From Escherichia coli O157:H7 (GTDB lineage Bacteria > Pseudomonadota > Gammaproteobacteria > Enterobacterales > Enterobacteriaceae): a DNA stretch of 64,000 nucleotides. The DNA is taken from NCBI RefSeq assembly GCF_013167455.1, contig NZ_CP038328.1. One strand, given 5' to 3'. Made by a program: the position numbers and the translations under genes. This document shows, one piece after another, positions 1-64,000 of this stretch. How positions within the stretch are numbered: position 1 is the first letter of the stretch; each line of letters opens with the position of its first letter. Below the pieces are notes generated by a model. That model saw only the letters and a list, made by a program, of their open reading frames with translations, had not been told where the DNA came from and searched no databases.

Positions 1-1
1 A

Positions 2-1147
2 CTCGATGCCAGCGACTGTGAAGTATTAATGTCAGGTATTGCCGACGGTATTAACTCGGAAAATGCATTCTTATCCGTAAATGGGGGAGAGCCAGCACCG
101 CTGGCTCACCACAGCTACGAAGGTGCATTGAAGGCAATTGCATTTGAACTGGAAAAACGGAATTTAAATGACAGCGTGGCCTTAATTGGCCACCGCATCG
201 CTCACGGCGGCAGTATTTTTACCGAGTCCGCCATTATTACCGATGAAGTCATTGATAATATCCGTCGCGTTTCTCCACTGGCACCCCTGCATAATTACGC
301 CAATTTAAGTGGTATTGAATCGGCGCAGCAATTATTTCCGGGCGTAACTCAGGTGGCGGTATTTGATACCAGTTTCCACCAGACGATGGCTCCGGAAGCT
401 TATTTATACGGCCTGCCGTGGAAATATTATGAAGAGTTAGGTGTACGCCGTTATGGTTTCCACGGCACGTCGCACCGCTATGTTTCCCTGCGCGCACATT
501 CTTTGCTGAATCTGGCGGAAGATGACTCCGGCCTGGTTGTGGCGCATCTTGGCAATGGCGCGTCAATCTGCGCAGTTCGCAACGGTCAGAGTGTTGACAC
601 CTCAATGGGAATGACGCCGCTGGAAGGCTTGATGATGGGTACCCGCAGTGGCGATGTCGACTTTGGTGCGATGTCCTGGGTCGCCAGCCAAACCAACCAG
701 AGCCTGGGTGACCTGGAACGCGTAGTGAATAAAGAGTCGGGATTATTAGGTATTTCCGGTCTTTCTTCGGATTTACGTGTTCTGGAAAAAGCCTGGCATG
801 AAGGTCACGAACGCGCGCAGCTGGCAATTAAAACCTTTGTTCACCGAATTGCCCGTCATATTGCCGGACACGCAGCTTCATTACGTCGCCTGGATGGAAT
901 TATATTCACCGGCGGAATAGGAGAGAATTCAAGTTTAATTCGTCGTCTGGTCATGGAACATTTGGCTGTATTAGGCGTAGAGATTGATACAGAAATGAAT
1001 AATCGATCTAACTCTTTTGGCGAGCGAATTGTTTCCAGTGAAAATGCGCGTGTCATTTGCGCCGTAATTCCGACCAACGAAGAAAAAATGATTGCTTTGG
1101 ATGCCATTCATTTAGGCAAAGTTAACGCACCCGCAGAATTTGCATAA
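2..1147 (+). CDS. tdcD: Propionate/acetate kinase TdcD (5' truncated by window edge)
   Basis: Frame continues open upstream of the ORF-track start at 29 back to position 2 ([16 protein letters not shown]...); acetate-kinase-like sequence; position immediately upstream of tdcE as in the K-12 tdc operon. Confidence 0.88.
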
Positions 1148-1180
1148 TTTAGTTGAAGTATTGTAGAGAGATTATTTTTC

Positions 1181-3475
1181 ATGAAGGTAGATATTGATAC
1201 CAGCGATAAGCTGTACGCCGACGCATGGCTTGGCTTTAAAGGTACGGACTGGAAAAACGAAATTAATGTCCGCGATTTTATTCAACATAACTATACACCG
1301 TATGAAGGCGATGAATCTTTCCTCGCTGAAGCGACGCCAGCCACCACGGAATTGTGGGAAAAGGTGATGGAAGGCATTCGTATTGAAAACGCAACCCACG
1401 CGCCGGTTGATTTCGATACCAATATTGCCACCACAATTACCGCTCATGATGCGGGATATATTAACCAGCCGCTGGAAAAAATTGTTGGCCTGCAAACGGA
1501 TGCGCCGTTGAAACGTGCGTTACACCCGTTCGGTGGCATTAATATGATTAAAAGTTCATTCCACGCCTATGGTCGTGAAATGGACAGTGAATTTGAATAT
1601 CTGTTTACCGATCTGCGTAAAACCCATAACCAGGGCGTATTTGATGTTTACTCACCGGATATGCTGCGCTGCCGTAAATCTGGCGTGCTGACCGGTTTAC
1701 CAGATGGCTATGGCCGTGGGCGCATTATCGGTGACTATCGCCGCGTAGCGCTGTATGGCATCAGTTATCTGGTGCGTGAACGCGAACTGCAATTTGCCGA
1801 TCTCCAGTCTCGTCTGGAAAAAGGCGAGGATCTGGAAGCCACCATCCGTCTGCGTGAGGAGCTGGCAGAGCATCGTCATGCGCTGTTGCAGATTCAGGAA
1901 ATGGCGGCGAAATATGGCTTTGATATCTCTCGCCCGGCGCAGAATGCGCAGGAAGCGGTGCAGTGGCTCTACTTCGCTTATCTGGCGGCAGTGAAATCAC
2001 AGAACGGCGGCGCGATGTCGCTGGGCCGCACGGCATCGTTCCTGGATATCTACATTGAGCGCGACTTTAAAGCTGGCGTACTCAATGAGCAGCAGGCACA
2101 GGAACTGATCGATCACTTCATCATGAAGATCCGTATGGTGCGCTTCTTGCGTACGCCGGAATTTGATTCGCTGTTCTCCGGCGACCCAATCTGGGCGACG
2201 GAAGTGATCGGCGGGATGGGGCTGGACGGTCGTACGCTGGTGACCAAAAACTCCTTCCGCTATTTGCACACCCTGCACACTATGGGGCCTGCACCGGAAC
2301 CTAACCTGACCATTCTTTGGTCGGAAGAATTACCGATTGCCTTCAAAAAATATGCCGCGCAGGTGTCGATCGTCACCTCTTCCTTGCAGTATGAAAACGA
2401 CGATCTGATGCGTACTGACTTCAACAGCGACGATTACGCGATTGCCTGCTGCGTCAGCCCAATGGTGATTGGTAAGCAAATGCAGTTCTTTGGTGCACGC
2501 GCTAACCTGGCGAAAACACTGCTGTACGCAATTAACGGCGGGGTGGACGAGAAGCTGAAGATTCAGGTCGGGCCGAAAACGGCACCGTTGATGGACGATG
2601 TGCTGGATTACGACAAAGTGATGGACAGCCTCGATCACTTCATGGACTGGCTGGCGGTGCAGTACATCAGCGCGCTGAATATCATTCACTACATGCACGA
2701 CAAGTACAGCTACGAAGCTTCGCTGATGGCGCTGCACGATCGTGATGTCTATCGCACCATGGCGTGCGGCATCGCGGGCCTGTCGGTGGCAACGGACTCC
2801 CTGTCTGCGATCAAATATGCCCGCGTGAAACCAATCCGTGACAAAAACGGCCTGGCGGTGGACTTTGAAATCGACGGTGAATATCCGCAGTACGGCAACA
2901 ACGACGAGCGCGTAGACAGCATTGCCTGCGACCTGGTTGAACGTTTTATGAAGAAAATTAAAGCGCTGCCAACCTATCGCAACGCCGTCCCTACCCAGTC
3001 GATTCTGACTATCACTTCTAACGTGGTGTACGGCCAGAAAACCGGTAACACGCCGGACGGTCGTCGCGCCGGAACACCGTTCGCGCCGGGCGCTAACCCG
3101 ATGCATGGTCGTGACCGCAAAGGTGCCGTGGCCTCATTGACGTCGGTGGCGAAACTGCCGTTCACCTACGCCAAAGATGGGATCTCGTACACCTTCTCAA
3201 TCGTCCCTGCGGCGCTGGGCAAAGAAGATCCAGTACGTAAAACCAACCTTGTCGGCCTGCTGGATGGGTATTTCCACCACGAAGCGGATGTCGAAGGCGG
3301 TCAACACCTCAACGTCAACGTAATGAATCGGGAAATGCTGCTGGATGCCATCGAGCACCCGGAAAAATATCCTAACCTGACAATCCGTGTCTCTGGCTAC
3401 GCCGTGCGCTTCAACGCACTGACCCGTGAACAGCAGCAGGATGTTATTTCACGTACCTTTACCCAGGCGCTCTGA
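1181..3475 (+). CDS. tdcE: 2-ketobutyrate/pyruvate formate-lyase, glycyl radical enzyme
   Basis: 764 aa ORF; C-terminal glycyl radical motif RVSGYAVRF and active-site Cys-Cys (IACCVSPM) visible in the translation; length equals K-12 TdcE. Confidence 0.93.
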
Positions 3476-3488
3476 CGCCGGAGGATGT

Positions 3489-3878
3489 ATGAAAAAGATT
3501 ATCGAAACGCAACGTGCCCCAGGCGCAATCGGCCCTTATGTTCAAGGCGTTGATTTAGGCAGCATGGTCTTCACCTCCGGTCAAATTCCGGTTTGCCCAC
3601 AGACCGGTGAGATCCCGGCTGATGTGCAAGATCAGGCGCGTTTAAGCCTCGAAAACGTCAAAGCGATCGTGGTTGCTGCCGGGCTGAGCGTGGGCGATAT
3701 CATCAAGATGACCGTGTTCATCACCGATCTGAATGATTTTGCCACCATCAACGAAGTCTATAAGCAATTCTTCGATGAGCATCAGGCGACCTACCCGACC
3801 CGGAGCTGTGTACAGGTCGCGCGTTTGCCGAAAGATGTGAAGCTGGAAATTGAAGCTATCGCAGTACGTAGTGCGTAA
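3489..3878 (+). CDS. tdcF: RidA/YjgF-family enamine/imine deaminase
   Basis: ORF track starts at 3426; trimmed to the ATG at 3489 (MKKIIETQRAPGAIGPY...) giving 129 aa with GGAGG RBS directly upstream. Confidence 0.9.
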   Translation: MKKIIETQRAPGAIGPYVQGVDLGSMVFTSGQIPVCPQTGEIPADVQDQARLSLENVKAIVVAAGLSVGDIIKMTVFITDLNDFATINEVYKQFFDEHQATYPTRSCVQVARLPKDVKLEIEAIAVRSA

Positions 3879-3949
3879 AGCCTCGTGAGCGGGACGGTCG
3901 TAAGGTCGTTCCGCTCCACTTCACTGAACGGCAATCCGAGGGTGTGGAT

Positions 3950-5314
3950 ATGATTAGTGCATTCGATATTTTCAAAATTGGGATTGGTCCCTCCAGTTCG
4001 CATACCGTGGGGCCAATGAATGCCGGAAAAAGTTTTATTGATCGGCTGGAAAGTAGCGGCTTATTAACCGCGACGAGCCATATTGTGGTCGATCTGTACG
4101 GGTCGTTGTCACTGACGGGCAAAGGCCATGCCACGGATGTCGCCATCATCATGGGACTGGCAGGAAACAGTCCGCAGGATGTTGTCATTGATGAGATCCC
4201 TGCATTTATAGAGTTAGTAACGCGCAGCGGGCGGCTGCCAGTGGCATCTGGTGCGCATATTGTTGATTTTCCTGTAGCAAAGAACATTATCTTCCATCCC
4301 GAAATGTTGCCTCGCCATGAGAACGGAATGCGGATCACTGCCTGGAAGGCACAGGAAGAGCTATTAAGTAAAACCTATTACTCTGTCGGCGGCGGGTTTA
4401 TTGTCGAAGAAGAACACTTCGGCCTGTCGCACGATGTCGAAACACCCGTACCTTACGATTTCCACTCAGCAGGTGAACTGCTGAAAATGTGTGATTACAA
4501 CGGCCTGTCTATTTCTGGCCTGATGATGCACAACGAGCTAGCGCTGCGCAGTAAAGCGGAAATTGACGCCGGTTTTGCCCGTATCTGGCAAGTGATGCAT
4601 GACGGTATTGAACGCGGGATGAACACTGAAGGCGTGCTGCCTGGTCCGCTCAATGTGCCGCGCCGTGCCGTAGCGCTGCGTCGTCAGCTGGTTTCCAGCG
4701 ATAACATCTCTAACGATCCGATGAATGTCATCGACTGGATCAACATGTACGCGCTGGCGGTTAGTGAAGAAAACGCAGCTGGCGGGCGCGTGGTAACGGC
4801 ACCGACTAACGGTGCGTGCGGCATTATTCCGGCAGTGCTGGCTTATTACGATAAGTTCCGTCGTCCGGTAAACGAGCGGTCAATTGCCCGCTATTTTCTT
4901 GCAGCCGGGGCTATTGGCGCGCTGTATAAAATGAACGCCTCCATCTCTGGCGCGGAGGTCGGCTGTCAGGGGGAGATTGGCGTGGCCTGTTCAATGGCGG
5001 CGGCAGGGTTAACTGAACTACTGGGCGGCAGTCCGGCGCAGGTATGCAATGCGGCGGAAATCGCGATGGAGCATAACCTTGGACTGACCTGCGAGCCGGT
5101 TGCCGGACAGGTACAAATCCCGTGCATTGAACGTAATGCCATTAATGCCGTGAAAGCAGTAAACGCCGCGCGGATGGCGATGCGCCGCACCTCGGCACCG
5201 CGTGTTTCACTCGATAAAGTGATCGAGACGATGTATGAAACCGGCAAAGATATGAACGATAAATACCGCGAAACATCACGCGGCGGACTGGCCATTAAAG
5301 TGGTCTGCGGCTGA
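3950..5314 (+). CDS. tdcG: L-serine dehydratase (Fe-S), TdcG
   Basis: ORF track starts at a GTG (3944); ATG at 3950 gives [23 protein letters not shown], 454 aa as in K-12; RBS GAGGGTG upstream. Confidence 0.9.
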
Positions 5315-5338
5315 CATTGCTGTCAGCTTTCATCCTTG

Positions 5339-5365
5339 GGTGCACAAATGTGCACCTTTTTTTTG
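5339..5365 (+). terminator. Rho-independent terminator after tdcG
   Basis: GGTGCACA-AA-TGTGCACC hairpin followed by T8 run. Confidence 0.65.
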
Positions 5366-5588
5366 TGATCTGCCGCAAATAGAGAGTGAATATTCTCTTG
5401 CGATTAATTTAGTAGAAAATTCTTATCCATCTCCGTTATTTCAAAGTCTTGATTGTGAAGATTTTCTCTGACCTCGCGCGTATCATTTCTTTATTCTAAT
5501 AACTCGCCTGCAAAAACGTAGACCGCATATCGCCTTGATGCGGCTCGGAAAAAAATAATAAGCCCTACAAAATATTGAGCGAGAAATT

Positions 5589-6920
5589 ATGGAAATTGCA
5601 TCGAATAAAGGCGTCATTGCAGACGCTTCGACCCCGGCGGGTCGTGCTGGAATGAGTGAGAGCGAGTGGCGAGAAGCGATCAAATTCGACAGTACTGACA
5701 CCGGCTGGGTGATTATGAGTATCGGGATGGCGATTGGCGCGGGGATTGTTTTTCTCCCGGTGCAGGTCGGTTTGATGGGATTGTGGGTATTTTTGCTCTC
5801 ATCGGTGATTGGTTACCCGGCAATGTATCTGTTTCAGCGGTTGTTTATTAATACGCTGGCAGAATCACCAGAATGTAAAGATTACCCGAGCGTCATTAGC
5901 GGTTATTTAGGTAAAAACTGGGGCATCCTGTTAGGTGCACTCTATTTCGTAATGCTGGTGATTTGGATGTTCGTCTATTCCACCGCCATCACCAACGATA
6001 GTGCTTCCTACCTGCATACCTTCGGCGTGACGGAAGGGTTGCTGTCAGACAGTCCCTTTTATGGTCTGGTACTGATTTGCATTCTGGTGGCGATCTCTTC
6101 ACGCGGCGAGAAATTGTTATTCAAAATTTCGACTGGCATGGTGCTGACCAAGCTGCTGGTGGTCGCGGCGCTGGGCGTGTCGATGGTGGGAATGTGGCAT
6201 CTGTATAACGTCGGTTCGCTACCGCCGCTGGGGCTGCTGGTGAAAAACGCTATTATTACGCTGCCGTTTACCCTGACGTCGATTCTGTTTATCCAGACGT
6301 TAAGCCCGATGGTGATCTCTTATCGCTCGCGGGAAAAATCGATTGAAGTAGCGCGGCATAAAGCATTGCGGGCAATGAATATCGCGTTTGGCATTTTGTT
6401 TATCATCGTCTTTTTCTACGCCGTGTCGTTCACGCTGGCGATGGGACATGACGAAGCGGTAAAAGCCTACGAGCAGAATATTTCCGCGCTGGCGATTGCC
6501 GCACAGTTTATTAGCGGTGACGGCGCAGCGTGGGTGAAAGTGGTCAGCGTCATTCTCAATATCTTTGCTGTCATGACTGCATTCTTTGGCGTCTATTTAG
6601 GTTTTCGCGAAGCAACGCAAGGGATCGTAATGAACATCCTGCGTCGCAAGATGCCTGCCGAGAAGATTAACGAAAATCTTGTTCAGCGCGGCATCATGAT
6701 TTTCGCCATTTTGCTGGCCTGGAGCGCCATCGTACTGAACGCACCGGTGTTGAGCTTCACCTCTATCTGTAGCCCGATTTTCGGCTTGGTAGGGTGCCTG
6801 ATCCCGGCGTGGCTGGTTTACAAAGTACCGGCATTGCACAAATACAAAGGGATGTCTCTGTACCTGATTATCGTCACTGGTTTGTTGCTTTGTGTTTCTC
6901 CGTTCCTGGCATTTTCTTGA
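5589..6920 (+). CDS. yhaO: Amino-acid (serine/cysteine) inner-membrane transporter YhaO (alias CyuP/DlsT)
   Basis: 443 aa, multi-pass hydrophobic protein; matches K-12 length and position upstream of yhaM. Confidence 0.85.
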   Translation: MEIASNKGVIADASTPAGRAGMSESEWREAIKFDSTDTGWVIMSIGMAIGAGIVFLPVQVGLMGLWVFLLSSVIGYPAMYLFQRLFINTLAESPECKDYPSVISGYLGKNWGILLGALYFVMLVIWMFVYSTAITNDSASYLHTFGVTEGLLSDSPFYGLVLICILVAISSRGEKLLFKISTGMVLTKLLVVAALGVSMVGMWHLYNVGSLPPLGLLVKNAIITLPFTLTSILFIQTLSPMVISYRSREKSIEVARHKALRAMNIAFGILFIIVFFYAVSFTLAMGHDEAVKAYEQNISALAIAAQFISGDGAAWVKVVSVILNIFAVMTAFFGVYLGFREATQGIVMNILRRKMPAEKINENLVQRGIMIFAILLAWSAIVLNAPVLSFTSICSPIFGLVGCLIPAWLVYKVPALHKYKGMSLYLIIVTGLLLCVSPFLAFS

Positions 6921-6947
6921 TTTACCTGAAATTTTAAGGTTTTTAAT

Positions 6948-8258
6948 ATGTTTGATTCGACTTTAAATCCGTTATGGCAGCGTTACATCCTCGCCGTTCA
7001 GGAGGAAGTAAAACCGGCGCTGGGATGTACTGAACCGATTTCACTGGCGCTGGCGGCGGCGGTTGCTGCGGCAGAACTGGAAGGTCCGGTTGAACGTGTA
7101 GAAGCCTGGGTTTCGCCAAATCTGATGAAGAACGGTCTGGGCGTCACCGTTCCCGGCACGGGAATGGTGGGGCTGCCGATTGCGGCGGCGCTGGGGGCGT
7201 TAGGTGGAAATGCCAACGCCGGGCTGGAAGTGCTGAAAGACGCAACTGCGCAGGCAATTGCCGATGCCAAAGCACTGCTGGCGGCGGGGAAAGTCTCCGT
7301 TAAGATCCAGGAACCTTGCAATGAAATCCTCTTCTCACGCGCCAAAGTCTGGAACGGTGAGAAGTGGGCGTGTGTCACTATCGTCGGCGGGCATACCAAC
7401 ATTGTGCATATTGAGACGCACGATGGTGTGGTGTTTACCCAGCAGGCGTGTGTGGCAGAGGGCGAGCAAGAGTCTCCGCTATCGGTGCTTTCCAGAACGA
7501 CGCTGGCTGAGATCCTGAAGTTCGTCAATGAAGTCCCGTTTGCGGCGATCCGCTTTATTCTCGATTCCGCGAAGCTAAATTGTGCGTTATCGCAGGAAGG
7601 TTTGAGCGGTAAGTGGGGGCTGCATATTGGCGCGACGCTGGAAAAACAGTGCGAGCGCGGTTTGCTGGCGAAAGATCTCTCTTCATCCATTGTGATTCGT
7701 ACCAGCGCGGCATCCGATGCGCGTATGGGCGGCGCCACGCTTCCGGCAATGAGTAACTCCGGCTCGGGTAACCAGGGGATCACCGCAACAATGCCCGTGG
7801 TGGTGGTAGCAGAACACTTCGGAGCGGATGATGAACGGCTGGCGCGTGCGCTGATGCTTTCTCATTTGAGCGCAATTTACATCCATAACCAGTTACCGCG
7901 TTTGTCTGCGCTGTGTGCCGCAACGACCGCAGCAATGGGGGCCGCCGCCGGGATGGCATGGCTGGTGGATGGGCGTTATGAAACCATCTCGATGGCGATC
8001 AGCAGTATGATCGGCGATGTCAGCGGCATGATTTGCGATGGTGCGTCGAACAGCTGCGCGATGAAGGTTTCGACCAGTGCTTCGGCTGCGTGGAAAGCGG
8101 TGTTAATGGCGCTGGATGATACCGCCGTGACCGGCAATGAAGGGATCGTGGCGCATGATGTTGAGCAGTCGATTGCCAACCTGTGTGCGTTAGCAAGCCA
8201 TTCGATGCAGCAAACGGATCGGCAGATTATCGAGATTATGGCGAGCAAGGCCAGATAA
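6948..8258 (+). CDS. yhaM: L-cysteine desulfidase YhaM (alias CyuA)
   Basis: 436 aa; conserved cysteines ([11 protein letters not shown]); gene order yhaO-yhaM. Confidence 0.85.
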
Positions 8259-8279
8259 ACGCCAGGTTTTGGGTATCGT

Positions 8280-8384
8280 GCCGGATGCGATGCTGGCGCA
8301 TCTTATCCGGCCTACGGGTTGTTTAATTCGTTAATGTTGTTGGATTTTGTAGGCCGGATAAGGCGTTTTCGCCGCATCCGGCAA
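8280..8384. repeat. REP/BIME palindromic elements (two inverted REP units)
   Basis: GCCGGATGCG...CTTATCCGGCCTAC and GTAGGCCGGATAAGGCG...GCATCCGGCAA consensus REP sequences. Confidence 0.75.
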
Positions 8385-8391
8385 CCTGTCT

Positions 8392-8559
8392 TTACGCGGT
8401 AGCTTCATCCTCGGCTAAACGCGTTTCAGCATCCGCGACGATGGCTTCCAGCTCGCTCAACATCTCTTCATAGCCAAAATTTTTGGCGGTGCGAGCAGGT
8501 TCTTTCGCCACCACGGGCTTCACTGGCTGGCGCTTTTTGGCCGATTTTTTACTCATCAT
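8392..8559 (-). CDS. yhaL: Small protein YhaL (about 54 aa; not in ORF track because under 60 aa)
   Basis: Minus-strand ORF MMSKKSAKKRQPVKPVVAKEPARTAKNFGYEEMLSELEAIVADAETRLAEDEATA; AGGGAG RBS directly upstream of three consecutive ATG codons (8554-8562); exact start ambiguous. Confidence 0.65.
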   Translation of the reverse strand: MMSKKSAKKRQPVKPVVAKEPARTAKNFGYEEMLSELEAIVADAETRLAEDEATA

Positions 8560-8578
8560 CATCTCCCTGTAAAAACAA

Positions 8579-9280
8579 CTAGACAGGCAAATCTATCAGC
8601 AAAGCGCGCAGTGGGGAATCGGCAACCAGCGTAATGTTAGCCTCGTCACGAATAAACGCCCCATCACCGCAGGTCAGCGCCGCTTTCTCTTCATGATGCG
8701 TAAGCGCATGAAATTTCCCGTGAATCGATTGCAAATACGTGCGTGGCCCATGCAACTGGAAATTCGCACTTTCGCCTTTGTCGAGCACGATATGGTGCAG
8801 CCACACTTGCTGGCGTAATTGCAGGCTTCCCATCGCACCCTCTGGCGAGGCGATTAAATGCTGCTTGCCCATATTAAGCGCCAGTTTTTGAATCAGCGGA
8901 TTCTCTCGCTGCGGGCAGGCGTCCAGCCAAAGCTGCATTCGTGTTAACGGTTTGTCTTTGCTGAGATTGTGTTCGCTGTAGCTGACACCCGGCTGGGTAG
9001 AGAGCAGCAACGCCTCACCGGCGCTGGCCTGAACATGATTGCCTTCGCTGTCGCGATACTCTGCTTCTCCATCCAGAATCACATTTAAAATATCGACTTT
9101 GGGATAGGTTCGCGGCTGAAAGGCGGCACCTGGGGCCAGCACTTCCTGGTTAAGCACACGCAGGGAGGCATAGCCTAACAATTTCGGGTCGAAGTAGTGT
9201 CCAAAGGAAAAAGTATACCGGGCCTGCAACCATCCGTAGTCTGCTTGTCCACACTGCCTGGCAGTTCGGGTAGTAATCAT
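8579..9280 (-). CDS. yhaK: Pirin-like (cupin) protein YhaK
   Basis: 233 aa; divergent from LysR regulator yhaJ. Confidence 0.88.
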   Translation of the reverse strand: MITTRTARQCGQADYGWLQARYTFSFGHYFDPKLLGYASLRVLNQEVLAPGAAFQPRTYPKVDILNVILDGEAEYRDSEGNHVQASAGEALLLSTQPGVSYSEHNLSKDKPLTRMQLWLDACPQRENPLIQKLALNMGKQHLIASPEGAMGSLQLRQQVWLHHIVLDKGESANFQLHGPRTYLQSIHGKFHALTHHEEKAALTCGDGAFIRDEANITLVADSPLRALLIDLPV

Positions 9281-9384
9281 AATTCTTGACCTCTCTTTAC
9301 TTCCTTTTATGGTAAGGGGCTGGACGCTACATTGTTAGCCAGATATTCTGCCCGGTATGTTCAAATTTCCTGAATGAGAACGAA

Positions 9385-10281
9385 ATGGCCAAAGAAAGGG
9401 CATTAACGCTGGAAGCACTACGGGTTATGGATGCGATCGATCGCCGGGGCAGTTTTGCGGCGGCAGCGGATGAGCTGGGACGCGTGCCTTCCGCACTTAG
9501 CTACACCATGCAAAAACTGGAAGAAGAGCTGGATGTGGTGCTGTTTGACCGCTCGGGCCATCGCACCAAATTCACCAATGTCGGGAGGATGTTGTTGGAG
9601 CGAGGGCGCGTTTTGCTGGAAGCCGCAGATAAACTGACTACTGATGCGGAAGCTCTCGCGCGCGGTTGGGAAACGCATCTCACCATTGTGACCGAAGCGC
9701 TGGTACCGACACCTGCCTTTTTCCCGTTAATCGACAAACTGGCGGCAAAAGCCAATACCCAACTGGCAATCATCACAGAAGTGCTGGCGGGGGCGTGGGA
9801 ACGGCTGGAGCAGGGGCGGGCGGATATTGTTATCGCGCCGGATATGCATTTTCGTTCCTCGTCGGAGATCAACTCGCGCAAGCTCTATACGTTAATGAAC
9901 GTCTACGTTGCCGCGCCTGATCACCCGATTCATCAGGAGCCGGAACCGTTATCTGAAGTGACGCGTGTGAAATATCGTGGAATTGCGGTGGCGGATACCG
10001 CTCGTGAGCGCCCGGTGTTGACTGTACAGCTGCTGGACAAACAGCCGCGCTTAACGGTGAGCACGATTGAAGATAAACGTCAGGCATTACTGGCGGGGCT
10101 TGGCGTGGCGACGATGCCGTATCCGATGGTCGAAAAAGATATTGCGGAAGGGCGGTTGCGTGTCGTCAGCCCGGAATCGACCAGCGAGATCGATATTATT
10201 ATGGCCTGGCGTCGTGACAGTATGGGGGAAGCGAAATCCTGGTGTCTGCGGGAAATTCCCAAACTTTTTAACGGAAAATAA
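9385..10281 (+). CDS. yhaJ: LysR-family transcriptional regulator YhaJ
   Basis: 298 aa; N-terminal HTH (LRVMDAIDRRGSFAAAADELGRVPSALSYTMQKLE) typical of LysR family. Confidence 0.9.
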   Translation: MAKERALTLEALRVMDAIDRRGSFAAAADELGRVPSALSYTMQKLEEELDVVLFDRSGHRTKFTNVGRMLLERGRVLLEAADKLTTDAEALARGWETHLTIVTEALVPTPAFFPLIDKLAAKANTQLAIITEVLAGAWERLEQGRADIVIAPDMHFRSSSEINSRKLYTLMNVYVAAPDHPIHQEPEPLSEVTRVKYRGIAVADTARERPVLTVQLLDKQPRLTVSTIEDKRQALLAGLGVATMPYPMVEKDIAEGRLRVVSPESTSEIDIIMAWRRDSMGEAKSWCLREIPKLFNGK

Positions 10282-10297
10282 TATTTATTATTGTTAA

Positions 10298-10321
10298 TAA
10301 AAAGGGGCGAAATATCGCCCC
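10298..10321 (-). terminator. Rho-independent terminator of yhaI
   Basis: GGGGCGA-AATA-TCGCCCC hairpin with T-run on the minus strand; lies between convergent yhaJ and yhaI. Confidence 0.55.
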
Positions 10322-10331
10322 AATTCTAAGA

Positions 10332-10688
10332 TTAATTTGAACCAAACTTCGGATCGTTTCCGTAACGATTGCTGCCAGAAGTACCTTCTGTGCAGAAAAA
10401 AACCAGAAGCACGAGCCAGCCAATAAACGGAACAAAAAAGAGCAAGGCCCAGGCACCTGAACGGTCGGTATCGTGTAAGCGACGGATAGCAAGCGCAAGG
10501 ACGGGAAGGAAGGTTGCCAGCAAATAAAGCATAGACAGATATGGAAGCTCCAGACCTAAAATCAATTGAATGACATTGATAATAGCGCCGACGATGGCGT
10601 TAATCAGAGTAAACATCCAGTACTCTTTACGACGTGCGCGACCAGAGAAACCAACATAATTTTTTAATACGGATAAATACCACTGCAT
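10332..10688 (-). CDS. yhaI: DUF805 inner-membrane protein YhaI
   Basis: 118 aa; shares YLxVLKNYVGFxGRARRKEYWMF and RRLHDTDRS motifs with adjacent yhaH. Confidence 0.85.
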   Translation of the reverse strand: MQWYLSVLKNYVGFSGRARRKEYWMFTLINAIVGAIINVIQLILGLELPYLSMLYLLATFLPVLALAIRRLHDTDRSGAWALLFFVPFIGWLVLLVFFCTEGTSGSNRYGNDPKFGSN

Positions 10689-10882
10689 AAAAACATCCCT
10701 TTAATTAAAAGTGACGAAAGTCTATTCCGGGTATTGTGTAAATGCTATTCGTATCTTTCTTTTTCGGATGTTATAAAGGTTTTGATATTTAAGATAAATA
10801 CATGGTTATTTTTATAGGTAATTTATATAACGACATTGAAATATTTTAAATAAACATTAGTAAATTATTCATTCATCAACAT

Positions 10883-10914
10883 GATGATAAAAGCCGGATG
10901 AGTCAGACATCCGG
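10883..10914 (-). terminator. Rho-independent terminator of yhaH
   Basis: CCGGATG-N7-CATCCGG hairpin followed by CTTTTATCAT on the minus strand, 15 nt downstream of the yhaH stop. Confidence 0.5.
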
Positions 10915-10928
10915 CGAGCAGATTTGTT

Positions 10929-11294
10929 TTAAGGTTCCAGTTTTGGATCAGGTCCAAAGCGGTTTTCGCCTGGCGTACCCGCCTGGCAGTTAAAGACGAT
11001 GATAATAAGCCAGCCGATAAACGGGATTAAGAATAGCAGTGCCCACCACGCCGAGCGGTCGGTGTCGTGCAGGCGGCGGAACTGAACTGCCCACCACGGT
11101 AAAAACACCAGAATACCGTAGATTGTCGTCAGGATGCCTTCGCCACCAGCGCGTTGCCAGCCTAACATTTTATCCAGCAGCCCCAGCACGAACGTAAAGA
11201 TGATGTTGACCAGAATAAACATCCAGTACTCTTTGCGCCGCGCACGACCCCGGAAACCGACATAATTTTTTAGTACTTTCAGATACCAGTCCAT
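10929..11294 (-). CDS. yhaH: DUF805 inner-membrane protein YhaH
   Basis: ORF track starts at a TTG (11315); ATG at 11294 gives MDWYLKVLKNYVGF..., 121 aa as in K-12. Confidence 0.85.
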   Translation of the reverse strand: MDWYLKVLKNYVGFRGRARRKEYWMFILVNIIFTFVLGLLDKMLGWQRAGGEGILTTIYGILVFLPWWAVQFRRLHDTDRSAWWALLFLIPFIGWLIIIVFNCQAGTPGENRFGPDPKLEP

Positions 11295-11435
11295 TTTTGC
11301 CTCAATTTTGCTCAATCACTTGTTTTTAAAGCAGCAAATTAAGAATAGACGTGAATGAAATGGCAGTAAATATTCGTTCAAGGAATTAATAAAGTGCTGT
11401 GAAGGCGCGCTAAGACTGATGACAAGCGCAAAATT

Positions 11436-11533
11436 GCCAGATGCGCTACGCTTATCTGGCCCGCGCGGTCATTGCAACATATTGAATATAAAAGTTTTGT
11501 AGGTTTGATAAGGCGTTCATGCCGCATCCGACA
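11436..11533. repeat. REP palindromic elements
   Basis: GCCAGATGCGCTACGCTTATCTGGC and GTAGGTTTGATAAGGCGTTCATGCCGCATCCGACA REP-type palindromes. Confidence 0.65.
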
Positions 11534-11585
11534 TGAACAACATGCACTTAGCTAATTATCAGAGGCACCTCGTAAGGTGCTTTTT

Positions 11586-12572
11586 TTAACCTAAGCGAAC
11601 ATCTCGTCCATGCGGTTCATCGAGATCCTGCCACGGACCAATTGAAATAATCCGCGTAGGGTTGATGGTCTTATGACTGCGGAAGTAATGATTACGGATA
11701 TGATCGAAATTGACTGTTTCGGCAATTCCCGGCATCTGGTAGATATCACGCAGGAAGCCATACAGATTAAGGTAATCGCTGATGCGGTGCTTATCACACT
11801 TGAAGTGGGTCACATACACTGGATCAAAACGGACCAGCGTGGTCCACAGGCGAATATCGGCTTCGGTTAGCTGGTTGCCGGTCAGGTAACGATGCTGACC
11901 TAAAATCTGTTCCAGTCGCGCCAGCGATTCAAACACTTTCTCCACCGCTTCGTCGTAGGCTTGCTGGCTGGTGGCAAAACCAGCTTTATACACGCCGTTG
12001 TTAACGGTGTCATAAATCCAGCCGTTAAGTTCGTCAATTTTCGTTTGCAGGGCTGGTGGGTAGTAATCACCCGCTTTCGCGCCCAGCGCATCAAACGCGG
12101 TATTAAACATGCGGATGATTTCTGCTGATTCGTTGCTGACGATGGTGTGGTTCTTTTTGTCCCACAGCACGGGAACAGTAACTCGTCCGCTGTAGTGTGG
12201 ATCGGCGTGGAGATAAAGCTGATACAAAAATTCATGTTGATAGAGCGTGTCTCCGGTTGCTCCCGGAAAACTGTCATCAAAGGTCCAGCCGTTTTCCAGC
12301 ATCAGCGGGTTCACTACGGAAACGGAAATAAACGGTTCCAGTCCTTTGAGTTTGCGCATGATCAGCGTGCGGTGCGCCCACGGGCAGGCGAGTGAAACAT
12401 AGAGATGATAACGATCTTTCTCTGCGATAAAACCGCCTGTGCCAGTGGGGCCAGGAGCGCCATCGGCAGTGAGCCAGTTACGAAATGCGGAAGCTGAACG
12501 TTGAAATTTACCGCCGGTAGATTTGGTATCGTACCAGGTGTCATGCCAGACGCCGTCAATCAGTTGACCCAT
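11586..12572 (-). CDS. yqjG: Glutathionyl-hydroquinone reductase (Xi-class GST) YqjG
   Basis: ATG at 12572 (MGQLIDGVWHDTWYD...) with GGAGGA RBS; CPWAHR active-site motif present; 328 aa. Confidence 0.9.
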   Translation of the reverse strand: MGQLIDGVWHDTWYDTKSTGGKFQRSASAFRNWLTADGAPGPTGTGGFIAEKDRYHLYVSLACPWAHRTLIMRKLKGLEPFISVSVVNPLMLENGWTFDDSFPGATGDTLYQHEFLYQLYLHADPHYSGRVTVPVLWDKKNHTIVSNESAEIIRMFNTAFDALGAKAGDYYPPALQTKIDELNGWIYDTVNNGVYKAGFATSQQAYDEAVEKVFESLARLEQILGQHRYLTGNQLTEADIRLWTTLVRFDPVYVTHFKCDKHRISDYLNLYGFLRDIYQMPGIAETVNFDHIRNHYFRSHKTINPTRIISIGPWQDLDEPHGRDVRLG

Positions 12573-12591
12573 TGTTCTCTCCTCCAATAGC

Positions 12592-12620
12592 AAAAACGAG
12601 GAGCTTCCTCCTCGTTTTTT
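12592..12620. terminator. Bidirectional hairpin terminator downstream of yqjF
   Basis: AAAAACGAGGAG-CTTC-CTCCTCGTTTTTT perfectly symmetric hairpin flanked by A and T runs. Confidence 0.6.
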
Positions 12621-12641
12621 ATCGTTAAGTATAGCGCGTGC

Positions 12642-13037
12642 TTACCACTTTTTATTCAGCAGGCGGTCGATGCTATACGCGCCCGGACCGGTAATTGCCA
12701 GCAGCAGGAATCCGCCAGAAATTGTCAGGTTTTTCATGAACATCAGCGAGTTGACGCCTTCAGCAAAGTTGCTGTGAAATAAAAATGCCGTCAGCAGCGT
12801 AAAGCCCGCAGTAAACAGGGCTGTGGTGCGAGTCAGGAAACCGAACAGGATTGCCAGACCACCACCAAACTCAAGCAGAATCACCAGCGGCAGCATAAAA
12901 CCCGGGACGCCCATCGCTTCCATATATTGTTGGGTACCCGCGTAACCAGTAATTTTTCCCCAGCCTGCGGTAATAAACAGAATCGGCATTAAAATGCGCG
13001 CTACCAGTACACCAACATCTTCTAATTTTTTCATCAT
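12642..13037 (-). CDS. yqjF: DoxX-family inner-membrane protein YqjF
   Basis: Trimmed from the 160 aa ORF to the MMKKLEDVGVLV... start with GGAGAG RBS; about 130 aa. Confidence 0.85.
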   Translation of the reverse strand: MMKKLEDVGVLVARILMPILFITAGWGKITGYAGTQQYMEAMGVPGFMLPLVILLEFGGGLAILFGFLTRTTALFTAGFTLLTAFLFHSNFAEGVNSLMFMKNLTISGGFLLLAITGPGAYSIDRLLNKKW

Positions 13038-13219
13038 ACTCTCCACTGCGCCACTCAGGCTGCTGATTGTTTTTTTGTGCAAGGGCGCGGTATTAGCGTC
13101 GTTGCTGTCGATGGAGAGAATCATAAACGTGGTGAATGATGATTGTTAGCAAGGAAAACTGTCAAAAATCTTCAAAAAATTTGATGGGTAAGGCCGGAAT
13201 GGCTCCGGCCAGAGGGAAG

Positions 13220-13519
13220 TTAACCGCGAAGCTGTTGCTGCTTGAGGGTCGTTTTAACCAGACGCCAGGCGCTCCATACGCCAAAACCGCGTCTGGCCCA
13301 GCGGACCAGCATATTAGGATGGCGAATCGTCCAGATCGCCATCACGCTACTGCCAACCAGCGCCCAGGAGCGCAGACTTAGCAGCATATTCCAGCGACGA
13401 TCGTAAGCGCCTGTTGCCTCCAGCCATTCACGACGACTGGCAGAAAGATCCAGCCGTTGTTGCTGGATCTGGCTAAGCAGTTGCGCCTTACGTCGTTCAC
13501 GTTCGACTTTACTGCTCAC
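13220..13519 (-). CDS. yqjK: Small membrane protein YqjK (GTG start, overlaps yqjE 3' end)
   Basis: 99 aa from GTG at 13519 preceded by GAGGAGGA RBS; the 133 aa ORF-track version is an over-extension running into yqjE. Confidence 0.7.
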   Translation of the reverse strand: MSSKVERERRKAQLLSQIQQQRLDLSASRREWLEATGAYDRRWNMLLSLRSWALVGSSVMAIWTIRHPNMLVRWARRGFGVWSAWRLVKTTLKQQQLRG

Positions 13520-13913
13520 GGGACTCCTCCTCGAGCAGCTGCCGATCGTTTGCCAGCTCATGGCGTGTATGGCGCAGCAAGGTGGATTTACGCGATTTAC
13601 GTAACGTCCAGATACCGCCAATCAGTGCCAGTAGCAGCAACACCACGGTGGTGGCAATCATCGCATTCAGGCGATATTGCGGATCAACCGCCCAAATAAT
13701 TAGCACCATCAGGCTCATAAGACCAAATGCAGCGAAAAGCATCGTCAGGCCCAGCATCAGTAAAAGTTGAAAGAGATTAGCTTTTTCCTCTTCCAGCTCA
13801 ACCACCGCCAGCCGCAGACGTGTTTCCACCATTTCAACCATGATGGAAACAATTCGCTGCCCGATGCCCAGAACGCTTTTACCGGGCCCTTGCGCGTGAT
13901 GAGTGTCCGCCAT
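13509..13913 (-). CDS. yqjE: Inner-membrane protein YqjE
   Basis: ATG at 13913 (MADTHHAQGPGKS...), 134 aa; hydrophobic core; immediately follows yqjD. Confidence 0.8.
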   Translation of the reverse strand: MADTHHAQGPGKSVLGIGQRIVSIMVEMVETRLRLAVVELEEEKANLFQLLLMLGLTMLFAAFGLMSLMVLIIWAVDPQYRLNAMIATTVVLLLLALIGGIWTLRKSRKSTLLRHTRHELANDRQLLEEESREQ

Positions 13914-13915
13914 AA

Positions 13916-14221
13916 TTAACGACGCGACAGCAGAACGCCGAGCACTACACCGATTGCAGCGCCAATGCCCACGCCCGTCCATGGATTTTCACGCACATAC
14001 TCATCGGCACGCGCCGCCGCGACACGGGTTTGTTTGGCGATGGCATCACCGGTTTCACCCAGGCGATAACGGCTCTGTTTCAGTGCCTGCTCCGCTTTGC
14101 TACGAATCTTACTCAACTCTTCTTTCGACTTCTCGCCAGATGAGCTAAGCACCTCTTCCAGCGTATCGGAAAGGGATTTCAACTCAGCACGCAGATGTTC
14201 CGTAGTGTGTTCTTTCGACAT
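13916..14221 (-). CDS. yqjD: Ribosome-associated membrane-anchored protein YqjD (ElaB/YgaM/YqjD family)
   Basis: 101 aa, charged helical N-terminus with C-terminal TM segment (GVGIGAAIGVVLGVLLSRR). Confidence 0.85.
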   Translation of the reverse strand: MSKEHTTEHLRAELKSLSDTLEEVLSSSGEKSKEELSKIRSKAEQALKQSRYRLGETGDAIAKQTRVAAARADEYVRENPWTGVGIGAAIGVVLGVLLSRR

Positions 14222-14258
14222 AGTTTTCTCCAGGTGAGTAAGTAGTGACTATTGTGAG

Positions 14259-14627
14259 TTAGTAGTCGCGCGCTTCCAGCTTTTTCAGCTCTTCCTGCGC
14301 TTCTGCCAGTTTCCGTTCGCGTTTGGCAATCTTATCGGCATCGCCTTTTTGCTTCGCCTCGGCTAAATCTTGCTGGCGTTCCGCCACCTCATCTTTCTGC
14401 TTTGCGATTTTCTTCTGATGATCGGCACGCAGCTGGCTATCTGAACAGTTGGCCCGGACTTCACTCAGGGCTTTATTCAGACCGTCAATACGATTCTGGT
14501 TTTGGTGTTTTTCGGCATAGCTGATCTCCTTAAGGATATTTTGCTCCTTTTCCTGACACAGGGTAGTGGCATAACTACCGGCACTAAGAGCAAAAAGAGA
14601 AACAGCTAAAGCGATGCGGTATTTCAT
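14259..14627 (-). CDS. yqjC: Periplasmic DUF1090 protein YqjC
   Basis: ATG at 14627 (MKYRIALAVSLFALSAGSYA signal peptide), Lys/Glu-rich coiled-coil-like mature region; 122 aa. Confidence 0.8.
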   Translation of the reverse strand: MKYRIALAVSLFALSAGSYATTLCQEKEQNILKEISYAEKHQNQNRIDGLNKALSEVRANCSDSQLRADHQKKIAKQKDEVAERQQDLAEAKQKGDADKIAKRERKLAEAQEELKKLEARDY

Positions 14628-14773
14628 TCTTGAACCTTCCATTGTGATTCGGACCTATTACAAAGGAACGATTGTCCAGACAACGAAGCGGTAGTGTTAA
14701 CCACCGCCTCATTAATCATAGACAGTTACGGTGAAATCACCAAAGTGAGTGATCTGTTTCGGACAACAGGAAG

Positions 14774-15157
14774 TTATCCGAAGCGATGAGAGTTATCCCG
14801 TAGCCGGGTCAGCCACTGCATAGCCTGACTGTTATTGTCCTGCTGCGCAATGATGTAGCCTTGGGGCAATGTTCTGTCGAGGACCGCTTTTGCAGCGGCG
14901 CTCTGGTCGCTGGAGTCAAAGGTAATTAACAGAGTGTCGTTTTTGGGGGTGATACTTTTGAAAGGAATGCCATGAGCGTCAAGGTGATGCCAGATTGAAA
15001 AACCGTCTGGCATCGTTGTGCCTTGATGAACGGCACGAATCGCCAGCGTAGACTCTTGCTGGCGAACCGCGGACCAGGCCAGCAACAGCGTGCCGACCAG
15101 AAGTAAAACAGCGCCGGACCAGGCTAGCTGGCGAAGCGACATGCGAGGTATTTGCAT
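14774..15157 (-). CDS. mzrA: Modulator of EnvZ/OmpR, MzrA
   Basis: 127 aa with N-terminal TM anchor; immediately downstream of yqjA, start codon adjacent to yqjA stop. Confidence 0.85.
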
Positions 15158-15160
15158 CCC

Positions 15161-15823
15161 TTACCCCCGATTTCCATATTTCTTTTTCCATAATACGACC
15201 AGAGAACCTGCCAGGCCAAACACCAGCAGCACCACCGGGAGCAGCATCAGGCATGACATCAGCTGGTCCTCGTACTTTAAAAATACCGGCGTTTTGCCGA
15301 GCATGTAACCCAGAGTTGTCAGGATCAATACCCACAGCAGACCGCTCATCCAGTTGAAAAACTGAAAGCGCGCGTTATTCAGCCCTGATAACCCGGCAAT
15401 CGTCGGCAGCAGTGTTCTGACAAACGCAATAAAGCGACCAATTAACAGCGCCGATAAACCGTGTTTATGAAAAAGATGGTGTGCGCGTTGATGATAATGC
15501 GCGGGTAAATGAGATAGCCAGTTTTGTACGGTGCGGGTATTGCCCAGCCATCGCCCCTGAATATAGCTGACCCAGCAGCCGAGGCTGGCGGCAACGGTCA
15601 GCAGCAGAATCGTTTGCGGATAGCCCATCGCGCCTTTCGCAATCAACACGCCGACCAATACCAGTAAACTGTCGCCCGGTAAAAAGGCCGCCGGAAGCAA
15701 GCCGTTTTCAAGGAACAAAATTACAAACAAGACAAAATACAACATGCCAATCATCGATGGATTGGCCAGGGTTTCAAAATCCTGCGCCCACAGGGCTTGC
15801 AGCAATTGGGTCAAAAGTTCCAT
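15161..15823 (-). CDS. yqjA: DedA-family inner-membrane protein YqjA
   Basis: 220 aa, polytopic membrane protein, DedA-type sequence. Confidence 0.9.
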
Positions 15824-16167
15824 TCATTATTCCTGGTGAATCGGTTAACGCCACGCTGGTTTTAAAAGATGCACTACCGCAATGTTATTGCTGTTTTGGT
15901 ATGTTCTGCGGGTTTGATACATCAACACAGCCTGAACTATTCCCTGTTAAATCGTGAGATAAGAAAGCATTCAAAAACATAAATTCAAATTGAATCTAAT
16001 TGTAACAAAGGTCAACGTTGTTCGTTATCAAAATTACATGTCCGTGGAGTCTGATTTTGCTGAATGCAGGGGAGGGTGGCGAGAGGATTTACACAGGCTG
16101 ACACTTTATACTTTTCGCTTACCGACGAGACAAACAGGCGCGTCGCAGCGCCTGTCGGACAGGTATT

Positions 16168-16944
16168 TCATTTACTGCCACTGGTGGCCGTATCGAGATG
16201 CACTACCGGGTTTTCGGCGAACAGATAGCGGTCGGCATTGAACTCGAAGTCGTCGCTGGTTTCGTTGAATAACATGATCTTGGTGTTTTCCAGGTGCTGC
16301 CACATTGCCAGCTTAGCAGCATGAGGATCTTTGCGAATCAGCGCCTTGAGGATTTGATCGTGGTCATCACACCAGTTATCGACGGTACGGGAATCAATGT
16401 GTTCGTGCAGTTTTTTCCAGTACGGGTTATGGCTACGCTGGGTCCACATTTTTTCAACGATAGCCGCCAGGGCGGAGTTCTGCGTCGCCAGGGCTACCTG
16501 AATATGGAACTGCAAATCCCACTCGGAATCACGGAAGCATTGTTCGCCGCGCGCCTGCTCCTGGATGGCCATCAATTTCATGATGTCCTGTTTCGTTACC
16601 TGAGTTGCTGCGAACTCGGCAATATTACTTTCGATGAGTTGGCGAGCCTGGAGTAACTCAAACGGACCGTAATTGGCGAATTCCATATTATTGTCCGCAG
16701 CCTGCTGATGGCGCGGCTGGTTGGAAACCACGTGAATACCTGAACCTTTACGCACTTCGACATAGCCTTCAACTTCCAGCATGATGATGGCTTCACGAAC
16801 TACCGTACGGCTGACGTTCTTTTCATCGGCAATAAAGCGCTCAGCAGGCAGTTTATCACCCACCAGATAGACGCCCTGTTCGATGCGCTCTTTCAGGTCA
16901 GCGGCAAGTTGTTGATACAAACGGCGTGGTTCAGTGATTTCCAT
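16168..16944 (-). CDS. exuR: Hexuronate regulon repressor ExuR (GntR/FadR family)
   Basis: ATG at 16944 ([21 protein letters not shown]...), 258 aa; GntR HTH at N-terminus. Confidence 0.9.
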
Positions 16945-17016
16945 ATGCGCTCCAGGCATGATACGGCAGACTATATTTGTTATACCACTTTTGCGAGTTT
17001 AGCTCTACTCGCAGTG

Positions 17017-17046
17017 ATGAAAAAGCCGCCTGAGAAGGCGGCTTTG
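17017..17046 (-). terminator. Rho-independent terminator of exuT
   Basis: AAAGCCGCC-TGAGAA-GGCGGCTTT hairpin with T-run on the minus strand just after the exuT stop. Confidence 0.6.
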
Positions 17047-17073
17047 AAGCGAAACTAAAACTTACACGAAGCG

Positions 17074-18372
17074 TTAATGTTGCGGTGCGGGATCGTTATG
17101 TGTTTCCTGCGCCACCTCAATCGCCGGTTTGTTCTGCAATACGGTCCAGATAACCAGCGCACCCAGCAGGTCAAATACTGCCAGAACTGCGAACAGCGGG
17201 CTGAAGCCGATGGTGTCAGCCAGTGCACCGACAACCAGCGCAAACAGCGTACTTGCCAGCCATGCGGACATCCCGGTTAAACCGTTCGCCGTTGCCACTT
17301 CGTTACGACCAAACACGTCGGAAGAGAGCGTAATCAGCGCGCCAGACAGTGCCTGGTGGGCAAAACCACCGATACACAGCAGCATAATTGCGACATACGG
17401 GTTGGTGAACAGGCCGATCATACCCGGGCCAATCATCAGCACTGCACCCAGCGTTACGACCATCTTACGGGAAACGATCAGGTTCACACCAAACCAACGC
17501 TGGAACAGCGGCGGCAGGTAACCACCGAGGATACAACCGAGGTCAGCAAACAGCATCGGCATCCAGGCGAACATCGCGATCTCTTTCAGGTTAAAGCCGT
17601 AAACTTTAAACATGAACAGCGGGATCCACGCGTTAAAAGTACCCCAGGCCGGTTCTGCCAGGAAACGCGGCAGCGCGATACCCCAGAACTGACGGTTACG
17701 CAGGATCTGACCAACGGACATTTTCTTCGCCGTACTCACCTGGTGCTGGGCTTCCTGACCATTAATAATATAGTCGCGTTCTTCATCGGTCAGATGCTTC
17801 TGGTCGCGCGGATGTTTATAGAAAATCAGCCATGCCATCGCCCAGATAAAGCTCAATGCACCGGAGATGATAAATGCCATCTGCCAGCTGTGCATCACGA
17901 TTGCCCATACCACCAGCGGCGGCGCAATCATCGCACCAATCGAAGAACCTACGTTAAAATAGCCTACTGCGATGGAACGCTCTTTCGCCGGGAACCATTC
18001 GGAGCTGGCTTTCAGACCCGCCGGGATCATCGCTGCTTCCGCGGCACCGACCGCACCACGAGCAACAGCCAGGCCACCCCAGCTACCTGCCAGCGCGGTT
18101 GCACCACAGAACACGGCCCACAGCACAGCAAACATTGCATAACCGATTTTCGTACCCAGCACATCCAGTACATAACCTGCTACCGGTTGCATGACCGTAT
18201 AAGCAGCAGAATAGGCTGCGATGATATAGGAATACTGTTGGGTGGAGATGTTTAACTCTTCCATCAGAGTTGGCGCAGCTGCCGCCACAGTGTTACGCGT
18301 CAGGTAACCAAGCACGGTGCCGAGCGTCACCAGTGCGATCATATACCAACGTAACCCTTTAATTTTACGCAT
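17074..18372 (-). CDS. exuT: Hexuronate (glucuronate/galacturonate) MFS transporter ExuT
   Basis: Trimmed from the 472 aa ORF to the ATG at 18372 (MRKIKGLRWYMIALVTLG...) with GAGG RBS; 432 aa, 12-TM MFS pattern. Confidence 0.85.
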   Translation of the reverse strand: MRKIKGLRWYMIALVTLGTVLGYLTRNTVAAAAPTLMEELNISTQQYSYIIAAYSAAYTVMQPVAGYVLDVLGTKIGYAMFAVLWAVFCGATALAGSWGGLAVARGAVGAAEAAMIPAGLKASSEWFPAKERSIAVGYFNVGSSIGAMIAPPLVVWAIVMHSWQMAFIISGALSFIWAMAWLIFYKHPRDQKHLTDEERDYIINGQEAQHQVSTAKKMSVGQILRNRQFWGIALPRFLAEPAWGTFNAWIPLFMFKVYGFNLKEIAMFAWMPMLFADLGCILGGYLPPLFQRWFGVNLIVSRKMVVTLGAVLMIGPGMIGLFTNPYVAIMLLCIGGFAHQALSGALITLSSDVFGRNEVATANGLTGMSAWLASTLFALVVGALADTIGFSPLFAVLAVFDLLGALVIWTVLQNKPAIEVAQETHNDPAPQH

Positions 18373-18752
18373 GTAAAACCTCATCGTTTTGTTATATCCG
18401 CAGGAAGCGCGGCCATCATCCCGCCAGAGGCTGAAGATGTTAGTTACGACCGGGTAACCGAAAAAAAACCGGCACGCCCCGAACGTTGCCATGAAAGTTT
18501 CGTGCTAATTCGGCTTCCGTACCGGTTAACCCGATTCATCTAACAAATGAATGAATCGGCAATTTGCATTCCGTCGACTTATGATTTGCGACGGCAGAAA
18601 GATAACTTGTCATACAACTTTAAAAGGTGAGAGCCATCACAAATGTGCGAATATTTGTAGGGACATTACCTGACGACAGCGAGGCCAGTACTGGCGCGGC
18701 CTGCAGAGAGATTTACCACTTTGAGAGTAATTTTTTTAACTACGTTTATTGA

Positions 18753-20267
<1,515 letters not shown>

Positions 20268-20281
20268 GGTCTGGGGTTGAT

Positions 20282-21769
20282 ATGCAATACATCAAGATCC
20301 ATGCGCTGGATAACGTCGCGGTCGCTTTAGCGGATTTGGCTGAAGGCACAGAAGTCAGTGTCGATAACCAAACTGTTAGGCTGCGCCAGGATGTTGCTCG
20401 TGGACATAAATTTGCGTTAACGAATATCGCAAAAGGGGCCAACGTCATCAAATATGGCCTGCCGATTGGTTATGCATTGGCGGATATTGCGGCGGGGGAA
20501 CACGTTCACGCCCACAATACGCGCACGAATCTGAGCGATCTGGATCAGTATCGCTATCAACCTGATTTTCAGGATCTGCCTGCGCAAGCGGCAGATCGTG
20601 AAGTGCAGATCTATCGTCGCGCTAACGGCGATGTCGGGGTGCGTAACGAGCTGTGGATCCTGCCAACCGTGGGCTGTGTCAACGGCATCGCGCGGCAGAT
20701 CCAGAACCGTTTTCTGAAAGAGACCAACAACGCTGAAGGTACCGACGGCGTGTTCCTCTTCAGCCACACCTACGGCTGCTCACAGCTGGGCGACGATCAC
20801 ATTAATACCCGCACCATGCTGCAAAACATGGTGCGCCACCCGAACGCAGGCGCAGTGCTGGTGATTGGTCTGGGCTGTGAAAACAACCAGGTTGCCGCAT
20901 TCCGTGAAACGCTGGGCGATATCGATCCTGAACGCGTTCATTTCATGATCTGCCAACAGCAGGATGATGAGATCGAAGCCGGAATCGAGCATTTGCATCA
21001 GCTGTATAACGTGATGCGCAACGATAAACGCGAGCCAGGCAAACTCAGCGAACTGAAGTTTGGTCTGGAGTGCGGTGGTTCTGACGGTCTTTCTGGTATT
21101 ACTGCTAACCCGATGCTGGGGCGTTTCTCTGACTACGTGATTGCTAACGGCGGTACTACCGTACTGACCGAAGTGCCGGAGATGTTTGGCGCAGAGCAGT
21201 TGCTGATGGACCATTGCCGCGACGAAGCAACGTTTGAAAAACTGGTCACCATGGTCAACGACTTCAAACAGTACTTTATTGCCCATGACCAGCCGATCTA
21301 TGAAAACCCATCGCCGGGGAACAAAGCGGGCGGTATCACCACGCTGGAAGATAAATCCCTTGGCTGTACCCAGAAAGCGGGTTCCAGCGTCGTGGTTGAC
21401 GTGCTGCGTTACGGCGAGCGTCTGAAAACGCCGGGGCTGAACTTGTTAAGTGCGCCGGGTAACGATGCCGTAGCGACCAGCGCCCTGGCGGGTGCGGGCT
21501 GCCATATGGTGCTGTTCAGTACTGGTCGTGGCACGCCATACGGCGGCTTTGTACCGACGGTGAAAATCGCTACCAACAGTGAACTGGCGGCGAAGAAAAA
21601 ACACTGGATCGACTTTGACGCGGGTCAGCTGATCCACGGTAAAGCGATGCCGCAGTTGCTGGAAGAATTTATCGATACCATCGTTGAGTTTGCCAACGGT
21701 AAACAAACCTGCAACGAGCGTAACGACTTCCGCGAACTGGCGATCTTCAAAAGCGGCGTAACGCTATAA
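20282..21769 (+). CDS. uxaA: Altronate dehydratase UxaA
   Basis: 495 aa; follows uxaC by 14 nt (operon). Confidence 0.92.
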   Translation: MQYIKIHALDNVAVALADLAEGTEVSVDNQTVRLRQDVARGHKFALTNIAKGANVIKYGLPIGYALADIAAGEHVHAHNTRTNLSDLDQYRYQPDFQDLPAQAADREVQIYRRANGDVGVRNELWILPTVGCVNGIARQIQNRFLKETNNAEGTDGVFLFSHTYGCSQLGDDHINTRTMLQNMVRHPNAGAVLVIGLGCENNQVAAFRETLGDIDPERVHFMICQQQDDEIEAGIEHLHQLYNVMRNDKREPGKLSELKFGLECGGSDGLSGITANPMLGRFSDYVIANGGTTVLTEVPEMFGAEQLLMDHCRDEATFEKLVTMVNDFKQYFIAHDQPIYENPSPGNKAGGITTLEDKSLGCTQKAGSSVVVDVLRYGERLKTPGLNLLSAPGNDAVATSALAGAGCHMVLFSTGRGTPYGGFVPTVKIATNSELAAKKKHWIDFDAGQLIHGKAMPQLLEEFIDTIVEFANGKQTCNERNDFRELAIFKSGVTL

Positions 21770-21793
21770 AGTCGAAATGAGTTGTTAATAAAA

Positions 21794-21830
21794 AACGGCG
21801 TTTCATAATGTGAAGCGCCGTTTGCTTTTC
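21794..21830 (+). terminator. Rho-independent terminator after uxaA
   Basis: AACGGCGTTTCA-TAATG-TGAAGCGCCGTT hairpin followed by TGCTTTTCC. Confidence 0.6.
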
Positions 21831-21851
21831 CATACCTGATAAGGATTTATC

Positions 21852-22403
21852 ATGACCGCGTATTGGCTGGCCCAGGGCGTGGGTGTCATCGCCTTTCTGA
21901 TTGGTATCACAACATTTTTCAATCGTGACGAACGTCGCTTCAAAAAGCAGCTTTCGGTCTATAGCGCCGTTATTGGCGTACATTTTTTTCTTCTGGGCAC
22001 CTATCCCGCTGGTGCCAGTGCCATCCTTAATGCCATTCGTACATTGATTACCTTACGCACGCGCAGCTTATGGGTAATGGCGATTTTTATTGTGCTGACT
22101 GGCGGAATTGGCCTCGCGAAGTTCCATCATCCTATCGAACTATTGCCGGTTATCGGTACGATTGTCAGTACCTGGGCGCTGTTCCGCTGTAAAGGGCTCA
22201 CCATGCGCTGCGTGATGTGGTTTTCAACGTGTTGCTGGGTGATTCACAACTTCTGGGCGGGGTCGATAGGCGGCACGATGATTGAGGGTAGTTTTCTGCT
22301 TATGAATGGCCTGAATATCATTCGTTTCTGGCGGATGCAGAAAAGGGGAATTGATCCGTTTAAAGTAGAGAAAACCCCTCCCGCCATAGACGAAAGGGGT
22401 TAA
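21852..22403 (+). CDS. ygjV: Inner-membrane protein YgjV
   Basis: 183 aa, hydrophobic multi-pass; convergent with sstT. Confidence 0.85.
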   Translation: MTAYWLAQGVGVIAFLIGITTFFNRDERRFKKQLSVYSAVIGVHFFLLGTYPAGASAILNAIRTLITLRTRSLWVMAIFIVLTGGIGLAKFHHPIELLPVIGTIVSTWALFRCKGLTMRCVMWFSTCCWVIHNFWAGSIGGTMIEGSFLLMNGLNIIRFWRMQKRGIDPFKVEKTPPAIDERG

Positions 22404-22407
22404 ACAA

Positions 22408-23652
22408 TTAATTACGCAGGGCGCTATTTGCCAGACGATCGTCTTCCGCCTGGCAAGCTGCCGCAGTGAACAGCACGTCAGTTGAAGAGTTCAGAGCGGT
22501 TTCGCAAGAGTCCTGCAATACGCCGATAATAAAGCCGACGGCAACCACCTGCATGGCGATATCGTTCGAAATACCGAACATATTACAGGCCAGTGGGATC
22601 AGCAGCAAAGAACCCCCCGCCACGCCGGATGCGCCACAGGCACACAGAGAAGCCACTACGCTCAACAGCAGCGCTGTGGGCAGATCGACCGGAATACCCA
22701 GCGTATTAACCGCAGCCAGCGTCAACACGGTAATGGTGATTGCTGCGCCCGCCATATTGATGGTGGCTCCCAGCGGAATAGAAACGGAATAGGTATCGCG
22801 ATCCAGATTCAGCTTTTCACACAGTGCCATATTCACCGGAATGTTCGCCGCAGAGCTGCGGGTGAAGAAGGCATACACGCCGCTTTCGCGCAGGCACAGC
22901 AGCACCAGCGGGAACGGGTTACGACGAATTTTCCACCACACCAGCAATGGGTTAACCACCAGCGCCACCAGTAACATACAGCCAACCAGCACGACCAGCA
23001 GTTGCGCGTAGCCCCACAGTGTGGAGAAACCGGTGGTTGCCAGGGTAGAAGAAACCAGACCAAAAATACCAATCGGTGCGAAGCGAATGACCAGTTTCAC
23101 CATAAAGGTGACGGCATTCGACATATCGTTGACCAGGTTTTTGGTGGTCTCGTTACCGTGACGCAGTGCGAAACCGAGGCCAATTGCCCACACCAGGATC
23201 CCGATGTAGTTACCTTTCAGCAGCGCGTCGATGGGGTTGGAAACCATGCTCATTACCAGCCCGCGCATCACTTCTACAATGCCTGACGGTGGCGAAATAT
23301 CACCCGCGCTACTGGATAAGTGCAGGGTAGAAGGGAAGGCGAAGCTGAAAACGACTGCGGCCAGAGCAGCAGAGAAGGTACCCAGCAGATAGAGGAACAA
23401 AATAGGGCGGATATTGGTTTTCTGCCCGTGCTGGTGGTTAGCAATAGATGCCATCACCAGCATCAACACCAGGATGGGGGCAACGGCTTTCAGTGCGCCG
23501 ACGAACAAAGTACCTAACAGACCAACAGCTTCCGCCGCGGGTTTTGAGATCCATGCCAGAAGAATCCCCAGAACAAGGCCGACCAGGATTTGTTTTACCA
23601 GGCTGCCATGAGCCAGACGCCGGAATAGCCCCGGTGAACGTTGCGTAGTCAT
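22408..23652 (-). CDS. sstT: Serine/threonine:Na+ symporter SstT
   Basis: 414 aa, DAACS-family transporter sequence. Confidence 0.92.
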
Positions 23653-23892
23653 TTTTCGATCCTTTCATTGTGTTGTCGCACATCCCTGGTGCGTTCTGTC
23701 GACGCATCTTTCAGGATGTAACAAAGTGTTTGCAAGGTCGAGTATAAGGAAAGTTACAGCTTCGGGAAGCGAAAAATGCTGGATTTTAAAGAGAGGTCAT
23801 ATTTTGCAACTTAATGGTTACATTTATTTGACATAAAAATAAAGCCAACGTGCGGCTTCCAGACTGAGGACTACGTCAAAAAAGGACTCGGT

Positions 23893-23998
23893 CAGTCCCC
23901 TCGCCCCGTTTGGGGAGAGGGTTAGGGTGAGGGGAACAGGCCAGCATCGGTGCGAAAAATTACCCTCACCCCGACCCTCTCCCTGGAAGGGAGAGGGA
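23893..23998. repeat. GC-rich multi-hairpin intergenic repeat (boxC-like)
   Basis: Nested inverted repeats CCCCTCGCCCC/GGGGAGAGGG, GGGTGAGGG...CCCTCACCC and CCCTCTCCC-TGGAA-GGGAGAGGG between the sstT promoter and the alx stop. Confidence 0.5.
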
Positions 23999-24050
23999 GA
24001 AAACGGTGCTCATGTTGATGACAGGGTACACGGCTTAGGCAGATTAAAAA

Positions 24051-25016
24051 TCATCCAACCCGCTGCTTATCATGCCGATAATTCACCCAGGCGTTGATAA
24101 TAAACGTCATCACCAGGATGCCAAACACCACGCCCAGCGAGACGGCGATTGGAATATGGTAGAAGTCGACAATCAGCATCTTGATACCGATAAACACCAG
24201 AATCACCGCCAGGCCATATTTGAGCATCGAGAAACGCTCTGCTACGCCCGCCAGCAGGAAATACATCGCACGCAGGCCGAGGATCGCAAACAGGTTTGAG
24301 GTCAGCACAATGAACGGGTCAGTGGTCACGGCGAAGATAGCCGGAATGCTATCCACGGCAAAAATCACGTCGCTCAATTCCACCAGAATCAGTACCAGCA
24401 TCAGCGGTGTGGCGTACAGCAATCCATTCTTACGCACAAAGAAATGCTCGTTGTCGATGGTGTCGGTCATGCGCAAATGACCGCGTAGCCAGCGCACCAG
24501 CGGCTTGTCGCCAATGCCTGATTCATCTTCATGGGCGAGCGCCATCTTCACGCCGGTAAACAGCAGGAAGGCACCGAAGATATACAGGATCCAGTCGAAC
24601 TGCGAAATCAGCCAGCTGCCAGTGAAGATCATGATGGTACGCAGAACAATCGCCCCGAGCACGCCATACACCAGCACGCGGCGTTGTAATGCCGCCGGAA
24701 CGGAGAAATAGCTGAACAACATCAGCCAGACAAAGACGTTATCGACCGCCAGCGACTTCTCAATCAGATAACCCGTGAGGAAGGCCAGCGCCTGTGGATC
24801 GGCAACGGCGCGACCTTCGGTTTGTACCAGATACCACCAGAAAGCAGCGTTAAACAGTAACGACAGCGTCACCCAGACCAGCGACCAGGCCGCAGCCTGT
24901 TTCATGGTCATGGCATGTGCCCCACGACGTCCCTGCAACAACAGGTCGATAGCCAGCATAATGGCGACAACAACAGCGAATCCGCCCCATAGCAACGGCG
25001 TGCCGACAGTATTCAT
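24051..25016 (-). CDS. alx: TerC-family membrane protein Alx
   Basis: 321 aa polytopic membrane protein. Confidence 0.9.
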
Positions 25017-25270
25017 AGAAGTTCCTTACACATAAAAAAAACGGCCAACGTCGGAAGACGTCAGCCGCTGCTTTTTATGCATAGACCTCGCCTTCCGGCA
25101 AGGTCTCACTTACAACAAAAAAGGAATACGTCTGCGTATTCCTTTCGGGTTGCCCGGTGACCGGATGTGGTTTTTCACACATCGTAATGACGATCGACCG
25201 GCAATGAAGTTACTCCCCTTTGCAGGTAACAAAGTATGACAGACCATTCAGTCAGTCAATGGTCTGTTAC
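25017..25270 (-). promoter_or_regulatory. alx 5' leader: yybP-ykoY-type (Mn2+/alkaline-pH responsive) riboswitch-like element
   Basis: Minus-strand leader contains the hallmark AAAGGGGAGUAAC motif plus two hairpin/U-run structures (GAAAGGAAUACG-CAGA-CGUAUUCCUUUUUU and GACGUCUUCCGACGUUGGCCGUUUUUUUU) upstream of the alx ATG. Confidence 0.6.
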
Positions 25271-25299
25271 ATACCTTTTACACTGTTTTACTTTGGCAA

Positions 25300-26286
25300 T
25301 TATAGTTTTACGCTATCTGCCGGAAAAATCACCCCAGTCTGGCGGCGGATCTCGGTCAGCAGTTTGGCTGTGATGCGACTGACCGCCAGCCCTGGATGAT
25401 CCACCAGATGCTCATCCACCAGGGTAGCGAACAGCTCTGCTTCGTAGAGCATGGTATTAATATGCTGCGGCTGGGTGAGATCCTGCATCTGGCTGCCACG
25501 CGGCACGAAGCACACTTTCTGGCATTCAGACAGTTTTTCAATCACCAGCGATCCCGCTTCGCCCTGAATCTCGCTTGCCAGGACAGAATCGCTGACCTTT
25601 GAGTGCTGCAAGGTGACGCTGAAATCACCGTAATCCATCACCACCACGCCGTGGGCATCTACACCACTTGCCAGTAAACTGGCGGTTGCCTGCACGCTTT
25701 TCGGCTCACCAAATAACGCTACCGCCGACGCCAGGCAGTAAAAGCCGATATCCATAATTGAACCGTTAGAGAATGCCGGATTAAAGGTGTTGGGATTCTC
25801 ACCGTCCAGGTAACGTTGATACCGCGAGGAATACTGGCAATAGTTGAAAAAAACTTTCCGCAGTTTGCCGACTTTCGGCAGCGCCTGGCGTAACAGATGA
25901 AAGTTAGGCAGGCTGGCCGTTTTAAATGCCTCAAACAGCACCACCTGATTTTCACGCGCGCAGGCAATGGCTGCATCCACTTCCGCCAGATTCGACGCCA
26001 GTGGTTTCTCACAAATCACATGAATTTTGTGGCTCAGGAAAAGTTGCGTCTGGGAAAAATGCAGGGCGTTCGGGCTGGCAATATACACCGCGTCGATAGC
26101 GTCACTTTCCGCCATTGCTTCCAGCGAAGTAAACAGATGCTCGACAGAAAACTCATTGGCGAAGTGCTGGGCCTGTTCAAGGCTGCGGGAATAAACGGCG
26201 GTTAACTTATATTTACCGCTTTCATGTGCGGCCTCCACGAACTGGTGAGTTATCCAGTTCGTACCAATCACGGCGAAACGTATCAT
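25300..26286 (-). CDS. ygjR: Gfo/Idh/MocA-family NAD(P)-dependent oxidoreductase YgjR
   Basis: ATG at 26286 (MIRFAVIGTNWITHQF... Rossmann N-terminus); 328 aa. Confidence 0.85.
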   Translation of the reverse strand: MIRFAVIGTNWITHQFVEAAHESGKYKLTAVYSRSLEQAQHFANEFSVEHLFTSLEAMAESDAIDAVYIASPNALHFSQTQLFLSHKIHVICEKPLASNLAEVDAAIACARENQVVLFEAFKTASLPNFHLLRQALPKVGKLRKVFFNYCQYSSRYQRYLDGENPNTFNPAFSNGSIMDIGFYCLASAVALFGEPKSVQATASLLASGVDAHGVVVMDYGDFSVTLQHSKVSDSVLASEIQGEAGSLVIEKLSECQKVCFVPRGSQMQDLTQPQHINTMLYEAELFATLVDEHLVDHPGLAVSRITAKLLTEIRRQTGVIFPADSVKL

Positions 26287-26364
26287 AACGCGTGGATACT
26301 CCATAAAGGGATTCTGTCGTCAATGTAGCACGCCTTTTTCATCTTCGACGTGCGCGGATACGCA

Positions 26365-27057
26365 TTATTTCTGCGCCGGACAACCATGCTCACTAAACGG
26401 ACCAATAATGACCGACGGCCCGAGATATTTTGGCTGACGATTGAAGATTTTCGCGTCAATCACCGCGCTGACTCTGGCGAGTTTCTCTCGCAGACGGACA
26501 ATCTTTCCGCGTCCTTTTTCCAGGTCTGGTGCGTTAAACCCGATAGCATCGATGCCGTATTGTTTTGCCAGCCAGATGGCGCGTTGGTTATGAAATTCCT
26601 GCGAGATAATGGTGATATGGTTCTCCCCAAACACTTTATTGGCACGCACCACTGAATCAAGCGTTGAGAATCCGGCATAGTCACAGAAGATCACTTTTGC
26701 CGGTACGCCCTTTGCGATCAAAGCCTGCTGCATGCCTGACGCTTCATCGTAATTTTTACGTCCGTTATCGCCACTGACCAGCAGCCATTTCACTTTTCCG
26801 GCGTGGTACAACTCTGCTGCGGTATCAATACGTCGGGTAAAGTAGCGATTACCCGGCCTGGCCCCCAGCAATAAGCCCACGTTACGCGCCGGAACGACGT
26901 TGACGTCGCTCCAGGTCAGCTGTTTGCTGGCGTTGACCATTACGCGATCGGCGATAAAAATGGTCGCTCCTGCCACAAGTAACAGTAAGCAGGCAATCTT
27001 TAGAGTCCGGCGAGAAAAACAAATACGGAGAAGAAGGCGGGCAAATGCGCGCAGCAT
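26365..27057 (-). CDS. ygjQ: DUF218 (SanA/YdcF-like) protein YgjQ
   Basis: 230 aa with N-terminal TM anchor. Confidence 0.85.
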
Positions 27058-27133
27058 GGTCGTTATCCTTAACGAAAGGGGGGAGGTCGATTTTAGGCGC
27101 TAAAGAAAGAAAAGATAACGCCTGACATCATTT

Positions 27134-27637
27134 TCAGATTTTGTCCTGCCCAAGCGACAACTGGGTTAGCCACAGTCGGGTGTCGAACTCAAGCTGGTGG
27201 TACTGGGGTTCCATATGACAGCACAACTGGTAAAACGCTTTGTTATGCTCTTTCTCCTTCAGGTGCGCCAGCTCGTGCACCACGATCATGCGCAAAAACG
27301 GTTCCGGCGCGTTGCGAAACACGGTAGCGACGCGGATCTCTGCTTTTGCTTTCAGCTTGCCGCCCTGCACACGAGAAACAGCGGTATGTAACCCGAGCGC
27401 GTTTTTTAGCACATGGATCTTATTGTCATACATCACTTTATTGATCGGCGGGGCATTACGCAGAAACTGATTTTTCAGATCCTGAGTATATTGCCAGAGG
27501 GCTTTATCGGTGGCGTAGTCGTGTGTTCCCGGATAGCGTTTTGCCAGCACATCGCCCAGACGCTGTTCGTTAATCAGTGTTCGCACCTGGGAAAGTAGCT
27601 GCTCGGGATAACCCTGAAGATAAGTAAGATTGCTCAT
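27134..27637 (-). CDS. ygjP: HEXXH metal-dependent hydrolase YgjP (DUF45 family)
   Basis: ATG at 27637 ([13 protein letters not shown]...); [11 protein letters not shown] zinc-binding motif; 167 aa. Confidence 0.85.
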
Positions 27638-27721
27638 AACCGCCCACGAAAAAGAGAAAAAGGGTATACTCACGCACCCTTTTCAGGGGCAATGTCGAAA
27701 TTTTATCATTCAGGAGGGCCG

Positions 27722-28858
27722 ATGAGCCACTTAGACAACGGTTTCCGTTCACTGACACTACAACGTTTTCCGGCGACGGATGACGTTAACCCGCTACAGG
27801 CGTGGGAAGCGGCGGATGAATATTTGCTGCAACAGTTGGACGACACAGAAATCCGCGGCCCGGTGTTGATCCTGAATGATGCCTTTGGTGCGTTAAGCTG
27901 CGCGCTGGCGGAACATAAGCCGTACAGCATTGGCGACTCATACATCAGTGAACTGGCGACGCGCGAGAATTTACGCCTCAACGGGATTGATGAGTCGAGC
28001 GTGAAGTTTCTCGACAGCACCGCCGACTACCCGCAACAGCCGGGTGTGGTGCTGATCAAAGTGCCGAAAACACTGGCATTGCTGGAACAGCAACTGCGTG
28101 CGCTGCGCAAAGTGGTCACGCCACAAACACGTATTATTGCCGGTGCCAAAGCCCGTGACATCCACACTTCCACGCTGGAACTATTCGAAAAAGTGCTCGG
28201 CCCGACCACCACCACGCTGGCATGGAAGAAAGCGCGCCTGATTAACTGCACTTTCAATGAACCACCGCTGGCCGATGCGCCGCAGACCGTTAGCTGGAAG
28301 CTGGAAGGTACTGACTGGACTATCCACAACCATGCGAATGTCTTCTCCCGCACCGGGCTGGATATCGGCGCGCGCTTCTTTATGCAACATCTGCCAGAGA
28401 ATCTCGAAGGGGAGATTGTCGATCTCGGTTGCGGTAATGGCGTTATTGGTCTGACGCTGCTTGATAAAAACCCGCAGGCGAAAGTGGTGTTTGTCGATGA
28501 ATCGCCGATGGCGGTTGCTTCCAGCCGTTTGAACGTTGAAACCAACATGCCAGAGGCGTTGGATCGCTGCGAATTTATGATCAACAACGCGCTCTCCGGC
28601 GTGGAGCCTTTCCGCTTTAATGCTGTGCTCTGCAACCCGCCGTTTCATCAGCAACATGCGCTGACCGATAACGTCGCCTGGGAGATGTTCCACCACGCCC
28701 GCCGCTGCCTGAAAATCAACGGCGAGCTGTATATCGTTGCCAACCGTCACCTGGATTACTTCCATAAACTGAAGAAAATTTTCGGCAACTGCACCACCAT
28801 CGCCACGAATAATAAATTTGTGGTGCTGAAAGCAGTGAAGCTGGGGCGTCGTCGGTAA
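27722..28858 (+). CDS. rlmG: 23S rRNA m2G1835 methyltransferase RlmG
   Basis: ATG at 27722 ([16 protein letters not shown]...) with GGAGGG RBS; SAM-binding DLGCGNGV motif; 378 aa. Confidence 0.9.
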
Positions 28859-28873
28859 GATTGACAGCTACCT

Positions 28874-28964
28874 GCCAGATAAGGCGTAAACGCCTTATCT
28901 GGCATACGTTTAGCACATTACCCCCAGGTCGGATAAGATGCGGCAAGCGTCGCATCCGGCAATG
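28874..28964. repeat. REP/BIME palindromic elements
   Basis: GCCAGATAAGGCGTAAACGCCTTATCTGGC perfect palindrome and GGTCGGATAAGATGCGGCAAGCGTCGCATCCGGCAATG REP. Confidence 0.7.
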
Positions 28965-29077
28965 TCTGCCCAGTTCTGGAATCGCGCTCCATAAAACAAA
29001 AAATCCCTGTCACCATCCTCTACATTCTCTTGTTTAGCGTTGTTTAACGTTTATTCTTCCGTCACACAGATAAATTC

Positions 29078-29131
29078 ATCCGTTGCCAATCTGTCAACGG
29101 ATGTTATCATATTGCCAATTTGTCAACGGAC
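29078..29131 (+). promoter_or_regulatory. higBA promoter with two operator-like repeats
   Basis: CCGTTGCCAATCTGTCAACGG (29080-29100) and TTGCCAATTTGTCAACGGA (29112-29130), two near-identical copies 32 bp apart, directly upstream of higB. Confidence 0.5.
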
Positions 29132-29141
29132 GTGATGAAGA

Positions 29142-29456
29142 ATGCACCTGATAACTCAAAAAGCATTGAAAGATGCTGCGGAAAAATACCCGCAACATAA
29201 AACGGAGTTGGTGGCTCTAGGGAACACGATTGCTAAGGGATATTTCAAAAAACCTGAGTCATTAAAAGCAGTATTCCCATCTCTGGATAACTTCAAATAT
29301 CTGGATAAGCATTATGTTTTCAATGTTGGGGGCAATGAATTACGTGTTGTAGCAATGGTCTTTTTTGAATCGCAAAAGTGCTACATACGTGAAGTTATGA
29401 CGCATAAAGAATACGATTTTTTTACCGCTGTTCATCGTACTAAGGGGAAAAAATGA
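29142..29456 (+). CDS. higB: Type II toxin HigB (ribosome-dependent mRNA interferase, RelE superfamily)
   Basis: 104 aa; 4-nt overlap with the downstream antitoxin gene; matches K-12 ygjN/higB position between rlmG and fadH. Confidence 0.85.
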   Translation: MHLITQKALKDAAEKYPQHKTELVALGNTIAKGYFKKPESLKAVFPSLDNFKYLDKHYVFNVGGNELRVVAMVFFESQKCYIREVMTHKEYDFFTAVHRTKGKK

Positions 29457-29869
29457 TTGCGATTGCCGACATCTTGCATGCAGGAGAAAAGCTAACTGCT
29501 GTGGCACCTTTTCTGGCGGGTATTCAGAACGAGGAACAATACATCCAGGCGCTGGAACTGGTAGATCATCTGCTGCTCAACGATCCTGAAAACCCCTTAC
29601 TGGATCTGGTGTGTGCCAAAATAACCGCGTGGGAAGAATCAGCGCCCGAATTTGCGGAATTTAATGCCATGGCTCAAGCCATGCCTGGCGGTATAGCCGT
29701 GATTCGTACCCTTATGGATCAATATGGTTTAACCCTTTCCGATCTGCCGGAAATTGGCAGTAAATCTATGGTGTCACGCGTTTTGAGCGGGAAGAGGAAA
29801 TTAACGCTGGAACACGCTAAAAAATTGGCAACGCGATTCGGCATTTCTCCCGCCTTGTTTATTGATTAA
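29453..29869 (+). CDS. higA: Antitoxin HigA (XRE-family HTH)
   Basis: 138 aa; C-terminal HTH (MVSRVLSGKRKLTLEHAKKLATRFGISPALF). Confidence 0.85.
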   Translation: MIAIADILHAGEKLTAVAPFLAGIQNEEQYIQALELVDHLLLNDPENPLLDLVCAKITAWEESAPEFAEFNAMAQAMPGGIAVIRTLMDQYGLTLSDLPEIGSKSMVSRVLSGKRKLTLEHAKKLATRFGISPALFID

Positions 29870-29875
29870 CGCGAC

Positions 29876-29900
29876 GTGCCGGATGCGTTGCATCCGGCAC
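29876..29900. terminator. Palindromic hairpin between convergent higA and fadH
   Basis: GTGCCGGATGC-GTT-GCATCCGGCAC perfect inverted repeat; no strong U-run. Confidence 0.4.
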
Positions 29901-29913
29901 TTCAATGCACGAT

Positions 29914-31959
<2,046 letters not shown>

Positions 31960-32062
31960 TTATGTGGTCGGATGAGTTCTAATTTAGCCGTCGCCGGAGA
32001 AAAGGGAAAAGGGGAGTGCGGGGTTTGTGATGGGATTCAAAAAGAATACGCCCGGTGGTAAC

Positions 32063-32452
<390 letters not shown>

Positions 32453-32457
32453 GCAAA

Positions 32458-36028
<3,571 letters not shown>

Positions 36029-36029
36029 T

Positions 36030-42782
<6,753 letters not shown>

Positions 42783-42823
42783 AAAGATCGGATGGCGACG
42801 TCGTATTGCCATCCGATTTGATA

Positions 42824-44338
<1,515 letters not shown>

Positions 44339-44544
44339 TTAACATCTGTTGTTATTTTGCACGGTTTTTGTCGGGTATGGATTTGATAATTGCTGCGCAA
44401 ATGCACGCTTTCAGGGCATTAACTGCCTGATTTTTGGGCAAGATAATTAACGTTTTCGTATAGTAACAGAGTGAAAGTATTTTAAATCAACGAATTAGAT
44501 TTGTGCTTTAATCGCAAATTGCGATCTAAATCAAATTAATCGGT

Positions 44545-44571
44545 TAAAGATAACCGCAGCGGGGCCGACAT
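44545..44571 (+). promoter_or_regulatory. Sigma-28 (FliA) class-3 flagellar promoter for aer
   Basis: TAAAGATA-N11-GCCGACAT matches the consensus TAAAGTTT-N11-GCCGATAA, about 50 nt upstream of the aer ATG. Confidence 0.55.
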
Positions 44572-44620
44572 AAACTCTGACAAGAAGTTAACAACCATAT
44601 AACCTGCACAGGACGCGAAC

Positions 44621-46141
44621 ATGTCTTCTCATCCGTATGTCACCCAGCAAAATACCCCGCTGGCGGACGATACCACTCTGATGTCCACTACCGATCTGCA
44701 AAGCTATATCACTCATGCTAATGACACTTTTGTGCAGGTGAGCGGCTTTACCTTGCAAGAGTTACAAGGGCAGCCGCACAACATGGTGCGTCACCCGGAT
44801 ATGCCAAAAGCGGCGTTTGCGGATATGTGGTTCACCCTGAAAAAAGGGGAGCCCTGGAGCGGCATCGTGAAAAATCGCCGCAAAAATGGTGACCATTATT
44901 GGGTGCGGGCCAATGCGGTACCGATGGTGCGCGAGGGAAAAATCAGTGGCTATATGTCGATTCGTACCCGGGCGACGGATGAAGAGATCGCGGCGGTGGA
45001 GCCGCTGTACAAAGCGCTGAACGCCGGACGTACCGGTAAGCGTATTCATAAAGGCCTGGTGGTGCGTAAAGGCTGGCTGGGTAAACTGCCTTCATTACCG
45101 CTTCGCTGGCGGGCGCGTGGAGTGATGACCCTGATGTTTATCTTGCTGGCGGCCATGCTTTGGTTTGTTGCTGCCCCGGTGGTGACGTATATCCTCTGTG
45201 CGTTAGTGGTATTGTTGGCAAGCGCCTGTTTTGAATGGCAGATTGTCCGCCCGATAGAAAATGTCGCCCGTCAGGCACTGAAGGTGGCGACCGGAGAGCG
45301 TAATAGTGTTGAGCATCTGAATCGCAGCGATGAGCTGGGGCTGACATTACGCGCGGTAGGGCAGCTTGGCCTGATGTGCCGTTGGTTAATTAACGATGTC
45401 TCAAGCCAGGTGTCCAGTGTCAGAAACGGCAGTGAGACGCTGGCGAAAGGCACCGATGAACTGAACGAACATACCCAGCAGACAGTTGATAACGTTCAGC
45501 AAACGGTGGCGACCATGAACCAAATGGCGGCGTCGGTGAAACAGAACTCTGCCACGGCGTCGGCTGCCGATAAACTGTCAATCACCGCCAGTAATGCGGC
45601 AGTGCAGGGCGGGGAGGCGATGACCACGGTGATCAAGACAATGGACGATATCGCCGACAGTACCCAGCGCATTGGCACCATTACTTCGCTGATTAACGAT
45701 ATTGCGTTTCAGACCAATATTCTGGCCCTGAATGCGGCGGTGGAAGCGGCGCGTGCCGGCGAACAGGGCAAAGGTTTTGCGGTGGTGGCGGGGGAAGTGC
45801 GTCATTTAGCCAGCCGCAGCGCCAATGCTGCCAACGATATTCGCAAGCTGATTGATGCCAGTGCTGATAAGGTGCAATCCGGTTCGCAGCAGGTACACGC
45901 CGCCGGACGTACGATGGAAGATATTGTGGCACAGGTGAAAAACGTCACCCAGTTGATTGCCCAGATTAGCCATTCAACGCTGGAACAGGCCGATGGTCTT
46001 TCCAGCCTGACCCGTGCAGTGGATGAGCTTAACCTCATCACCCAGAAAAATGCCGAGCTGGTGGAAGAGAGTGCGCAGGTGTCGGCGATGGTGAAACACC
46101 GCGCCAGCCGACTGGAAGACGCGGTGACGGTGCTGCATTAA
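44621..46141 (+). CDS. aer: Aerotaxis receptor Aer (PAS-FAD, HAMP, MCP signalling domain)
   Basis: 506 aa; highly conserved MCP motif [32 protein letters not shown]. Confidence 0.92.
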
Positions 46142-46174
46142 TCGGTATGCCGGATCCGGTATTTGATACACGAT

Positions 46175-46266
46175 GCCTGATGCGATGCTGGCGCATCTTA
46201 TCAGGCCTACGGGGTGTGTAGCGGGTGTAGGCCGGATAAGGTGCGTCAAGCGTCGCATCCGGCAAT
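46175..46266. repeat. REP/BIME palindromic elements
   Basis: Two inverted REP units between convergent aer and yqjI. Confidence 0.7.
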
Positions 46267-46294
46267 TGCACCGCGCCACTGGCGGATGCGGCGA

Positions 46295-46918
46295 TTAATC
46301 CAGTTGCGTAATATCAAAAGCGGCGCGGTCGATCACCGCAATGATCTTTTTTATTTGTGCATCAGTGATATCACTCTGGTTGACGCGTAAATTCAGCACC
46401 GCTTTAAAATTATCTAGCGCCCGCTTCATTTGCGGGTTCTGGCGCAGCGCAGCGCCAACGCAACGCGCTTTGATGCGTTCTTCAATCATCTCCACCTGTT
46501 CGCGGTTTTCTTCCAGCCACTGCGCGCCTTGTTCGGTCAGCGCAATCTGCTTCTTACCACCTTCCTCTTCGCGGATGGTAATCAGCGACTGCTCCTGCAG
46601 AAAATCCAGCGTCGGGTAGATGACGCCCGGGCTTGGGGTGTAATTCCCTTGGGTTAGATTCTCAATCGCTTTAATCAATTCGTAACCGTGGCTGTCATCG
46701 CGCGAGAGAATATCCAGAATCACCAGACGCAATTCACCGTGACCAAAGAAACGTTGCCGACGACCGCCGCCGCGACCGTGGCGACCACCGCAACATTGAC
46801 CGTGTTCATGCTGGTGACCGTGTCCGCAGTGCTCGTGTTCTGACTTCTCACCTTTGCAGCAGCCCTCATGGCGTGGCTGGCCTTCATGTTTACAACACCC
46901 TTCGTGATGATGGCTCAT
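46295..46918 (-). CDS. yqjI: PadR-family metal-responsive regulator YqjI
   Basis: 207 aa; His/Cys-rich N-terminus (MSHHHEGCCKHEGQPRHEGCCKGE...HEHCGHGHQHEH). Confidence 0.88.
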   Translation of the reverse strand: MSHHHEGCCKHEGQPRHEGCCKGEKSEHEHCGHGHQHEHGQCCGGRHGRGGGRRQRFFGHGELRLVILDILSRDDSHGYELIKAIENLTQGNYTPSPGVIYPTLDFLQEQSLITIREEEGGKKQIALTEQGAQWLEENREQVEMIEERIKARCVGAALRQNPQMKRALDNFKAVLNLRVNQSDITDAQIKKIIAVIDRAAFDITQLD

Positions 46919-46938
46919 ATCAGCCTCCTTTTGCTTAA

Positions 46939-46952
46939 TTAGATATATCTAA
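46939..46952. promoter_or_regulatory. Perfect 14-bp palindrome TTAGATATATCTAA, candidate YqjI operator (site 1)
   Basis: Palindrome about 20 nt upstream of the yqjI start; a second copy occurs at 47169-47180. Confidence 0.45.
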
Positions 46953-47018
46953 TTTATATCTGATGTGAGCACTCTTGCAAGAATAAAAATGATTTTTAAA
47001 TGTGGACTCATCTCACAC

Positions 47019-47053
47019 GTAGGCCGGATAAGGCGTTCACGCCGCATCCGGCG
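47019..47053. repeat. REP element in the yqjI-yqjH divergent region
   Basis: GTAGGCCGGATAAGGCGTTCACGCCGCATCCGGCG. Confidence 0.7.
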
Positions 47054-47132
47054 TTGAGTAATGATGCCTGAGAAGAGGCGGTTCGTCTTGTCAGACTATA
47101 GACATATCAGTTCTACAAATCGCTTGCATTTA

Positions 47133-47157
47133 TCATGATTAACAATCATTATCATTT
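47133..47157. promoter_or_regulatory. Fur-box-like sequence upstream of yqjH
   Basis: ...AACAATCATTATCATT matches the 3' half of the Fur consensus GATAATGATAATCATTATC. Confidence 0.45.
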
Positions 47158-47168
47158 GCGAAAATTAT

Positions 47169-47180
47169 TTAGATATATCT
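47169..47180. promoter_or_regulatory. Second TTAGATATATCT palindrome, candidate YqjI operator (site 2)
   Basis: Same motif as 46939-46952, 25 nt upstream of the yqjH ATG. Confidence 0.45.
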
Positions 47181-47205
47181 GATTACCATCACGAAGGCGA
47201 TAACA

Positions 47206-47970
47206 ATGAATAACTCCCCCCGCTACCCGCAGCGCGTTCGCAATGATCTGCGCTTCCGTGAATTGACTGTGCTACGCGTTGAGCGTATCAGCGCCGGTTT
47301 TCAGCGCATTGTCCTTGGCGGCGAGGCGCTGGACGGTTTTACATCGCGCGGCTTTGACGATCACAGCAAACTCTTCTTTCCTCAACCTGACGCTCACTTT
47401 GTGCCGCCAACGGTAACGGAAGAGGGCATCGTCTGGCCGGAAGGACCACGCCCACCGTCGCGTGACTATACGCCGCTGTATGACGAACTACGCCATGAAC
47501 TGGCGATCGATTTCTTTATTCACGACGGTGGGGTCGCCAGCGGCTGGGCGATGCAGGCGCAACCGGGCGATAAACTTACGGTGGCAGGTCCGCGCGGTTC
47601 GCTGGTGGTGCCGGAAGATTACGCGTATCAGCTGTATGTCTGCGATGAATCCGGAATGCCCGCATTGCGCCGCCGCCTGGAAACGTTGAGCAAACTTGCC
47701 GTTAAACCGCAAGTTAGTGCGCTGGTTAGCGTGCGGGATAACGCCTGTCAGGATTATCTCGCGCACCTTGATGGTTTTAATATCGAATGGCTGGCACATG
47801 ATGAGCAGGCGGTAGATGCGCGTCTGGCGCAGATGCAAATCCCTGCCGATGATTACTTCATCTGGATAACCGGCGAAGGTAAAGTCGTTAAGAATTTAAG
47901 CCGCCGCTTTGAAGCGGAACAGTATGACCCACAGCGGGTACGTGCAGCGGCCTACTGGCACGCAAAGTAA
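47206..47970 (+). CDS. yqjH: NADPH-dependent ferric-siderophore reductase YqjH (NfeF)
   Basis: 254 aa; FAD-binding (RDYTP) siderophore-interacting protein family. Confidence 0.9.
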   Translation: MNNSPRYPQRVRNDLRFRELTVLRVERISAGFQRIVLGGEALDGFTSRGFDDHSKLFFPQPDAHFVPPTVTEEGIVWPEGPRPPSRDYTPLYDELRHELAIDFFIHDGGVASGWAMQAQPGDKLTVAGPRGSLVVPEDYAYQLYVCDESGMPALRRRLETLSKLAVKPQVSALVSVRDNACQDYLAHLDGFNIEWLAHDEQAVDARLAQMQIPADDYFIWITGEGKVVKNLSRRFEAEQYDPQRVRAAAYWHAK

Positions 47971-47987
47971 CTGATATATAAAAAGAA

Positions 47988-48020
47988 AAAGGCTGACGAT
48001 TTCTCGTCAGCCTTTGCTAT
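47988..48020. terminator. Bidirectional terminator shared by yqjH (+) and ileX (-)
   Basis: AAAGGCTGACGA-TTTC-TCGTCAGCCTTT hairpin with T-runs on both strands. Confidence 0.65.
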
Positions 48021-48024
48021 ATCT

Positions 48025-48099
48025 GGTGGCCCCTGCTGGACTTGAACCAGCGACCAAGCGATTATGAGTCGCCTGCTCTAACCACTGAGCTAAGGGGCC
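48025..48099 (-). tRNA. ileX: tRNA-Ile2 (anticodon CAU, lysidine-modified; K-12 ileX)
   Basis: Minus-strand sequence GGCCCCTTAGCTCAGTGGTTAGAGCAGGCGACTCATAATCGCTTGGTCGCTGGTTCAAGTCCAGCAGGGGCCACCA folds as a cloverleaf; encoded CCA end; anticodon loop CTCATAA. Confidence 0.9.
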
Positions 48100-48223
48100 A
48101 TGGTAGCGGATTATAAAGTAACTCCGTGTCGCAATCCAGCCATTACCGCGCGCCTGCTGTTTTTATAAACAATGTATTTTCAATCCGTTATACTTTTCCT
48201 GGTGATGTTAGAAAGGAGTAAAT

Positions 48224-48730
48224 ATGGTTGAGGATATTTTGGCTCCAGGGTTACGGGTCGTGTTTTGCGGTATCAACCCTGGGCTTTCATCCGCCGGGAC
48301 TGGTTTTCCCTTTGCTCATCCGGCAAATCGCTTCTGGAAGGTGATATATCAGGCCGGGTTTACCGACCATCAGTTGAAGCCGCAGGAGGCACAGCATCTG
48401 CTGGATTATCGTTGTGGCGTCACCAAACTGGTAGACAGGCCAACGGTGCAAGCCAATGAAATTTCAAAGCAAGAGCTACACGCAGGTGGGCGTAAGCTGA
48501 TTGAAAAAATTGAAGATTATCAGCCGCAAGCGTTGGCGATTCTGGGCAAACAAGCATATGAACAGGGATTCAGCCAGCGTGGTGCACAGTGGGGGAAACA
48601 AACGCTCAGCATTGGTTCGACGCAGATTTGGGTGCTGCCAAATCCCAGCGGTTTAAGTCGCGTTTCACTGGAGAAACTGGTTGAAGCGTATCGCGAGCTG
48701 GACCAGGCGCTGGTGGTGCGTGGGCGATAA
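48224..48730 (+). CDS. mug: G/U mismatch-specific DNA glycosylase Mug
   Basis: 168 aa; GINPGL motif. Confidence 0.92.
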
Positions 48731-48758
48731 AAAACGCCACCGAAAAGGTGGCGTTTGT
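48731..48758. terminator. Hairpin terminator between convergent mug and rpoD
   Basis: AAACGCCACC-GAAAA-GGTGGCGTTT. Confidence 0.55.
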
Positions 48759-48771
48759 GCAAAGGGACAGG

Positions 48772-48804
48772 TGCCGGGTGCGGCGTAACGCCTGATCCGG
48801 CCTA
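48772..48804. repeat. REP element downstream of rpoD
   Basis: GCCGGGTGCGGCGTAACGCCTGATCCGGCCTAC. Confidence 0.6.
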
Positions 48805-48808
48805 CCGA

Positions 48809-50650
<1,842 letters not shown>

Positions 50651-50844
50651 AAGACGGTATCCACACTTATTTCATGAGGTTGGTGTTGGGCGATTGACCC
50701 GATGTCCTTCAGCCGTTAACGCTGAAATCCAACGGTTGTTTACCGCCAACGATAATTACGAGGGCGTACTTATATATTTGCCGCTGCCTCTCAGTGCGGC
50801 TGTCGGGGGCTTCCCGATCGCTCTTCGGCACTTAAGCCGTTAAA

Positions 50845-52590
50845 TCACTTTTTCGCCAGCTCCTGGTTTAATGTCCAGAGCTCCAGGCGTTCTTCGTTGC
50901 TTAAACCATGCGTGCGCTCACGAGCGATTAACTCTTCCTGGCGCAGTTCAAGCAGCGAATCAAACATATGGTTGAGTGAGTCGGTGAAGGTTTGCTCAGC
51001 AATATTCTTATCTGCTATATCGTCCCACATCGACAGTTTTTCAAGGGTGGCAGCATTATTTGTACCACGATAGTGCTCTAAAAGTTGCCCGGTGGTCAGA
51101 CCTGGCTGGGAGAGACAAGTGTTGACCAGTTCTCTGAATAAGCCAAGTCCAGGGAGCTTATTTTCATCCAGATTCTCAAGCGGCGGGACCAACGTCGCTA
51201 ATTCTGGATTTTGCACCAGCAACCCTATAAGTATACGCATGGTCGTGCGTTTTAGCTGCGGAACAGGGCGAGAAACGCCGCTCTCTGCCGCTTTTGGCAT
51301 TAATCGTTCAAGCTGGCTGTCATCAAGTATGCCTAATTTGTTGCCTAATTCCTGACGAAGATATATTCGCAGCGTTTCGCCCGGCACTTGCGATATCAAT
51401 GGCAGTGCCAGCGTACTCAAACGTGCGCGCCCGTCAGGGGTACTCAGATCAACTTGCGGCATCAGGCTGTTAAACAGAAATGCGGAAAGCGGCATCGCCT
51501 GCTCCATCCGCGCTTCAAACGCTTCTTTACCTTCTTTTCGTACCAGCGTGTCAGGGTCTTCGCCATCAGGCAAAAACATAAAGCGTAGCTGACGGCCGTC
51601 TGTCATGTAAGGCAGCGCCGTTTCCAGCGCTCGCCATGCGGCATCACGGCCTGCACGGTCGCCGTCATAACAGCAAATGACATTGTTGGTCGCGCGGAAC
51701 AACAGTTGTATGTGATCGGCGGTGGTTGACGTACCTAACGACGCAACGGCGTAATTAATGCCGTATTGCGCCAGCGCCACCACGTCCATATAGCCTTCGA
51801 CCACAAGCAGACGATTGGGTTCAGCGTTATCCTGCTGCGCTTCATAAAGACCGTAAAGCTGGCGGCCTTTATGGAAAATGTCTGTTTCCGGCGAGTTCAG
51901 GTATTTGGGGGTATCGTTGCCCAGCACACGCCCGCCAAAACCAATCACCCGACCGCGTTTATCGCGAATGGGGAACATCACCCGCTCGCGGAAACGATCG
52001 TAACTGCGTCCCTGATCGTTAGTGACCAACATCCCCGCATCAATCAATGACTGGCGATTTTCTGGATTGCCGCCAAACCGCTTCAGGACGTTGTCCCAGC
52101 CGGGAGGCGCAAAACCAATCGCAAAGCGAGCGATAACCTCGTGGCTTAATCCGCGTTTTTCCAGATACTGGCGCGCAGACGTGGCAACAGGTTGTTGTAA
52201 AGATTGTTGGTAAAACGTATTCAGACCGTCCATCAACTGATAAAGCGTTTGCCGCTGATGGCGCTCGATCTGGCTGGGGCCGCTACCTGCTTCAAATGGC
52301 ACTTCAAGATTGTGCATTGCCGCCAGCTCTTCGACCGTTTCGACGAACTCAAGCTTGTCGTAGTTCATCAGGAAGTCGATCGCGTTGCCGTGCGCGCCAC
52401 ATCCAAAGCAGTGGTAAAACTGTTTCTCACCGTTAACGGTGAAGGACGGGGTTTTCTCGTTGTGGAATGGACAACACGCGTGGAAATTCTTGCCCTGCTT
52501 TTTCAGCTTCACACGGGCATCGATCAGATCGACGATGTCAGTGCGTGCCAGCAGATCATTAATGAATACGCGTGGGATTCGTCCAGCCAT
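50845..52590 (-). CDS. dnaG: DNA primase DnaG
   Basis: 581 aa; zinc-ribbon CPFHNEKTPSF and TOPRIM motifs. Confidence 0.95.
   Translation of the reverse strand: MAGRIPRVFINDLLARTDIVDLIDARVKLKKQGKNFHACCPFHNEKTPSFTVNGEKQFYHCFGCGAHGNAIDFLMNYDKLEFVETVEELAAMHNLEVPFEAGSGPSQIERHQRQTLYQLMDGLNTFYQQSLQQPVATSARQYLEKRGLSHEVIARFAIGFAPPGWDNVLKRFGGNPENRQSLIDAGMLVTNDQGRSYDRFRERVMFPIRDKRGRVIGFGGRVLGNDTPKYLNSPETDIFHKGRQLYGLYEAQQDNAEPNRLLVVEGYMDVVALAQYGINYAVASLGTSTTADHIQLLFRATNNVICCYDGDRAGRDAAWRALETALPYMTDGRQLRFMFLPDGEDPDTLVRKEGKEAFEARMEQAMPLSAFLFNSLMPQVDLSTPDGRARLSTLALPLISQVPGETLRIYLRQELGNKLGILDDSQLERLMPKAAESGVSRPVPQLKRTTMRILIGLLVQNPELATLVPPLENLDENKLPGLGLFRELVNTCLSQPGLTTGQLLEHYRGTNNAATLEKLSMWDDIADKNIAEQTFTDSLNHMFDSLLELRQEELIARERTHGLSNEERLELWTLNQELAKK
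51005..51048 (-). promoter_or_regulatory. Candidate sigma-32 heat-shock promoter (Phs) for rpoD embedded in the dnaG 3' coding region
   Basis: Minus-strand CCACCCTTGAAAAACTGTCGATGTGGGACGATATAGCAGATAAG contains the CTTGAAA -35 element; recalled from the literature, not computed. Confidence 0.45.
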
Positions 52591-52700
52591 AGGCCCCGAT
52601 TTTTAGCAATTCATAAACGAAAATAAGCCGCGCATTCCTTTCGGAAGCACGGCCTTACAACTACAACTCGGTCTGATCGGAGAGCAACGCTCTCGGGGAA

Positions 52701-52955
<255 letters not shown>

Positions 52956-53153
52956 TCAACGCCAGCTTATTTCAAAATGGTGCGGAATTTTACTGCAATT
53001 GCTGCTGCTTTGTAAAGCACCGCGGCCTTTTTTGAAAGGGACTTTTATAAGGGTGAGGAGTATACACGAGGCTTTCTCCAGGGGCGAACAAAGTTTTACA
53101 TCAACCCGCATTGGTCCTACACTGCGCGGTAATAAAGCGAGGTAAAACAAGTC

Positions 53154-54167
53154 ATGCGTGTACTGGGTATTGAAACTTCCTGCGATGAAACCGGCATCGC
53201 CATTTACGACGATGAAAAAGGTTTGTTAGCCAACCAATTGTATAGTCAGGTGAAATTGCACGCTGACTACGGGGGCGTTGTGCCTGAACTGGCCTCCCGC
53301 GATCATGTGCGTAAAACCGTACCGTTGATCCAGGCGGCGCTAAAGGAGTCTGGTTTAACGGCAAAAGACATTGATGCTGTGGCCTATACCGCAGGCCCTG
53401 GATTAGTCGGCGCACTGCTGGTTGGCGCGACCGTGGGGCGTTCTCTGGCGTTTGCCTGGAACGTTCCGGCGATCCCTGTACACCATATGGAAGGGCATCT
53501 GTTAGCGCCGATGCTGGAAGATAACCCGCCGGAATTTCCGTTTGTTGCGCTGCTGGTTTCCGGCGGTCATACGCAGTTAATCAGCGTGACTGGCATTGGT
53601 CAGTACGAGCTGCTCGGCGAGTCTATCGATGATGCCGCCGGTGAAGCGTTTGATAAAACCGCGAAGCTGCTGGGGCTGGATTATCCTGGCGGACCGTTAC
53701 TGTCGAAAATGGCGGCGCAGGGTACTGCCGGGCGCTTTGTTTTCCCGCGTCCGATGACCGACCGTCCGGGGCTGGATTTCAGCTTCTCCGGCCTGAAAAC
53801 CTTCGCGGCAAATACCATTCGTGACAACGGCACCGACGACCAGACGCGTGCTGACATCGCCCGCGCCTTTGAAGATGCGGTGGTCGATACGTTGATGATT
53901 AAGTGTAAGCGTGCGCTGGATCAGACGGGCTTTAAGCGACTGGTCATGGCGGGCGGCGTGAGTGCTAACCGCACGTTACGGGCGAAGCTGGCTGAAATGA
54001 TGAAAAAACGCCGCGGCGAAGTGTTCTACGCGCGTCCGGAATTTTGTACTGATAACGGCGCGATGATCGCCTATGCCGGAATGGTGCGGTTTAAAGCAGG
54101 CGCGACGGCGGATCTCGGCGTTAGCGTGCGTCCGCGCTGGCCGCTGGCGGAGTTACCGGCTGCGTAA
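53154..54167 (+). CDS. tsaD: tRNA N6-threonylcarbamoyladenosine synthase TsaD
   Basis: 337 aa; [20 protein letters not shown]... Kae1/TsaD family. Confidence 0.95.
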
Positions 54168-54175
54168 AACTATCG

Positions 54176-54201
54176 GGTGCCGGAGAGTTACTTCCGGCAC
54201 C
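54176..54201. terminator. Hairpin between convergent tsaD and ttdT
   Basis: GGTGCCGGA-N8-CCGGCACC inverted repeat; weak U-tract. Confidence 0.4.
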
Positions 54202-54209
54202 GTCCTTAC

Positions 54210-55673
54210 TTAAAGCAACACCACGGGCATCCACAGTAAGCCGGTAATCACCAGCAATACGAGGAATATCAGCCCAAAAATCGCCCCCAGTCGCCAGTAA
54301 TCCGCCGTTGGCAGATAACCACTGCCGTAGTAAATCGGACTGGGGCCGGTGGCGTATGGTGTAAGAATGCTCCCCAGACCAATTGCCGCACCAACCATCA
54401 GGCAGAACACCGGCAGCGGGATTTCCGGCATCGCCAGCGCAGCGGCAATCATCATCGGTGCGAGAGCGGAGGTATACGCCGTGGCGCTGGCAAAAAAGTA
54501 GCGCAGTAGATAAAACACCACAATCAACGCCACCATCACCATCGTTGGCGAATAACCGCTTAAGCTGCCTGCTAACAGTTTGCCAAACCAGCTAATAAAA
54601 CCGGTGTTGTTGAGTCCGGTCGCGAGGGTGATAAGCGAGGCCAGCCAGAAGAAAACGTTCCACGCCGCTTTATTACTGACAATATCGTCCCAACTGATAA
54701 TGCGCAGAAGCAGCATCAGCGCCACCACGCTGTAACCGACCATCGCGGCATCGATATAATCACCGCCGAAAATCCACAGCACCAGCGCGCCTACCATCAG
54801 CCCCAGCATCCGTTTTTCACGCGAACAGAGCGGGCCCATTGCCTGCAGTTCCGTCTCTGCCCAGCGCGGCACCTGATCGCCTGACTTCAGTACAGGCGGG
54901 TACAGCACGTAAGCCAGCCAGGGAACCAGCAGGACCAGTAAAATACTGAGCGGCAACATCCCGAGGAACCAGTCGCCCCAACTCAGCGTGGCGTGAGATG
55001 CGCTTTTCATCAGTCCAATTAACAGCAAGTTAGGAGCCATCGCCGTCAGGAAAATGGCGCTGGTCACGCAATCGGCAACAATCCCCATCCACATGATGTA
55101 CGAGCCAATACTGCGCGAACTGCTGTCGTTTGGTTGTGATTGATAGAGCGGCGGCAGGTTACGGATGATGGGATAGATAATCCCCGCACCACGCGCCGAG
55201 TTGGACGGTGTGACAGGTGCCAGGATCAGCTCGGAGAACATCACCGCATAGCCAAGAAACAGCGTGCGATGCCCCATCTTTTTCACCAGAATCAGCGCGA
55301 TACGTCGCCCCAGCCCGGTTTTTTCATAGCCTGTGCCAAACATAAAGGCGGCGAAAATCAGCCAGATAACCGAATTAGAAAAACCGGAAACGGCCCACGA
55401 GAGGGATTTTGCAGTGAATTTAAAGCCTGGCTGAGCGAGCTGCTCCGGGCTGAACAGCAGCCAGGGAGAGAGTATGGCGATGATGGAGATACCCACCATC
55501 GCCACCACGGCACCCGGCACGGGTTCGAGGATCAGTCCAACGATTACGCCAGTAAAAACGGCAAAGTAGAGCCAGGTATGACTCTCCAGCCCTGCGGGAA
55601 CCGGAATTAGAGCAATAATGGCGATGACCGCCAGCGGCGCAAGGTATCGCCACCATTCAGTGGAAGGTTTCAT
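54210..55673 (-). CDS. ttdT: L-tartrate/succinate antiporter TtdT
   Basis: 487 aa DASS-family transporter. Confidence 0.9.
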   Translation of the reverse strand: MKPSTEWWRYLAPLAVIAIIALIPVPAGLESHTWLYFAVFTGVIVGLILEPVPGAVVAMVGISIIAILSPWLLFSPEQLAQPGFKFTAKSLSWAVSGFSNSVIWLIFAAFMFGTGYEKTGLGRRIALILVKKMGHRTLFLGYAVMFSELILAPVTPSNSARGAGIIYPIIRNLPPLYQSQPNDSSSRSIGSYIMWMGIVADCVTSAIFLTAMAPNLLLIGLMKSASHATLSWGDWFLGMLPLSILLVLLVPWLAYVLYPPVLKSGDQVPRWAETELQAMGPLCSREKRMLGLMVGALVLWIFGGDYIDAAMVGYSVVALMLLLRIISWDDIVSNKAAWNVFFWLASLITLATGLNNTGFISWFGKLLAGSLSGYSPTMVMVALIVVFYLLRYFFASATAYTSALAPMMIAAALAMPEIPLPVFCLMVGAAIGLGSILTPYATGPSPIYYGSGYLPTADYWRLGAIFGLIFLVLLVITGLLWMPVVLL

Positions 55674-55721
55674 CGTGTTATGCCTGCGAAAAAGGAGAGG
55701 GGGCGAGCCTCTCCGGGAGGG

Positions 55722-56327
55722 TTATTTGATGTAATGGACGTGCTCGCAGATCTCTTCCACGATGGGATCGCGGCGTTCGGCGAACAGCTTTTTGTTTTCG
55801 GCTATCAGGTTGTTGCCGTGGGTATCAATAGAGACAATCAGCGGGCCGAACTCTTTGACCCGGCAGACCCACAGTGACTCCGGCATCCCGAGTTCTGTCC
55901 AGTGCACTTCTTCAATCTCTTCCACCTGGGTTGCCGCCAGCACCGCGCAGCCTGCCGGGAAAATTACATGTAGCGCCTTGAATTTCTGACAGCCTTCTTC
56001 GGTCAGCGGCCCCATTCCGCCTTTGCCGACCACCAGTTTCACGCCGGTCTGCTCGATAAATTCACGTTCAAAACTTTCCATACGCATACTGGTTGTCGGA
56101 CCGACGGAGACCATCTCCCATTTGTCGCCGTTTTTGCGCACGATGGGGCCAGCGTGGAAAATCGCTTTGCCGTTGAGATCGTAAGGGAGCGGACGTTTCA
56201 GTTCGATCAATCGGCGGTGACAAACGTCACGGCAGGTCACCAGCGTACCGGTCAGATAGATCACATCGCCGACGTGAATATCTTGCAGATCTTCAGCTTT
56301 GATCGGGGTTGTCAGGATCTTTTTCAT
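55722..56327 (-). CDS. ttdB: L(+)-tartrate dehydratase beta subunit TtdB
   Basis: 201 aa; 4-nt overlap with the ttdA stop. Confidence 0.92.
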
Positions 56328-57235
56328 AACGCGCTCCGGGTGTGAGACAGATTTTCAAAGGTGAGATCGGCATGAACCAGCAGTGTGCCGCGACGATGCG
56401 CCCAGCAACCGGTAGAAACAGCAACGCCGATGGTTGACGGATGGCGGGCGGCAGATTCGATATGCACGCCCATCACTGAACTGTTGCCAGTCAGCCCTTG
56501 TGGACCAATCCCCAGACGGTTGAGTCCTTCTTCCAGGCGTAGCTCCAGCTCTGCCGCTTTTGGATTGGGGTGGCGGCTGCCAATCGGGCGCAAAATGGCT
56601 TTACGCGAGAGTACGGCGGCGGTTTCCACCGAGGTGGCGATGCCCACGCCCACCAGTACCGGTGGACAGGCGTTTACTGCGAGGGTGGAGATATTTTCGA
56701 AGACGAATTTCACCACGCCTTCGTAGCCTTCTGACGGCATTAACACTTTCGAGCGGCCTGGTAGCGTGCAGCCGCCGCCTGCCATGTAAACTTCGATTTC
56801 CGCATCGTCACCGTCGGGGACGATATCCCAGGTGACCCACGGTACGCCGCTACCGGTATTTTTGCCGGTGTTTACTTCGTCAAAAATTTCTACCGCATTG
56901 TGACGCAGCGGCGCTTTGATGGTCGCCTCTTCCACGGCTTGTTTGAGTATGCTTTGCAGCTCGCCAAGCAGTGGGAAGCGGGAACCGACTTTAACGAAGA
57001 ACATAATCTCCCCGGTGTCCTGACAGGCAGGACGATTCAGGTCAATCGCTTTTTGCATGTTGTCGAACATCGTATGGTAGATAATTTTCCCCATCGACGA
57101 CGTTTCGGCATCCTTTAGCTGTTTTAGTTTATCCACCACGTCATCAGGCATTCGGGTAGAAATCATGGCGGTAAAGTTAGCGACAATCTCCGTCAACTTA
57201 TTCACTGCCTGTTGCTTATTACTTTCGCTCATCAT
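56324..57235 (-). CDS. ttdA: L(+)-tartrate dehydratase alpha subunit TtdA (Fe-S hydro-lyase)
   Basis: Trimmed from the 321 aa ORF to the ATG at 57235 ([17 protein letters not shown]...) with GGAG RBS; 303 aa. Confidence 0.9.
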
Positions 57236-57441
57236 GGCAACTCCAGTTTTTGTATTTGTCTGGAAAAATTCACCGCCACAAACTACCACTAAAAATGTGG
57301 TTTTATATTTTTTGCCACCGTGAATATGTAATTAACAGTTCGTGAATCAACGCGAAAATAAGAATGAATATTGCGCCAGAGCAGGGAATGGCAATGTTTT
57401 GCGAAATACACTGCGCTTATCACAACTGCGGATAATTAACG

Positions 57442-58374
57442 ATGCTGAATAGCTGGCCTTTAGCCAAAGACTTGCAGGTACTGGTAGAAATCGTCCACAG
57501 CGGGAGTTTTAGTGCTGCAGCGGCGACGCTTGGGCAAACGCCTGCATTTGTCACCAAGCGGATCCAAATCCTTGAAAATACGCTGGCAACAACGCTGCTG
57601 AACCGCTCCGCTCGCGGCGTGGCGCTGACTGAAAGTGGCCAACGTTGTTACGAACATGCGCTGGAAATCCTCACCCAATATCAGCGACTGGTCGATGACG
57701 TCACGCAAATCAAAACGCGCCCGGAGGGGATGATTCGTATTGGTTGCAGTTTTGGTTTTGGGCGCAGCCATATTGCGCCAGCCATTACCGAACTTATGCG
57801 CAATTATCCTGAGTTACAGGTGTATTTTGAATTGTTCGATCGGCAAATTGATTTAGTGCAGGATAATATTGATCTGGATATTCGTATTAATGACGAAATT
57901 CCTGATTATTATATTGCGCATCTGTTAACGAAAAATAAAAGAATATTATGCGCAGCACCTGAGTATCTGCAAAAATATCCGCAGCCACAATCCCTACAGG
58001 AATTAAGTCGTCATGACTGTCTGGTGACCAAAGAGCGCGATATGACCCACGGAATATGGGAGTTGGGGAACGGTCAGGAGAAAAAATCGGTGAAGGTTAG
58101 CGGGCATCTTTCCTCCAATAGCGGCGAGATTGTGCTGCAATGGGCGCTGGAGGGCAAAGGGATTATGCTGCGTTCCGAGTGGGATGTGTTGCCGTTTCTG
58201 GAGAGTGGCAAACTGGTGCAAGTATTGCCGGAGTATGCACAAAGCGCCAATATCTGGGCTGTTTACCGGGAGCCGCTCTATCGCAGCATGAAATTACGTG
58301 TCTGCGTGGAATTTCTGGCGGCATGGTGCCAGCAACGGCTGGGCAAACCCGATGAAGGCTATCAGGTCATGTAG
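57442..58374 (+). CDS. ttdR: LysR-family activator of the ttd operon, TtdR
   Basis: 310 aa; divergent from ttdA. Confidence 0.9.
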
Positions 58375-58386
58375 ATCCACCAGAAA

Positions 58387-59004
58387 TCACTCGGGATCCT
58401 TTTCGCGCTTTCTTTTGAATTTCGTCCAGATTTTTGTCTCCTGACGACGCCACAGACGCTGGATGTTGTCATGATGACGCAGCAGGATCAGGCAAGAGAG
58501 CATCGAAACCGGGAAGGTGAATTGTGGCTTAAACCACCAGACATAAAACGGAGCAATCAGTGCACTGACAATCGCTCCCAGCGACGAGTATCCGCTCAAT
58601 AGCACGGTCAGTAACCAGGTTCCCGCCATTACTCCGGTGAGATCCCAGCCAATGGGGGCGATGGCACCAAAAGCGGTAGCAACGCCTTTTCCTCCTTTAA
58701 ATCCGAAGAAAACGGGCCAGATGTGTCCAAGACAGGCGGCGATGGCAATTAAGCCTAGCCAGAAGGGGCTGACACCTAATTCATACGCGCCCCAGACGGG
58801 CAACATTCCTTTCAGAACGTCGAAAATCAGTACTGCTACGGCTGCTCCTTTGCCACCTATACGTAACACGTTAGTTGCGCCAGGATTACCGGAGCCGCTG
58901 GTTCGCGGATCGGGCAGCCCACACAGGCGGCAAACCAGAATGGCACTGGAAATGGAGCCGCAGAGGTACGCGATGAGGATCATTCCAGGCGCGATTGCAC
59001 TCAT
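58387..59004 (-). CDS. plsY: Glycerol-3-phosphate acyltransferase PlsY
   Basis: Trimmed from the 248 aa ORF to the ATG at 59004 ([24 protein letters not shown]...); 205 aa. Confidence 0.9.
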
Positions 59005-59109
59005 AAGCTGTTCCGTTTTGAAAATTCGTGTTAAACGATGAATCTGTGGATAATACGCACATTTCGCCGGAAGTGGTATCCGGGTTAGCCAAAAAGCGAG
59101 CAGGTCGTG

Positions 59110-59478
59110 ATGGATATTGTATTTATAGAGCAACTTTCGGTAATCACCACTATTGGTGTTTACGACTGGGAACAGACCATCGAACAGAAATTAGTGTTCG
59201 ATATCGAAATGGCGTGGGATAACCGTAAAGCGGCAAAAAGCGATAATGTGGCGGATTGCCTCAGCTACGCTGACATTGCAGAAACGGTGGTCAGCCACGT
59301 CGAGGGGGCACGTTTTGCGCTGGTGGAGCGCGTGGCGGAAGAGGTGGCAGAGCTGCTGTTAGCACGCTTCAACTCGCCGTGGGTGCGTATCAAACTCAGC
59401 AAGCCAGGCGCAGTGGCGCGGGCGGCGAATGTTGGCGTAATCATTGAGCGTGGCAATAATCTGAAAGAAAATAATTAA
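59110..59478 (+). CDS. folB: Dihydroneopterin aldolase FolB
   Basis: ATG at 59110 ([22 protein letters not shown]...); 122 aa. Confidence 0.9.
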
Positions 59479-59568
59479 TTTTACAGCTGTTAAACCAAAC
59501 GGTTATAACCTGGTCATACTGCAGTAGTTCGGACAAGCGTTACATTTTTATAATTTAGGGGTTTATTG

Positions 59569-60390
59569 ATGAGCGATATGCACTCGCTGCTGATAGCGGC
59601 AATATTGGGTGTGGTCGAAGGATTGACAGAATTTCTGCCGGTATCCAGCACGGGCCATATGATTATTGTCGGTCACTTGTTGGGGTTTGAGGGCGACACG
59701 GCGAAAACCTTTGAAGTTGTGATCCAGTTAGGATCAATTCTGGCGGTAGTAGTGATGTTCTGGCGGCGTCTGTTTGGCCTGATTGGCATCCACTTTGGCC
59801 GCCCGTTGCAGCACGAAGGAGAAAGCAAAGGTCGTTTAACGCTGATCCACATTTTGCTGGGGATGATTCCGGCGGTGGTACTGGGGCTGTTGTTCCACGA
59901 CACGATTAAGTCATTGTTTAACCCGATAAATGTGATGTATGCGCTGGTCGTTGGCGGTTTGTTGCTGATTGCCGCCGAATGCCTGAAGCCGAAAGAGCCG
60001 CGTGCGCCGGGTCTTGATGATATGACCTATCGTCAGGCGTTTATGATTGGTTGTTTCCAGTGTCTGGCGCTGTGGCCGGGTTTCTCCCGTTCCGGGGCGA
60101 CCATTTCAGGTGGGATGCTGATGGGGGTGAGCCGTTACGCTGCTTCCGAGTTTTCGTTCCTGCTGGCGGTGCCGATGATGATGGGCGCAACGGCGCTCGA
60201 TCTCTACAAAAGCTGGGGCTTCCTGACAAGCGGCGATATCCCGATGTTTGCCGTTGGGTTTATCACCGCTTTTGTGGTGGCGCTGATAGCGATTAAAACC
60301 TTCCTGCAATTGATTAAGCGCATTTCGTTTATCCCGTTCGCCATTTATCGCTTTATTGTGGCGGCTGCGGTGTATGTCGTGTTCTTTTAA
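59569..60390 (+). CDS. uppP: Undecaprenyl-diphosphatase UppP (BacA)
   Basis: ATG at 59569 ([30 protein letters not shown]...); 273 aa. Confidence 0.92.
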
Positions 60391-60431
60391 TTGAGGAATA
60401 GTGTCGGATGCCTGGCGTTGTCCACGATTGC

Positions 60432-60558
60432 GTAGGCCGAATAAGGCGTTCACGCCGCGTCCGGCAATCAACGCTTGATGCGACGCTTGCGCGTCTTATC
60501 AGGCCTACAACTGTCGTTGACATGTAGCCGGATAAGGCGTTTACGCCGCATCCGGCAA
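60432..60558. repeat. BIME: three REP palindromes in alternating orientation
   Basis: GTAGGCCGAATAAGGCG...; TGATGCGACGCTTGCGCGTCTTATCAGGCCTAC; GTAGCCGGATAAGGCGTTTACGCCGCATCCGGCAA. Confidence 0.75.
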
Positions 60559-60570
60559 AATGCCCAATAC

Positions 60571-61809
60571 TCACTCAGGCTTTGGGCAACGTTGTTCCTT
60601 CCAGCTGGCTACCGCCGCAATCCGCCGTCGGGTCAGCTCCTCGCGAATCTCCACACCTTTAAATCCCGCTTCAACGACGGCTTTTGTCGGCACTGACTGC
60701 GCCACTTCCCAGGCTTCGCGCAACCAGCGGCCTTGCGGGTAGTCCGCTGATTCAAAACCGGTTCTGCCGCGCACGTCAGCCTCGCTGGTCAGCGCCAGTT
60801 GCTCGACACGCTGCGGTTTACGCCAGGCATCGATGGAATCAAATAATTTGACGATGGTTTTTGGGTTCAGCATTGGGAAGGTGTGGATGAGATCGTGAAA
60901 CTCAGCCACCAGTCTGGCTAAATCGCGAATTTCATTTGGCACGCGCAGACGCTGGCATAGTTGTTCCACTAACTTAACACCCGCCGGGCCATGACCATGA
61001 TGACGCGGCCAGAGTTCTGGCGGCGTCAGTCCTTTACCGAGATCGTGGCATAAAGTTGTGAAACGGACATCGACCTGCGGACTCAGCATCGCCGCCATTG
61101 AGAGCGTCATTAAGGTATGAATACCCGTGTCGATTTCCGGATGCCACCTGGCAGGGGCCGGAACACCAAACAGGGCGTCAATTTCCGGGAATAAAACGCG
61201 CAGTGCGCCGCAATCGCGCAGTACCTGGAAGAACACCTGTGGATTGCGGGTGGTGAGGGCGTTTTCTGTCTCTTTCCATACCCGTTCAGGCGTCAGGTGT
61301 TCCAGTTCACCCGCATGGGTCATCTCGCGCATCAGCGTCAGAGTTTCATCGGCAATACGAAAACCGAGGTGGGCATAACGCGCAGCAAAACGCGCCACGC
61401 GCAGTACGCGTAACGGATCTTCGCCAAAAGCGGGGGAAACATGGCGCAACAGACGATTTTGCAGATCGCCCAGACCGTTGTACGGGTCGATAATCTCGCC
61501 GTTATCGTCCTGGGCCAGCGCATTAATGGTCAGATCGCGACGCTTAAGATCATCTTCCAGCGTGACATCCGGTGCGGCATAGCAGGTAAAACCGGTGTAA
61601 CCGGAGCCGGATTTCCGTTCGGTACGTGCCAGCGCATACTCTTCATGCGTTTGCGGATGCAGAAACACAGGAAAATCGCGGCCTACCTGCTGGTAGCCCG
61701 CGTCGAGCATCTCCTGTGGCGTACTGCCGACCACTACCCAATCTCTGTCTTTGACCGGTAGCCCTAACAATGCATCCCGAACAGCACCACCGACCAGATA
61801 AATCTTCAC
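60571..61809 (-). CDS. cca: tRNA nucleotidyltransferase (CCA-adding enzyme) with HD phosphohydrolase domain
   Basis: 412 aa; [16 protein letters not shown]... Confidence 0.93.
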
Positions 61810-61872
61810 GCCATCATCCCTTCGTCAAATACACAATTCCTAATAATAAGACAGTGCAACGAAGAAGGCGAT

Positions 61873-62493
61873 TTAGTTCATCCAGCGATCTTTGCGTTTG
61901 CGGCTTGGGATCAGGTGCGGCAGTACCAGACCGAGCAGCAAGCCAAGCCCCAGCACGCCGCCGCCATACATAAACCATTGCATGATGATGGTGCGCTGTT
62001 TGTCATCCAGCTGCACGCTGGCGGCATCGACCTTTTTCTGCGCGACAATCAGCTCGTTTTTCAGTTTCTGATTTTCTTCTTTTAACCCGTTGATCACGCT
62101 GTCGCTCTGCGCCACTTTTTGCTGCATTTCTGCGGTGCGCTGATTCCAGGTGTTATCGATATTGGTGAGTTTATCGGTCAGGGTTTTGACCTGATTTTCC
62201 AGATCTGGCACACGGGAGCGCAGGCTTGGCTCAGTGCTAAGTTGTTTCAACGGGATCCAGGCGGTACGGCCAGAGCTGTCTTTCACCTGGGCATAATTGG
62301 TGTTGGCGTCAGTTTGTAATAAGGTCACTTCCTCGCCGGCGTTAACCGTGCCCACGAGGCGATAATGATCTCCCGGACCGCTACGGACCCAGGTATTCAG
62401 TTCGTCAGAAACATAGCGCGTTTCTTCAGCGTGTGAGACGGCAGTCGCGCTAAGTGCGAGTAAAGTTAATCCGATCAGGCGTAATTTTGGCAT
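61873..62493 (-). CDS. ygiM: SH3-domain membrane protein YgiM
   Basis: 206 aa; signal peptide, coiled-coil region and C-terminal TM segment. Confidence 0.85.
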   Translation of the reverse strand: MPKLRLIGLTLLALSATAVSHAEETRYVSDELNTWVRSGPGDHYRLVGTVNAGEEVTLLQTDANTNYAQVKDSSGRTAWIPLKQLSTEPSLRSRVPDLENQVKTLTDKLTNIDNTWNQRTAEMQQKVAQSDSVINGLKEENQKLKNELIVAQKKVDAASVQLDDKQRTIIMQWFMYGGGVLGLGLLLGLVLPHLIPSRKRKDRWMN

Positions 62494-62734
62494 CAGGCTG
62501 TCGTTATTGTCATGGAAAGTGGAACGATAGTAGTGGCATCAGTGTCGCTACGCAAAGCATTCGACATCAATCGGAATCCTCTGTGTCAGGTCTTGCCACT
62601 GCTTCAAACTTTTACGCCCGTCAAATTGCCCGTTGCATGGCAATTTGGCGCAAAATACTATCTACTGACAAAAAAGATCGCATTAAGTTCGCCGTTCATC
62701 GTCACTTATGTGACATAACCGATAAGTAAAGGCC

Positions 62735-64000
62735 ATGGCTCAGGAAATCGAATTAAAGTTTATTGTTAATCACAGCGCCGTTGAGGCGTTGCGTGACCAT
62801 CTCAATACGCTGGGCGGCGAGCACCATGACCCCGTGCAGTTACTGAATATTTACTACGAAACGCCGGATAACTGGCTGCGTGGGCACGATATGGGCTTAC
62901 GTATTCGTGGCGAAAACGGTCGCTATGAGATGACCATGAAAGTTGCAGGAAGAGTGACAGGCGGCTTACACCAGCGCCCGGAATATAACGTGGCGTTGAG
63001 CGAACCGACGCTCGACCTGGCGCAGTTACCGACGGAAGTCTGGCCGAACGGCGAATTGCCCGCCGATCTCGCTTCCCGCGTACAACCGCTGTTCAGCACC
63101 GATTTTTATCGCGAAAAATGGCTGGTGGCGGTCGATGGCAGCCGAATTGAAATCGCTCTCGATCAGGGTGAGGTGAAAGCGGGGGAATTTGCTGAACCTA
63201 TCTGTGAGCTGGAACTGGAGCTGCTTAGCGGCGACACGCGCGCGGTGCTGAAACTGGCGAACCAACTGGTATCGCAAACCGGATTACGCCAGGGCAGCCT
63301 GAGCAAAGCGGCGCGTGGCTATCATCTGGCGCAGGGCAATCCGGCGCGTGAAATCAAACCGACCACCATTTTGCATGTTGCGGCAAAAGCCGATGTGGAA
63401 CAGGGGCTGGAAGCGGCGCTCGAGCTGGCGTTAGCGCAATGGCAGTATCATGAAGAACTGTGGGTACGCGGCAACGATGCGGCGAAAGAACAGGTGCTGG
63501 CAGCCATTAGCTTGGTCCGTCATACGCTGATGCTGTTCGGTGGTATTGTGCCGCGTAAAGCGAGCACTCACTTACGTGATTTGCTGACCCAATGCGAAGC
63601 GACCATTGCTTCTGCGGTTTCTGCCGTGACGGCGGTCTACTCTACCGAAACGGCAATGGCGAAGCTGGCGTTGACCGAATGGTTGGTAAGCAAAGCATGG
63701 CAGCCATTTTTAGATGCCAAAGCGCAGGGCAAAATCAGCGACTCCTTCAAACGCTTTGCCGATATCCATCTTTCCCGCCATGCCGCTGAACTGAAAAGCG
63801 TTTTCTGCCAGCCGTTAGGCGATCGCTACCGTGACCAGTTGCCACGCCTGACGCGTGATATTGACTCAATACTGTTGCTGGCGGGTTACTATGATCCTGT
63901 CGTCGCGCAAGCCTGGCTGGAGAACTGGCAGGGGCTGCATCACGCTATTGCGACCGGGCAACGCATCGAAATTGAACATTTCCGTAATGAGGCAAACAAT
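62735..64000 (+). CDS. ygiF: CYTH-domain inorganic triphosphatase YgiF (3' truncated by window edge)
   Basis: ATG at 62735 (MAQEIELKFIVNHSAVEALRDHL...); open frame continues to the window end; absent from the ORF track because no stop codon lies in the window. Confidence 0.85.
   Translation, partial: MAQEIELKFIVNHSAVEALRDHLNTLGGEHHDPVQLLNIYYETPDNWLRGHDMGLRIRGENGRYEMTMKVAGRVTGGLHQRPEYNVALSEPTLDLAQLPTEVWPNGELPADLASRVQPLFSTDFYREKWLVAVDGSRIEIALDQGEVKAGEFAEPICELELELLSGDTRAVLKLANQLVSQTGLRQGSLSKAARGYHLAQGNPAREIKPTTILHVAAKADVEQGLEAALELALAQWQYHEELWVRGNDAAKEQVLAAISLVRHTLMLFGGIVPRKASTHLRDLLTQCEATIASAVSAVTAVYSTETAMAKLALTEWLVSKAWQPFLDAKAQGKISDSFKRFADIHLSRHAAELKSVFCQPLGDRYRDQLPRLTRDIDSILLLAGYYDPVVAQAWLENWQGLHHAIATGQRIEIEHFRNEANN

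Follow-up and report, generated by a model that had tools for sequence, protein, structure and literature searches.

The threonine/serine genes tdc and the cysteine genes cyuPA (yhaO-yhaM), which lie side by side in the DNA of Escherichia coli O157:H7 analysed here (64,000 nucleotides, referred to as the window), most probably represent two separate catabolic transcription units left adjacent by descent. We estimate the probability of this reading at about 0.88. The first unit would be the 3' end of tdcABCDEFG, serving the anaerobic breakdown of threonine and serine and stopping at a strong intrinsic terminator after tdcG, and the second would be a two-gene cyuPA operon with its own activator-dependent promoter. 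The adjacency is real but already published for this well-studied E. coli operon. Indeed, adjacency, common fermentation logic and independent transcription were all stated by Zhou and Imlay (2022; PMC9040844). As written, the finding in the preliminary description of the locus adds nothing beyond published E. coli biology, and the value of the comparative work is modest: it lies in the testing of a published island speculation, in the terminator insulation and in the lead given by a leader hairpin.

The features considered are listed in Table 1. Gene identities and coordinates of the yhaO-yhaM pair had been given exactly to the base in the preliminary description, as judged by open reading frames and RefSeq matches, and the pair indeed lies directly beside tdc in the same orientation, with the partial tdcD, tdcE, tdcF and tdcG upstream on the plus strand. 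Both cyuP ("amino acid permease") and cyuA ("cysteine desulfidase") showed 100% identity to RefSeq entries from many O157:H7 genomes. TdcG scored 1052 bits against NCBIfam NF011614 (cutoff 873) and differed from TdcG of K-12 by three amino acids. The genes yhaL, yhaK and yhaJ appeared in the synteny table as conserved neighbours downstream of cyuPA. The pair cyuPA is a bicistronic operon: the genes are co-oriented, the gap of 27 bp between them (6921-6947) contained no terminator-like site in the terminator scan, and co-transcription was shown by RT-PCR (PMC4699771). Weak terminator-like matches were recorded in the cyuA-yhaL spacer, at 8305-8321.

Table 1. Features of the tdc-cyuPA region (positions in the window; "." denotes no strand assigned).
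Feature	Position	Strand	Remarks and basis
tdcD (propionate kinase), partial	1-1147	+	5' end lost at window edge; RefSeq annotation of identical O157:H7 locus, ORF list
tdcE, 2-ketobutyrate/pyruvate formate-lyase	1181-3475	+	Pfam PFL-like 3e-206 and Gly_radical; annotation
tdcF, RidA-family enamine/imine deaminase	3489-3878	+	Pfam Ribonuc_L-PSP 7.8e-45; annotation
tdcG, Fe-S L-serine ammonia-lyase	3950-5314	+	Final tdc operon gene; NCBIfam NF011614, Pfam SDH_beta and SDH_alpha
First hairpin (GCTGACA-TTGC-TGTCAGC)	5310-5327	+	Overlaps tdcG stop codon; RNA fold of 5310-5375
Intrinsic terminator of tdcG/tdc operon	5338-5364	+	8-bp GC-rich stem, 4-nt loop, T8; terminator scan, fold
Candidate CRP-consensus-like site TGTGATCTGCCGCAAA	5364-5379	.	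8/10 consensus matches; 9/10 in most relatives
Conserved promoter-proximal element TTGTGAAGATTTTCTC	5453-5468	+	Candidate activator site at about -35
Predicted -10 hexamer TATCAT of cyuP promoter	5481-5486	+	Conservation only
cyuP leader: CCTGC box and hairpin	5504-5543	+	Alignment A2
cyuP (yhaO), serine/threonine-permease-family L-cysteine importer	5589-6920	+	443 aa
cyuA (yhaM), [4Fe-4S] L-cysteine desulfidase	6948-8258	+	436 aa
cyuA-yhaL spacer with REP-like palindromic repeats (gccggatg...catccggc)	8259-8391	.	Sequence inspection
yhaL	8392-8556	-	Annotation
yhaK, pirin-like bicupin	8579-9280	-	Annotation, Pfam
yhaJ, LysR regulator	9385-10281	+	Annotation, Pfam

The spacer between tdcG and cyuP comprised 274 bp (5315-5588). 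It had been described as a terminator and a "220-bp promoter region", which agrees with what we found, i.e., a hairpin (5338-5357) with a run of eight T (5357-5364), followed by about 223 bp to the cyuP ATG. The segment 5310-5375 folded with a minimum free energy of -24.5 kcal/mol (z = -5.07), and none of 200 shuffled sequences folded as well. In 41 of the 43 loci having tdcG or tdcE upstream, a hairpin with a T tract preceded the cyuP ATG by 230-262 nt; stem sequences varied between genera, the position being kept. These counts were made with a fold-based detector, since one that accepted only perfect, fully extended stems gave too low a number. In Enterobacter, where tdcF and tdcG were lost, a different hairpin followed tdcE, and insulation by a terminator was thus upheld even after that loss. 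An Rfam search of 5200-5700 with E up to 1 returned only four sub-threshold matches, none to the gathering score; those to TarB, RyhB and STnc320, in the terminator region on the plus or minus strand, and to RAGATH-21 were taken as chance.

The preliminary description implied a link between tdc and cyuPA by read-through. A leaky tdcG terminator would then couple the genes into one extended fermentation operon, in which anaerobic induction of tdc also primes cysteine import and breakdown. The genes are indeed co-oriented and only 274 bp apart, and CRP dependence and anaerobic use are common to both units. Intrinsic terminators are seldom fully efficient, so some read-through may take place. In the literature we found no study that directly quantified transcripts running past the tdcG terminator while tdc is induced, and the Term-seq supplements of Adams (2021) had no entry for tdcG, cyuP or yhaO, which leaves room for such coupling. 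Against it stand the strong canonical terminator, kept in nearly all tdc-linked loci despite sequence turnover, and the published independent transcription of the two operons, tdc being unaffected by cysteine (PMC9040844).

The region between the terminator and cyuP gives further evidence against read-through. The cyuP-lacZ fusion described in the literature was built with a fragment that corresponds to 5004-5591 of the window. Placed alone at the lambda attachment site, this fusion kept its control by cysteine, CyuR and CRP (Zhou and Imlay, 2022; PMC9040844). The promoter core, with its invariant -10, and the leader accompanied cyuPA in tdc-linked and tdc-free contexts alike. Within the predicted -10 hexamer, T5481, A5482 and T5486 (TAnnnT) were invariant in both alignments (A1 and A2), including tdc-free Proteus and Serratia; the exact -10 is placed here by conservation and the transcription start is predicted at about 5492-5494, and both should be read as probable positions. 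A sigma-70 scan of the spacer gave no canonical promoter, which fits an activator-dependent cyuP promoter. Upkeep of the terminator and portability of the cyuP promoter and leader together make coupling by read-through unlikely, and a single extended operon is, in our judgement, most improbable. Measured against the refuting outcome named in the preliminary description, namely independent regulation, the coupling part largely fails. The separate units tdc and cyuPA would have in common only a global logic, consisting of CRP dependence and anaerobic use.

Two candidate control sites were noted in front of cyuP. Firstly, 50 of 68 loci had a CRP-like site with at least 8/10 matches in the corresponding place, compared with 3.3% of random 90-nt windows. 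This conserved site is a side lead; CRP dependence of cyuPA has been shown, with direct action left open (Zhou and Imlay, 2022; PMC9040844), and the site is a candidate for participation in this control. Secondly, in the promoter-proximal element, A5458 and TTTCT (5463-5467) were invariant in 26 sequences from all genomic contexts, and the centre of the element is similar to ATTGTxGxxATTT, which is the core of the CyuR motif given in the literature. The resemblance is limited to this central core, at 5453-5465. The full motif GAAwAAATTGTxGxxATTTsyCC had no match in the whole window at up to three mismatches, and no CyuR site is claimed. From its sequence the element may be regarded as a candidate CyuR-like activator site.

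The arrangement is no chance feature of this strain: of 5426 complete E. coli genomes compared with a 5-kb query spanning tdcG-cyuPA-yhaK, 5354 had a single place that covered at least 80% of the query. For a wider comparison, 79 Enterobacterales loci and PLSDB were sampled. Most of the 79 loci retained cyuP and cyuA as a pair, and a few had cyuA by itself. Linkage of cyuPA to tdc was limited to the clade of Escherichia, Citrobacter, Salmonella and Enterobacter, and all tdc-linked loci had the same flanks, yhaK-yhaJ-yqjG. In Proteus, Serratia, Atlantibacter, Superficieibacter, Pluralibacter gergoviae, Rahnella and Leminorella, cyuPA was found beside unrelated genes and never beside tdc. The mobile or possibly mobile cyu copies in the sample and in PLSDB were all without tdc. 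They included the copy in Rahnella adjoining a TraI relaxase, one in an E. hormaechei plasmid record and one on a Xenorhabdus plasmid. A homologue with 49.5% identity, carried by IncR and other plasmids, was also among them.

These observations bear on the speculation that tdc and cyu form a single transferable "amino-acid fermentation island" which spreads as one block (Zhou and Imlay, 2022; PMC9040844). Across several genera, tdcCDE(F)G-cyuPA was contiguous in about 43 of the species sampled, which is in line with this suggestion. In those genera, however, the block occupies one chromosomal position, from tdc to yhaK-yhaJ-yqjG, as vertical descent predicts; outside the clade cyuPA has other neighbours, the mobile or possibly mobile copies lack tdc, and three loci retain cyuPA-yhaKJ without tdc. 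We consider the joint travel of tdc and cyu very improbable and the speculation unsupported by our sample, where the moving unit was cyuPA or cyuA alone.

The two encoded proteins were compared with family models and with characterised proteins. CyuP matched TIGR00814 (stp) over its full length with E = 2.5e-150 and 501 bits, compared with the NCBI cutoff of 525.8, and gave no Pfam family at the 0.001 threshold. It shared 26% identity with TdcC (E = 1e-27) and is, judging from sequence, a TdcC paralogue. Only 3 of 443 residues differed from CyuP of K-12, for which cysteine import has been measured (PMC9040844). CyuA differed from the K-12 protein in 2 of 436 residues, and the latter is an oxygen-sensitive enzyme converting cysteine to pyruvate, NH4+ and H2S (PMC9040844). 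Pfam SDH_alpha covered residues 91-428 of CyuA (1.6e-58) without SDH_beta, unlike TdcG, which has both domains. BLASTP of CyuA against TdcG gave no significant pairwise similarity, and homology between them is recognised only through the common Pfam domain and published structures, in which CyuA is structurally homologous to L-serine dehydratase (PMC12647591).

An enzyme of the same family is the L-cysteine desulfidase of Methanococcus maripaludis (MmCyuA; PDB 9he0/9fsl), which matched CyuA with E = 3.8e-28 in a phmmer search of PDB sequences. The segment ALGCTEP of CyuA, with Cys27 and Glu29, aligned with ALGCTEV of the solved chain, i.e., with the N-terminal catalytic Cys/Glu pair (Cys23/Glu25 in MmCyuA) that is absent from serine dehydratases (PMC12647591). 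Three further residues, Cys323 (SALCAAT), Cys363 (ICDG) and Cys370 (NSCAMK), aligned with cysteines of MmCyuA. Three conserved cysteines of the [4Fe-4S] cluster have been reported for CyuA (PMC12647591), and the alignment suggests which residue may serve as which ligand. The archaeal protein differs in having 400 residues against 436, in having no described cyuP partner, and in its proposed role, which is sulfur mobilisation and not fermentation (PMC12647591).

Taken as a pathway, CyuP would bring in cysteine and the oxygen-sensitive [4Fe-4S] enzyme CyuA would convert it to pyruvate, ammonium and H2S. Induction of the operon in the presence of cysteine is due to CyuR; CRP is required as well, and FNR acts on it indirectly. 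The pyruvate derived from cyuPA would enter the same kind of formate-lyase/kinase fermentation as is supplied by the tdc enzymes. In this respect the reading of the locus as a "contiguous amino-acid fermentation neighbourhood" was right and agrees with the published view, the 2-oxo acid of both pathways being sent to such fermentation (PMC9040844). The two units would be kin in function and partly in ancestry, through the paralogy of CyuP and TdcC and the SDH_alpha fold of CyuA and TdcG, and yet insulated from one another, with different inducers. The likeness of tdcABCDEFG to cyuPA includes adjacency, co-orientation, CRP dependence and anaerobic use; tdc differs in being regulated by TdcA/TdcR instead of CyuR and in its inducer (PMC9040844), and also in having its own terminator.

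In enterohaemorrhagic E. coli (EHEC) the pair might instead be mainly a module for uptake and sensing of D-serine, formed by YhaO together with the regulator YhaJ and acting in virulence control. D- and L-serine were reported as cargo of YhaO in EHEC and UPEC, in EHEC, YhaJ bound the yhaO promoter and activated LEE1, and type III secretion was reduced in yhaO mutants (Connolly et al., 2016; PMC4699771). In the window, yhaJ is located downstream at a distance of 1.1 kb. Nevertheless, we find it unlikely that this is the main role. The near identity of CyuP and CyuA to the K-12 proteins with measured cysteine import and desulfidation speaks against it, as does the retention in CyuA of the Cys/Glu pair setting desulfidases apart from serine dehydratases, and YhaM had no deaminase activity on D-serine (PMC4699771). 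The roles in cysteine and D-serine use can coexist, the latter supplementing and not replacing cysteine catabolism as the main explanation, and the physiological role of cyuPA in this pathotype may be broader than cysteine fermentation.

Among known systems, the closest is cyuPA of K-12 (yhaOM; regulator CyuR/DecR; Shimada, 2016; Loddeke, 2017; Zhou and Imlay, 2022), with the same genes, order, spacing and neighbours. Its 274-bp upstream region differs by 2 nt from that of the window and the substitutions are at strain level only; the added role of D-serine, YhaJ and virulence was reported for the O157 background (PMC4699771). In Yersinia ruckeri, a different genus, the homologues of cyuP and cyuA form one operon, cdsAB, with functions in cysteine uptake and virulence (PMC11408624). 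The order of importer gene followed by the gene of a degrading enzyme is also the layout of sdaCB and dsdXA. SdaC and CyuP are members of one permease family, and SdaB is a Fe-S serine deaminase. The operon cyuPA differs from both in its cysteine substrate, in having H2S among the products and in its regulator CyuR. For co-transcription, dsdXA was likened to yhaOM by Connolly et al. (2016; PMC4699771).

The leader of cyuP (about 5493-5588) gave a second side lead in the form of a conserved hairpin. CCTGC (5507-5511) was near-invariant in alignment A2, and further downstream the hairpin CCGCAT/ATGCGG (5523-5528/5538-5543) displays a near-invariant ATCGC (5529-5533) in its loop. Because the register shifts between genera, column-based counting misses this local hairpin, and it was assessed sequence by sequence instead of by alignment column. 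A hairpin with the motif in the loop was predicted in 44 of 48 unique leader sequences, with variable arm sequences and a mean z of -1.84. RNAalifold gave only four invariant pairs, of UCGC with GCGA, with no informative covariation; the UCGC in question (5530-5533), within the AUCGC loop block, is able to pair with GCGA of the ribosome-binding region. No Rfam family was assigned to the leader at the gathering score in the search of 5200-5700.

The CCUGC and AUCGC blocks were complementary to nt 1-8 and nt 17-25, respectively, of the anaerobic sRNA FnrS. The energy of the duplex in duplexfold was unremarkable, as 55-94% of window segments scored equally well. Cofolding gave a ddG of -10.5 kcal/mol, the background being -7.5 +/- 2.9, and this value was equalled by approximately 16% of other 5' regions and by 18.5% of shuffles. 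These pairing energies being unexceptional, the support left for FnrS is the conservation of the complementary blocks. For RyhB, cyuPA has been suggested as a target (PMC7154689). It appears doubtful to us that the leader by itself exerts post-transcriptional control, and any role of the hairpin is tentatively suggested. If true, the leader would explain an anaerobic/iron input to cyuPA through FnrS, and possibly RyhB, independent of the neighbouring tdc, and the conserved hairpin might be where FnrS docks to bring about its reported effect on bacterial H2S production.

The window is chromosomal DNA of E. coli O157:H7. Gene order and strands in the region (see table) come from the ORF list of the window and from the RefSeq entry for a locus of identical sequence (L001). 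The interval 5589-8258, to which the cysteine pair had been assigned in the preliminary description, runs exactly from the start of cyuP (yhaO) to the stop of cyuA (yhaM), and the pair is adjacent to and co-oriented with the tdc genes. The gene neighbourhood had been read correctly, as contiguous, in line with the annotation and with Zhou and Imlay (2022; PMC9040844), who describe it in almost the same way; the finding is an ordinary one that was already in print. The implied coupling of tdc and cyuPA was not borne out, given a conserved terminator and an autonomous cyuP promoter. What the present analysis adds is a synteny survey, the evidence for this terminator and promoter, and two small regulatory leads. 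Many O157 genomes were 100% identical to the 5-kb query around the pair, and at least 80% of the query was found in one place in 5354 of 5426 complete E. coli genomes.

Features of the tdc-cyuPA region (window coordinates; genes from the L001 annotation and the ORF list)
Feature	Position	Strand	Remark
tdcD	to 1147	+	truncated at window edge
tdcE	1181-3475	+	
tdcF	3489-3878	+	
tdcG	3950-5314	+	
tdcG-cyuP spacer	5315-5588		274 bp
small hairpin	5310-5327		spans tdcG stop codon, at spacer start
canonical intrinsic terminator	5338-5357		stem 8 bp, loop 4 nt, then T8
CRP-consensus-like site	5364-5379		TGTGATCTGCCGCAAA, TGTGA-N6-GCAAA; abuts tdcG terminator T tract
cyuP leader feature	5504-5543		near-invariant CCTGC (5507-5511) and ATCGC (5529-5533) in alignment
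cyuP (yhaO)	5589-6920	+	
cyuA (yhaM)	6948-8258	+	
yhaL	8392-8556	-	
yhaK	8579-9280	-	
yhaJ	9385-10281	+	

A scan with CyuA against one genome per species (GTDB), with the E. coli neighbours mapped on, gave 79 loci, all from Enterobacterales and with CyuA identities of 59-98%. They fell into four patterns. Pattern A, tdcCDE(F)G-cyuPA-yhaL/K-yhaJ-...-yqjG as in the window, was found in Escherichia, most Citrobacter, Yokenella, Trabulsiella, Pseudocitrobacter and one Enterobacter, and without tdcF in Salmonella arizonae and diarizonae. Pattern B, tdcCDE-cyuPA-yhaKJ, was found in Enterobacter, Lelliottia, Huaxiibacter and one Pluralibacter MAG; tdcF and tdcG are missing from these loci (L031, L038, L062, L065, L078 and other Enterobacter, Lelliottia and Huaxiibacter loci), and cyuP begins about 274 bp after the end of tdcE, or, in some species, about 825 bp after it. 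In pattern C, with three loci, cyuPA-yhaKJ had no tdc gene within 8.6 kb. In pattern D, cyuPA or cyuA alone was accompanied by neither tdc nor yhaKJ, as in eleven Proteus species, Serratia, Rahnella, Leminorella, Atlantibacter, Superficieibacter, Pluralibacter gergoviae, Kosakonia, Erwinia and one C. freundii strain. According to Pfam scans the flanking genes in this last group are unrelated: uvrA and an aminotransferase in Proteus, a PepSY_TM protein and a LysR regulator in Serratia, and a sulfatase and metF in Superficieibacter. In Atlantibacter (L023), a cluster that looks like the acs-yjcH-actP acetate-utilisation genes lies just upstream of cyuPA: it has an acetyl-CoA synthetase gene and a sodium:solute symporter gene, separated by a small ORF. 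The cyuPA position in C. freundii M-21 (L022) was unlike that in other Citrobacter, and its ORF sizes match those of L023, the ORF pattern alone being compared.

Copies of the genes were also found on mobile or possibly mobile elements. In Rahnella ecdela (L059, 2208-11305) cyuPA adjoins a gene for a TraI/TrwC relaxase of 1743 aa, which points to a conjugative plasmid or ICE as the carrier; a divergently oriented RidA-family gene, 59% identical to TdcF, is also adjacent. A tblastn search of PLSDB with CyuA revealed no plasmid copy together with tdc. On the 67.6-kb E. hormaechei 'plasmid' record pRHBSTW-00016_3 (L083), cyuPA-yhaK-yhaJ-DUF805-GST, as a rule a chromosomal gene set, stands directly after phage tail genes; the record could represent a phage-plasmid, a region that was excised, or an artefact of assembly. 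The Xenorhabdus sp. TH1 plasmid (L085, 2347-7338) carries cyuA (64% identity) without cyuP, just 3' of cysteine synthase-family, serine O-acetyltransferase and DMT transporter genes, thus placing cysteine synthesis and degradation side by side. A CyuA homologue of 49.5% identity recurs in plasmid records of Klebsiella, Citrobacter, E. coli and Enterobacter and appears to be carried by most of the 128 plasmid records below 60% identity. In the one such record examined, the E. coli IncR plasmid NZ_CP107723.1 (L084, 6965-8242), it is annotated as a serine ammonia-lyase alpha subunit and lies without cyuP between IS26/IS1 and a Mla-like ABC transporter. The four patterns together with the tdc-free copies on mobile or possibly mobile elements therefore mark the tdc link as an arrangement specific to one clade, which appears to have been inherited at a single chromosomal site; what is portable is cyuPA or cyuA. 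The loci and plasmid records sampled here give no support to the published speculation that the tdc-cyu locus moves as one.

Placing a terminator and a 220-bp promoter region between the two units proved accurate, since a hairpin with T8 is followed by about 223 bp before the cyuP ATG. The fold of the terminator region had z = -5.07, and 0 of 200 shuffles were as good. A hairpin with a T tract, with dG from -12 to -21 kcal/mol, was present 230-262 nt 5' of the cyuP ATG in 41 of the 43 loci with tdcG or tdcE upstream, and two loci had an extra or alternative hairpin farther upstream. The stems vary by genus (GGGTGCAC..., GGGCGCAC..., AGCCTCCTC..., AGCCCTGGCG..., CCCGCGC...), and pattern B loci have a distinct terminator 3' of tdcE at an equal distance from cyuP. 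The predicted terminator element is retained while its stem sequence turns over.

Upstream regions from all four genomic contexts (26 sequences) were aligned. Positions 5481, 5482 and 5486, a TAnnnT -10 signature, were invariant, as were A5458 and TTTCT at 5463-5467. These positions hold in Proteus and Serratia too, and the promoter therefore belongs to cyuPA and not to the tdc neighbourhood. A canonical -35 is absent and a sigma-70 scan gave no match in the spacer, which fits an activator-dependent promoter. Cysteine, CyuR and CRP are all required for cyuP-lacZ expression (Zhou and Imlay, 2022). The forward primer of that fusion maps to 5004-5018 and the reverse one stops at the ATG of cyuP, so the fragment (5004-5591) takes in the terminator and carries all of the cysteine, CyuR and CRP regulation at the lambda attachment site. 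Relative to the K-12 locus that they used, the window has 2 residue changes in CyuA and 3 in CyuP, and its spacer differs at 2 of 274 nt; the results therefore transfer to the O157:H7 strain. Connolly et al. (PMC4699771) reported that YhaO carries D- and L-serine and that the yhaO promoter is bound by YhaJ, which adds a pathotype-specific layer and leaves the operon picture unchanged.

Zhou and Imlay (2022) left open whether CRP acts directly or indirectly, so the CRP-like site is a candidate answer and could bear on direct control of cyuPA. In 50 of 68 Enterobacterales loci a site agreeing with the consensus at 8 or more of 10 bases lay at this position, as against 3.3% of random windows; in this comparison it was absent in Proteus. 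Its distance from the predicted start, about 120 bp upstream, is unusually far. The full published CyuR motif had no match, and its core alone resembles 5453-5465. In the cyuP leader, ATCGC lies in the loop of a hairpin with arms CCGCAT/ATGCGG, and a hairpin with the motif in its loop is predicted in 44 of 48 unique sequences (mean z = -1.84); the arm sequences differ between genera, and Rfam gave no family at threshold. FnrS, whose sequence was confirmed from K-12, is complementary to both conserved blocks through its nt 1-8 and nt 17-25; the predicted interaction energy was no better than background and not significant. FnrS has been linked to cyuP (Pieper et al.), and the RyhB targets suggested by Georg et al. 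(2019) include cyuP. FnrS control through the leader blocks is a weak lead.

CyuA matched the solved M. maripaludis L-cysteine desulfidase (9he0/9fsl) with E = 3.8e-28, and its GCTE motif (Cys27/Glu29), Cys323, Cys363 and Cys370 each align with that enzyme; the N-terminal Cys/Glu pair tells desulfidases from L-serine dehydratases, their structural homologues (PMC12647591). Family scans were consistent with the gene names and found SDH_alpha alone in CyuA, and SDH_beta plus SDH_alpha in TdcG, above the NCBIfam equivalog cutoff; BLASTP detected no similarity between CyuA and TdcG. CyuP matched the serine/threonine transporter model TIGR00814 (E = 2.5e-150), with a score a little below the cutoff, and is paralogous to TdcC (26% identity, E = 1e-27). 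Like the tdc operon, the cyu unit combines a permease with an Fe-S lyase, and the two neighbours therefore share part of their ancestry at the level of families.

Two assemblies look mislabelled or contaminated: a 'Chryseobacterium sp. 18061' contig (L063) bears an enterobacterial cyuPA-yhaKJ-yqjG locus, and a 330-bp contig of 'Bradyrhizobium sp. Ce-3' (L076) has 100% amino-acid identity to the window CyuA. In the window, the convergent cyuA-yhaL spacer (8259-8391) is filled with REP-like palindromic repeats.

Follow-up and report, generated by a model that had tools for sequence, protein, structure and literature searches.

The yhaL locus

The window, by which we mean the whole 64,000-nucleotide stretch of Escherichia coli O157:H7 DNA analysed here, carries on its minus strand the small gene yhaL. 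The gene and its surroundings are listed below, with the grounds for each assignment in brackets.

8392–8556, minus strand: yhaL coding sequence, 54 codons plus TAA, starting at the third ATG (RefSeq annotation and the starts of orthologues)
8557–8562, minus strand: two additional in-frame ATGs 5' of the real yhaL start (Escherichia-specific)
8563–8568 (read 8568–8563), minus strand: Shine-Dalgarno sequence AGGGAG of yhaL, 6 nt before the third ATG
8557–8578, minus strand: yhaK-yhaL spacer of 22 nt, with no convincing promoter or terminator
8579–9280, minus strand: yhaK (pirin family/bicupin), 233 aa, upstream partner of yhaL (annotation; directly upstream in 80/80 loci)
9385–10281, plus strand: yhaJ (LysR-type activator of yhaK), divergent (annotation; divergent in 80/80 loci)
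8349–8382, minus strand: REP element in full agreement with the consensus, 9 nt beyond the yhaL stop (consensus scan, palindromic arms)
8279–8315, plus strand: second REP element, inverted relative to the first (consensus scan)
6948–8258, plus strand: cyuA (cysteine desulfidase), convergent neighbour outside the conserved module (annotation)

The 601 bases around the open reading frame match E. coli O157:H7 chromosomes at 100% identity, and in these 8392–8556 is annotated as yhaL (“protein YhaL”, WP_001295544.1), and the counterpart in K-12 MG1655, likewise of 165 nt, is b3107 (NP_417578.2, “uncharacterized protein YhaL”). Of 5426 complete E. coli genomes, 5405 have the frame together with its ribosome-binding site, at 95–100% identity, and all of the genome matches shown carry the yhaL annotation. 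The flagged frame is an E. coli gene with an existing annotation, yhaL, known since the first K-12 genome was annotated, and the name given to it in an earlier note made from the letters alone was correct. The same note described the gene as missed; this holds for the open reading frame track, from which yhaL is absent only because of a 60-aa length cut-off, but not for the annotation, as both RefSeq and K-12 have yhaL. The finding of a known gene hidden in this way matters little in itself.

At the yhaL start the minus strand reads ...ACAGGGAG ATG ATG ATG AGT AAA AAA TCG..., the three ATGs occupying 8562–8560, 8559–8557 and 8556–8554 and the frame staying open to the TAA at 8394–8392; the open reading frame listing gives it as 8392–8562, or 56 aa counted from the first ATG. 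The distance from AGGGAG is 0 nt for the first ATG, 3 nt for the second and 6 nt for the third, and the first two are disfavoured as starts because they lie too near the AGGGAG for it to serve as their Shine-Dalgarno sequence. A single start is present in yhaL of Salmonella, Citrobacter, Klebsiella indica and Dryocola, where it aligns with the third E. coli ATG and is preceded by GGAG 6–8 nt 5'. This alignment holds over 80 further species, most of them with GGAG 6–8 nt upstream, and the 81 sequences (80 loci and the window) start with ATG in 45 cases, with GTG in 28 and with TTG in 8. Judged by the orthologues, the start of yhaL is the third ATG, at 8556, which gives a protein of 54 aa and agrees with RefSeq. 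The frame with its AGGGAG and three in-frame ATGs had thus been read correctly, down to its end at 8392, and so had the size of about 54 aa, but the other boundary had been placed at 8559, which is the second ATG (55 aa) and one codon off the true start. Three ATGs in a row are seen only in the E. coli/E. albertii type; the remaining Escherichia (the cryptic clades included) have AAG ATG ATG, and genera beyond Escherichia have one start only. The additional ATGs look like something that arose recently as a by-product, not like a feature of the gene.

The REP consensus was matched seven times in the window and not at all in shuffled sequence, and the 601-nt query was found at a median of five places per genome, as against one for the yhaL frame alone. 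The two elements that follow yhaL are REP elements by their consensus, their imperfect palindromes and their many copies per genome. The placement of the gene between yhaK, which ends at 8579, and a REP pair (8349–8382, minus strand, and 8279–8315, plus strand) was therefore also right. No Rfam family matched within the yhaL coding region; the REPs themselves give sub-threshold matches to naRNA4 (RF02564, a REP-derived nucleoid-associated RNA) at 8249–8312 and 8352–8390, with 34–40 bits against a gathering threshold of 59.5. Elsewhere in the window, at 32061–32447, a 100-bp unit is repeated in tandem (3.9 copies, 93% matching), with a pair of inverted REP-like elements inside every unit; this array is a BIME-type cluster and holds four of the seven consensus matches, spaced exactly 100 bp apart. 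Further matches lie on the minus strand at 47019–47052 (no mismatches) and 60432–60465 (two mismatches).

Evidence that yhaL is a coding gene

With one genome scanned per species, 90 relatives were found, all from Enterobacteriaceae except for one metagenome-assembled genome labelled only “Proteobacteria”. The genera comprise Escherichia, Salmonella, Citrobacter, Klebsiella, Raoultella, Kluyvera, Kosakonia, Phytobacter, Trabulsiella, Buttiauxella, Cedecea, Dryocola, Pluralibacter, Franconibacter, Atlantibacter, Superficieibacter, Pseudocitrobacter and others. Eighty of these 90 loci were retained, which with the window makes 81 sequences; the frame is open in 80/80 of the retained loci and intact in 81/81 Enterobacteriaceae species.

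Pairwise divergence was calculated among E. coli, Salmonella, Citrobacter, K. indica and Dryocola. Synonymous sites of yhaL are saturated across these five genera (pS 0.53–0.98), and in the C-terminal half of the gene pN is 0.05–0.21 against a pS of 0.53–0.83, while the N-terminal tail is the fastest-evolving part (pN 0.29–0.54). Over the whole gene, where it could be computed, dN/dS is 0.15–0.21 for yhaL and 0.04–0.11 for yhaK. Among the 81 sequences, codon entropy in the conserved helix (codons 27–48) is 0.37, 0.34 and 1.32 bits at codon positions 1, 2 and 3, so that the third position varies about four times more than the first two; the corresponding values for the tail (codons 1–26) are 1.48, 1.40 and 1.74 bits. 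The invariant residues L33, E35, L36, E37, A38, I39, V40 and A43 are encoded by two to six synonymous codons each. From this pattern across codon positions, and from the variety of synonymous codons, it follows that selection acts on the YhaL protein.

It could be argued that the frame has no function as a protein and is either a chance frame or one in which only the act of translation matters, for example by shielding the 3' end of the yhaK mRNA ahead of the REPs. Frames of this size are indeed common by chance, 54 of at least 20 aa overlapping the surrounding 3 kb, and the yhaL frame taken alone is thus not beyond chance expectation; low expression and the lack of a phenotype in Salmonella screens, as well as the lack of a known function, would also fit. 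The conservation of the frame does exceed chance, however, with purifying selection at the amino-acid level over about 20 genera in which synonymous sites are saturated, and with frame and Shine-Dalgarno sequence kept in 81/81 species. The codon-position pattern excludes a non-coding or chance explanation, and we consider a frame that does not act as a protein extremely improbable.

Translation has been observed for the orthologue in Salmonella SL1344, STsORF102 (54 aa), which was positive both by Ribo-seq and by sPepFinder (PMC10117436, Table S1); its expression was low, it was classed as “independent” and it had no significant effect in infection or TraDIS (PMC10117436). An older Tn5 study of Salmonella lists yhaL as “under selection” (PMC3487940), but little weight is given to this entry, as the target is only 165 nt long and the later TraDIS column shows no effect. 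On the evidence of these comparisons yhaL is a real coding gene. The two checks proposed in the earlier note, ribosome profiling and conservation, have thus both come out in its favour, the former for the Salmonella orthologue; the lack of conservation in related genomes that would have spoken against the gene was not seen, the frame being intact and under purifying selection.

Two side observations concern the ends of the family and its neighbourhood. In YhaL orthologues from Superficieibacter and an Enterobacteriaceae metagenome-assembled genome (loci L015, 2501–2698; L018, 2501–2695; L054, 2501–2674) the C-terminus is 10–14 residues longer (...PDGAALSRTV, ...PDKTALSRD), which looks like read-through into REP-like sequence further downstream, the usual stop having been lost. 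Table S1 of PMC10117436 also holds the Ribo-seq-positive STsORF101 (45 aa; SL1344 3418253–3418390), antisense to yqjK and a few kb from yhaL; its E. coli counterpart carries an in-frame stop.

Architecture of the YhaL protein

The protein falls into two parts of contrasting character.

8479–8556, minus strand: YhaL codons 1–26, a disordered, Lys/Arg-rich, fast-evolving tail (AlphaFold2 pLDDT 57–72 and codon entropy)
8395–8478, minus strand: YhaL codons 27–54, an acidic amphipathic helix (AlphaFold2, codon entropy and heptad register)

AlphaFold2, run on the YhaL family alignment, predicts residues 1–28 to be disordered and residues 29–53 to form one helix, with a pLDDT of about 90 over 31–50. 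The Lys-rich N-terminus and acidic C-terminus noticed earlier are both present, residues 1–26 having nine Lys/Arg and one Glu and the C-terminal part nine Asp/Glu and one Arg. The tail begins M-S-K-K and has a net charge of +4 to +8 in most species, but of about 0 in eight, mainly of the Kosakonia type. The helix has a charge of -7 to -9 and spans about 3.5 heptads (YEEMLSE LEAIVAD AETRLAE DEATA), with hydrophobic residues at a, d and e and Glu/Asp at b and g. The family motif [FL]-G-[YF]-[ED]-[ED]-M-L-x-E-L-E-A-I-V is present in the window protein, and within it lies the invariant core MLxELEAIV (M32 L33 x E35 L36 E37 A38 I39 V40). As invariant residues in positions 32–40 are found on every face of the helix, this suggests a helix that is enclosed, or is recognised specifically from several sides, beyond mere amphipathicity.

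A protein that acts mainly through its Lys-rich tail, in association with nucleic acid or the ribosome, and uses the helix for self-association would account for the net charge of +4 to +8 in most species and for the conserved M-S-K-K start, and the segregation of charge (about +8/-8) would permit head-to-tail association; the yhaL transcript is also raised in long-term stationary phase (PMC7406224). Nevertheless, the tail is the fastest-evolving part of the protein and has lost its charge in eight species, whereas the helix is invariant; it is the helix, therefore, and not the basic tail, that is under selection. A function centred on the tail thus appears distinctly unlikely. For work on the E. 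coli y-ome the useful point is that the functional part of YhaL is the acidic helix of 3.5 heptads with its invariant nine-residue core, and that the conspicuous Lys-rich tail is not the conserved part. A small membrane protein or type I toxin was also considered and rejected, there being no hydrophobic stretch, a mean hydropathy of about 0 for the helix and nine acidic residues.

When the YhaL profile was searched against 1.84 billion representative proteins, 76 hits were obtained (E<=1e-3), nearly all of them proteins of about 50–60 aa, and by this measure the YhaL family is small and self-contained. Sequence searches of Pfam, NCBIfam and the PDB gave no family at significance, and the top PDB matches (citrate lyase and a gyrase fusion; E 0.3–0.65) were set aside as chance matches. 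The longer profile hits P0109, P0130 and P0144 are multi-stretch matches, and in P0079 a frameshift has joined the C-terminus of YhaK to YhaL; apart from P0109, P0130 and P0144, the profile hits gave no indication of a pirin-YhaL fusion of a kind that would speak for gene fission. Some database “homologues” from assembled sequencing runs (P0064, P0084 and P0100) show A to V, P to F/L and T to I changes systematically throughout (e.g., MSKKLVKKRQSVKFVVAKEFVRIVKNFGYEEMLSELEVIVADVETRLVEDEVIA), which is the pattern expected of C to T converted reads, as from bisulfite-type libraries, and not of real variants; sequences of this type were omitted from the alignments.

Gene context and regulation

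In all 80 loci yhaK and yhaL lie on the same strand with a gap of 13–35 nt (22 nt in the window). The downstream neighbour is not kept in this way, cyuA being found there in only 38/80 loci and murA in Dryocola. As the upstream order is retained in 80/80 loci while the downstream neighbour varies, yhaJ and the divergent pair yhaK-yhaL constitute a conserved unit, and on the species sampled this module is confined to the Enterobacteriaceae; Serratia, Yersinia and Erwinia are among the Enterobacterales without YhaL. A scan of the spacer for promoters and terminators gave one weak promoter-like match (9/12), not above shuffled sequence, and no intrinsic terminator was found 3' of yhaL on the minus strand. 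Since the spacer holds no convincing promoter or terminator, it is likely from the spacing that yhaK and yhaL are co-transcribed. A leader peptide or upstream regulatory frame was rejected, as yhaL is the last gene in its direction and is followed by the REPs and a convergent gene.

Hydroquinone or the products of DNT lead YhaJ to activate the yhaK promoter, and deletion of yhaK leads to a 66-fold higher induction of yqjF (PMC5031710). The yhaK deletion used is of the Keio type and lies 22 nt upstream of yhaL; polarity on yhaL is not considered in that paper. Given that yhaL is selected at the protein level and belongs to a strictly conserved module, published phenotypes of yhaK deletions, such as the 66-fold induction of yqjF, could include polar effects on yhaL.

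Supplements on the YhaJ regulon mention yhaK but not yhaL, and in the literature searched no functional study of yhaL was found, nor relevant work on yhaK and yhaL as a pair. The view of the earlier note that the function is unknown agrees with a review of the y-ome, which counts yhaL among the uncharacterised genes and describes it as “followed by repeat sites” (PMC11551758). In addition, yhaL and cyuA are listed as a convergent pair with overlapping transcription (PMC12288877), and a truncated yhaL occurred, together with many other mutations, in one fluoroquinolone-evolved line (PMC12363166).

Proposed role of YhaL

The best explanation of these observations, and one we hold to be highly probable, is that yhaL is a real gene whose product is a translated, cytosolic protein of 54 residues. 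The mechanistic part, that YhaL binds a partner through its helix and is co-expressed with YhaK under the control of YhaJ, is put forward more tentatively, the odds being somewhat against it. According to this proposal yhaL would be co-transcribed with yhaK from the YhaJ-activated promoter, and YhaL would as a consequence be produced during hydroquinone, nitro-aromatic or redox stress. The helix would be the binding module, packing into a helical bundle or groove of the partner, perhaps in a manner resembling the packing of helix 1 of XseB, the small subunit of exonuclease VII, on a basic helix of XseA, and the tail would serve as an electrostatic appendage of variable kind.

The most likely candidates for the partner are within the YhaJ/YhaK module. 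Docking on YhaK was modelled with AlphaFold2 as a YhaK-(G4S)5-YhaL fusion with a 25-residue linker, on a species-paired alignment of 27 rows; in this model YhaK is a bicupin and the YhaL tail is disordered (pLDDT < 40). The pLDDT of the YhaL helix is 83/79 in the fusion as against 92/86 when YhaL is modelled alone, and since confidence in the helix was not gained, the model gives no support for docking on YhaK; as a weak test, with a shallow alignment and neither PAE nor coordinates, it does not count against docking either. The helix core is 100% invariant, compared with an identity of about 80% for YhaK, and the target could thus be more conserved than YhaK.

Similarity to the small subunit of exonuclease VII

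Outside its own family, YhaL resembles helix 1 of XseB only, weakly but not at random. Six different NCBIfam models of XseB are the commonest matches of YhaL family members, being found for up to 13 of 39 with a best E of 2.5e-4, but the score of YhaL against them is about 14 bits (14.4) where the cut-offs are 71–92, and the family cut-off is therefore not reached. Pfam PF02609 (Exonuc_VII_S) was not reported for YhaL even at E<=10, BLASTP gave no alignment with E. coli XseB, the YhaL profile retrieved no XseB chain from the PDB at E<=10, and among the 76 hits of the 1.84-billion-protein search (E<=1e-3), surveyed as a set, no protein of XseB length stands out. Alignment of the YhaL family with enterobacterial XseB by hhalign gave a probability of 62% and a P-value of 7.7e-5 over 13–17 columns, pairing FGYEEMLSELEAIVADA of YhaL with ASFEKALSELEQIVTRL of XseB (Y29–A43 with F11–L25) and with L-S-E-L-E-x-I-V common to both. 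None of 600 column-shuffled controls (mean about 10, maximum 19.7) reached the score of 25.6, so that composition alone does not explain the match; the pairwise P-value overstates its significance, though, because XseB was chosen post hoc as the top match. Of what would mark YhaL as an XseB, then, the helix-1 motif is present, whereas the score falls short of the family cut-off and the two-helix hairpin is lacking.

XseB is an acidic hairpin that joins basic stretches of the XseA rod to make three-helix bundles (PMC10835039). YhaL might accordingly be pictured as a one-helix offshoot or mimic of XseB that engages the basic XseA rod or competes with XseB, linking quinone stress to exonuclease VII. 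Besides the matches to the NCBIfam models, the hhalign score and the binding of basic XseA helices by the acidic hairpin, this picture draws on the M-x-K-K start of both proteins and on the name “exonuclease VII small subunit” that one source (JGI) gives to a YhaL homologue of E. marmotae; two reports add, as anecdote, that yhaL was truncated in fluoroquinolone-evolved lines (PMC12363166) and that exonuclease VII repairs quinolone damage (PMC7929499). Against it stand a score of 14 bits where 71–92 are required and the missing Pfam, BLASTP and PDB matches, the single helix without a hairpin, a gene that sits with yhaK and never with xseA or xseB, the post hoc choice that inflates the P-value, and the fact that the fluoroquinolone mutation was one of many and lies beside REP repeats. 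An offshoot or mimic of XseB is thus unlikely.

There is also a bolder version, in which YhaL is a fragment of XseB (helix 1 only) that was recruited to the YhaJ quinone-stress regulon, the acidic helix of the induced protein inserting into three-helix bundles of the XseB type on XseA, or into some other basic helical rod, and so tuning exonuclease VII; this we regard as very improbable. Exonuclease VII is the enzyme that removes trapped gyrase-DNA adducts, and the fragment reading, if true, would make YhaL a small-protein link from quinone or redox stress to the repair of DNA-protein crosslinks. Our preferred reading remains that of a helix-mediated binding protein co-expressed with YhaK, for which the packing of XseB is, by analogy, a reasonable model of how the acidic heptad helix may bind its partner, although this model in itself does not point to XseA as that partner.

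Comparison with known systems

YhaL of K-12 is the same gene as that of the window, with the same neighbours, length and start codon, and nothing of substance differs; the database entries nearest to K-12 YhaL have Leu at residue 5 where the window protein has Ser. STsORF102 (SL1344_RS16730) of Salmonella Typhimurium is the orthologue, also of 54 aa, about 70% identical and in the same place after yhaK, but its tail differs in sequence and it has no extra upstream ATGs. The REP/BIME elements of E. coli are matched in consensus by the inverted copies 3' of the yhaL stop; this pair is not part of yhaL and sits between the convergent yhaL and cyuA. XseB (PF02609, TIGR01280) is, like YhaL, short, acidic and helical with an M-x-K-K start, and F-E-x-A-L-S-E-L-E-x-I-V of its helix 1 aligns with Y-E-E-M-L-S-E-L-E-A-I-V of YhaL. 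However, XseB is a two-helix hairpin of 80 aa encoded in the context xseB-ispA-dxs, whereas YhaL has one helix, the protein ending where the turn of XseB begins, and is encoded next to yhaK and never with xseA or xseB. The similarity to helix 1 of XseB nevertheless offers those working on the y-ome a lead that is cheap and testable.

Follow-up and report, generated by a model that had tools for sequence, protein, structure and literature searches.

yhaH and yhaI in Escherichia coli O157:H7: a conserved and a variable gene for small DUF805 proteins

Introduction

The system closest to the locus described here is the gene pair yhaH (b3103) and yhaI (b3104) of Escherichia coli K-12, which encodes two proteins of the Pfam family PF05656 (DUF805). 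It is flanked by yqjF and yqjG on one side and by yhaJ, yhaK and yhaL on the other side. The 2024 y-ome review counts both among the uncharacterised genes. YhaH fused to GFP localises to the membrane (PMC3225971).

Data on regulation come from three studies. In EHEC, Ler activates yhaI 36-fold, and yhaI alone of the pair; the authors predicted all Ler-activated genes to be repressed by H-NS (PMC3891560). In K-12, overproduction of CpxR induces yhaI 3.2-fold on arrays and 40.3-fold by qPCR, and yhaH 1.9-fold (PMC2731931). According to the same study, many new Cpx targets have no CpxR box and might be affected indirectly (PMC2731931). The sRNA SdsR represses yhaH, a validated target, in Salmonella, where the YhaH protein rises towards stationary phase (PMC5137417). 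The separate regulation of yhaH and yhaI is already published.

Two regulons are suited for comparison. Like the H-NS-silenced, Ler-activated EHEC genes (LEE operons, lpf, stcE), yhaI has AT-rich upstream DNA, and its activation by Ler is comparable to that of the LEE genes in the same experiment (PMC3891560). Unlike them, the yhaI locus is not part of a mobile element or pathogenicity island, and no connection of yhaI with type III secretion is known. With the small envelope proteins of the Cpx regulon (spy, yebE, yccA), yhaI shares a predicted inner-membrane product and an approximately 40-fold qPCR response to CpxR overproduction that equals that of spy (PMC2731931). However, it lacks a perfect CpxR box and has a one-mismatch candidate 160 bp upstream.

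A further comparison concerns phages. Inner-membrane proteins can serve as host factors for phage genome entry, ManYZ for lambda and PtsG for HK97. YhaH resembles them as an inner-membrane protein whose loss blocks infection: yhaH loss-of-function mutants resist the phages PhiWec188 and PhiWec190, and complementation restores infection (bioRxiv 10.1101/2024.11.29.626071; PMC12695924). It differs in that the paper calls YhaH a 'receptor', and the phage data concern YhaH and none YhaI. This resistance is the only functional phenotype that was found in the literature search.

The locus and its genes

The window is a 64,000-nt stretch of E. coli O157:H7 DNA (contig NZ_CP038328.1). Its region 10200-11700 is 100% identical to many E. 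coli O157:H7 genomes, where RefSeq annotates yhaJ, yhaI, yhaH and yqjG. The two genes are the already annotated yhaH and yhaI, which are annotated in almost every E. coli genome. Their proteins are identical to those of a K-12-like strain, and the flanking genes are the same as in K-12. No difference to the K-12 pair was found in the window; what is added here is the population and cross-genus picture of yhaI. The following features were assigned:

10929-11294, minus strand: yhaH, 121-aa DUF805 inner-membrane protein, conserved 'core' copy (ORF, PF05656, RefSeq)
10332-10688, minus strand: yhaI, 118-aa DUF805 inner-membrane protein, the dispensable copy that evolves fast, present in the window as allele class A (ORF, PF05656, RefSeq)
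10689-10928, minus strand: AT-rich spacer of 240 bp with the presumed yhaI promoter (composition and published regulation)
10893-10915 (read 10915-10893), minus strand: yhaH intrinsic terminator, GCCGGATG-loop-CATCCGGC followed by UUUUAUCAUC (pattern scan)
10304-10321 (read 10321-10304), minus strand: yhaI intrinsic terminator, GGGGCGA-loop-TCGCCCC followed by UUUUUAUUAA (pattern scan)
10593-10688 and 11199-11294, minus strand: direct repeat of the first 96 nt of yhaI and yhaH, 78% identical at a spacing of 606 bp (repeat search, family D1)

A longer yhaH ORF that extends to 11315 with a TTG start was dismissed as a mechanical ORF call only. The two genes differ in composition: yhaI has a GC content of 44.5% and a GC3 of 45% versus 51.6% and 62% for yhaH. 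At the DNA level, the repeat is recognisable only in the first 96 nt, which encode the common N-terminal motif.

Some variation was observed at the yqjG side. The yhaH-yqjG intergenic region (11295-11585) shows 90-98% identity between strains and is more variable than its flanks. Over a part of its length (about 11413-11549), it matches a second intergenic site of strain SMS-3-5, located near yqjF, with 81% identity; this fits the REP-type repeats around yhaH mentioned in the y-ome paper. In E. coli KOr024 (locus L005, 3232-4000), a copy of IS26 lies directly next to yqjG and connects it with a truncated ptsP; yhaH, yhaI and all sequence beyond them on that side are missing from this strain.

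Two homologous DUF805 proteins

YhaH and YhaI align over their full length with 66 identities in 118 positions (56%), E = 7e-48 and one 4-residue gap (BLASTP). The two motifs that the earlier note on this DNA had described as common to both proteins occupy homologous positions in this pairwise alignment, the very check that the note had proposed with non-homologous motif positions as the outcome speaking against it. Homology outside the motifs is also seen, although the identity there is a little lower than the 'about 50%' previously estimated: a hand count from the alignment yields 36 of 86 columns, about 42%. Both proteins belong to DUF805. YhaI scores 111.3 bits with PF05656 (model positions 1-110 of 111) and YhaH 120.9 bits (1-111 of 111), compared to a gathering threshold of 25.7 bits. 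NCBIfam and PADLOC searches gave sub-threshold matches only.

In an alignment of 81 DUF805 sequences across phyla, 17 columns are invariant: M1, G16, R17, R20, E22, W24, F26, L28, P62, R69, R70, H72, D73, P87, N107, G110 and P113. They form the pattern GR..R.E.W before helix 1, RR.HD after helix 2, a proline in helix 3 and N..G..P in the tail. All 17 residues are present in YhaI, YhaH and the second allele class of YhaI (class B, see below).

Both gene products are small integral inner-membrane proteins with three hydrophobic helices. The confident AlphaFold2 model (pLDDT 90.9) comprises a short helix at the N terminus and three more at 20-44, 50-73 and 78-99, with a kink at P87 in the one at 78-99. 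The charged cluster among the invariant residues lies next to the start of helix 1 (G16, R17, R20, E22, W24) and the end of helix 2 (R69, R70, H72, D73). At these flanking positions, they should therefore lie on one membrane face, which is the cytoplasmic one according to the positive-inside rule. The protein would thus be a three-helix membrane bundle whose invariant charged cluster at the cytoplasmic face might be the functional site. A three-pass model with a cytoplasmic N terminus places the C-terminal tail in the periplasm, yet YhaH-GFP was screened among proteins with assumed cytoplasmic C termini (PMC3225971).

Neither structure nor gene context points to an activity. A solved structural relative or a significant fold match was not found. 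Among 80 unrelated DUF805 loci, no conserved gene neighbour was detected: 103 neighbours matched 138 Pfam families, each at most four times. The previous statement that the function of DUF805 is unknown stands, with both genes uncharacterised in the 2024 review.

Terminators, spacer and separate regulation

A GC-rich hairpin with a U tract is located 3' of each gene, as previously claimed. The yhaH terminator folds at -15.0 kcal/mol (z = -5.1), and none of 200 shuffled sequences folds as well. The yhaI terminator folds at -16.3 kcal/mol (z = -4.7) and lies inside the 50-bp gap common to yhaI and the convergent yhaJ. The description of the spacer as 240 bp long and AT-rich is likewise correct: its GC content is 28%, with a minimum of 24.5% over 200 bp, versus about 51-55% in the flanking genes. 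Since an Rfam scan of 9000-13000 at E <= 1 yielded a chance snoRNA match only, the spacer contains no known RNA. In E. coli XYEH3314 (locus L097, 832-1529), IS1 is inserted into the spacer, and both genes are intact; such an insertion occurs in some strains.

The promoter scan detected no consensus sigma-70 site in 10200-11700. Aligning the spacers of Citrobacter, Superficieibacter and Intestinirhabdus with that of E. coli revealed a conserved block only directly upstream of the yhaI start, and -10 and -35 elements could not be assigned with confidence in this alignment. One candidate operator was found by pattern search:

10850-10864, plus strand: CpxR-box-like candidate, ATAAACATTAGTAAA, one mismatch from GTAAA-N5-GTAAA

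One-mismatch matches to this box occur 73 times in the window compared to 43 expected. The candidate is considered a lead only, because such matches are common in AT-rich DNA.

Do the two genes form an operon? In that case, yhaI would be expressed by read-through, and the hairpin 3' of yhaH would act as attenuator or RNA stability element. Both genes are on the same strand at a distance of 240 bp, a consensus promoter is lacking in the spacer, yhaH is slightly induced (1.9-fold) together with yhaI, and 'yhaH yhaI yhaJ' have been listed as a putative unit (PMC2731931). However, yhaJ is encoded on the opposite strand, so this grouping was not based on transcripts. The yhaH terminator with its U tract is strong, CpxR overproduction induces the two genes with a 20-fold difference, Ler acts on yhaI only, and yhaI is intact in strains with IS1 between the genes. 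An operon is therefore improbable.

In contrast, separate regulation, which had been proposed as probable, is supported by the published differential data for Ler, CpxR and SdsR together with the terminators of both genes. The differential induction of yhaI in the literature implies that yhaI has its own promoter. According to the literature, yhaI is nearly silent, and Ler in EHEC or an excess of CpxR turns it on. The 28%-GC spacer might comprise a weak yhaI promoter under H-NS-type silencing that is relieved by Ler or Cpx. Published H-NS binding at the yhaH/yhaI locus was not found in the literature search. Taken as a whole, yhaH and yhaI are probably two monocistronic, independently controlled paralogues for small DUF805 inner-membrane proteins, and we hold this account of the locus with good confidence.

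The yqjG-yhaJ interval in other genera

The yqjG-yhaJ interval contains between one and four DUF805 genes in different Enterobacteriaceae:

Salmonella, Klebsiella pneumoniae, E. marmotae and Escherichia sp. E2562: yhaH only
Citrobacter amalonaticus and C. rodentium: yhaH followed by yhaI
Superficieibacter: four DUF805 copies, the second and third of which are the yhaH and yhaI orthologues
Intestinirhabdus: a single yhaI-type gene

The order is yqjG-yhaH-yhaI-yhaJ in C. amalonaticus and yhaH-yhaI-yhaJ in C. rodentium and Superficieibacter. The spacer of C. amalonaticus (216 bp, 30% GC) resembles that of E. coli. The outer two of the four DUF805 genes of Superficieibacter sp. (locus L094, 1269-3331) are only about 30% identical to YhaH and YhaI. 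The DUF805 gene of Intestinirhabdus alba (locus L093, 2501-2860) is 66% identical to YhaI and 52% to YhaH; here, the conserved copy, yhaH, appears to be the one that was lost. Outgroup loci from Salmonella, Klebsiella and other Escherichia were recovered by exact-protein look-ups. A scan of genome contigs with YhaI as query had its closest match in C. amalonaticus (63%) and none in Escherichia, Shigella, Salmonella or Klebsiella, even though the query patterns were derived from an E. coli protein.

An old tandem duplication had been proposed as origin of the pair. The synteny in Citrobacter and Superficieibacter supports it, but the phylogenetic tree does not provide sister support. An NJ tree built from 107 sequences supports the YhaH clade with 100% and the YhaI clade with 57% bootstrap and places the two clades next to each other; as exclusive sisters, however, they reach 18% only. 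The mean similarity of YhaI to DUF805 proteins from other phyla is 52% (up to 58% for a Bacillus protein) versus 54% to the YhaH clade. Tandem DUF805 pairs are present in six other unrelated loci of the 80 sampled, among them Hafnia and Sulfitobacter, whose pairs are sisters with 82% and 65% bootstrap, respectively. Local duplication is therefore a recurrent habit of DUF805. Since Salmonella, Klebsiella, E. marmotae, a cryptic Escherichia clade and 18% of E. coli lack yhaI, the pair does not represent an old feature fixed in this lineage. The copy numbers are consistent with an old tandem duplication and later gains and losses of copies. A duplication in an enterobacterial ancestor might have been followed by birth-and-death evolution that left one, two or four copies at the site.

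Unequal evolution of yhaH and yhaI

The two genes evolve at different speeds. YhaH is 83-89% identical to its orthologues from other genera (84% in Salmonella and Klebsiella), YhaI 59-66%. When E. coli is compared with C. amalonaticus, the identity is 86% for YhaH (dN 0.079) and 59-62% for YhaI (dN 0.31). These comparisons show an estimated amino-acid substitution rate of yhaI about four times that of yhaH. They also show yhaH to be the conserved copy, present in every yqjG-yhaJ interval examined except that of Intestinirhabdus, and yhaI to be the divergent copy, which by its distribution has been lost repeatedly.

Such a pattern could indicate a redundant copy that decays under relaxed selection, with its variability and losses reflecting ongoing pseudogenisation. 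In line with this, yhaI was lost in several genera and in 18% of E. coli, its dN is four times that of yhaH, and YhaI proteins frameshifted at a run of seven T (T7) are frequent among proteins from draft assemblies. However, the dN/dS of yhaI amounts to about 0.14 whether allele classes or genera are compared, all 17 invariant residues are intact in both allele classes, and yhaI is strongly inducible. In addition, the 60 nt surrounding the T7 run show any difference in just 73 of 2054 complete class-A genomes, so the frameshifts in drafts are probably homopolymer errors for the most part, or rare events. We consider decay quite unlikely; by its dN/dS, yhaI is still under purifying selection.

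The T7 run is located in the coding strand of yhaI at about 10393-10399 of the window, and the +1 and -1 frameshifts common in drafts yield YhaI proteins of 131 and 139 aa. A role of this run as phase-variation switch was rejected, as at most 3.6% of the complete class-A genomes differ there.

Three states of yhaI in E. coli

A count over 5426 complete E. coli genomes distinguishes three states:

yhaH and yhaI of class A (window, K-12, O157): 2080 genomes (38%)
yhaH and yhaI of class B (not named yhaI by PGAP): 2292 genomes (42%)
yhaH only, with a 41-bp stretch containing one hairpin that joins yhaH to yhaJ: 992 genomes (18%)

As far as the literature search went, this three-state variation is new. 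Among individual strains, K-12 and O157 have class A, O26 strain 97-3250 and SMS-3-5 class B, and ST131 strain ZH063 and M1/5 no yhaI. Judged by these strains, the three states seem to follow phylogroups. Two segments are involved:

10282-10933, no strand assigned: present/absent segment of 652 bp that spans the final two codons and the terminator of yhaH, the spacer, and yhaI together with its terminator
10381-10553, minus strand: dimorphic tract of yhaI, codons 46-103, encoding the second and third hydrophobic helices (allele comparison; L003 1682-1854, L002)

The dimorphic tract is sharply bounded: 53 of its 173 nt (31%) distinguish class A from class B, which hardly differ anywhere else, and the spacer and the flanking genes are 98-99% identical between them. 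In the tract, dS is 1.52 and dN 0.21, whereas the rest of yhaI has a dS of 0.026. A dS of 1.52 is as large as that of yhaH between E. coli and Salmonella (1.34). The 18 amino-acid replacements between the classes are mostly hydrophobic for hydrophobic. Recombinants between A and B exist (P0017). A search among 2456 YhaI homologues revealed no donor of either tract. The tract could be due either to introgression or to an old balanced polymorphism.

Two sources within the locus were considered and rejected. Gene conversion by yhaH does not explain the tract, whose nucleotide identity to yhaH is 54% for the A version and 49% for the B version. A recent conversion of the 5' ends was discarded too, with E. 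coli yhaI 65.2% identical to its own yhaH versus 64.4% to Citrobacter yhaH.

In Escherichia lacking yhaI, the 652-bp segment is replaced by the 41-bp stretch with its single hairpin (locus L001, 1583-1623). The junction was compared in E. coli M1/5, E. marmotae and Escherichia sp. E2562, and the exact single-gene junction is found in 992 of the 5426 genomes. The yhaH-only E. coli share with E. marmotae and E2562 not only the junction but also the ...KLEQE C terminus of YhaH. How did the genus arrive at two arrangements? The 652-bp segment may have entered a single-copy Escherichia locus by recombination from an enterobacterium with the tandem pair, which would be compatible with an older duplication elsewhere. 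One and the same yhaH-hairpin-yhaJ junction and C terminus in E. marmotae, E2562 and 992 E. coli genomes argue for such an import. The boundaries of the exchange in the last yhaH codons and at the yhaJ stop are those predicted for a homologous replacement. Furthermore, YhaI is more than 67% identical in no species outside E. coli and Shigella, and both yhaI and the spacer are AT-richer than their flanks, with the difference in GC3 noted above (45% versus 62% for yhaH). However, Citrobacter yhaI has an equally low GC content and an AT-rich spacer, so this composition may be a property of the gene instead of a mark of recent import. In addition, no donor was found, the nearest yhaI orthologues being 59-66% identical, and one ancient deletion allele, maintained or exchanged in the genus, could give the same pattern. 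Import from a tandem-bearing relative is thus a tentative explanation that we would not yet bet on. Concerning the direction of the change, we lean towards gain of the 652-bp segment by recombination over its loss from a part of E. coli.

Phages and DUF805

DUF805-like proteins are also encoded by phages. The phage 'moron' membrane-protein family phrog_12855 contains a DUF805-like region that matches YhaI at 7.8e-28, and the Stx phages 75/02 and POCJ13 each carry an ORF of this type. In contrast to the host pair, these proteins are just 34-36% identical to YhaI and YhaH, and their genes are located in the nin region on the opposite strand. The ORF in Shigella phage 75/02 Stx (locus L096, 3471-3860, plus strand), found in POCJ13 as well, is unannotated and comprises 129 codons with a TTG start; an internal Met would give 124 aa. 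Its orientation opposite to the nin-region genes is moron-like.

DUF805 proteins might act alone as oligomers in inner-membrane homeostasis and perhaps provide a conduit or docking site that some phages exploit for genome entry; this proposal is speculative and rather unlikely to be right as it stands. A reading that goes further, and that we regard as a long shot, makes DUF805 proteins inner-membrane entry factors in a phage-host conflict. The signatures of yhaI would then result from selection by phages or membrane-targeting agents, and the phage 'morons' might act on the same pathway, e.g. in superinfection exclusion. Under such a conflict, presence and absence, two ancient classes of transmembrane-helix alleles and fast evolution may be the signatures of a normally silent yhaI.

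Conclusions

On its own, the pair adds little, because its analysis re-identifies two annotated y-genes of a known family. What exceeds the routine is the nature of yhaI as an optional, dimorphic gene that evolves fast. A natural allelic series is available in E. coli, consisting of yhaH only, yhaH with class A yhaI and yhaH with class B yhaI. Known inducers (Ler, CpxR) and a selectable phenotype, the requirement of PhiWec188 and PhiWec190 for yhaH, make direct genetic tests possible. The sharply bounded 173-bp yhaI tract, which has diverged as much as between genera, is a clean and small case of mosaic or balanced variation in a chromosomal gene. Finally, the pair is a handle on DUF805, a family that is 50-60% identical across bacterial phyla and has no assigned activity.

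Follow-up and report, generated by a model that had tools for sequence, protein, structure and literature searches.

Why should a hairpin that lies just past the stop codon of a gene carry its run of T's on the opposite strand? The question is raised by a small palindrome at the end of yqjG, in a stretch of 64,000 nucleotides of Escherichia coli O157:H7 DNA (contig NZ_CP038328.1), hereafter called the window. The gene order around this hairpin is yhaJ on the plus strand, then yhaI, yhaH, yqjG and yqjF, all on the minus strand. The region matches E. coli O157:H7 genomes at 100% identity. The minus strand of the window is the plus strand of K-12, in which yqjG occupies 3251024-3252010 and yhaH 3252304-3252669. 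A first-pass annotation had described the hairpin as a terminator oriented for the opposite strand, which would be either weak or bidirectional for yqjG, or else the end of an unannotated plus-strand transcript coming from the yhaH-yqjG spacer. The answer proposed here, from comparison of sequences among genera, is that the hairpin is quite probably an ancient intrinsic terminator of yqjG itself, and that its strand reversal is only apparent. The elements of the site are as follows:

12572 (ATG) to 11586 (stop), minus strand: yqjG coding sequence, glutathionyl-hydroquinone reductase (open reading frame list and K-12 annotation)
11586-11588, minus strand: TAA stop codon of yqjG, overlapped by the T-run (sequence and K-12 annotation)
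11581-11587, plus strand: T7 run, which is an A7 run (UAAAAAAA) on the yqjG strand (sequence)
11565-11580, either strand, since it is palindromic: terminator hairpin GCACCT-CGTA-AGGTGC (sequence, folding and species comparison)
11554-11564, minus strand: yqjG-sense tail CUCUGAUAAUU, a poor U-tract with 3 U in its first 8 positions (sequence and tail score)
10929-11294, minus strand: yhaH, a DUF805 inner-membrane protein gene, co-directional with yqjG and downstream of it

On the plus strand the site reads ...ttatcagag GCACCT cgta AGGTGC TTTTTTT aacc..., with a stem of six perfect pairs, four of them G-C, a CGTA tetraloop and, immediately behind, seven T's. In RNA form this gives GCACCU-CGUA-AGGUGC and then U7, the stem-loop and U-tract of an intrinsic terminator. 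The hairpin and T7 of the first-pass annotation are therefore where they had been placed (11565-11580 and 11581-11587), and the reported overlap with the stop codon is real, two T's of the run being the complement of the AA in the yqjG TAA. Read on the yqjG strand, the run becomes an A7 made of these two A's and a five-nucleotide linker, AAAAA. It leads into the hairpin, which starts 5 nt past the stop; CTCTGATAATT (11564-11554) lies on the far side of the hairpin. The U-tract on this strand is indeed as poor as had been noticed: the tail score, a T-weighted statistic of our own, is 2.3 in O157 and 2.9 in K-12, as compared with 4-5.7 in orthologues that carry TTTTTT, and it reaches 5.4 on the plus strand. 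This falls below what a yqjG-sense intrinsic terminator would call for. As for the extent given to the element, 11556-11588, only its start needs correction, as it clips the minus-strand tail by 2 nt.

The stem itself varies slightly within the species. In K-12 and most E. coli the stem is longer by a G-C pair (GGCACCT...AGGTGCC, 7 bp), whereas in O157:H7 and strain HS a G has been lost at the stem base (GGCACC to GCACC; window positions 11564-11565 as compared with K-12, ~2519 in locus L001). On the yqjG strand the stem energy goes from -11.0 kcal/mol in K-12 (7 bp) to -7.7 in O157 (6 bp), while on the plus strand of O157 a G-U pair partly makes up for the lost G (-9.3). Folded with its surroundings, the plus-strand RNA (43-mer) reaches -12.9 kcal/mol with a z-score of -3.0, and 2 of 200 shuffled sequences fold as well; the corresponding values for the minus-strand RNA (48-mer) are -9.6 kcal/mol and -1.2.

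An automated promoter and terminator scan gave no report of the hairpin and its T7 (11561-11587). To judge from the minimum free energy structure, this miss likely arose because the stem is extended through A-T and G-T pairs (AGAG:TTTT), which uses up four T's and leaves fewer than five in the tail. Scans of this kind may systematically overlook terminators whose 5′ flank is rich in A and G. The site search was therefore replaced by a strict scan of our own, asking for six or more perfect stem pairs, four or more of them G-C, a loop of 3-8 nt and at least 6 T's in the next 7 positions. Over the 64-kb window it returned seven distinct sites (14 overlapping registers), against a mean of 0.42 registers and a maximum of 2 over 100 dinucleotide shuffles, an enrichment of about 30-fold. 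The combination of hairpin and T7 is not a chance match. The same scan picked out a strong canonical terminator-like site elsewhere in the window, at 5339-5356 on the plus strand (GGTGCAC-AAAT-GTGCACC followed by T8).

To whom, then, does the hairpin belong? The family provides the answer. In a sample of 80 species-level Enterobacteriaceae loci, fetched with YqjG as the query, a hairpin stands 4-8 nt past the yqjG stop in nearly every species, and its stem differs from one to another (GGCACC, GGCGTCC, GGGCATCC, GGGCGCG). By genus, the stem is GGCACC(C) in Escherichia and Citrobacter, GGCGTCC in Salmonella, GGGCATC(C) in Pseudocitrobacter, Pluralibacter, Yokenella and Enterobacter, and GGGCGC(G/C) in Kosakonia, Klebsiella and Raoultella; the Escherichia hairpin, GGCACCCTTCG(T/C)GGTGCC, is almost identical to those of Citrobacter. 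When 37 sequences were submitted to RNAalifold, in an alignment that is imperfect because stem lengths vary, three of the five consensus pairs had double-sided compensatory changes (A-U 18, G-C 8 and C-G 4 for the first; C-G 20, U-A 8 and U-G 8 for the second; G-C 15, A-U 9 and G-U 9 for the third).

The tails point the same way. Fourteen species have a yqjG-strand tail that reaches a score of 4 or more (TTTTT or longer); in Enterobacter, Pluralibacter and Yokenella it is TTTTTT. In Citrobacter and Salmonella TTATTAATT directly adjoins the hairpin as its tail, which reads TATTAATT and scores about 3.2. A strong sense U-tract is not universal, the tails of Kosakonia and Klebsiella being weak too (AAATTATTT and AATTAATT, score about 2). 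On the antisense side, no run of at least five T's occurs in any non-Escherichia species of the 80-species sample, in which a few antisense tails score 3.0-3.7. Positional conservation, compensatory changes and sense T-tails in many genera together argue that the hairpin is, in origin, the intrinsic terminator of yqjG.

What became of the sense tail in Escherichia can be followed in the spacer beyond the hairpin, where three further elements come into play:

11393-11563, boundaries approximate: Escherichia-specific block of ~170 nt with two inverted REPs, a BIME (spacer lengths, alignment and Rfam)
11383-11392, minus strand: TTATTAATTC, the ancestral T-rich hairpin tail of Citrobacter and Salmonella (alignment)
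11342-11370, minus strand: yhaH promoter-like block, with -35 TTTACT (11370-11365), a 17-nt spacer and -10 TATTCT (11347-11342) (invariant alignment columns)

The synteny of yqjG and yhaH is conserved; the spacer between them, 104-128 nt long in most genera, measures 280-291 nt in Escherichia. In an alignment of 12 sequences, the extra Escherichia DNA falls between the stop-proximal hairpin and a motif, ATTAATT(C), whose ATTAATT columns are invariant or nearly so, and which runs on into a conserved block, TTTAC(T/C)-N17-TATTCT. TTATTAATTC, adjacent to the hairpin in Citrobacter and Salmonella, is found in Escherichia ~170 nt away from it, directly upstream of the yhaH promoter. Within the extra DNA, Rfam gives weak REP-type naRNA4 matches at 11502-11538 (plus) and 11426-11461 (minus), whose E-values of 0.5-2 leave them far under the gathering scores. 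The hairpin is not part of a REP element, as it is also present in genera without the insertion and the Rfam REP matches lie elsewhere. The boundaries of the insertion are uncertain because MAFFT placed the outgroup hairpin at the distal end of the insert. This placement suggested a duplication, with a decayed further copy of the hairpin at the yhaH-proximal end; it was rejected since local alignment of the stop-proximal unit with the rest of the spacer stays at chance level (in five Escherichia genomes, 277-1999 of 2000 shuffles do equally well).

The conserved block can probably be read as the yhaH promoter, because a Salmonella yhaH reporter fusion begins at -43, that is, 7 nt past the -10 hexamer (PMC5137417, Table 1); ATTAATT stands where an UP element would lie and may play that role. 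The near-invariant stretch extends across genera over 11342-11392 (minus), from ATTAATT through TTTAC(T/C) and the 17-nt spacer to (C)TATTCT, and a Salmonella transcription start at -43 fits it. The C ahead of the -10 hexamer, along with the higher YhaH level seen in stationary phase (PMC5137417), suggests a candidate sigma-S-type promoter.

The yqjG-yhaH spacer appears to be a recurrent site of insertion in more than one genus. Four Citrobacter loci (L013, L014, L021 and L017) have their own larger insertions, with spacers of 208-860 nt as compared with ~122 nt, and in these same loci the stop-proximal hairpin is disrupted or replaced. Insertion sequences have also landed here independently in E. 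coli: in KOr024 (L004, ~1437-1510) an IS26 end abuts sequence inside the hairpin (junction TAAAAAAAGG / GGCACTGTTGCAAA), in MEW (L091, 330-420) IS200C sits directly against the A-run and yqjG is no longer adjacent, and in KY 1497 (L003) IS1 takes the place of yhaH. Given these events, the junction between stop codon and hairpin may be a preferred target.

If the insertion explains how the sense tail went missing, where does the antisense T7 come from? As the linker between stop and hairpin, Citrobacter has TTTACACA, E. albertii CCACA, two further Escherichia species ACAAA and one more TAAAA; AAAAA is found only in E. coli, and in every E. coli sampled. Seen from the plus strand, the sister Escherichia species thus have TTTGT, TGTGG or TTTTA at this place, and the T7 is confined to E. 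coli, which is not the conservation expected of the U-tract of an established antisense terminator. Beyond the hairpin, E. albertii has TTATATTGTT and E. coli TCTGATAATT. Within E. coli, the 71-nt segment is identical to that of K-12 in 3,383 of 5,426 genomes, and the A7 and the stem are kept in all the variant classes examined. The A7 is essentially fixed in the species, an observation as compatible with a neutral sweep as with selection, be it for an antisense function or some other. The A-run also creates a dnaX-type -1 slippery heptamer, A AAA AAG (in TAA AAA AAG, 11580-11588, minus strand), codon-aligned and with the hairpin next to it; as it lies past the stop codon it was set aside as a coincidence, and it would be relevant only upon read-through of that stop.

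Taken together, these comparisons suggest the following history. In the ancestor of the Enterobacteriaceae, a hairpin 4-8 nt past the yqjG stop would have had a T-rich tail on the yqjG strand (TTTTTT or TTATTAATT) that extended into the yhaH promoter downstream. The insertion of some 170 nt with two inverted REPs would then have parted hairpin and tail in the lineage of Escherichia. The tail would have remained with the yhaH promoter, and the inserted sequence now following the hairpin would later have drifted to UCUGAUAAUU. Lastly, two C-to-A changes in the linker in the E. coli lineage (ACACA to ACAAA to AAAAA) would have joined the AA of the stop codon to form A7. One insertion and two substitutions would thus make the hairpin look reversed in E. 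coli. The alignments establish that the hairpin is conserved and covaries, where the insertion lies, and that the A-run is restricted to one lineage; what E. coli now has is probably a weakened sense terminator whose antisense competence, strong by its sequence, is incidental. The statement that it is oriented for the opposite strand accordingly describes the present sequence well, though not the origin of the element or its probable role.

Could the reversal have been selected instead? Pervasive bidirectional terminators are an established concept in E. coli, reportedly described by Ju and colleagues in 2019 (see also bioRxiv 10.1101/2022.10.23.513370). The A7/T7 could have been fixed to halt plus-strand polymerases entering yqjG head-on, whether these come from yhaJ read-through, from the REP block or from stray initiation within the yhaH promoter, which is AT-rich. 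By its sequence the plus-strand element is canonical (stem -7.7 to -11.0 kcal/mol, T7, score 5.4), it is one of only seven strict sites in 64 kb, and its A7 does not change in any of the E. coli variants examined. The hairpin at the other end of yqjG (12597-12614), with T-runs on both strands, would moreover leave the gene bracketed by plus-strand-competent terminators. For such a role, however, polymerases have to arrive, and there is little sign of them. A promoter scan found no sigma-70-like site on the plus strand at 9500-11700, and thus none within 2 kb upstream; the nearest plus-strand gene, yhaJ, has its own primary 3′ end mapped at its own hairpin; and two curated sets list no K-12 minus-strand 3′ end at 3252009-3252015. 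The T-run is missing from sister species of Escherichia in which the gene order is the same, so that the role would be both recent and dispensable. A selected insulator of this kind is unlikely.

Two curated sets of 3′ ends, both thresholded lists that cover few conditions, were read with the same question in mind. The curated Term-seq tables of Adams 2021 contain a 3′ end after yqjK (3250409, plus strand of K-12) and none at yqjG or yhaH on either strand. The TRS 2023 tables place termini after yqjK at 3250409 (plus), after yhaH at 3252711 (plus) and after yhaJ at 3253270 (minus), and none between 3250409 and 3252711 (PMC10687069). Neither list has a K-12 minus-strand end at 3252009-3252015, although thresholds of this kind could hide a rare transcript. 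TERMITe 2025 and SMRT-Cappable-seq 2018 have no end at the yqjG hairpin, and a literature search returned no paper naming yqjG and yhaH together. Plus-strand 3′ ends at about 11587 were the observation on which the first-pass annotation had made its antisense proposal depend; they are absent, within the thresholded Term-seq and TRS lists only.

That proposal amounts to a dedicated terminator for an unannotated plus-strand gene (a small RNA, an antisense RNA or a small protein) starting in the spacer. Open reading frames do end just before the hairpin: that of O157, with 27 codons (11472-11555), stops 8-10 nt ahead of it, and that of K-12, with 45 codons, stops at the same place. Its length is 48 codons in another strain, and it is absent from L006 and E1V33. 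Since start codon, frame and length are unstable between strains, a small plus-strand gene in the REP region was rejected; strain comparison yielded no conserved plus-strand frame in the spacer, and the frames seen there are unstable translations of REP sequence. Rfam has no family above threshold in the region. Its weak full-length match to isrD (11543-11587, plus), at 19.8 bits and E = 0.69, stands far below the gathering score of 37 and spans only the hairpin and the T-run, and was discarded. With no promoter-like site, no listed 3′ end, an upstream spacer that is itself a REP/BIME insertion and a T-run specific to E. coli, a gene of this kind is highly improbable. The idea of a plus-strand transcript from the spacer thus lacks support, yet thresholded lists fall short of a strict refutation. 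Of the options first put forward, it is the weak or bidirectional terminator for yqjG that gains ground, through the stop-proximal hairpins of the orthologues, the sense T-tracts of many genera and the separation of hairpin and tail by the REP/BIME.

On the yqjG strand too, the Adams 2021 and TRS lists have no 3′ end at the hairpin, perhaps because yqjG is too poorly expressed in the conditions used. What, then, does the element do today? If it is the weakened ancestral terminator, yqjG transcription would now end inefficiently at the hairpin, and the remaining transcripts would either read into the BIME and yhaH or be ended by Rho or trimmed by 3′-exonucleases back to the hairpin and REPs. 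Any plus-strand polymerase that did arrive would be predicted to stop efficiently at ~11585-11588, incidentally shielding yqjG from head-on transcription; this competence would be a by-product and not the reason for which the element exists. The converse, that E. coli has newly made an antisense-facing terminator through two linker mutations after the REP/BIME insertion had split a composite of terminator tail and promoter UP element and released the hairpin from its former role, and that its main work is to shield yqjG, is decidedly unlikely. If true, it would offer a traceable case of reversal of terminator polarity.

REP elements are known to stabilise upstream mRNA, and BIMEs can reportedly attenuate transcription, according to work attributed to Espeli and colleagues in 2001. 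The hairpin may have ceased to terminate at all and serve with the REPs only to block 3′-to-5′ exonucleases, yqjG transcription ending further on, by Rho-dependent attenuation in the BIME or at the yhaH terminator (K-12 3252711). The poor sense U-tract would agree with this, as would the lack of a mapped sense 3′ end at the hairpin, the next plus-strand terminus of K-12 being the one that follows yhaH. If 3′ ends were efficiently protected, on the other hand, expression of yqjG should leave stable Term-seq ends at the hairpin base, and the lists have none. Such a loss of terminating activity is doubtful, and would in any case be compatible with the origin as an ancestral terminator, from which it differs on present activity alone.

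How does the ancestral terminator, as now modified, compare with known systems? It resembles a canonical intrinsic terminator by its G+C-rich stem of 6-7 bp, its tetraloop, its position 5 nt past the stop, its conservation with compensatory changes, and the T-run that follows the hairpin at many orthologous yqjG loci. It departs from one in E. coli, where the T-run is on the strand opposite yqjG, the tail in the direction of the gene reads UCUGAUAAUU, and a mapped 3′ end is lacking from the maps. With bidirectional terminators it shares a single palindromic hairpin that can form in the transcript of either strand, flanked on one side by an A-run. It is however asymmetric, with one good T-tract and CTCTGATAATT on the other side, it lies between co-directional and not convergent genes, and the strand with the good T-tract has no transcript evidence. 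The symmetric bidirectional type does exist nearby, in the yqjF-yqjG hairpin (12597-12614, CGAGGAG-CTTC-CTCCTCG), with T6 on the plus strand and T5 on the minus strand, here also between co-directional genes. The two inverted REPs immediately downstream, in the yqjG-yhaH spacer, recall the REP/BIME elements of 3′ UTRs; unlike these, the yqjG hairpin occurs in genera without the insertion.

The closest parallel is the hairpin shared by yhaI and yhaJ (10304-10321), which is also one-sided: T5 lies on the yhaI strand, and the yhaJ strand has A5 upstream and a poor tail, AAUUCUAAG. There the genes are convergent and the yhaJ terminus has been mapped, whereas the yqjG hairpin has a mapped end on neither strand. 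In the TRS data the primary yhaJ 3′ terminus falls 9 nt past the stem, at K-12 3253270 (hairpin at ~3253270-3253300), despite that poor tail (PMC10687069). A one-sided hairpin can thus define a 3′ end in the “wrong” orientation, which makes some residual yqjG-sense termination at the 11565 hairpin plausible.

In the end, the yqjG hairpin is an unremarkable representative of a familiar class, its history unusual yet explicable, and is of little importance beyond annotation. It does carry a caution for terminator prediction and for the calling of antisense RNAs: a T-run on the “wrong” strand beside a stop codon need not signal a hidden transcript, and in this case the comparison across genera settled the apparent reversal at once. 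It also provides a clean and datable example of a REP/BIME insertion that parted a terminator hairpin from its U-tract, the latter having been kept, it appears, because it overlaps the yhaH promoter. As such, it could be of use for studying how terminators decay, how transcription reads through between co-directional genes, and what effects REP insertions have.

Follow-up and report, generated by a model that had tools for sequence, protein, structure and literature searches.

The window analyzed here is a 64-kb stretch of DNA that is 100% identical to Escherichia coli O157:H7 chromosomes and carries the genes from tdcD through ygiF. Between mzrA and yqjF, on the minus strand, lie yqjC, yqjD, yqjE and yqjK (Table 1). 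This is the O157:H7 allele of the E. coli yqjCDEK locus, a region already annotated and published, and RefSeq/PGAP gives identical boundaries for the four coding sequences in 100%-identical E. coli O157:H7 genomes. A gap of 37 nt separates yqjC from yqjD and one of 2 nt separates yqjD from yqjE, and yqjE overlaps yqjK by 11 nt. The motif GAGGAGGA is found at 13525-13532, within yqjE and 5 nt upstream of the yqjK GTG. The earlier note on this DNA had listed the same genes in the same order, with a spacing of 2-37 nt, a GTG start at 13519, an embedded Shine-Dalgarno (SD) sequence and an 11-nt overlap; these details match the sequence base for base, in agreement with RefSeq, and the gene identities and operon order are borne out by annotation, Pfam, 80 orthologous loci and the literature. 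Close packing of this kind is normal for operons. Overlaps of 4 nt are also present elsewhere in the window, at higB-higA, ebgA-ebgC and ttdA-ttdB.

Table 1. Features of the yqjC-yqjD-yqjE-yqjK region (positions in the window).
Feature	Position	Strand	Description and basis
yqjC CDS	14259-14627	-	ATG, 122 aa; ORF, Pfam, RefSeq annotation
yqjD CDS	13916-14221	-	ATG, 101 aa; ORF, Pfam, hydropathy; N-terminomics
yqjE CDS	13509-13913	-	ATG, 134 aa; ORF, Pfam, hydropathy; N-terminomics
yqjK CDS	13220-13519	-	GTG, 99 aa; ORF, Pfam, dN/dS, AF2
yqjD stop/yqjE start junction	13911-13918	-	TAA-TT-ATG, 2-nt gap, no SD
yqjE/yqjK overlap GTGAGCAGTAA	13509-13519	-	11 nt; sequence and RefSeq
yqjK start GTG	13519-13517	-	
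yqjE stop TAA	13511-13509	-	
yqjK Shine-Dalgarno GAGGAGGAG	13524-13532	-	Formed by three consecutive Glu codons in the C-terminal tail of YqjE
Sigma-S promoter -10 region (tCTATGATt) and TSS of yqjC/yqjCDEK	14709-14720	-	Published -82 position
Internal sigma-S TSS zone of yqjDEK, CCAAA	14322-14326	-	Within yqjC CDS; published TSS
GC-rich hairpin GGCCGGA-N5-UCCGGCC	13192-13210	-	Fold; 10 nt past the yqjK stop

All four proteins match Pfam families far above the gathering thresholds. YqjC is a DUF1090 protein, as had been proposed (PF06476, E=1.5e-34; score 118.8 bits, cut-off 24.4; positions 4-110 of the 110-position profile), with a signal-peptide-like hydrophobic segment at residues 5-23 of its hydropathy profile. 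YqjD, previously described as a ribosome-associated membrane anchor, contains both DUF883 (PF05957, E=4e-13) and DUF883_C (PF19029, E=1.4e-15), and its hydrophobic segment at residues 81-99 agrees with a C-terminal glycine-zipper transmembrane region. The ribosome role comes from the literature, in which YqjD is a C-tail-anchored ribosome-hibernation factor (bioRxiv 10.1101/2024.08.16.608256) that binds ribosomes and inhibits translation (bioRxiv 10.1101/2024.08.16.608256; PMC10746276). YqjE belongs to Phage_holin_3_6 (PF07332, E=3.5e-21; score 75.8 bits, cut-off 28.4) and has two transmembrane segments, at residues 58-76 and 84-102. A function as a lysis holin is not supported: in 80/80 loci and in distant relatives the gene belongs to a core operon of the chromosome together with yqjD and yqjK, and lysis genes are absent nearby; judged by this context, “phage holin” is a family name only. 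YqjK matches PF13997 across the whole profile (E=4.5e-25; score 88.3 bits, cut-off 28.1; positions 1-73 of the 73-position profile). The description of the last two products as small membrane proteins holds for YqjE and is weakly backed for YqjK, whose family is strongly basic (net charge +13 in YqjK, family range +9 to +18) and shows one marginally hydrophobic central segment (KD 19-mer 1.35, family median 1.3). The AF2 model of YqjK consists of two long helices broken at Pro68 (pLDDT 82, pTM 0.36).

The locus is transcribed from two promoters dependent on sigma-S, the first located before yqjC and the second within it and driving yqjDEK, and CsrA repression acts at the ribosome-binding sites of yqjC and yqjD (PMC10746276). 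For both units, the published transcription start sites (TSSs) and -10 elements are present at the corresponding positions of the window. The yqjC TSS, published at -82 from the ATG (PMC10746276), falls on the A at 14709, which is preceded by CTATGATTAATG and, with the published TSS mapped onto the window, comes after CTATGATT. The yqjDEK TSS, published as lying between -105 and -101 from the yqjD ATG with the sequence “CCA ... AA” (PMC10746276), fits window positions 14326-14322, which read CCAAA and follow GATAAGATT. The view of the locus as a single operon therefore stands for the gene order and fails for a simple single unit, since a promoter is published inside yqjC (PMC10746276). Further TSSs upstream of yqjE and yqjK are predicted by global TSS mapping cited in the same paper (PMC10746276). 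The characterization as a poorly understood stationary-phase module is supported by published work (PMC10746276; bioRxiv 10.1101/2024.08.16.608256).

Both published sigma-S promoters were missed by a generic sigma-70 promoter and terminator scan of the window, and the same scan reported no terminator after yqjK. The hairpin downstream of yqjK has no adjacent U-run and is not a canonical intrinsic terminator; from its predicted fold, it is a possible 3' end or stabilizer. The CsrA CLIP-seq supplementary files, examined for a site at the yqjK SD, contained no yqj entries, and an Rfam search of the yqjC-yqjK region returned no RNA family.

Public gene calls give YqjK a length of 99 aa, 113 aa or about 123-124 aa. 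Beyond the GTG, the E. coli yqjK frame continues without a stop as far upstream as TTG 13621 and includes ATG 13561. The open frame and the longer database versions both speak for a true start at ATG 13561 (113 aa) or TTG 13621 (133 aa). Neither codon has an SD, however, with anti-SD duplex energies of +1.9 kcal/mol for ATG 13561 and -1.5 kcal/mol for TTG 13621, against -11.8 kcal/mol for GTG 13519. The comparison with orthologs bears on the same point. The locus search was seeded with a 12-sequence alignment, which limits the genome sample to Enterobacteriaceae, and 80 fetched loci (YqjK identity 63-96%) together with the window form a set of 81 sequences. The gene order C-D-E-K is kept in 80/80 of the fetched loci, and a valid start codon stands at the homologous yqjK position in 81/81 (GTG 39, ATG 39, TTG 3). 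In 63/81, an in-frame stop occurs 6-36 nt upstream of this conserved start, and since this distance is below 42 nt, extensions corresponding to ATG 13561 and TTG 13621 are impossible in those genomes. The family N-termini and the Pfam domain boundaries also suit the 99-aa form: YqjK relatives at 26-63% identity have lengths of 91-101 aa, and their colinear alignment begins at residues 1-10. An upstream start is accordingly very improbable. On these comparisons, GTG 13519 is to be taken as the start of yqjK and the 99-aa form as the correct one, and the public gene calls of 113 to about 124 aa appear to be over-extensions.

The reading of yqjK as an untranslated, spurious ORF fares even worse. 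It can draw on the absence of a YqjK N-terminal peptide from one N-terminome table, namely TRAINSPOTTER Table S1 (PMC13245402), in which YqjD and YqjE are listed; its absence is no surprise, since trypsin would release only (M)SSK from the YqjK N-terminus. The supplements of the INRI-seq study gave no match to the yqjK start site, and those of the Salmonella riboproteogenomics study gave no match to yqjK. The evolutionary signal runs against a spurious ORF, with a dN/dS of 0.06-0.22 and a variability highest at the third codon position (0.17, 0.10, and 0.37 for the three positions), as do the strong Pfam match, the kept synteny and the 133 representative YqjK relatives recovered by an exhaustive profile-free search. 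These values indicate that yqjK is under purifying selection, and the spurious-ORF reading can be considered effectively refuted.

The SD of yqjK has the strongest duplex energy among the four genes, and its value is attained by just 0.9% of 20-nt windows in the operon, which makes it more than a chance occurrence. Of the 81 loci, 58 carry it as GGAGGA and 12 as GAGGA, usually at a distance of 5-9 nt from the start. The same nucleotides encode the conserved YqjE tail LLE(E/D), and GAGGAGGA might consequently be the mere by-product of an acidic C-terminus (LLEE/LLED) with no SD action at all. Such an origin would account for a motif built from the Glu and Asp codons of the conserved peptide, and it would agree with the Buttiauxella-type loci, in which a GAA codon weakens the SD to GGAAGA and yqjK is still present. 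It does not account for the codon choice, the Glu codon at the SD position being GAG in 67 loci and GAA in 13, compared with 244 GAG to 325 GAA in the rest of yqjE (Fisher p about 3e-12, in a test that ignores phylogeny), nor for the spacing to the start found in most loci. A tail-only origin is therefore unlikely, and the GAG enrichment suggests selection on the synonymous site, in keeping with a functional SD.

The relative position of the yqjE stop and the yqjK start varies between genera. A 4-nt overlap (RTGA) is the most common arrangement (45/81 loci), followed by overlaps of 1 nt (14/81), 8 nt (10/81) and 11 nt (6/81), a 2-nt gap (5/81) and a single overlap of 32 nt (1/81), so that all loci but one (80/81) stay within the range from a 2-nt gap to an 11-nt overlap. 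The 11-nt form is present in Escherichia only, in the window and five further Escherichia loci that include E. albertii, where it is combined with an ATG start of yqjK and a weaker SD. In the junction alignment (A3, column 37), the stretch from SD to start has one base fewer in Escherichia than in the RTGA type. As a consequence of a 1-nt deletion, the yqjE frame would pass the former TGA and end at the TAA formed by yqjK codons 3-4. Since Escherichia is one base shorter and the overlap is unique to it, the 11-nt overlap is best explained as a derived, lineage-specific state confined to this genus. Conservation of the overlap across Enterobacteriaceae, put forward in the earlier note as a check, was thus not found at its full length; the closeness of stop and start is conserved, and neither the 11-nt length nor the GTG codon is.

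The trio of DUF883, holin_3_6 and YqjK genes extends beyond this sample. Contigs encoding YqjK relatives at 26-44% identity keep it wherever the contig reaches far enough, and their yqjE-yqjK junctions, as called, consist of a 2-nt gap and overlaps of 4, 4, 8, 20, 4, and 8 nt. Some of these distant relatives have little or no SD at yqjK, which argues that closeness itself is the conserved feature. A tight stop-start junction, rather than a particular overlap length, appears to be what is maintained.

The junction may also fold. In the minimum-energy fold of the E. coli sequence, two bases of the yqjK start codon (UG of GUG) and the following codons 2-3 are paired with the Leu-Leu codons of yqjE, the SD being placed in the loop; the 5' arm is CUGCU (YqjE Leu-Leu codons) and the 3' arm AGCAG (YqjK codons 2-3). 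Similar stems occur in the minimum-energy folds of several genera, the yqjK start codon is fully paired in 17/81 loci, and the folding z-score of the junction is -1.2. A hairpin occluding the start was nevertheless rejected as a structure under selection, as pairing in the 76-sequence alignment reached 72.9% against 74.0% in shuffled controls and covariation did not rise above the control.

These observations leave two main readings of how yqjK is translated. The genes share a strand, and the yqjE stop and the yqjK start are only a few nucleotides apart, an arrangement conserved in 80/81 loci and in distant relatives. In this geometry, ribosomes ending yqjE would be released atop the yqjK initiation region, and their release there would couple YqjK synthesis to YqjE synthesis, with the strong SD adding de novo initiation; the outcome would be co-production of YqjD, YqjE, and YqjK as one conserved module. 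Translational coupling of yqjE to yqjK, which fits the conserved nearness of the two codons, is a plausible and somewhat favored interpretation of this geometry. An SD of -11.8 kcal/mol would also allow yqjK to initiate independently, and the overlap would then reflect compaction and a 1-nt deletion in Escherichia, with no regulatory role. Several observations agree with independent initiation: no other gene of the four has so strong an SD, the junction varies freely between genera (a 2-nt gap and overlaps of 1, 4, 8, 11, and 32 nt), Escherichia departs from the RTGA type by a single-base gap, a conserved occluding structure is not supported by the alignment, and additional TSSs are predicted upstream of yqjE and yqjK. 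What independent initiation can hardly explain is that stop and start stay near each other in all loci but one (80/81) and also in distant relatives, some of which have hardly any SD or none at all. It is considered a credible possibility, with a probability short of even. The explanation as a whole, comprising the known yqjCDEK locus, a yqjK start at GTG 13519, an SD within the yqjE tail and a coupling deduced from geometry, is held with high confidence, and the coupling itself at the lower level given above.

The junction between yqjD and yqjE, overlooked in the earlier note, has a different character. No SD precedes yqjE in any of the loci (81/81; anti-SD energy median +0.7, best -2.5 kcal/mol), and the gene starts 2 nt after the yqjD stop in 71/81 and 1 nt after it in 9/81, the start codon being always ATG. 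The N-terminus of YqjE, MADTHHAQGPGK..., has been observed by N-terminomics, and in the table of the same study its start is supported by REPARATION only (PMC13245402). That of YqjD, MSKEHTTEHLR, was likewise seen by N-terminomics, and its start is also backed by Ribo-RET and INRI-seq (PMC13245402 Table S1). Because yqjE lacks an SD and starts 2 nt past the yqjD stop, its translation probably depends on ribosomes terminating at yqjD. Initiation of yqjE would rely on such ribosomes more strictly than initiation of yqjK relies on those leaving yqjE, and yqjD-yqjE is inferred to be the better candidate for obligatory coupling of the two junctions.

Both junctions could be combined into a graded coupling chain that fixes the stoichiometry of a YqjD-YqjE-YqjK membrane complex, the complex being itself presumed. 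In such a chain, yqjD would be gated by CsrA, yqjE would depend on obligatory reinitiation, and yqjK would use closeness as well as its strong SD, in which the GGA motifs might offer CsrA one more site; the basic (+13), all-helical YqjK might then assist in tethering hibernating ribosomes to the inner membrane or in releasing them there. This proposal is speculative and rather doubtful as a whole.

The details added here are minor: support for the 99-aa form of YqjK, an origin of the 11-nt overlap specific to one lineage, and a yqjE junction that has no SD. Their significance lies mainly in annotation hygiene for the length of YqjK, and the SD-less yqjD-yqjE junction stands out as the site where obligatory coupling could be examined. 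A ribosome-hibernation factor has YqjE and YqjK as its conserved partners; a link between their synthesis and that of YqjD would be useful to consider in the construction of clean, non-polar single-gene mutants.

Classical translationally coupled overlapping pairs of E. coli include trpE-trpD and trpB-trpA, which have ATGA/TGATG-type overlaps. The yqjE-yqjK pair resembles them in that both genes are on the same strand, stop and start are only a few nucleotides apart, and the SD of the second gene is inside the first coding sequence. It differs in that the overlap is 11 nt in Escherichia, not the commonest 4 or 1 nt found in most other genera, and in that the dependence of yqjK on upstream translation is putative.

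The yqjCDEK/yqjDEK locus of E. coli K-12 (b3097-b3100; PMC10746276) has the same genes, order, boundaries and promoter positions as the window, and nothing substantive differs. The annotation, the sigma-S promoters, the CsrA control and the yqjD-E-K synteny are already known; the K-12 study covers the operon without an analysis of the yqjE-yqjK or yqjD-yqjE junctions (PMC10746276). A related arrangement exists in Pseudomonas aeruginosa, where the PA3040-PA3042 operon consists of three genes spaced by <15 bp, of which one is a DUF883 (YqjD-like) gene, one is YqjE-like and the last is another small gene (PMC11302039). Stationary phase and envelope stress both induce this operon (PMC11302039). 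PA3042 is reported to have no recognised domain and to be restricted to P. aeruginosa and P. paraeruginosa (PMC11302039). By contrast with yqjCDEK, this cluster has no DUF1090 gene. The archetype of the YqjD/ElaB/YgaM family is YqjD; ElaB and YgaM are reported to stem from duplications that took place later, in Enterobacterales (bioRxiv 10.1101/2024.08.16.608256). Genes resembling yqjE and yqjK have been described as conserved syntenic partners of YqjD (bioRxiv 10.1101/2024.08.16.608256), and the yqjD-E-K synteny is confirmed here in distant loci.

The yqjD-yqjE junction separates the yqjD stop from the yqjE start by 1–2 nt in 80 of 81 loci (the window and 80 fetched Enterobacteriaceae loci with yqjCDEK). 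A Shine-Dalgarno (SD) sequence before yqjE is absent from all 81. The N-terminus of YqjE has been confirmed by N-terminomics, and Ribo-RET and INRI-seq flag the start of yqjD and leave that of yqjE unflagged (PMC13245402). Because of this combination of a missing SD, a minimal gap and an N-terminus detected without a Ribo-RET or INRI-seq flag, yqjE is a stronger candidate than yqjK for obligatory termination-reinitiation.

Features of the yqjCDEK region (window coordinates unless a locus is named)
Feature	Position	Strand	Remark
yqjD stop / yqjE start	13911-13918	(-)	
Upstream-open yqjK frame	13519-13621	(-)	
yqjK SD region with GGA motifs	13502-13545	(-)	predicted hairpin
YqjK protein	13220-13519	(-)	
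GC-rich hairpin GGCCGGA-N5-UCCGGCC	13192-13210	(-)	
yqjE/yqjK junction, Escherichia albertii (L004)	2966-3018 of L004		
yqjE/yqjK junction, Enterobacter sp. ENT03 (L063)	near 2966-3018 of L063		

In Enterobacter sp. ENT03, an outlier, the yqjE frame continues beyond its usual stop position and the overlap is 32 nt. Escherichia albertii retains the 11-nt overlap, starts yqjK with ATG, not GTG, and has a weakened SD (GAGGAGAG). The strength of the SD and the choice of start codon may balance one another.

The length of YqjK differs among public protein sets (99, 113 and about 123–124 aa, among others), an inconsistency in gene calling that arises because in E. coli the yqjK frame stays open 5' of the start; comparison across loci shows the longer forms to be over-extensions. 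The YqjK family is strongly basic, with a net charge of +9 to +18 over about 95 aa, and the one hydrophobic segment that it has is marginal as a TM helix. In the AF2 model a kink at Pro68 separates two long helices. The sequence therefore lends the "membrane protein" label weak support. The GC-rich hairpin lies 10 nt 3' of the yqjK stop, has no adjoining U-run and is no canonical intrinsic terminator; a promoter-like site of yqjF (13165-13136) follows it.

Elsewhere in the window, the annotation places yqiM, which encodes a small protein of 27 aa, at 15845-15928 (-), directly upstream of yqjA, whose stop is followed after 3 nt by the start of mzrA, a further tight junction. The tRNA at 48024-48099 (-), called tRNA-Met (anticodon CAT) by ARAGORN and tRNA-Ile by RefSeq, is probably of the ileX type, with a modified CAU anticodon reading AUA. 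Rfam naRNA4 (CssrE) gives three intergenic matches, at 32115-32296 (+) and 60435-60505 (+), which we take to be REP-type repeat elements.

The CsrA CLIP-seq supplements searched contain no yqj entries, and the CsrA sites defined in published work are those at yqjC and yqjD only (PMC10746276). The GGA motifs of the yqjK SD region sit in the loop of the predicted hairpin, and in this placement they resemble CsrA binding sites.

Follow-up and report, generated by a model that had tools for sequence, protein, structure and literature searches.

The G/C-rich element between alx and sstT in Escherichia coli O157:H7 is, judged by its sequence, a type A and a type B BoxC repeat arranged as an inverted pair at 23898-23997 of the window (the whole 64-kb stretch of DNA that was analysed). 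BoxC is a G/C-rich, non-coding, chromosomal and intergenic dispersed repeat of E. coli. The family has been known since the 1990s and was first described at fabI, a gene with a BoxC family member upstream of it in K-12. Four names refer to this one family: BoxC, PIT element, TM_ECO intrastrand-triplex motif, and HPG1/HPG2 G-quadruplex motif. The exact copy at alx-sstT has already been catalogued in K-12, at least twice, so it is not new and has to be regarded as ordinary. As for its role, the inverted pair is probably a passive, structure-prone repeat that makes its locus unstable and has no dedicated regulatory job.

The identification rests on published catalogues. Table 1 of Holder et al. 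contains 23 TM_ECO intrastrand triplex motifs in K-12, among them no. 12 (CCCTCTCCCTTCCAGGGAGAGGGTCGGGGTGAGGGT, type B, K-12 3,239,599-3,239,634) and no. 13 (CCCTCGCCCCGTTTGGGGAGAGGGTTAGGGTGAGGGG, type A with mismatch, K-12 3,239,698-3,239,662) (Holder et al. 2015, PMC4666352). The two units in the window are TM_ECO 12 and 13 base for base, and the published coordinates fall between alx (ends 3,239,545) and sstT (starts 3,239,944) in the K-12 annotation (NC_000913.3). No base differs between O157:H7 and K-12 across the element, so that TM_ECO 12/13 and the O157 copy show zero sequence-level difference; the window itself is 100% identical to several O157:H7 chromosomes. The genes on either side are the same, and the inverted A+B pairing is that found at five K-12 loci (PMC4666352). 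Comparable findings on inverted A+B pairs by Hoyne et al. are noted in the same paper (PMC4666352). The TM_ECO motif had been described earlier as BoxC, and Hoyne and Maher later came upon it again as the PIT element (PMC4666352). In the work of Kaplan et al., the G-quadruplex (G4) motifs HPGQ 35 (HPG1) and 34 (HPG2) correspond to the alx-sstT locus (Kaplan et al. 2016, PMC5100583). HPG1 and HPG2 have the same sequences as the BoxC units, namely GGGAGAGGGTTAGGGTGAGGG and a CC/TC-loop variant (PMC5100583); HPG1/HPG2 and TM_ECO are the G4 and the triplex reading, both from in vitro work, of one repeat. BoxC is also included among the known stem-loop repeat families of E. coli, with a length of 56 bp and 32 copies described and 22 recovered by HMM (PMC2267715).

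Within 23898-23997, two units of 36-37 nt face each other in inverted orientation across a 27-nt spacer. Each follows the pattern CCCTC[G/T]CCC-loop-GGGAGAGGG-loop-GGGTGAGGG, that is, a pyrimidine block (CCCTC[T/G]CCC), a complementary purine block (GGGAGAGGG) and a third block (GGGTGAGGG), joined by short loops. The type A unit, with one mismatch, occupies 23898-23934 on the plus strand (TM_ECO no. 13, HPGQ no. 35). Its C-block CCCTCGCCCC (23898-23907) is followed by the loop GTTT, the purine block GGGGAGAGGG (23912-23921), the loop TTA (23922-23924) and the third block GGGTGAGGGG (23925-23934). Beyond the spacer AACAGGCCAGCATCGGTGCGAAAAATT (23935-23961), the type B unit lies on the minus strand at 23962-23997 (TM_ECO no. 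12, HPGQ no. 34). Here the C-block CCCTCTCCC (23997-23989) precedes the loop TTCCA, the purine block GGGAGAGGG (23983-23975), the loop TCG (23974-23972) and the third block GGGTGAGGG (23971-23963), after which a single T follows. Type A therefore has loops of 4 and 3 nt and type B loops of 5 and 3 nt, and the G-rich unit in alx-sense RNA is that of type B. The second loop is diagnostic of the type in the published scheme, being TTA in type A and CCG or TCG in type B, with pairs made of one A and one B unit in inverted orientation (PMC4666352). Pair 12+13 is named by Holder et al. as an example of the A+B arrangement (PMC4666352), and the alx-sstT pair has TTA on the plus strand and TCG on the minus strand. 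The preliminary description had placed the element at 23893-23998, within 5 bases of the true unit borders (23898-23934, plus strand; 23997-23962, minus strand).

The composition of the element sets it apart from its surroundings. GGGWGAGGG occurs five times in the 64-kb window, always within 23913-23997, against an expectation of 0.51, and none of 100 shuffles reached five. The longer combination GGGAGAGGG-N0-8-GGGTGAGGG is present once per strand in the window, at 23913-23933 (plus) and 23983-23963 (minus), with 0.00 expected. An inverted-repeat search returned arms of 24 nt (23913-23936 and 23960-23983, 88% complementary) as well as a perfect 10-nt hairpin (23975-23984 and 23988-23997). The element has a GC content of 0.57-0.62, compared with 0.28-0.42 in the 150 bp on its sstT side. 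In its left half GC skew ranges from +0.30 to +0.35, and in its right half it is about -0.08, so the skew flips between the arms. Motif content, inverted arms and folding all agree with the G/C-rich stretch of inverted repeats that had been described at the outset.

The tri-block anatomy allows the G-rich strand to adopt a hairpin, a purine-motif triplex or a G-quadruplex. With G*G:C, A*A:T and T*A:T scored as legal triplets and the third block antiparallel to the purine block, all 9 of the purine-motif triplets in type B are legal (seven G*G:C, one A*A:T, one T*A:T). Type A has 10 triplets, 9 of them legal, and its single A:G Watson-Crick mismatch corresponds to the published 'mm' variant. 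Canonical G4 motifs (four G-tracts of at least 3, loops of 1-7 nt) lie at 23912-23934 on the plus strand and 23983-23963 on the minus strand. With DNA parameters, the 106-nt stretch folds at -33.1 kcal/mol on the plus strand (z = -5.6) and -30.4 kcal/mol on the minus strand (z = -4.6). The DNA-parameter fold yields exactly three hairpins, where up to three had been proposed, and single DNA hairpins reach -9.6 kcal/mol for type A and -10.6 kcal/mol for type B. With RNA parameters the result is one long nested stem, at -70.6 kcal/mol on the plus strand (z = -5.2) and -66.1 kcal/mol on the minus strand (z = -4.2), and no shuffle was as stable.

Further copies are found in nearly every E. coli genome. 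When the 116-nt element was used as blastn query, all but one of the 5,426 complete E. coli genomes (5,425) had matches, and the median number of places in a genome was 16. Chromosomes hold 78,730 of the 78,759 places, and all 13 K-12 loci inspected are intergenic. Twelve other K-12 loci were retrieved by their published coordinates. Each unit type has its own conserved flanks at these loci, so conservation extends past the 36-nt motif. On the left, the family-conserved flank of type A (23880-23897, ...G[C/T]GC.C.....GTC), recognised by its similarity to the K-12 composites, also precedes single type A units in K-12. On the right, at 23998-24010, the upstream flank of type B, AGAAAACGGTGC, is family-conserved as well and is common to the copies at hrpB-mrcB, ygfF-gcvP and fepB-entC.

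The similarity extends beyond the single unit. In three of the five K-12 pairs (alx-sstT, fepB-entC and ygfF-gcvP) the whole composite is common, with 89-90% identity over 106 bp and 78-81% in the 27-nt spacer, and outside roughly 23880-24005 identity among the K-12 composites is ~30%. At the left border similarity climbs from ~30% to 60-90% inward of roughly 23880; at the right border identity falls off past about 24005-24020. Because both spacer and flanks are shared at three loci, a composite of ~125 bp has been copied as a unit. Two points are added here beyond Holder et al.: the shared repeat in three of five K-12 pairs is the whole ~125-bp composite including its spacer, and the alleles of the alx-sstT locus were counted across 5,426 genomes. 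Copy number also differs among strains, with 8-11 blastn places per genome in the O157:H7 chromosomes listed and 14-26 in the other E. coli strains listed, which points to a loss or decay of BoxC copies specific to the O157:H7 lineage.

REP/BIME elements are a close point of comparison. Like BoxC, they are short, GC-rich, intergenic palindromic repeats, often located in 3' UTRs and capable of forming stable RNA stem-loops. However, they belong to another sequence family: BoxC has a third G-block that REP does not have, and the REP consensus is absent here. In an Rfam search of the whole window, naRNA4 (RF02564, REP-derived nucleoid-associated RNA) scored above the gathering score at 32115-32196, 32215-32296 and 60435-60505, all on the plus strand, and gave no match on the element; the three matches mark REP/BIME clusters in the window. 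No Rfam family was significant on the element, where only sub-threshold, miRNA-like hairpin matches appeared. These were set aside as chance matches to a long GC hairpin. The initial view that the element is boxC-type rather than REP is supported by this naRNA4 result and by the presence of the locus in the published TM_ECO catalogue, which is that of BoxC/PIT. Elsewhere in the window, a tRNA gene lies at 48027-48099 on the minus strand (RF00005, 73 bits).

The host intergenic region is 398 bp long, and both neighbouring genes are on the minus strand according to the ORF listing and the K-12 annotation: alx at 24051-25016, with the element beginning 54 nt past its stop codon, and sstT at 22408-23652, with the element ending 245 nt upstream of its start codon. 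In minus-strand order, the alx stop (24051) is followed by the element (23997-23898), a terminator-like hairpin (23859-23841) and then sstT. This hairpin, GAAGCCGCACGTTGGCTTT with the U-run ATTTTTATGT behind it, is the predicted alx terminator (23831-23859, minus strand) and stands outside the repeat. It is the only terminator-like site that the terminator scan found on the coding (minus) strand in 23600-24100, and it stays separate, with 7 bp, in a fold of the whole 3' region. Since this terminator-like hairpin is ~40 nt downstream of the element, the element would lie within a predicted alx 3' UTR of ~215 nt, upstream of the predicted terminator, and not between terminator and promoter. The position given in the preliminary description therefore stands as far as the two genes are concerned, but not in its placement of the element between the alx terminator and the sstT promoter.

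Two side observations concern the same region. Right after the element on the alx-sense strand, at 23872-23892 (minus), a small GGACT-GACCG-AGTCC hairpin followed by TTTTTT looks terminator-like by eye; it is absent from the terminator-scan output, and the MFE fold pairs this stretch otherwise. The alx leader (25017-25350, minus strand), a described riboregulator, gave no Rfam match of the yybP-ykoY type (Mn/pH riboswitch) at the gathering threshold or at an E-value <=10. The missing match may be a filter or model issue. A riboregulator in the alx leader is credited to Nechooshtan (2009), as cited in PMC10888264.

The alx-sstT locus is polymorphic, with three common alleles in the 5,426 complete E. 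coli genomes: the intact pair, a collapsed hairpin and TRIP1d. The intact pair was assigned to about 2,605 genomes (48%), namely those with a best element match at least 95% identical, a figure that agrees with 14 of 30 evenly spaced rows. About 1,137 genomes (21%) have the collapsed allele; this is what remains of the 3,742 genomes with coverage of 80% or more once those with the intact pair are taken away. In this allele (CCCCTCGCCCCTTTTGGGGAGAGGGAGAAAACGG), seen in strain S1-IND-02-A and in B2-type strains, exactly 76 bp are gone between the direct GGGAGAGGG 9-mers at 23913-23921 (plus) and 23989-23997, which form the ends of the deletion. One hairpin is kept, whose arms are unit A's C-block and unit B's outer G-block. 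Since its two halves carry the flanks of two BoxC subtypes, the collapsed allele is derived from the pair. Because the deletion ends are direct 9-mers that bracket the palindrome, direct-repeat misalignment offers a concrete mechanism for one such event. Holder et al. noted a 'palindrome effect' (PMC4666352), and the collapsed allele is an instance of it. In E2348/69, ISEc13 lies in the loop of the collapsed hairpin between duplicated copies of CCAAAAGGGG. This insertion is 1,550 bp long and IS4-like, with the IS50-like ends CTGTCTCTTATACACA... and ...GATCAAGAGACAG (1112-2661 of retrieved stretch L125), and its insertion point corresponds to near window 23908-23912.

The TRIP1d-type allele accounts for 1,660 of the 5,426 genomes (30.6%). 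These have other sequence in place of the whole stretch between 23838 and the alx stop, the terminator-like hairpin included. The replacement is ~430 bp long, as in E. coli DETEC-S792, where positions 986-1415 of retrieved stretch L004 stand in place of window 23838-24050. Its core (query 71-354) belongs to another dispersed repeat, found at a median of 3 places in a genome, and agrees with the TRIP1d position published by Li et al. (2024, PMC10888264). TRIP1d thus occupies the same alx-sstT intergenic region as the BoxC pair (PMC10888264), but it is unrelated to BoxC in sequence, measures 146-273 bp and replaces the pair together with the terminator-like hairpin, so that the two do not coexist. 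An identification of the three shared composites as TRIP1 repeats was rejected; TRIP1 is a different repeat, which replaces the BoxC pair in other strains. Within the DETEC-S792 replacement, at 1147-1312 of L004 on the minus strand, there is a sub-threshold Rfam match to TwoAYGGAY RNA (RF01731; 33.1 bits vs a gathering score of 43, E = 0.007). TM_ECO loci are more variable than control loci (PMC4666352), and the polymorphism at alx-sstT fits this published high variability.

Outside E. coli, a pattern scan with one genome per species returned at least 120 stretches, with about a dozen genomes among the matches listed. The sources among these listed matches are Candidatus Contendobacter, Afipia, Polaromonas, Hyphomonadaceae, Hyphomicrobiales, Novosphingobium and Archangium, together with MAGs labelled 'Deltaproteobacteria', Verrucomicrobia, 'Pseudomonadota bacterium' and 'bacterium'. 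Among the matches listed, a complementary C-block lies within 10 nt in 117 of the 136 G-block matches that have enough upstream sequence, and it takes only two forms, CCCTCGCCC (60) and CCCTCTCCC (57). The same listed matches include at least 13 inverted pairs, and a different longer repeat surrounds the motif in each genome. The exact blocks, the mismatch variant CCCTCGCCC included, recur in Alpha-, Beta- and Gammaproteobacteria, Myxococcota, and the 'Deltaproteobacteria' and Verrucomicrobia MAGs. As the motif has already been reported from more than 260 genomes (Holder et al. 2015, PMC4666352), its breadth beyond E. coli was known; that breadth across distant bacteria is the least explained property of the family.

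In the Polaromonas MAG, the tri-block motif is embedded in a ~95-nt repeat that has conserved flanks of its own as well as a second hairpin. This repeat reads TGAATTGGAC...CACCCTCGCCCTCT-GGGAGAGGG..GGGGTGAGGG-ATTGAGCGTTCTGA.TGTCATGAGTTTTGAAACGCTCAATAG and occurs in stretches L064, L068-L070, L074, L082-L083, L085, L094-L095 and L103. In the MAG GL140_5, two more flank subtypes surround the motif. From these sequences, it seems that different repeat families have reused the tri-block motif as a module.

Several other explanations of the element have to be weighed. A chance GC-rich palindrome without family identity has practically no probability left and is refuted by the shuffles (0 of 100), by the folding on both strands (z of -4.2 to -5.6) and by the median of 16 places per genome. 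The preliminary description had made the reality of the feature depend on additional copies in E. coli genomes and on a stable predicted fold; both were found, and the feature is accordingly real. The same description had suggested that the element could terminate or insulate transcription, its GC-rich hairpins stopping RNA polymerase from alx or shielding the sstT promoter. The element does lie between co-oriented genes, its RNA hairpins are very stable, and for some motifs Kaplan et al. regard a terminator role, speculatively, as plausible (PMC5100583). A Rho-independent terminator is likewise a GC-rich hairpin downstream of a stop codon, but it has a U-tract, whereas the BoxC-pair hairpins have none and the canonical-looking terminator stands apart from them. 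On the minus strand, the sequences after the hairpins of the element are TCGGGG..., TAACCC... and ACTGACC; no U-tract follows any of them, and the terminator scan flags none, only the separate site at 23859-23841. In the account given by Holder et al., Hoyne and Maher (2002) found neither promoter nor terminator activity for these elements; RNA polymerase and reverse transcriptase were unaffected, and DNA polymerase was blocked in vitro, with no replication effect in vivo (PMC4666352). Moreover, the intact pair is missing from the locus in ~52% of E. coli genomes, and some family members are located between divergent promoters, as at fepB-entC and yagA-yagE, a placement that does not fit a dedicated terminator. 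A role in termination or insulation is thus very unlikely, and the terminator reading was rejected. It is also improbable that the pair is a MITE-like or REP-like mobile element, a ~125-bp composite with the BoxC units as terminal inverted repeats, copied to new sites by a transposase. The inverted units resemble TIRs; the family has many dispersed, intergenic copies, and its presence differs among strains. The whole composite has been copied as a unit to three K-12 loci, and the same motif is embedded in different longer repeats of distant genomes. Yet no flanking direct repeat indicating a target-site duplication was seen at the borders of either unit or composite. No clean empty site was found among the E. 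coli alleles of the locus, where the alternatives are internal deletion and replacement. The family is almost absent from plasmids (29 of 78,759 places), and Holder et al. report no link to transposons, phages or plasmids (PMC4666352). In two inspected cases of distant inverted copies in other genomes, the genes in between were not a transposase but a narK-like transporter (L007) and a vapBC-like pair (L009).

A regulatory switch between G4, hairpin and duplex, in which the G-tracts of each unit form a G4 in K+ and compete with the C-block hairpin, follows from Kaplan et al. (2016). In a variant of it, the type B unit could form an RNA G4 in the alx 3' UTR. Both arms fit the formula of four G-tracts (G3+) with N1-7 loops and are the only such motifs in the 64-kb window. 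K-12 as a whole has only 52 canonical G4 motifs, and two conserved groups among these are the BoxC repeats; by CD, the transition between G4 and hairpin depends on ions in vitro (PMC5100583). Against this, the support is in vitro, and the adjacent, perfectly complementary C-block and, in this pair, the whole opposite arm strongly favour Watson-Crick pairing (-66 to -71 kcal/mol). The same oligonucleotides have been read as triplexes, the intrastrand triplex having been demonstrated in vitro by CD and NMR with a negative DMS footprint in vivo, and the flanking genes have no common function (PMC4666352). Such a switch is considered unlikely. The recurrence of exact blocks across distant bacteria, each time in a different genome-specific repeat, leads to a further reading, in which the tri-block is a recognised signal. 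RAYT transposases read REP, and BoxC is not known to have a RAYT-like transposase. By analogy, a widely conserved protein or mobilisation machinery would read the hairpin and the third block. At alx-sstT, alx mRNA stability or sstT read-through would then be modulated either in this way or by an RNA switch between G4 and hairpin in the alx 3' UTR. This is quite unlikely as a whole. A motif that stays unchanged in very distant bacteria, CCCTCGCCC included, is not obviously explained by passivity and speaks against the passive-repeat reading.

A passive, structure-prone repeat thus remains the explanation held to be probable, and a course of events can be proposed for it. As duplex DNA the pair would be inert. 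Where a strand is exposed in replication or transcription, the quasi-palindrome and the G-blocks would fold, misalignment of the direct GGGAGAGGG 9-mers would lead to deletions, and the pair would in this way act as a local fragile site. In the TRIP1d allele a second repeat family occupies the same site, so the instability could belong to the intergenic site rather than to the element. REP elements can slow the 3'-exonucleolytic decay of mRNA. By analogy with them, the pair in the alx mRNA would be a very stable 3'-UTR stem-loop that might at most slow such decay.

As a discovery the element matters little, having been catalogued at this exact locus under a family with four names. Its practical value is for annotation: the right label for the stretch, which lies in the 3' region of alx, is a BoxC pair (TM_ECO 12/13) rather than a terminator or an unknown element. 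The puzzle lies at the level of the family and not in this copy: a motif conserved almost base for base across phyla. With its three common alleles, the alx-sstT locus is a convenient natural test bed for the effect of BoxC on mRNA fate or genome stability.

What the first reader, a model, noticed from the sequence alone, without database searches (positions are those of the whole stretch)
25017..25270. alx leader carries a yybP-ykoY-type riboswitch signature with two internal hairpin/U-run structures
The minus-strand leader contains the GGGGAGUA core typical of Mn2+-sensing yybP-ykoY riboswitches. Downstream lie two hairpins each followed by a U-run, consistent with pause or attenuation sites that allow alternative folding. 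Alx is a TerC-family protein, in line with metal-linked regulation.
Basis: partly seen in the sequence, partly recalled or inferred. Interest (0 to 1): 0.4.

Follow-up and report, generated by a model that had tools for sequence, protein, structure and literature searches.

The report
E. coli alx manganese/pH riboswitch leader
This is the well-studied E. coli alx leader RNA (PRE/SraF), a manganese- and pH-responsive riboswitch with two built-in terminators controlling a TerC-family Mn exporter; it is real but already known, and the standard Rfam model fails to detect it.

Summary
The window is E. coli. The 283-nt ygjR-alx spacer carries GGGGAGUA (25218-25211, minus strand) and two hairpin/U-run terminator-like sites (25146-25119 and 25069-25040). 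This is the published alx riboswitch (PRE, SraF), a three-way-junction variant of the yybP-ykoY Mn2+ aptamer. Its crystal structure is solved (PDB 9JGM) and its termination sites are mapped at about 108 and 190 nt.

My own work adds four points. Rfam 15 RF00080 reports nothing for alx even at E<=10, nor for 17 orthologous leaders, and the crystallised E. coli mntP aptamer scores only 41.6 bits against a gathering score of 45. (2) The octamer alone is chance-level (0.72 expected per 64 kb); the composite L1/L3/GAGACC signature is not (0 of 100 shuffles). (3) An alignment of 73 enterobacterial leaders shows compensatory changes in P3.1, P3.2, P4, the P6 terminator and a P5-loop x P6-loop anti-terminator helix. 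(4) The second terminator is universal (73/73). The first (P4 with a U-run of 5 or more) occurs in only 10/73, and strong Shine-Dalgarno occlusion is lineage-restricted.

The parts
25231..25259 (-). Putative sigma-70 promoter: TTGACT (25259-25254), 17-nt spacer, TACTTT (25236-25231)
   Evidence: Read directly from the sequence. It is placed so that +1 falls at 25224. The tool's stricter consensus scan did not call it. Inferred, not tested.
25097..25224 (-). alx-type Mn2+ aptamer (RNA nt 1-128; +1 = 25224), a three-way junction of P1, P3 and P4
   Evidence: My covariance model R1, built from 70 orthologous aptamers, hits here at 117.8 bits, E = 3e-29; the next best hit in 64 kb scores 11 bits. 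The numbering matches the published labels A11, A37, A114 and A137.
25211..25223 (-). P1.1 5' strand (nt 2-8) and L1 5' strand (nt 9-14); contains GGGGAGUA
   Evidence: Invariant in 73 of 73 leaders. 9 of 10 bases are identical to mntP GGGGAGUAGC.
25202..25210 (-). P1.2 5' strand ACUU (nt 15-18) and the 'L2' cap C19-G23 that replaces helix P2
   Evidence: No P2 hairpin is present in the sequence. The crystal-structure pairs U17-A115, U18-A114 and C19-G23 are quoted in PMC12934788.
25154..25201 (-). P3.1, L3 and P3.2 hairpin (nt 24-71). L3 = GUCAUUAC (nt 34-41, 25191-25184). The Mn-coordinating A37 is at 25188
   Evidence: Compensatory changes in 6 of 10 P3.1 pairs and 5 of 6 P3.2 pairs. G34-A37 and A40-G42 are invariant.
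25113..25152 (-). P4 helix (nt 73-112), also called hairpin B or terminator B; its U-run is nt 103-108 (25122-25117)
   Evidence: Terminator-like site. The three tested base pairs of P4 (A74-U111, A75-U110, C76-G109) all show compensatory change; C73-G112 is invariant. In vitro, about 43-46% of complexes terminate at about 108 nt (PMC9472077). A U-run of 5 or more occurs in only 10 of 73 species.
25098..25111 (-). [quoted passage not shown]
   Evidence: Invariant in 73 of 73 leaders. GAGACC is shared with mntP. This strand pairs either in P1.1 or in P5.
25083..25106 (-). P5 anti-aptamer hairpin (nt 119-142) with a GGAA loop; sequesters the P1.1 3' strand in the OFF state
   Evidence: Present in the minimum-energy fold and in the minimum-energy folds of 57 of 73 species. 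91% of cells are paired, with no compensatory change.
25034..25069 (-). P6 intrinsic terminator, also called hairpin D (stem nt 156-185, loop UUCC, U-run nt 184-191); the 3' end of the SraF RNA
   Evidence: Terminator-like site. 95.7% of cells paired, 3 pairs with compensatory change. A U-rich tail is present in 73 of 73 leaders. Termination at about 190 nt is reported in PMC9472077.
25052..25097 (-). ON-state anti-terminator helix: nt 128-136 (CGGAAGGCG; P5 3'-end, loop and 3' strand) pairs with nt 165-173 (CGUCUUCCG; P6 5' strand and loop)
   Evidence: 9 pairs, 99.4% of cells paired, 3 pairs with compensatory change: GGAAGG/CUUCC becomes GAAUGG/CAUUC, GAAAGG/CUUUC or GGGAGG/CCUUCC. It corresponds to the published 'hairpin C/D' or 'P5/P6' helix.
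25014..25027 (-). Shine-Dalgarno AAGGA (25027-25023), spacer, and the alx AUG (25016-25014)
   Evidence: In the minimum-energy OFF fold, A198-G200 pair with C16-U18 and the spacer ACUUCU pairs with G8-U13. The duplex energy is -10.7 kcal/mol, z = -2.3.
24051..25016 (-). alx coding sequence (321 aa, TerC family), the regulated gene
   Evidence: ORF list. Pfam PF03741, E = 1e-53. RefSeq product name 'TerC family membrane protein Alx'.

Best explanation
The segment is the 5' leader of E. coli alx, known as the pH-responsive element (PRE) and as SraF. It is a co-transcriptionally acting, Mn2+-sensing riboswitch of the yybP-ykoY family in its enterobacterial three-way-junction form.

How it works:
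1. The transcript starts at about 25224 (inferred).
2. The left leg (P3.1, L3, P3.2 and P4) folds first.
3. P4 with its U-run acts as a leaky intrinsic terminator that discards part of the transcripts at about 108 nt (shown in the literature).
4. Once nt 114-127 emerge, they can close P1.2 and P1.1. L1 then docks on L3 to form the Mn2+ site, with the contact at A37 (shown in the literature: crystal structure, smFRET).
5. Without Mn2+, the next segment invades P1.1 to form hairpin P5, and terminator P6 folds. Some transcripts end at about 190 nt as SraF. In full-length mRNA the freed 5' strand GGGGAGUAACUU pairs with the Shine-Dalgarno region. This is the OFF state (my folds, plus published probing).
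6. With Mn2+ bound, which alkaline pH favours, P1.1 is held and P5 cannot form. Its CGGAAGGCG segment instead pairs with CGUCUUCCG of P6. That disrupts the terminator and leaves the ribosome-binding site open. This is the ON state (alternative helix supported by my covariation; functional outcome from published reporters: 21-fold with Mn, 68-fold at alkaline pH for translation; 2.7-fold and 5-fold for transcription).

The OFF fold is 16-25 kcal/mol more stable in the nearest-neighbour model. ON must therefore be captured kinetically in the window of about 128-142 nt, where pauses have been mapped (inference that joins my folds to published pause sites).
For: Identity: the leader is 100% identical in many E. 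coli genomes and present in 5419 of 5426, lying between ygjR and alx.

Anatomy: sequence; terminator scan; fold z = -7.9.

Composite signature L1..L3..GAGACC: once in the window, 0 of 100 shuffles.

Conservation: 73 of 80 alx orthologue loci, from Escherichia to Serratia, Pantoea and Erwinia, carry the same arrangement.

Covariation: overall 98.1% (ON) and 95.1% (OFF) of cells paired, against 19-46% when partner columns are slid. Compensatory pairs: P3.1 6 of 10, P3.2 5 of 6, P4 base 3 of 3, ON helix 3 of 9, P6 3 of 13.

My covariance model R1: 117.8 bits at 25097-25224 and nothing else in the window.

Shared core with the crystallised mntP aptamer: GGGGAGUAAC vs GGGGAGUAGC, GUCAUUAC vs GUCAACAUAC, GAGACC. 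R1's best hit on the mntP locus is the mntP aptamer's P1.1/L1/P1.2 leg.

Energetics: OFF -97.0 kcal/mol against -80.6 and -72.4 with the aptamer helices enforced; P1.1 is in the minimum-energy fold at 128 nt and displaced at 142 nt.

Literature: three-way junction without P2, termination site in P4, P5/P6 platform (PMC12153347). Termination at about 108 and 190 nt, pauses at 142-144 and 177/183/184 (PMC9472077). Crystal structure 9JGM; A37U abolishes the response (PMC12934788). Reporter fold-changes (PMC10197570). Downstream protein is TerC.
Against: Rfam 15 RF00080 gives no hit at E<=1 on 6 kb, at E<=10 on 331 nt, or at gathering score on the whole window. PGAP annotates no riboswitch here.

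My alx-type model scores mntP at only 5.8 bits, E about 0.1. Covariance models therefore do not link alx to the canonical family significantly in either direction.

P1.1, P1.2 and P5 show no compensatory change because their strands are invariant or nearly so, so comparison neither supports nor refutes them.

Strong Shine-Dalgarno occlusion is predicted in only a minority of species: 22 of 73 in minimum-energy folds, and 14 of 73 with duplex z <= -2.

Published probing shows only modest Mn-dependent differences in the expression platform in vitro. Published termination at site D is only 10-13% in vitro.
Confidence: 0.93

Rival explanations
1. The leader is a pure pH sensor that works only through pH-dependent RNA polymerase pausing (the original PRE model). 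The yybP-ykoY resemblance would be vestigial and Mn2+ irrelevant.
For: The element was first described as a pH-responsive element under kinetic control by pausing (summarised in PMC9472077). Rfam does not recognise it as a Mn riboswitch. Its L3 differs from the family consensus, UCAUUAC against ACAUACU.
Against: Pause lifetimes are shortened or unchanged, not prolonged, at alkaline pH (PMC9472077). Mn alone induces translation 21-fold. A37U abolishes the pH response, and alkaline pH raises cytoplasmic Mn. L1, the L3 adenosine and GAGACC are invariant across 73 species, as expected for a functional metal site.
Confidence: 0.04
2. The conserved, primary output of alx-type leaders is transcription attenuation: Mn-dependent anti-termination at P6 through the P5-loop x P6-loop helix. 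Shine-Dalgarno occlusion and the P4 terminator would be lineage-specific additions that are prominent in E. coli.
For: The P6 terminator with a U-rich tail is present in 73 of 73 leaders. The ON helix that competes with P6 co-varies and is 99.4% paired. A P4 U-run of 5 or more occurs in only 10 of 73. The SD is unpaired in 36 of 73 minimum-energy folds, and the median occlusion duplex has z = -0.36. The E. coli transcriptional reporter does respond, 5-fold to pH and 2.7-fold to Mn.
Against: In E. coli the translational response (68-fold and 21-fold) dwarfs the transcriptional one. In vitro termination at site D is only 10-13% and hardly changes with pH. Minimum-energy and duplex predictions are crude, and a short CUUCC x GGAAG contact covering the SD is still possible in 61 of 73 species. 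The same ON helix also frees the RBS, so its covariation does not discriminate between the two outputs.
Confidence: 0.25
3. The 108-nt and 190-nt terminated products (SraF) are the functional entity. They would be trans-acting small RNAs, and the cis effect on alx would be secondary.
For: Two efficient-looking terminators lie inside a 5' UTR. SraF was originally found as a discrete small RNA (PMC9472077). About half of transcripts end at site B in vitro.
Against: No target or trans phenotype is reported in the papers I read. The most conserved bases are the metal-binding core and the switch strands, not a free seed region. Terminator B is absent from most species. Deleting the PRE de-represses alx in cis.
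Confidence: 0.05
4. The GGGGAGUA match is a chance octamer in a leader that merely carries ordinary terminators or a leader-peptide attenuator.
For: The octamer alone is expected 0.72 times per 64 kb. Rfam is negative. The ORF finder lists 35-aa and 45-aa ORFs inside the leader.
Against: The composite signature is absent from 100 shuffles. The motifs are invariant in 73 species while the intervening stems co-vary. The 45-aa ORF starts upstream of +1. The 35-aa ORF starts inside P3.2 and runs through P4, whose length varies from 10 to 61 nt, not in multiples of three, so no reading frame is conserved.
Confidence: 0.01

Closest known systems
E. coli alx riboswitch, also called the pH-responsive element (PRE) or SraF/IS160/tpk1 RNA
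   Same: It is this element. The sequence is 100% identical to many E. coli genomes. The labelled residues A11, A37, A114 and A137, the termination sites at about 108-110 and 190 nt, and helices P5 and P6 all map exactly when +1 is placed at 25224.
   Different: Nothing differs in the window copy. The names IS160 and tpk1 are from my memory, not checked here.
Canonical yybP-ykoY Mn2+ riboswitch (Rfam RF00080; E. coli mntP, L. lactis yoaB, X. oryzae)
   Same: [quoted passage not shown] A P3 hairpin with internal loop L3 that carries the Mn-coordinating adenosine after GUC. A P4 hairpin. A position upstream of a Mn exporter. The ON switch works by stabilising P1.1 (literature).
   Different: No P2 helix, so it is a three-way junction with a 3-nt cap and not a four-way junction. 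L3 is UCAUUAC, not ACAUACU, and is 2 nt shorter. P4 doubles as an intrinsic terminator in E. coli. It responds to pH. It is not detected by RF00080, and its own model barely sees mntP (5.8 bits).
Classical terminator/anti-terminator riboswitch expression platforms (e.g. B. subtilis yybP/mntP-type transcriptional Mn switches)
   Same: An intrinsic terminator (P6) competes with an alternative helix whose formation depends on the state of the aptamer's P1 helix. The alternative helix co-varies.
   Different: The switch is a three-step relay: P1.1 against P5, then P5 and P6 against the loop-loop helix, and not a direct overlap of P1 with an anti-terminator. In E. coli the dominant measured output is translational.

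Membership tests
yybP-ykoY (Mn2+) riboswitch | Conserved L1 5' strand GGGGAGUAG next to the P1.1 helix | tested here: met
   GGGGAGUAAC at nt 7-16 (25218-25209). 9 of 10 bases match mntP. Invariant in 73 of 73 orthologous leaders.
yybP-ykoY (Mn2+) riboswitch | 3' partner strand of L1 and P1.1 (GAGACC...) that closes a P1.1 'switch helix' | tested here: met
   GUGAGACCUUGC at nt 116-127. G2-C127, C3-G126, A4-U125, A5-U124, G7-C123 and G8-C122 can pair. Shared with mntP GGCGAGACC. The strands are invariant, so there is no covariation evidence.
yybP-ykoY (Mn2+) riboswitch | P3 hairpin interrupted by internal loop L3, which carries the invariant Mn-coordinating adenosine | tested here: met
   P3.1 and P3.2 co-vary in 6 of 10 and 5 of 6 pairs. 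L3 is GUCAUUAC with G34-A37 invariant. The L3 sequence is a variant of the family consensus (UCAUUAC vs ACAUACU).
yybP-ykoY (Mn2+) riboswitch | Four-way junction with a P2 hairpin between P1.2 and P3 | tested here: not met
   Only 5 nt (C19-G23) lie where mntP has a 20-nt P2 hairpin. The literature describes a three-way junction with an 'L2' cap. Specialists treat this as a structural subclass, not as grounds for exclusion.
yybP-ykoY (Mn2+) riboswitch | Score at or above the Rfam RF00080 gathering threshold (45 bits) | tested here: not met
   No RF00080 alignment at E<=1 on 6 kb, at E<=10 on 331 nt, or at gathering score. None in 17 orthologous loci. The control, mntP, scores 41.6 bits, also below threshold. 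The criterion is too strict for enterobacterial members.
yybP-ykoY (Mn2+) riboswitch | Located in the 5' UTR of a Mn-homeostasis or exporter gene (TerC, MntP/UPF0016, P-type ATPase) | tested here: met
   It lies directly upstream of alx, a TerC-family protein (PF03741, 181.8 bits). The arrangement is conserved in 73 of 80 species.
yybP-ykoY (Mn2+) riboswitch | Binds Mn2+ at the L1/L3 interface and switches gene expression in response | not testable with these tools
   Literature only: the Mn-bound crystal structure PDB 9JGM, smFRET docking, loss of response in A37U, and 21-fold induction by Mn (PMC12934788 and PMC10197570).
Intrinsic (Rho-independent) terminator (hairpins B/P4 and D/P6) | Stable G+C-containing stem-loop immediately followed by a U-run | tested here: met
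   Both sites were called by the consensus scan: 12 pairs followed by a U-rich tail, and 13 pairs followed by a U-rich tail. The D-type tail is conserved in 73 of 73 leaders; a B-type U-run of 5 or more occurs in only 10 of 73.
Intrinsic (Rho-independent) terminator (hairpins B/P4 and D/P6) | Releases transcripts at the U-run | not testable with these tools
   Literature: RNAs of about 108 and 190 nt persist after chase. About 43-46% of complexes terminate at B and 10-13% at D (PMC9472077).

The most novel reading that the evidence does not exclude
Across Enterobacterales, the universally conserved and co-varying module of alx-type leaders is the P6 terminator together with its competing P5-loop x P6-loop helix. 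The P4 terminator and strong Shine-Dalgarno occlusion are confined to some lineages. On this reading the ancestral output would be Mn-dependent anti-termination, and the 'translational riboswitch' label would be an E. coli-centred view. Separately, Rfam RF00080 is blind to the whole alx clade. Censuses of 'alx-like' aptamers drawn from Rfam members therefore omit the real alx lineage; one preprint doing so found the alx L3 sequence only in Bacillales.
Probability: 0.25. Interest if true: 0.35.

Novelty: already known. Interest (0 to 1): 0.12.

Why it matters
For the genome scan, this is a correct rediscovery of a textbook-level E. coli regulatory RNA, so it needs no follow-up as a discovery.

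Its practical value is methodological. A covariance-model scan against Rfam, the obvious automated check, returns nothing for this experimentally and crystallographically validated riboswitch or for its orthologues in 17 other genera. It also puts the sister mntP aptamer below threshold. A pipeline that treats 'no Rfam hit' as refutation would wrongly discard it, and Rfam-derived phylogenetic surveys of alx-like aptamers will miss the clade.

The 73-species comparison also gives a compact, testable map of which parts of the switch are universal (the L1/L3 core, the P1.1/P5 strand, P6 and the loop-loop helix) and which are lineage-specific (the P4 terminator, the P3.2 and P4 expansions, the strength of the SD-occluding duplex).

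Tried and rejected
1. Rfam RF00080 as a decisive test. It was negative at every setting. I rejected it as a refutation after the mntP control scored 41.6 bits against a threshold of 45.

2. Reciprocal detection with my own alx-type model. It places its best hit on the mntP aptamer, but at 5.8 bits, E about 0.1. That is not significant, so I do not count it as proof of homology.

3. My first P1.2 assignment (A15-U113, C16-G112, G23-C73; used). It is superseded by the crystal-structure pairs U17-A115, U18-A114 and C19-G23, plus A15-U117, C16-G116 and C73-G112, which I inferred from complementarity. All these columns are invariant, so the covariation statistics for the other helices are unaffected.

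4. The low-scoring Rfam hits in the leader (STnc370, STnc240, RydC, SNORD2 and others, E = 0.27-9.8) and mir-3151 at 23908-23988. These are chance or terminator-shape matches, far below their gathering scores.

5. A leader-peptide reading of the 35-aa and 45-aa ORFs. Rejected: one starts upstream of +1, and the other crosses P4, whose length is variable and not in multiples of three.

6. The consensus promoter scan found no minus-strand promoter. The TTGACT-17-TACTTT assignment is by eye only.

7. Minimum-energy-fold analysis of SD partners is noisy, so I complemented it with duplex energies against shuffles. Both suggest lineage-restricted occlusion, but neither is conclusive.

Full report
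**What is in the sequence.**
The window is E. coli chromosome. The 331-nt stretch around the finding is 100% identical in many complete genomes and is present in 5419 of 5426 of them, between ygjR and alx. On the minus strand the gene order is ygjR (25300-26304), a 283-nt spacer, alx (24051-25016, 321 aa), then sstT.

The spacer contains GGGGAGTA at 25218-25211. It also contains exactly two terminator-like sites: stem 25146-25119 with a U-run, and stem 25069-25040 with a U-run. Shuffled sequence gives 0.7 +/- 0.7 such sites. Alx is a TerC-family protein (PF03741, 181.8 bits). The 220-nt leader folds at -97 kcal/mol, z = -7.9 against dinucleotide shuffles.

**Is it more than chance?**
About 0.72 copies are expected per 64 kb, and 53 of 100 shuffles contain one. 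A composite pattern that fits both alx and the validated mntP aptamer, GGGGAGTA-N15-35-GTCA-N50-80-GAGACC, occurs once in the window, here, and in 0 of 100 shuffles.

**The proposed check fails, and why that does not refute the finding.**
Rfam 15 RF00080 gives no alignment at any setting: E<=1 on 6 kb, E<=10 on 331 nt, or gathering score on the whole window. PGAP annotates no riboswitch here.

As a positive control I fetched the E. coli mntP leader, whose aptamer has a crystal structure. It hits RF00080 at only 41.6 bits, below the gathering score of 45 (E = 7e-10). The printed alignment shows that the current model pairs P2, P3 and P4 and treats L1 as a single-stranded 5' segment.

Seventeen alx leaders from other genera also give no RF00080 hit at E<=10. 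The miss is therefore a property of the whole class.

**Comparative anatomy.**
A scan of one genome per species returned 80 alx orthologue loci. In 73 of them the same arrangement precedes the ATG. GGGGAGUA is followed, usually exactly 27 nt later, by GUCAWW. GUAAGUGAGACCUUGCC sits 88-124 nt before the ATG in 72 of the 73 and at 222 nt in Erwinia persicina L047.

In a MAFFT alignment of 73 leaders (A1), several segments are invariant: the L1 strand, G34-A37 and A40-G42 of L3, and nt 112-129. The stems between them change.

I use RNA numbering with +1 at 25224. This reproduces the published residue labels A11, A37, A114 and A137. The helices are:

| Helix | RNA nt |
|---|---|
| P1.1 | 2-5/124-127 and 7-8/122-123 |
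| P1.2 | 15-18/114-117 |
| L2 cap | 19-23 |
| P3.1 | 24-28/67-71 and 30-33/63-66 |
| L3 | 34-41 |
| P3.2 | 42-47/56-61 |
| P4 | 73-76/109-112 and 79-90/95-106 |
| P5 | 119-128/133-142 |
| P6 | 156-168/173-185 |
| ON helix | 128-136/165-173 |

**Covariation.**

| Helix | Pairs with compensatory change | Cells paired |
|---|---|---|
| P3.1 | 6 of 10 | 99.0% |
| P3.2 | 5 of 6 | 92.0% |
| Base of P4 | 3 of 3 | 99.1% |
| P6 | 3 of 13 | 95.7% |
| ON helix | 3 of 9 | 99.4% |

The ON helix joins what are the loops of P5 and P6 in the OFF state, so its co-variation has no explanation other than pairing. The natural variants are GGAAGG/CUUCC, GAAUGG/CAUUC, GAAAGG/CUUUC and GGGAGG/CCUUCC.

Overall, 98.1% (ON structure) and 95.1% (OFF structure) of cells are paired, against 19-46% when the partner columns are slid by 1-3. 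None of 500 shuffles reaches the observed values. P1.1, P1.2 and P5 are invariant or vary on one side only, so comparison is silent on them.

**Relation to the canonical family.**
Side by side with mntP:
- L1: GGGGAGUAAC vs GGGGAGUAGC.
- L3: GUCAUUAC vs GUCAACAUAC.
- 3' strand: GAGACC in both.
- The 20-nt P2 hairpin of mntP has no counterpart in alx.

My covariance model of the alx-type aptamer (R1, from 70 sequences) scores the window element at 117.8 bits (E = 3e-29) and nothing else in 64 kb above 11 bits. On the mntP locus with filters off, its best hit is the mntP aptamer itself. Only the P1.1-L1-P1.2 leg aligns, at 5.8 bits, E about 0.1.

Covariance models therefore do not connect the two classes significantly in either direction. 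Membership rests on the shared metal-binding-core motifs and on experiment.

**What the literature already establishes.**
- alx is a yybP-ykoY member that lacks P2 (a three-way junction), has an intrinsic termination site in P4, differs in L3, and has a P5/P6 expression platform with an alternative 'P5/P6' helix in the active conformer (PMC12153347).
- Hairpins B and D are true intrinsic terminators. RNAs of about 108 and 190 nt persist after chase; 46% and 43% of complexes terminate at B, and 13% and 10% at D, at pH 7.2 and 8.5. Pauses map to 142-144 and to 177, 183 and 184. The 190-nt species is SraF (PMC9472077).
- A Mn-bound crystal structure exists (PDB 9JGM), with U17-A115, U18-A114 and C19-G23 forming the L2 cap. 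A37 contacts Mn2+, and A37U abolishes the response (PMC12934788).
- Reporters: translation rises 68-fold at alkaline pH and 21-fold with Mn. Transcription rises 5-fold and 2.7-fold, which the authors attribute to terminator D (PMC10197570).

The two U-runs in the window (nt 103-108 and 184-191) coincide with the published termination sites.

**Mechanism.**
My folds show the OFF state as the global minimum: P5 and P6 are formed, and G8-U13 and C16-U18 pair with the spacer and the Shine-Dalgarno sequence. Its energy is -97.0 kcal/mol. Enforcing P1.1 and P1.2 gives -80.6, and adding the ON helix gives -72.4.

In growing transcripts, P1.1 is in the minimum-energy fold at 128 nt and is displaced by P5 at 142 nt. 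That is exactly where the strongest pauses were mapped.

I infer the following. Mn2+-stabilised docking of L1 on L3 must hold P1.1 during this short window. The CGGAAGGCG segment then pairs with CGUCUUCCG, which blocks P6 and leaves the RBS free. Otherwise P5 and P6 form, some transcripts terminate, and in read-through mRNA the released 5' strand occludes the RBS.

**What varies in evolution.**
- **P6:** the terminator with a U-rich tail (at least 8 U in the first 10 nt) is present in 73 of 73 leaders.
- **P4:** it ranges from 10 to 61 nt, and only 10 of 73 have a U-run of 5 or more. 'Terminator B' is therefore a feature of Escherichia and a few other lineages.
- **SD occlusion:** the SD pairs with the 5' strand in only 22 of 73 minimum-energy folds and is unpaired in 36. 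The 5'-strand/RBS duplex is -10.7 kcal/mol (z = -2.3) in E. coli, but the median is -5.7 (z = -0.36), with 14 of 73 at z <= -2.

This leaves open a modestly novel reading: anti-termination at P6 is the conserved output. It is weakened by the dominance of translational control in E. coli reporters and by the low termination at site D in vitro.

**Verdict.**
The feature is real. The element is already known in detail. Interest as a discovery is low. The useful by-products are the documented Rfam blind spot and the map of conserved against lineage-specific parts.

Noticed in passing
window 23913-23983: A 24-nt inverted repeat (GGGAGAGGGTTAGGGTGAGGGGAA / TTACCCTCACCCCGACCCTCTCCC, 88% complementary) lies between the alx stop codon and sstT. 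It is a dispersed repeat with a median of 6 copies per E. coli genome, and it caused a spurious mir-3151 Rfam hit. From memory it resembles the boxC repeat family; I did not test that. It may also serve as the alx terminator.
   Followed up: partly
window 32115-32196, 32215-32296, 60435-60505 (+); 48027-48099 (-): Three naRNA4 (REP/BIME-type) matches above the Rfam gathering score, and one tRNA gene.
   Followed up: no
L005 (Escherichia albertii NBRC 107761) about 1117-1421: The alx aptamer is split inside P4 by an insertion of roughly 165 nt that carries REP-like palindromes. The P4 hairpin is duplicated on both sides. The 5' three-quarters of the aptamer scores 65.9 bits and the 3' end 17.9 bits with my model. 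Whether regulation survives is unknown.
   Followed up: partly
L014 (Siccibacter colletis) 1150-1500; L037 (Franconibacter pulveris) 1032-1500: Repeat-element insertions sit inside P4 of the aptamer. In L014 the inserted segment matches CssrA at 36 bits. Together with its 10-61 nt natural length range, this suggests P4 tolerates insertions.
   Followed up: partly
L016, L027, L055 (Phytobacter and relatives), P3.2 tip: A structured expansion of about 40-60 nt replaces the P3.2 capping loop. In L027 a further insertion separates the terminator from the ATG.
   Followed up: no
L025 (Atlantibacter sp. RC6) 1391-1415; L076 (Rouxiella aceris) upstream of 1501: L025 has lost the whole aptamer interior (GGGGAGUCACUUCCUUGCCGGAAGGCG) but keeps the P5 3' segment and P6. 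L076 has no aptamer but keeps a P6-like terminator. These are natural 'riboswitch-less' alx leaders.
   Followed up: no
L002 (E. coli K-12 mntP leader) 1162-1258: The crystallographically validated mntP Mn2+ aptamer scores 41.6 bits against RF00080, below the gathering score of 45. Gathering-threshold annotation would miss it too.
   Followed up: yes
Literature (PMC12934788, sections 9-10) compared: A 2026 preprint surveyed alx-like L3 and three-way-junction aptamers among Rfam RF00080 members and found the alx L3 sequence only in Bacillales. RF00080 does not detect the enterobacterial alx clade, so that survey cannot have included it. An earlier paper from the same group states that alx-like switches are exclusive to Enterobacterales.
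   Followed up: partly
window 25277-25306 (+): A promoter-like match, TTTACA-18-TATAGT (10 of 12), on the strand opposite the leader, pointing into the 3' end of ygjR. One such site was found against 0.6 expected, so it is probably chance.
   Followed up: no
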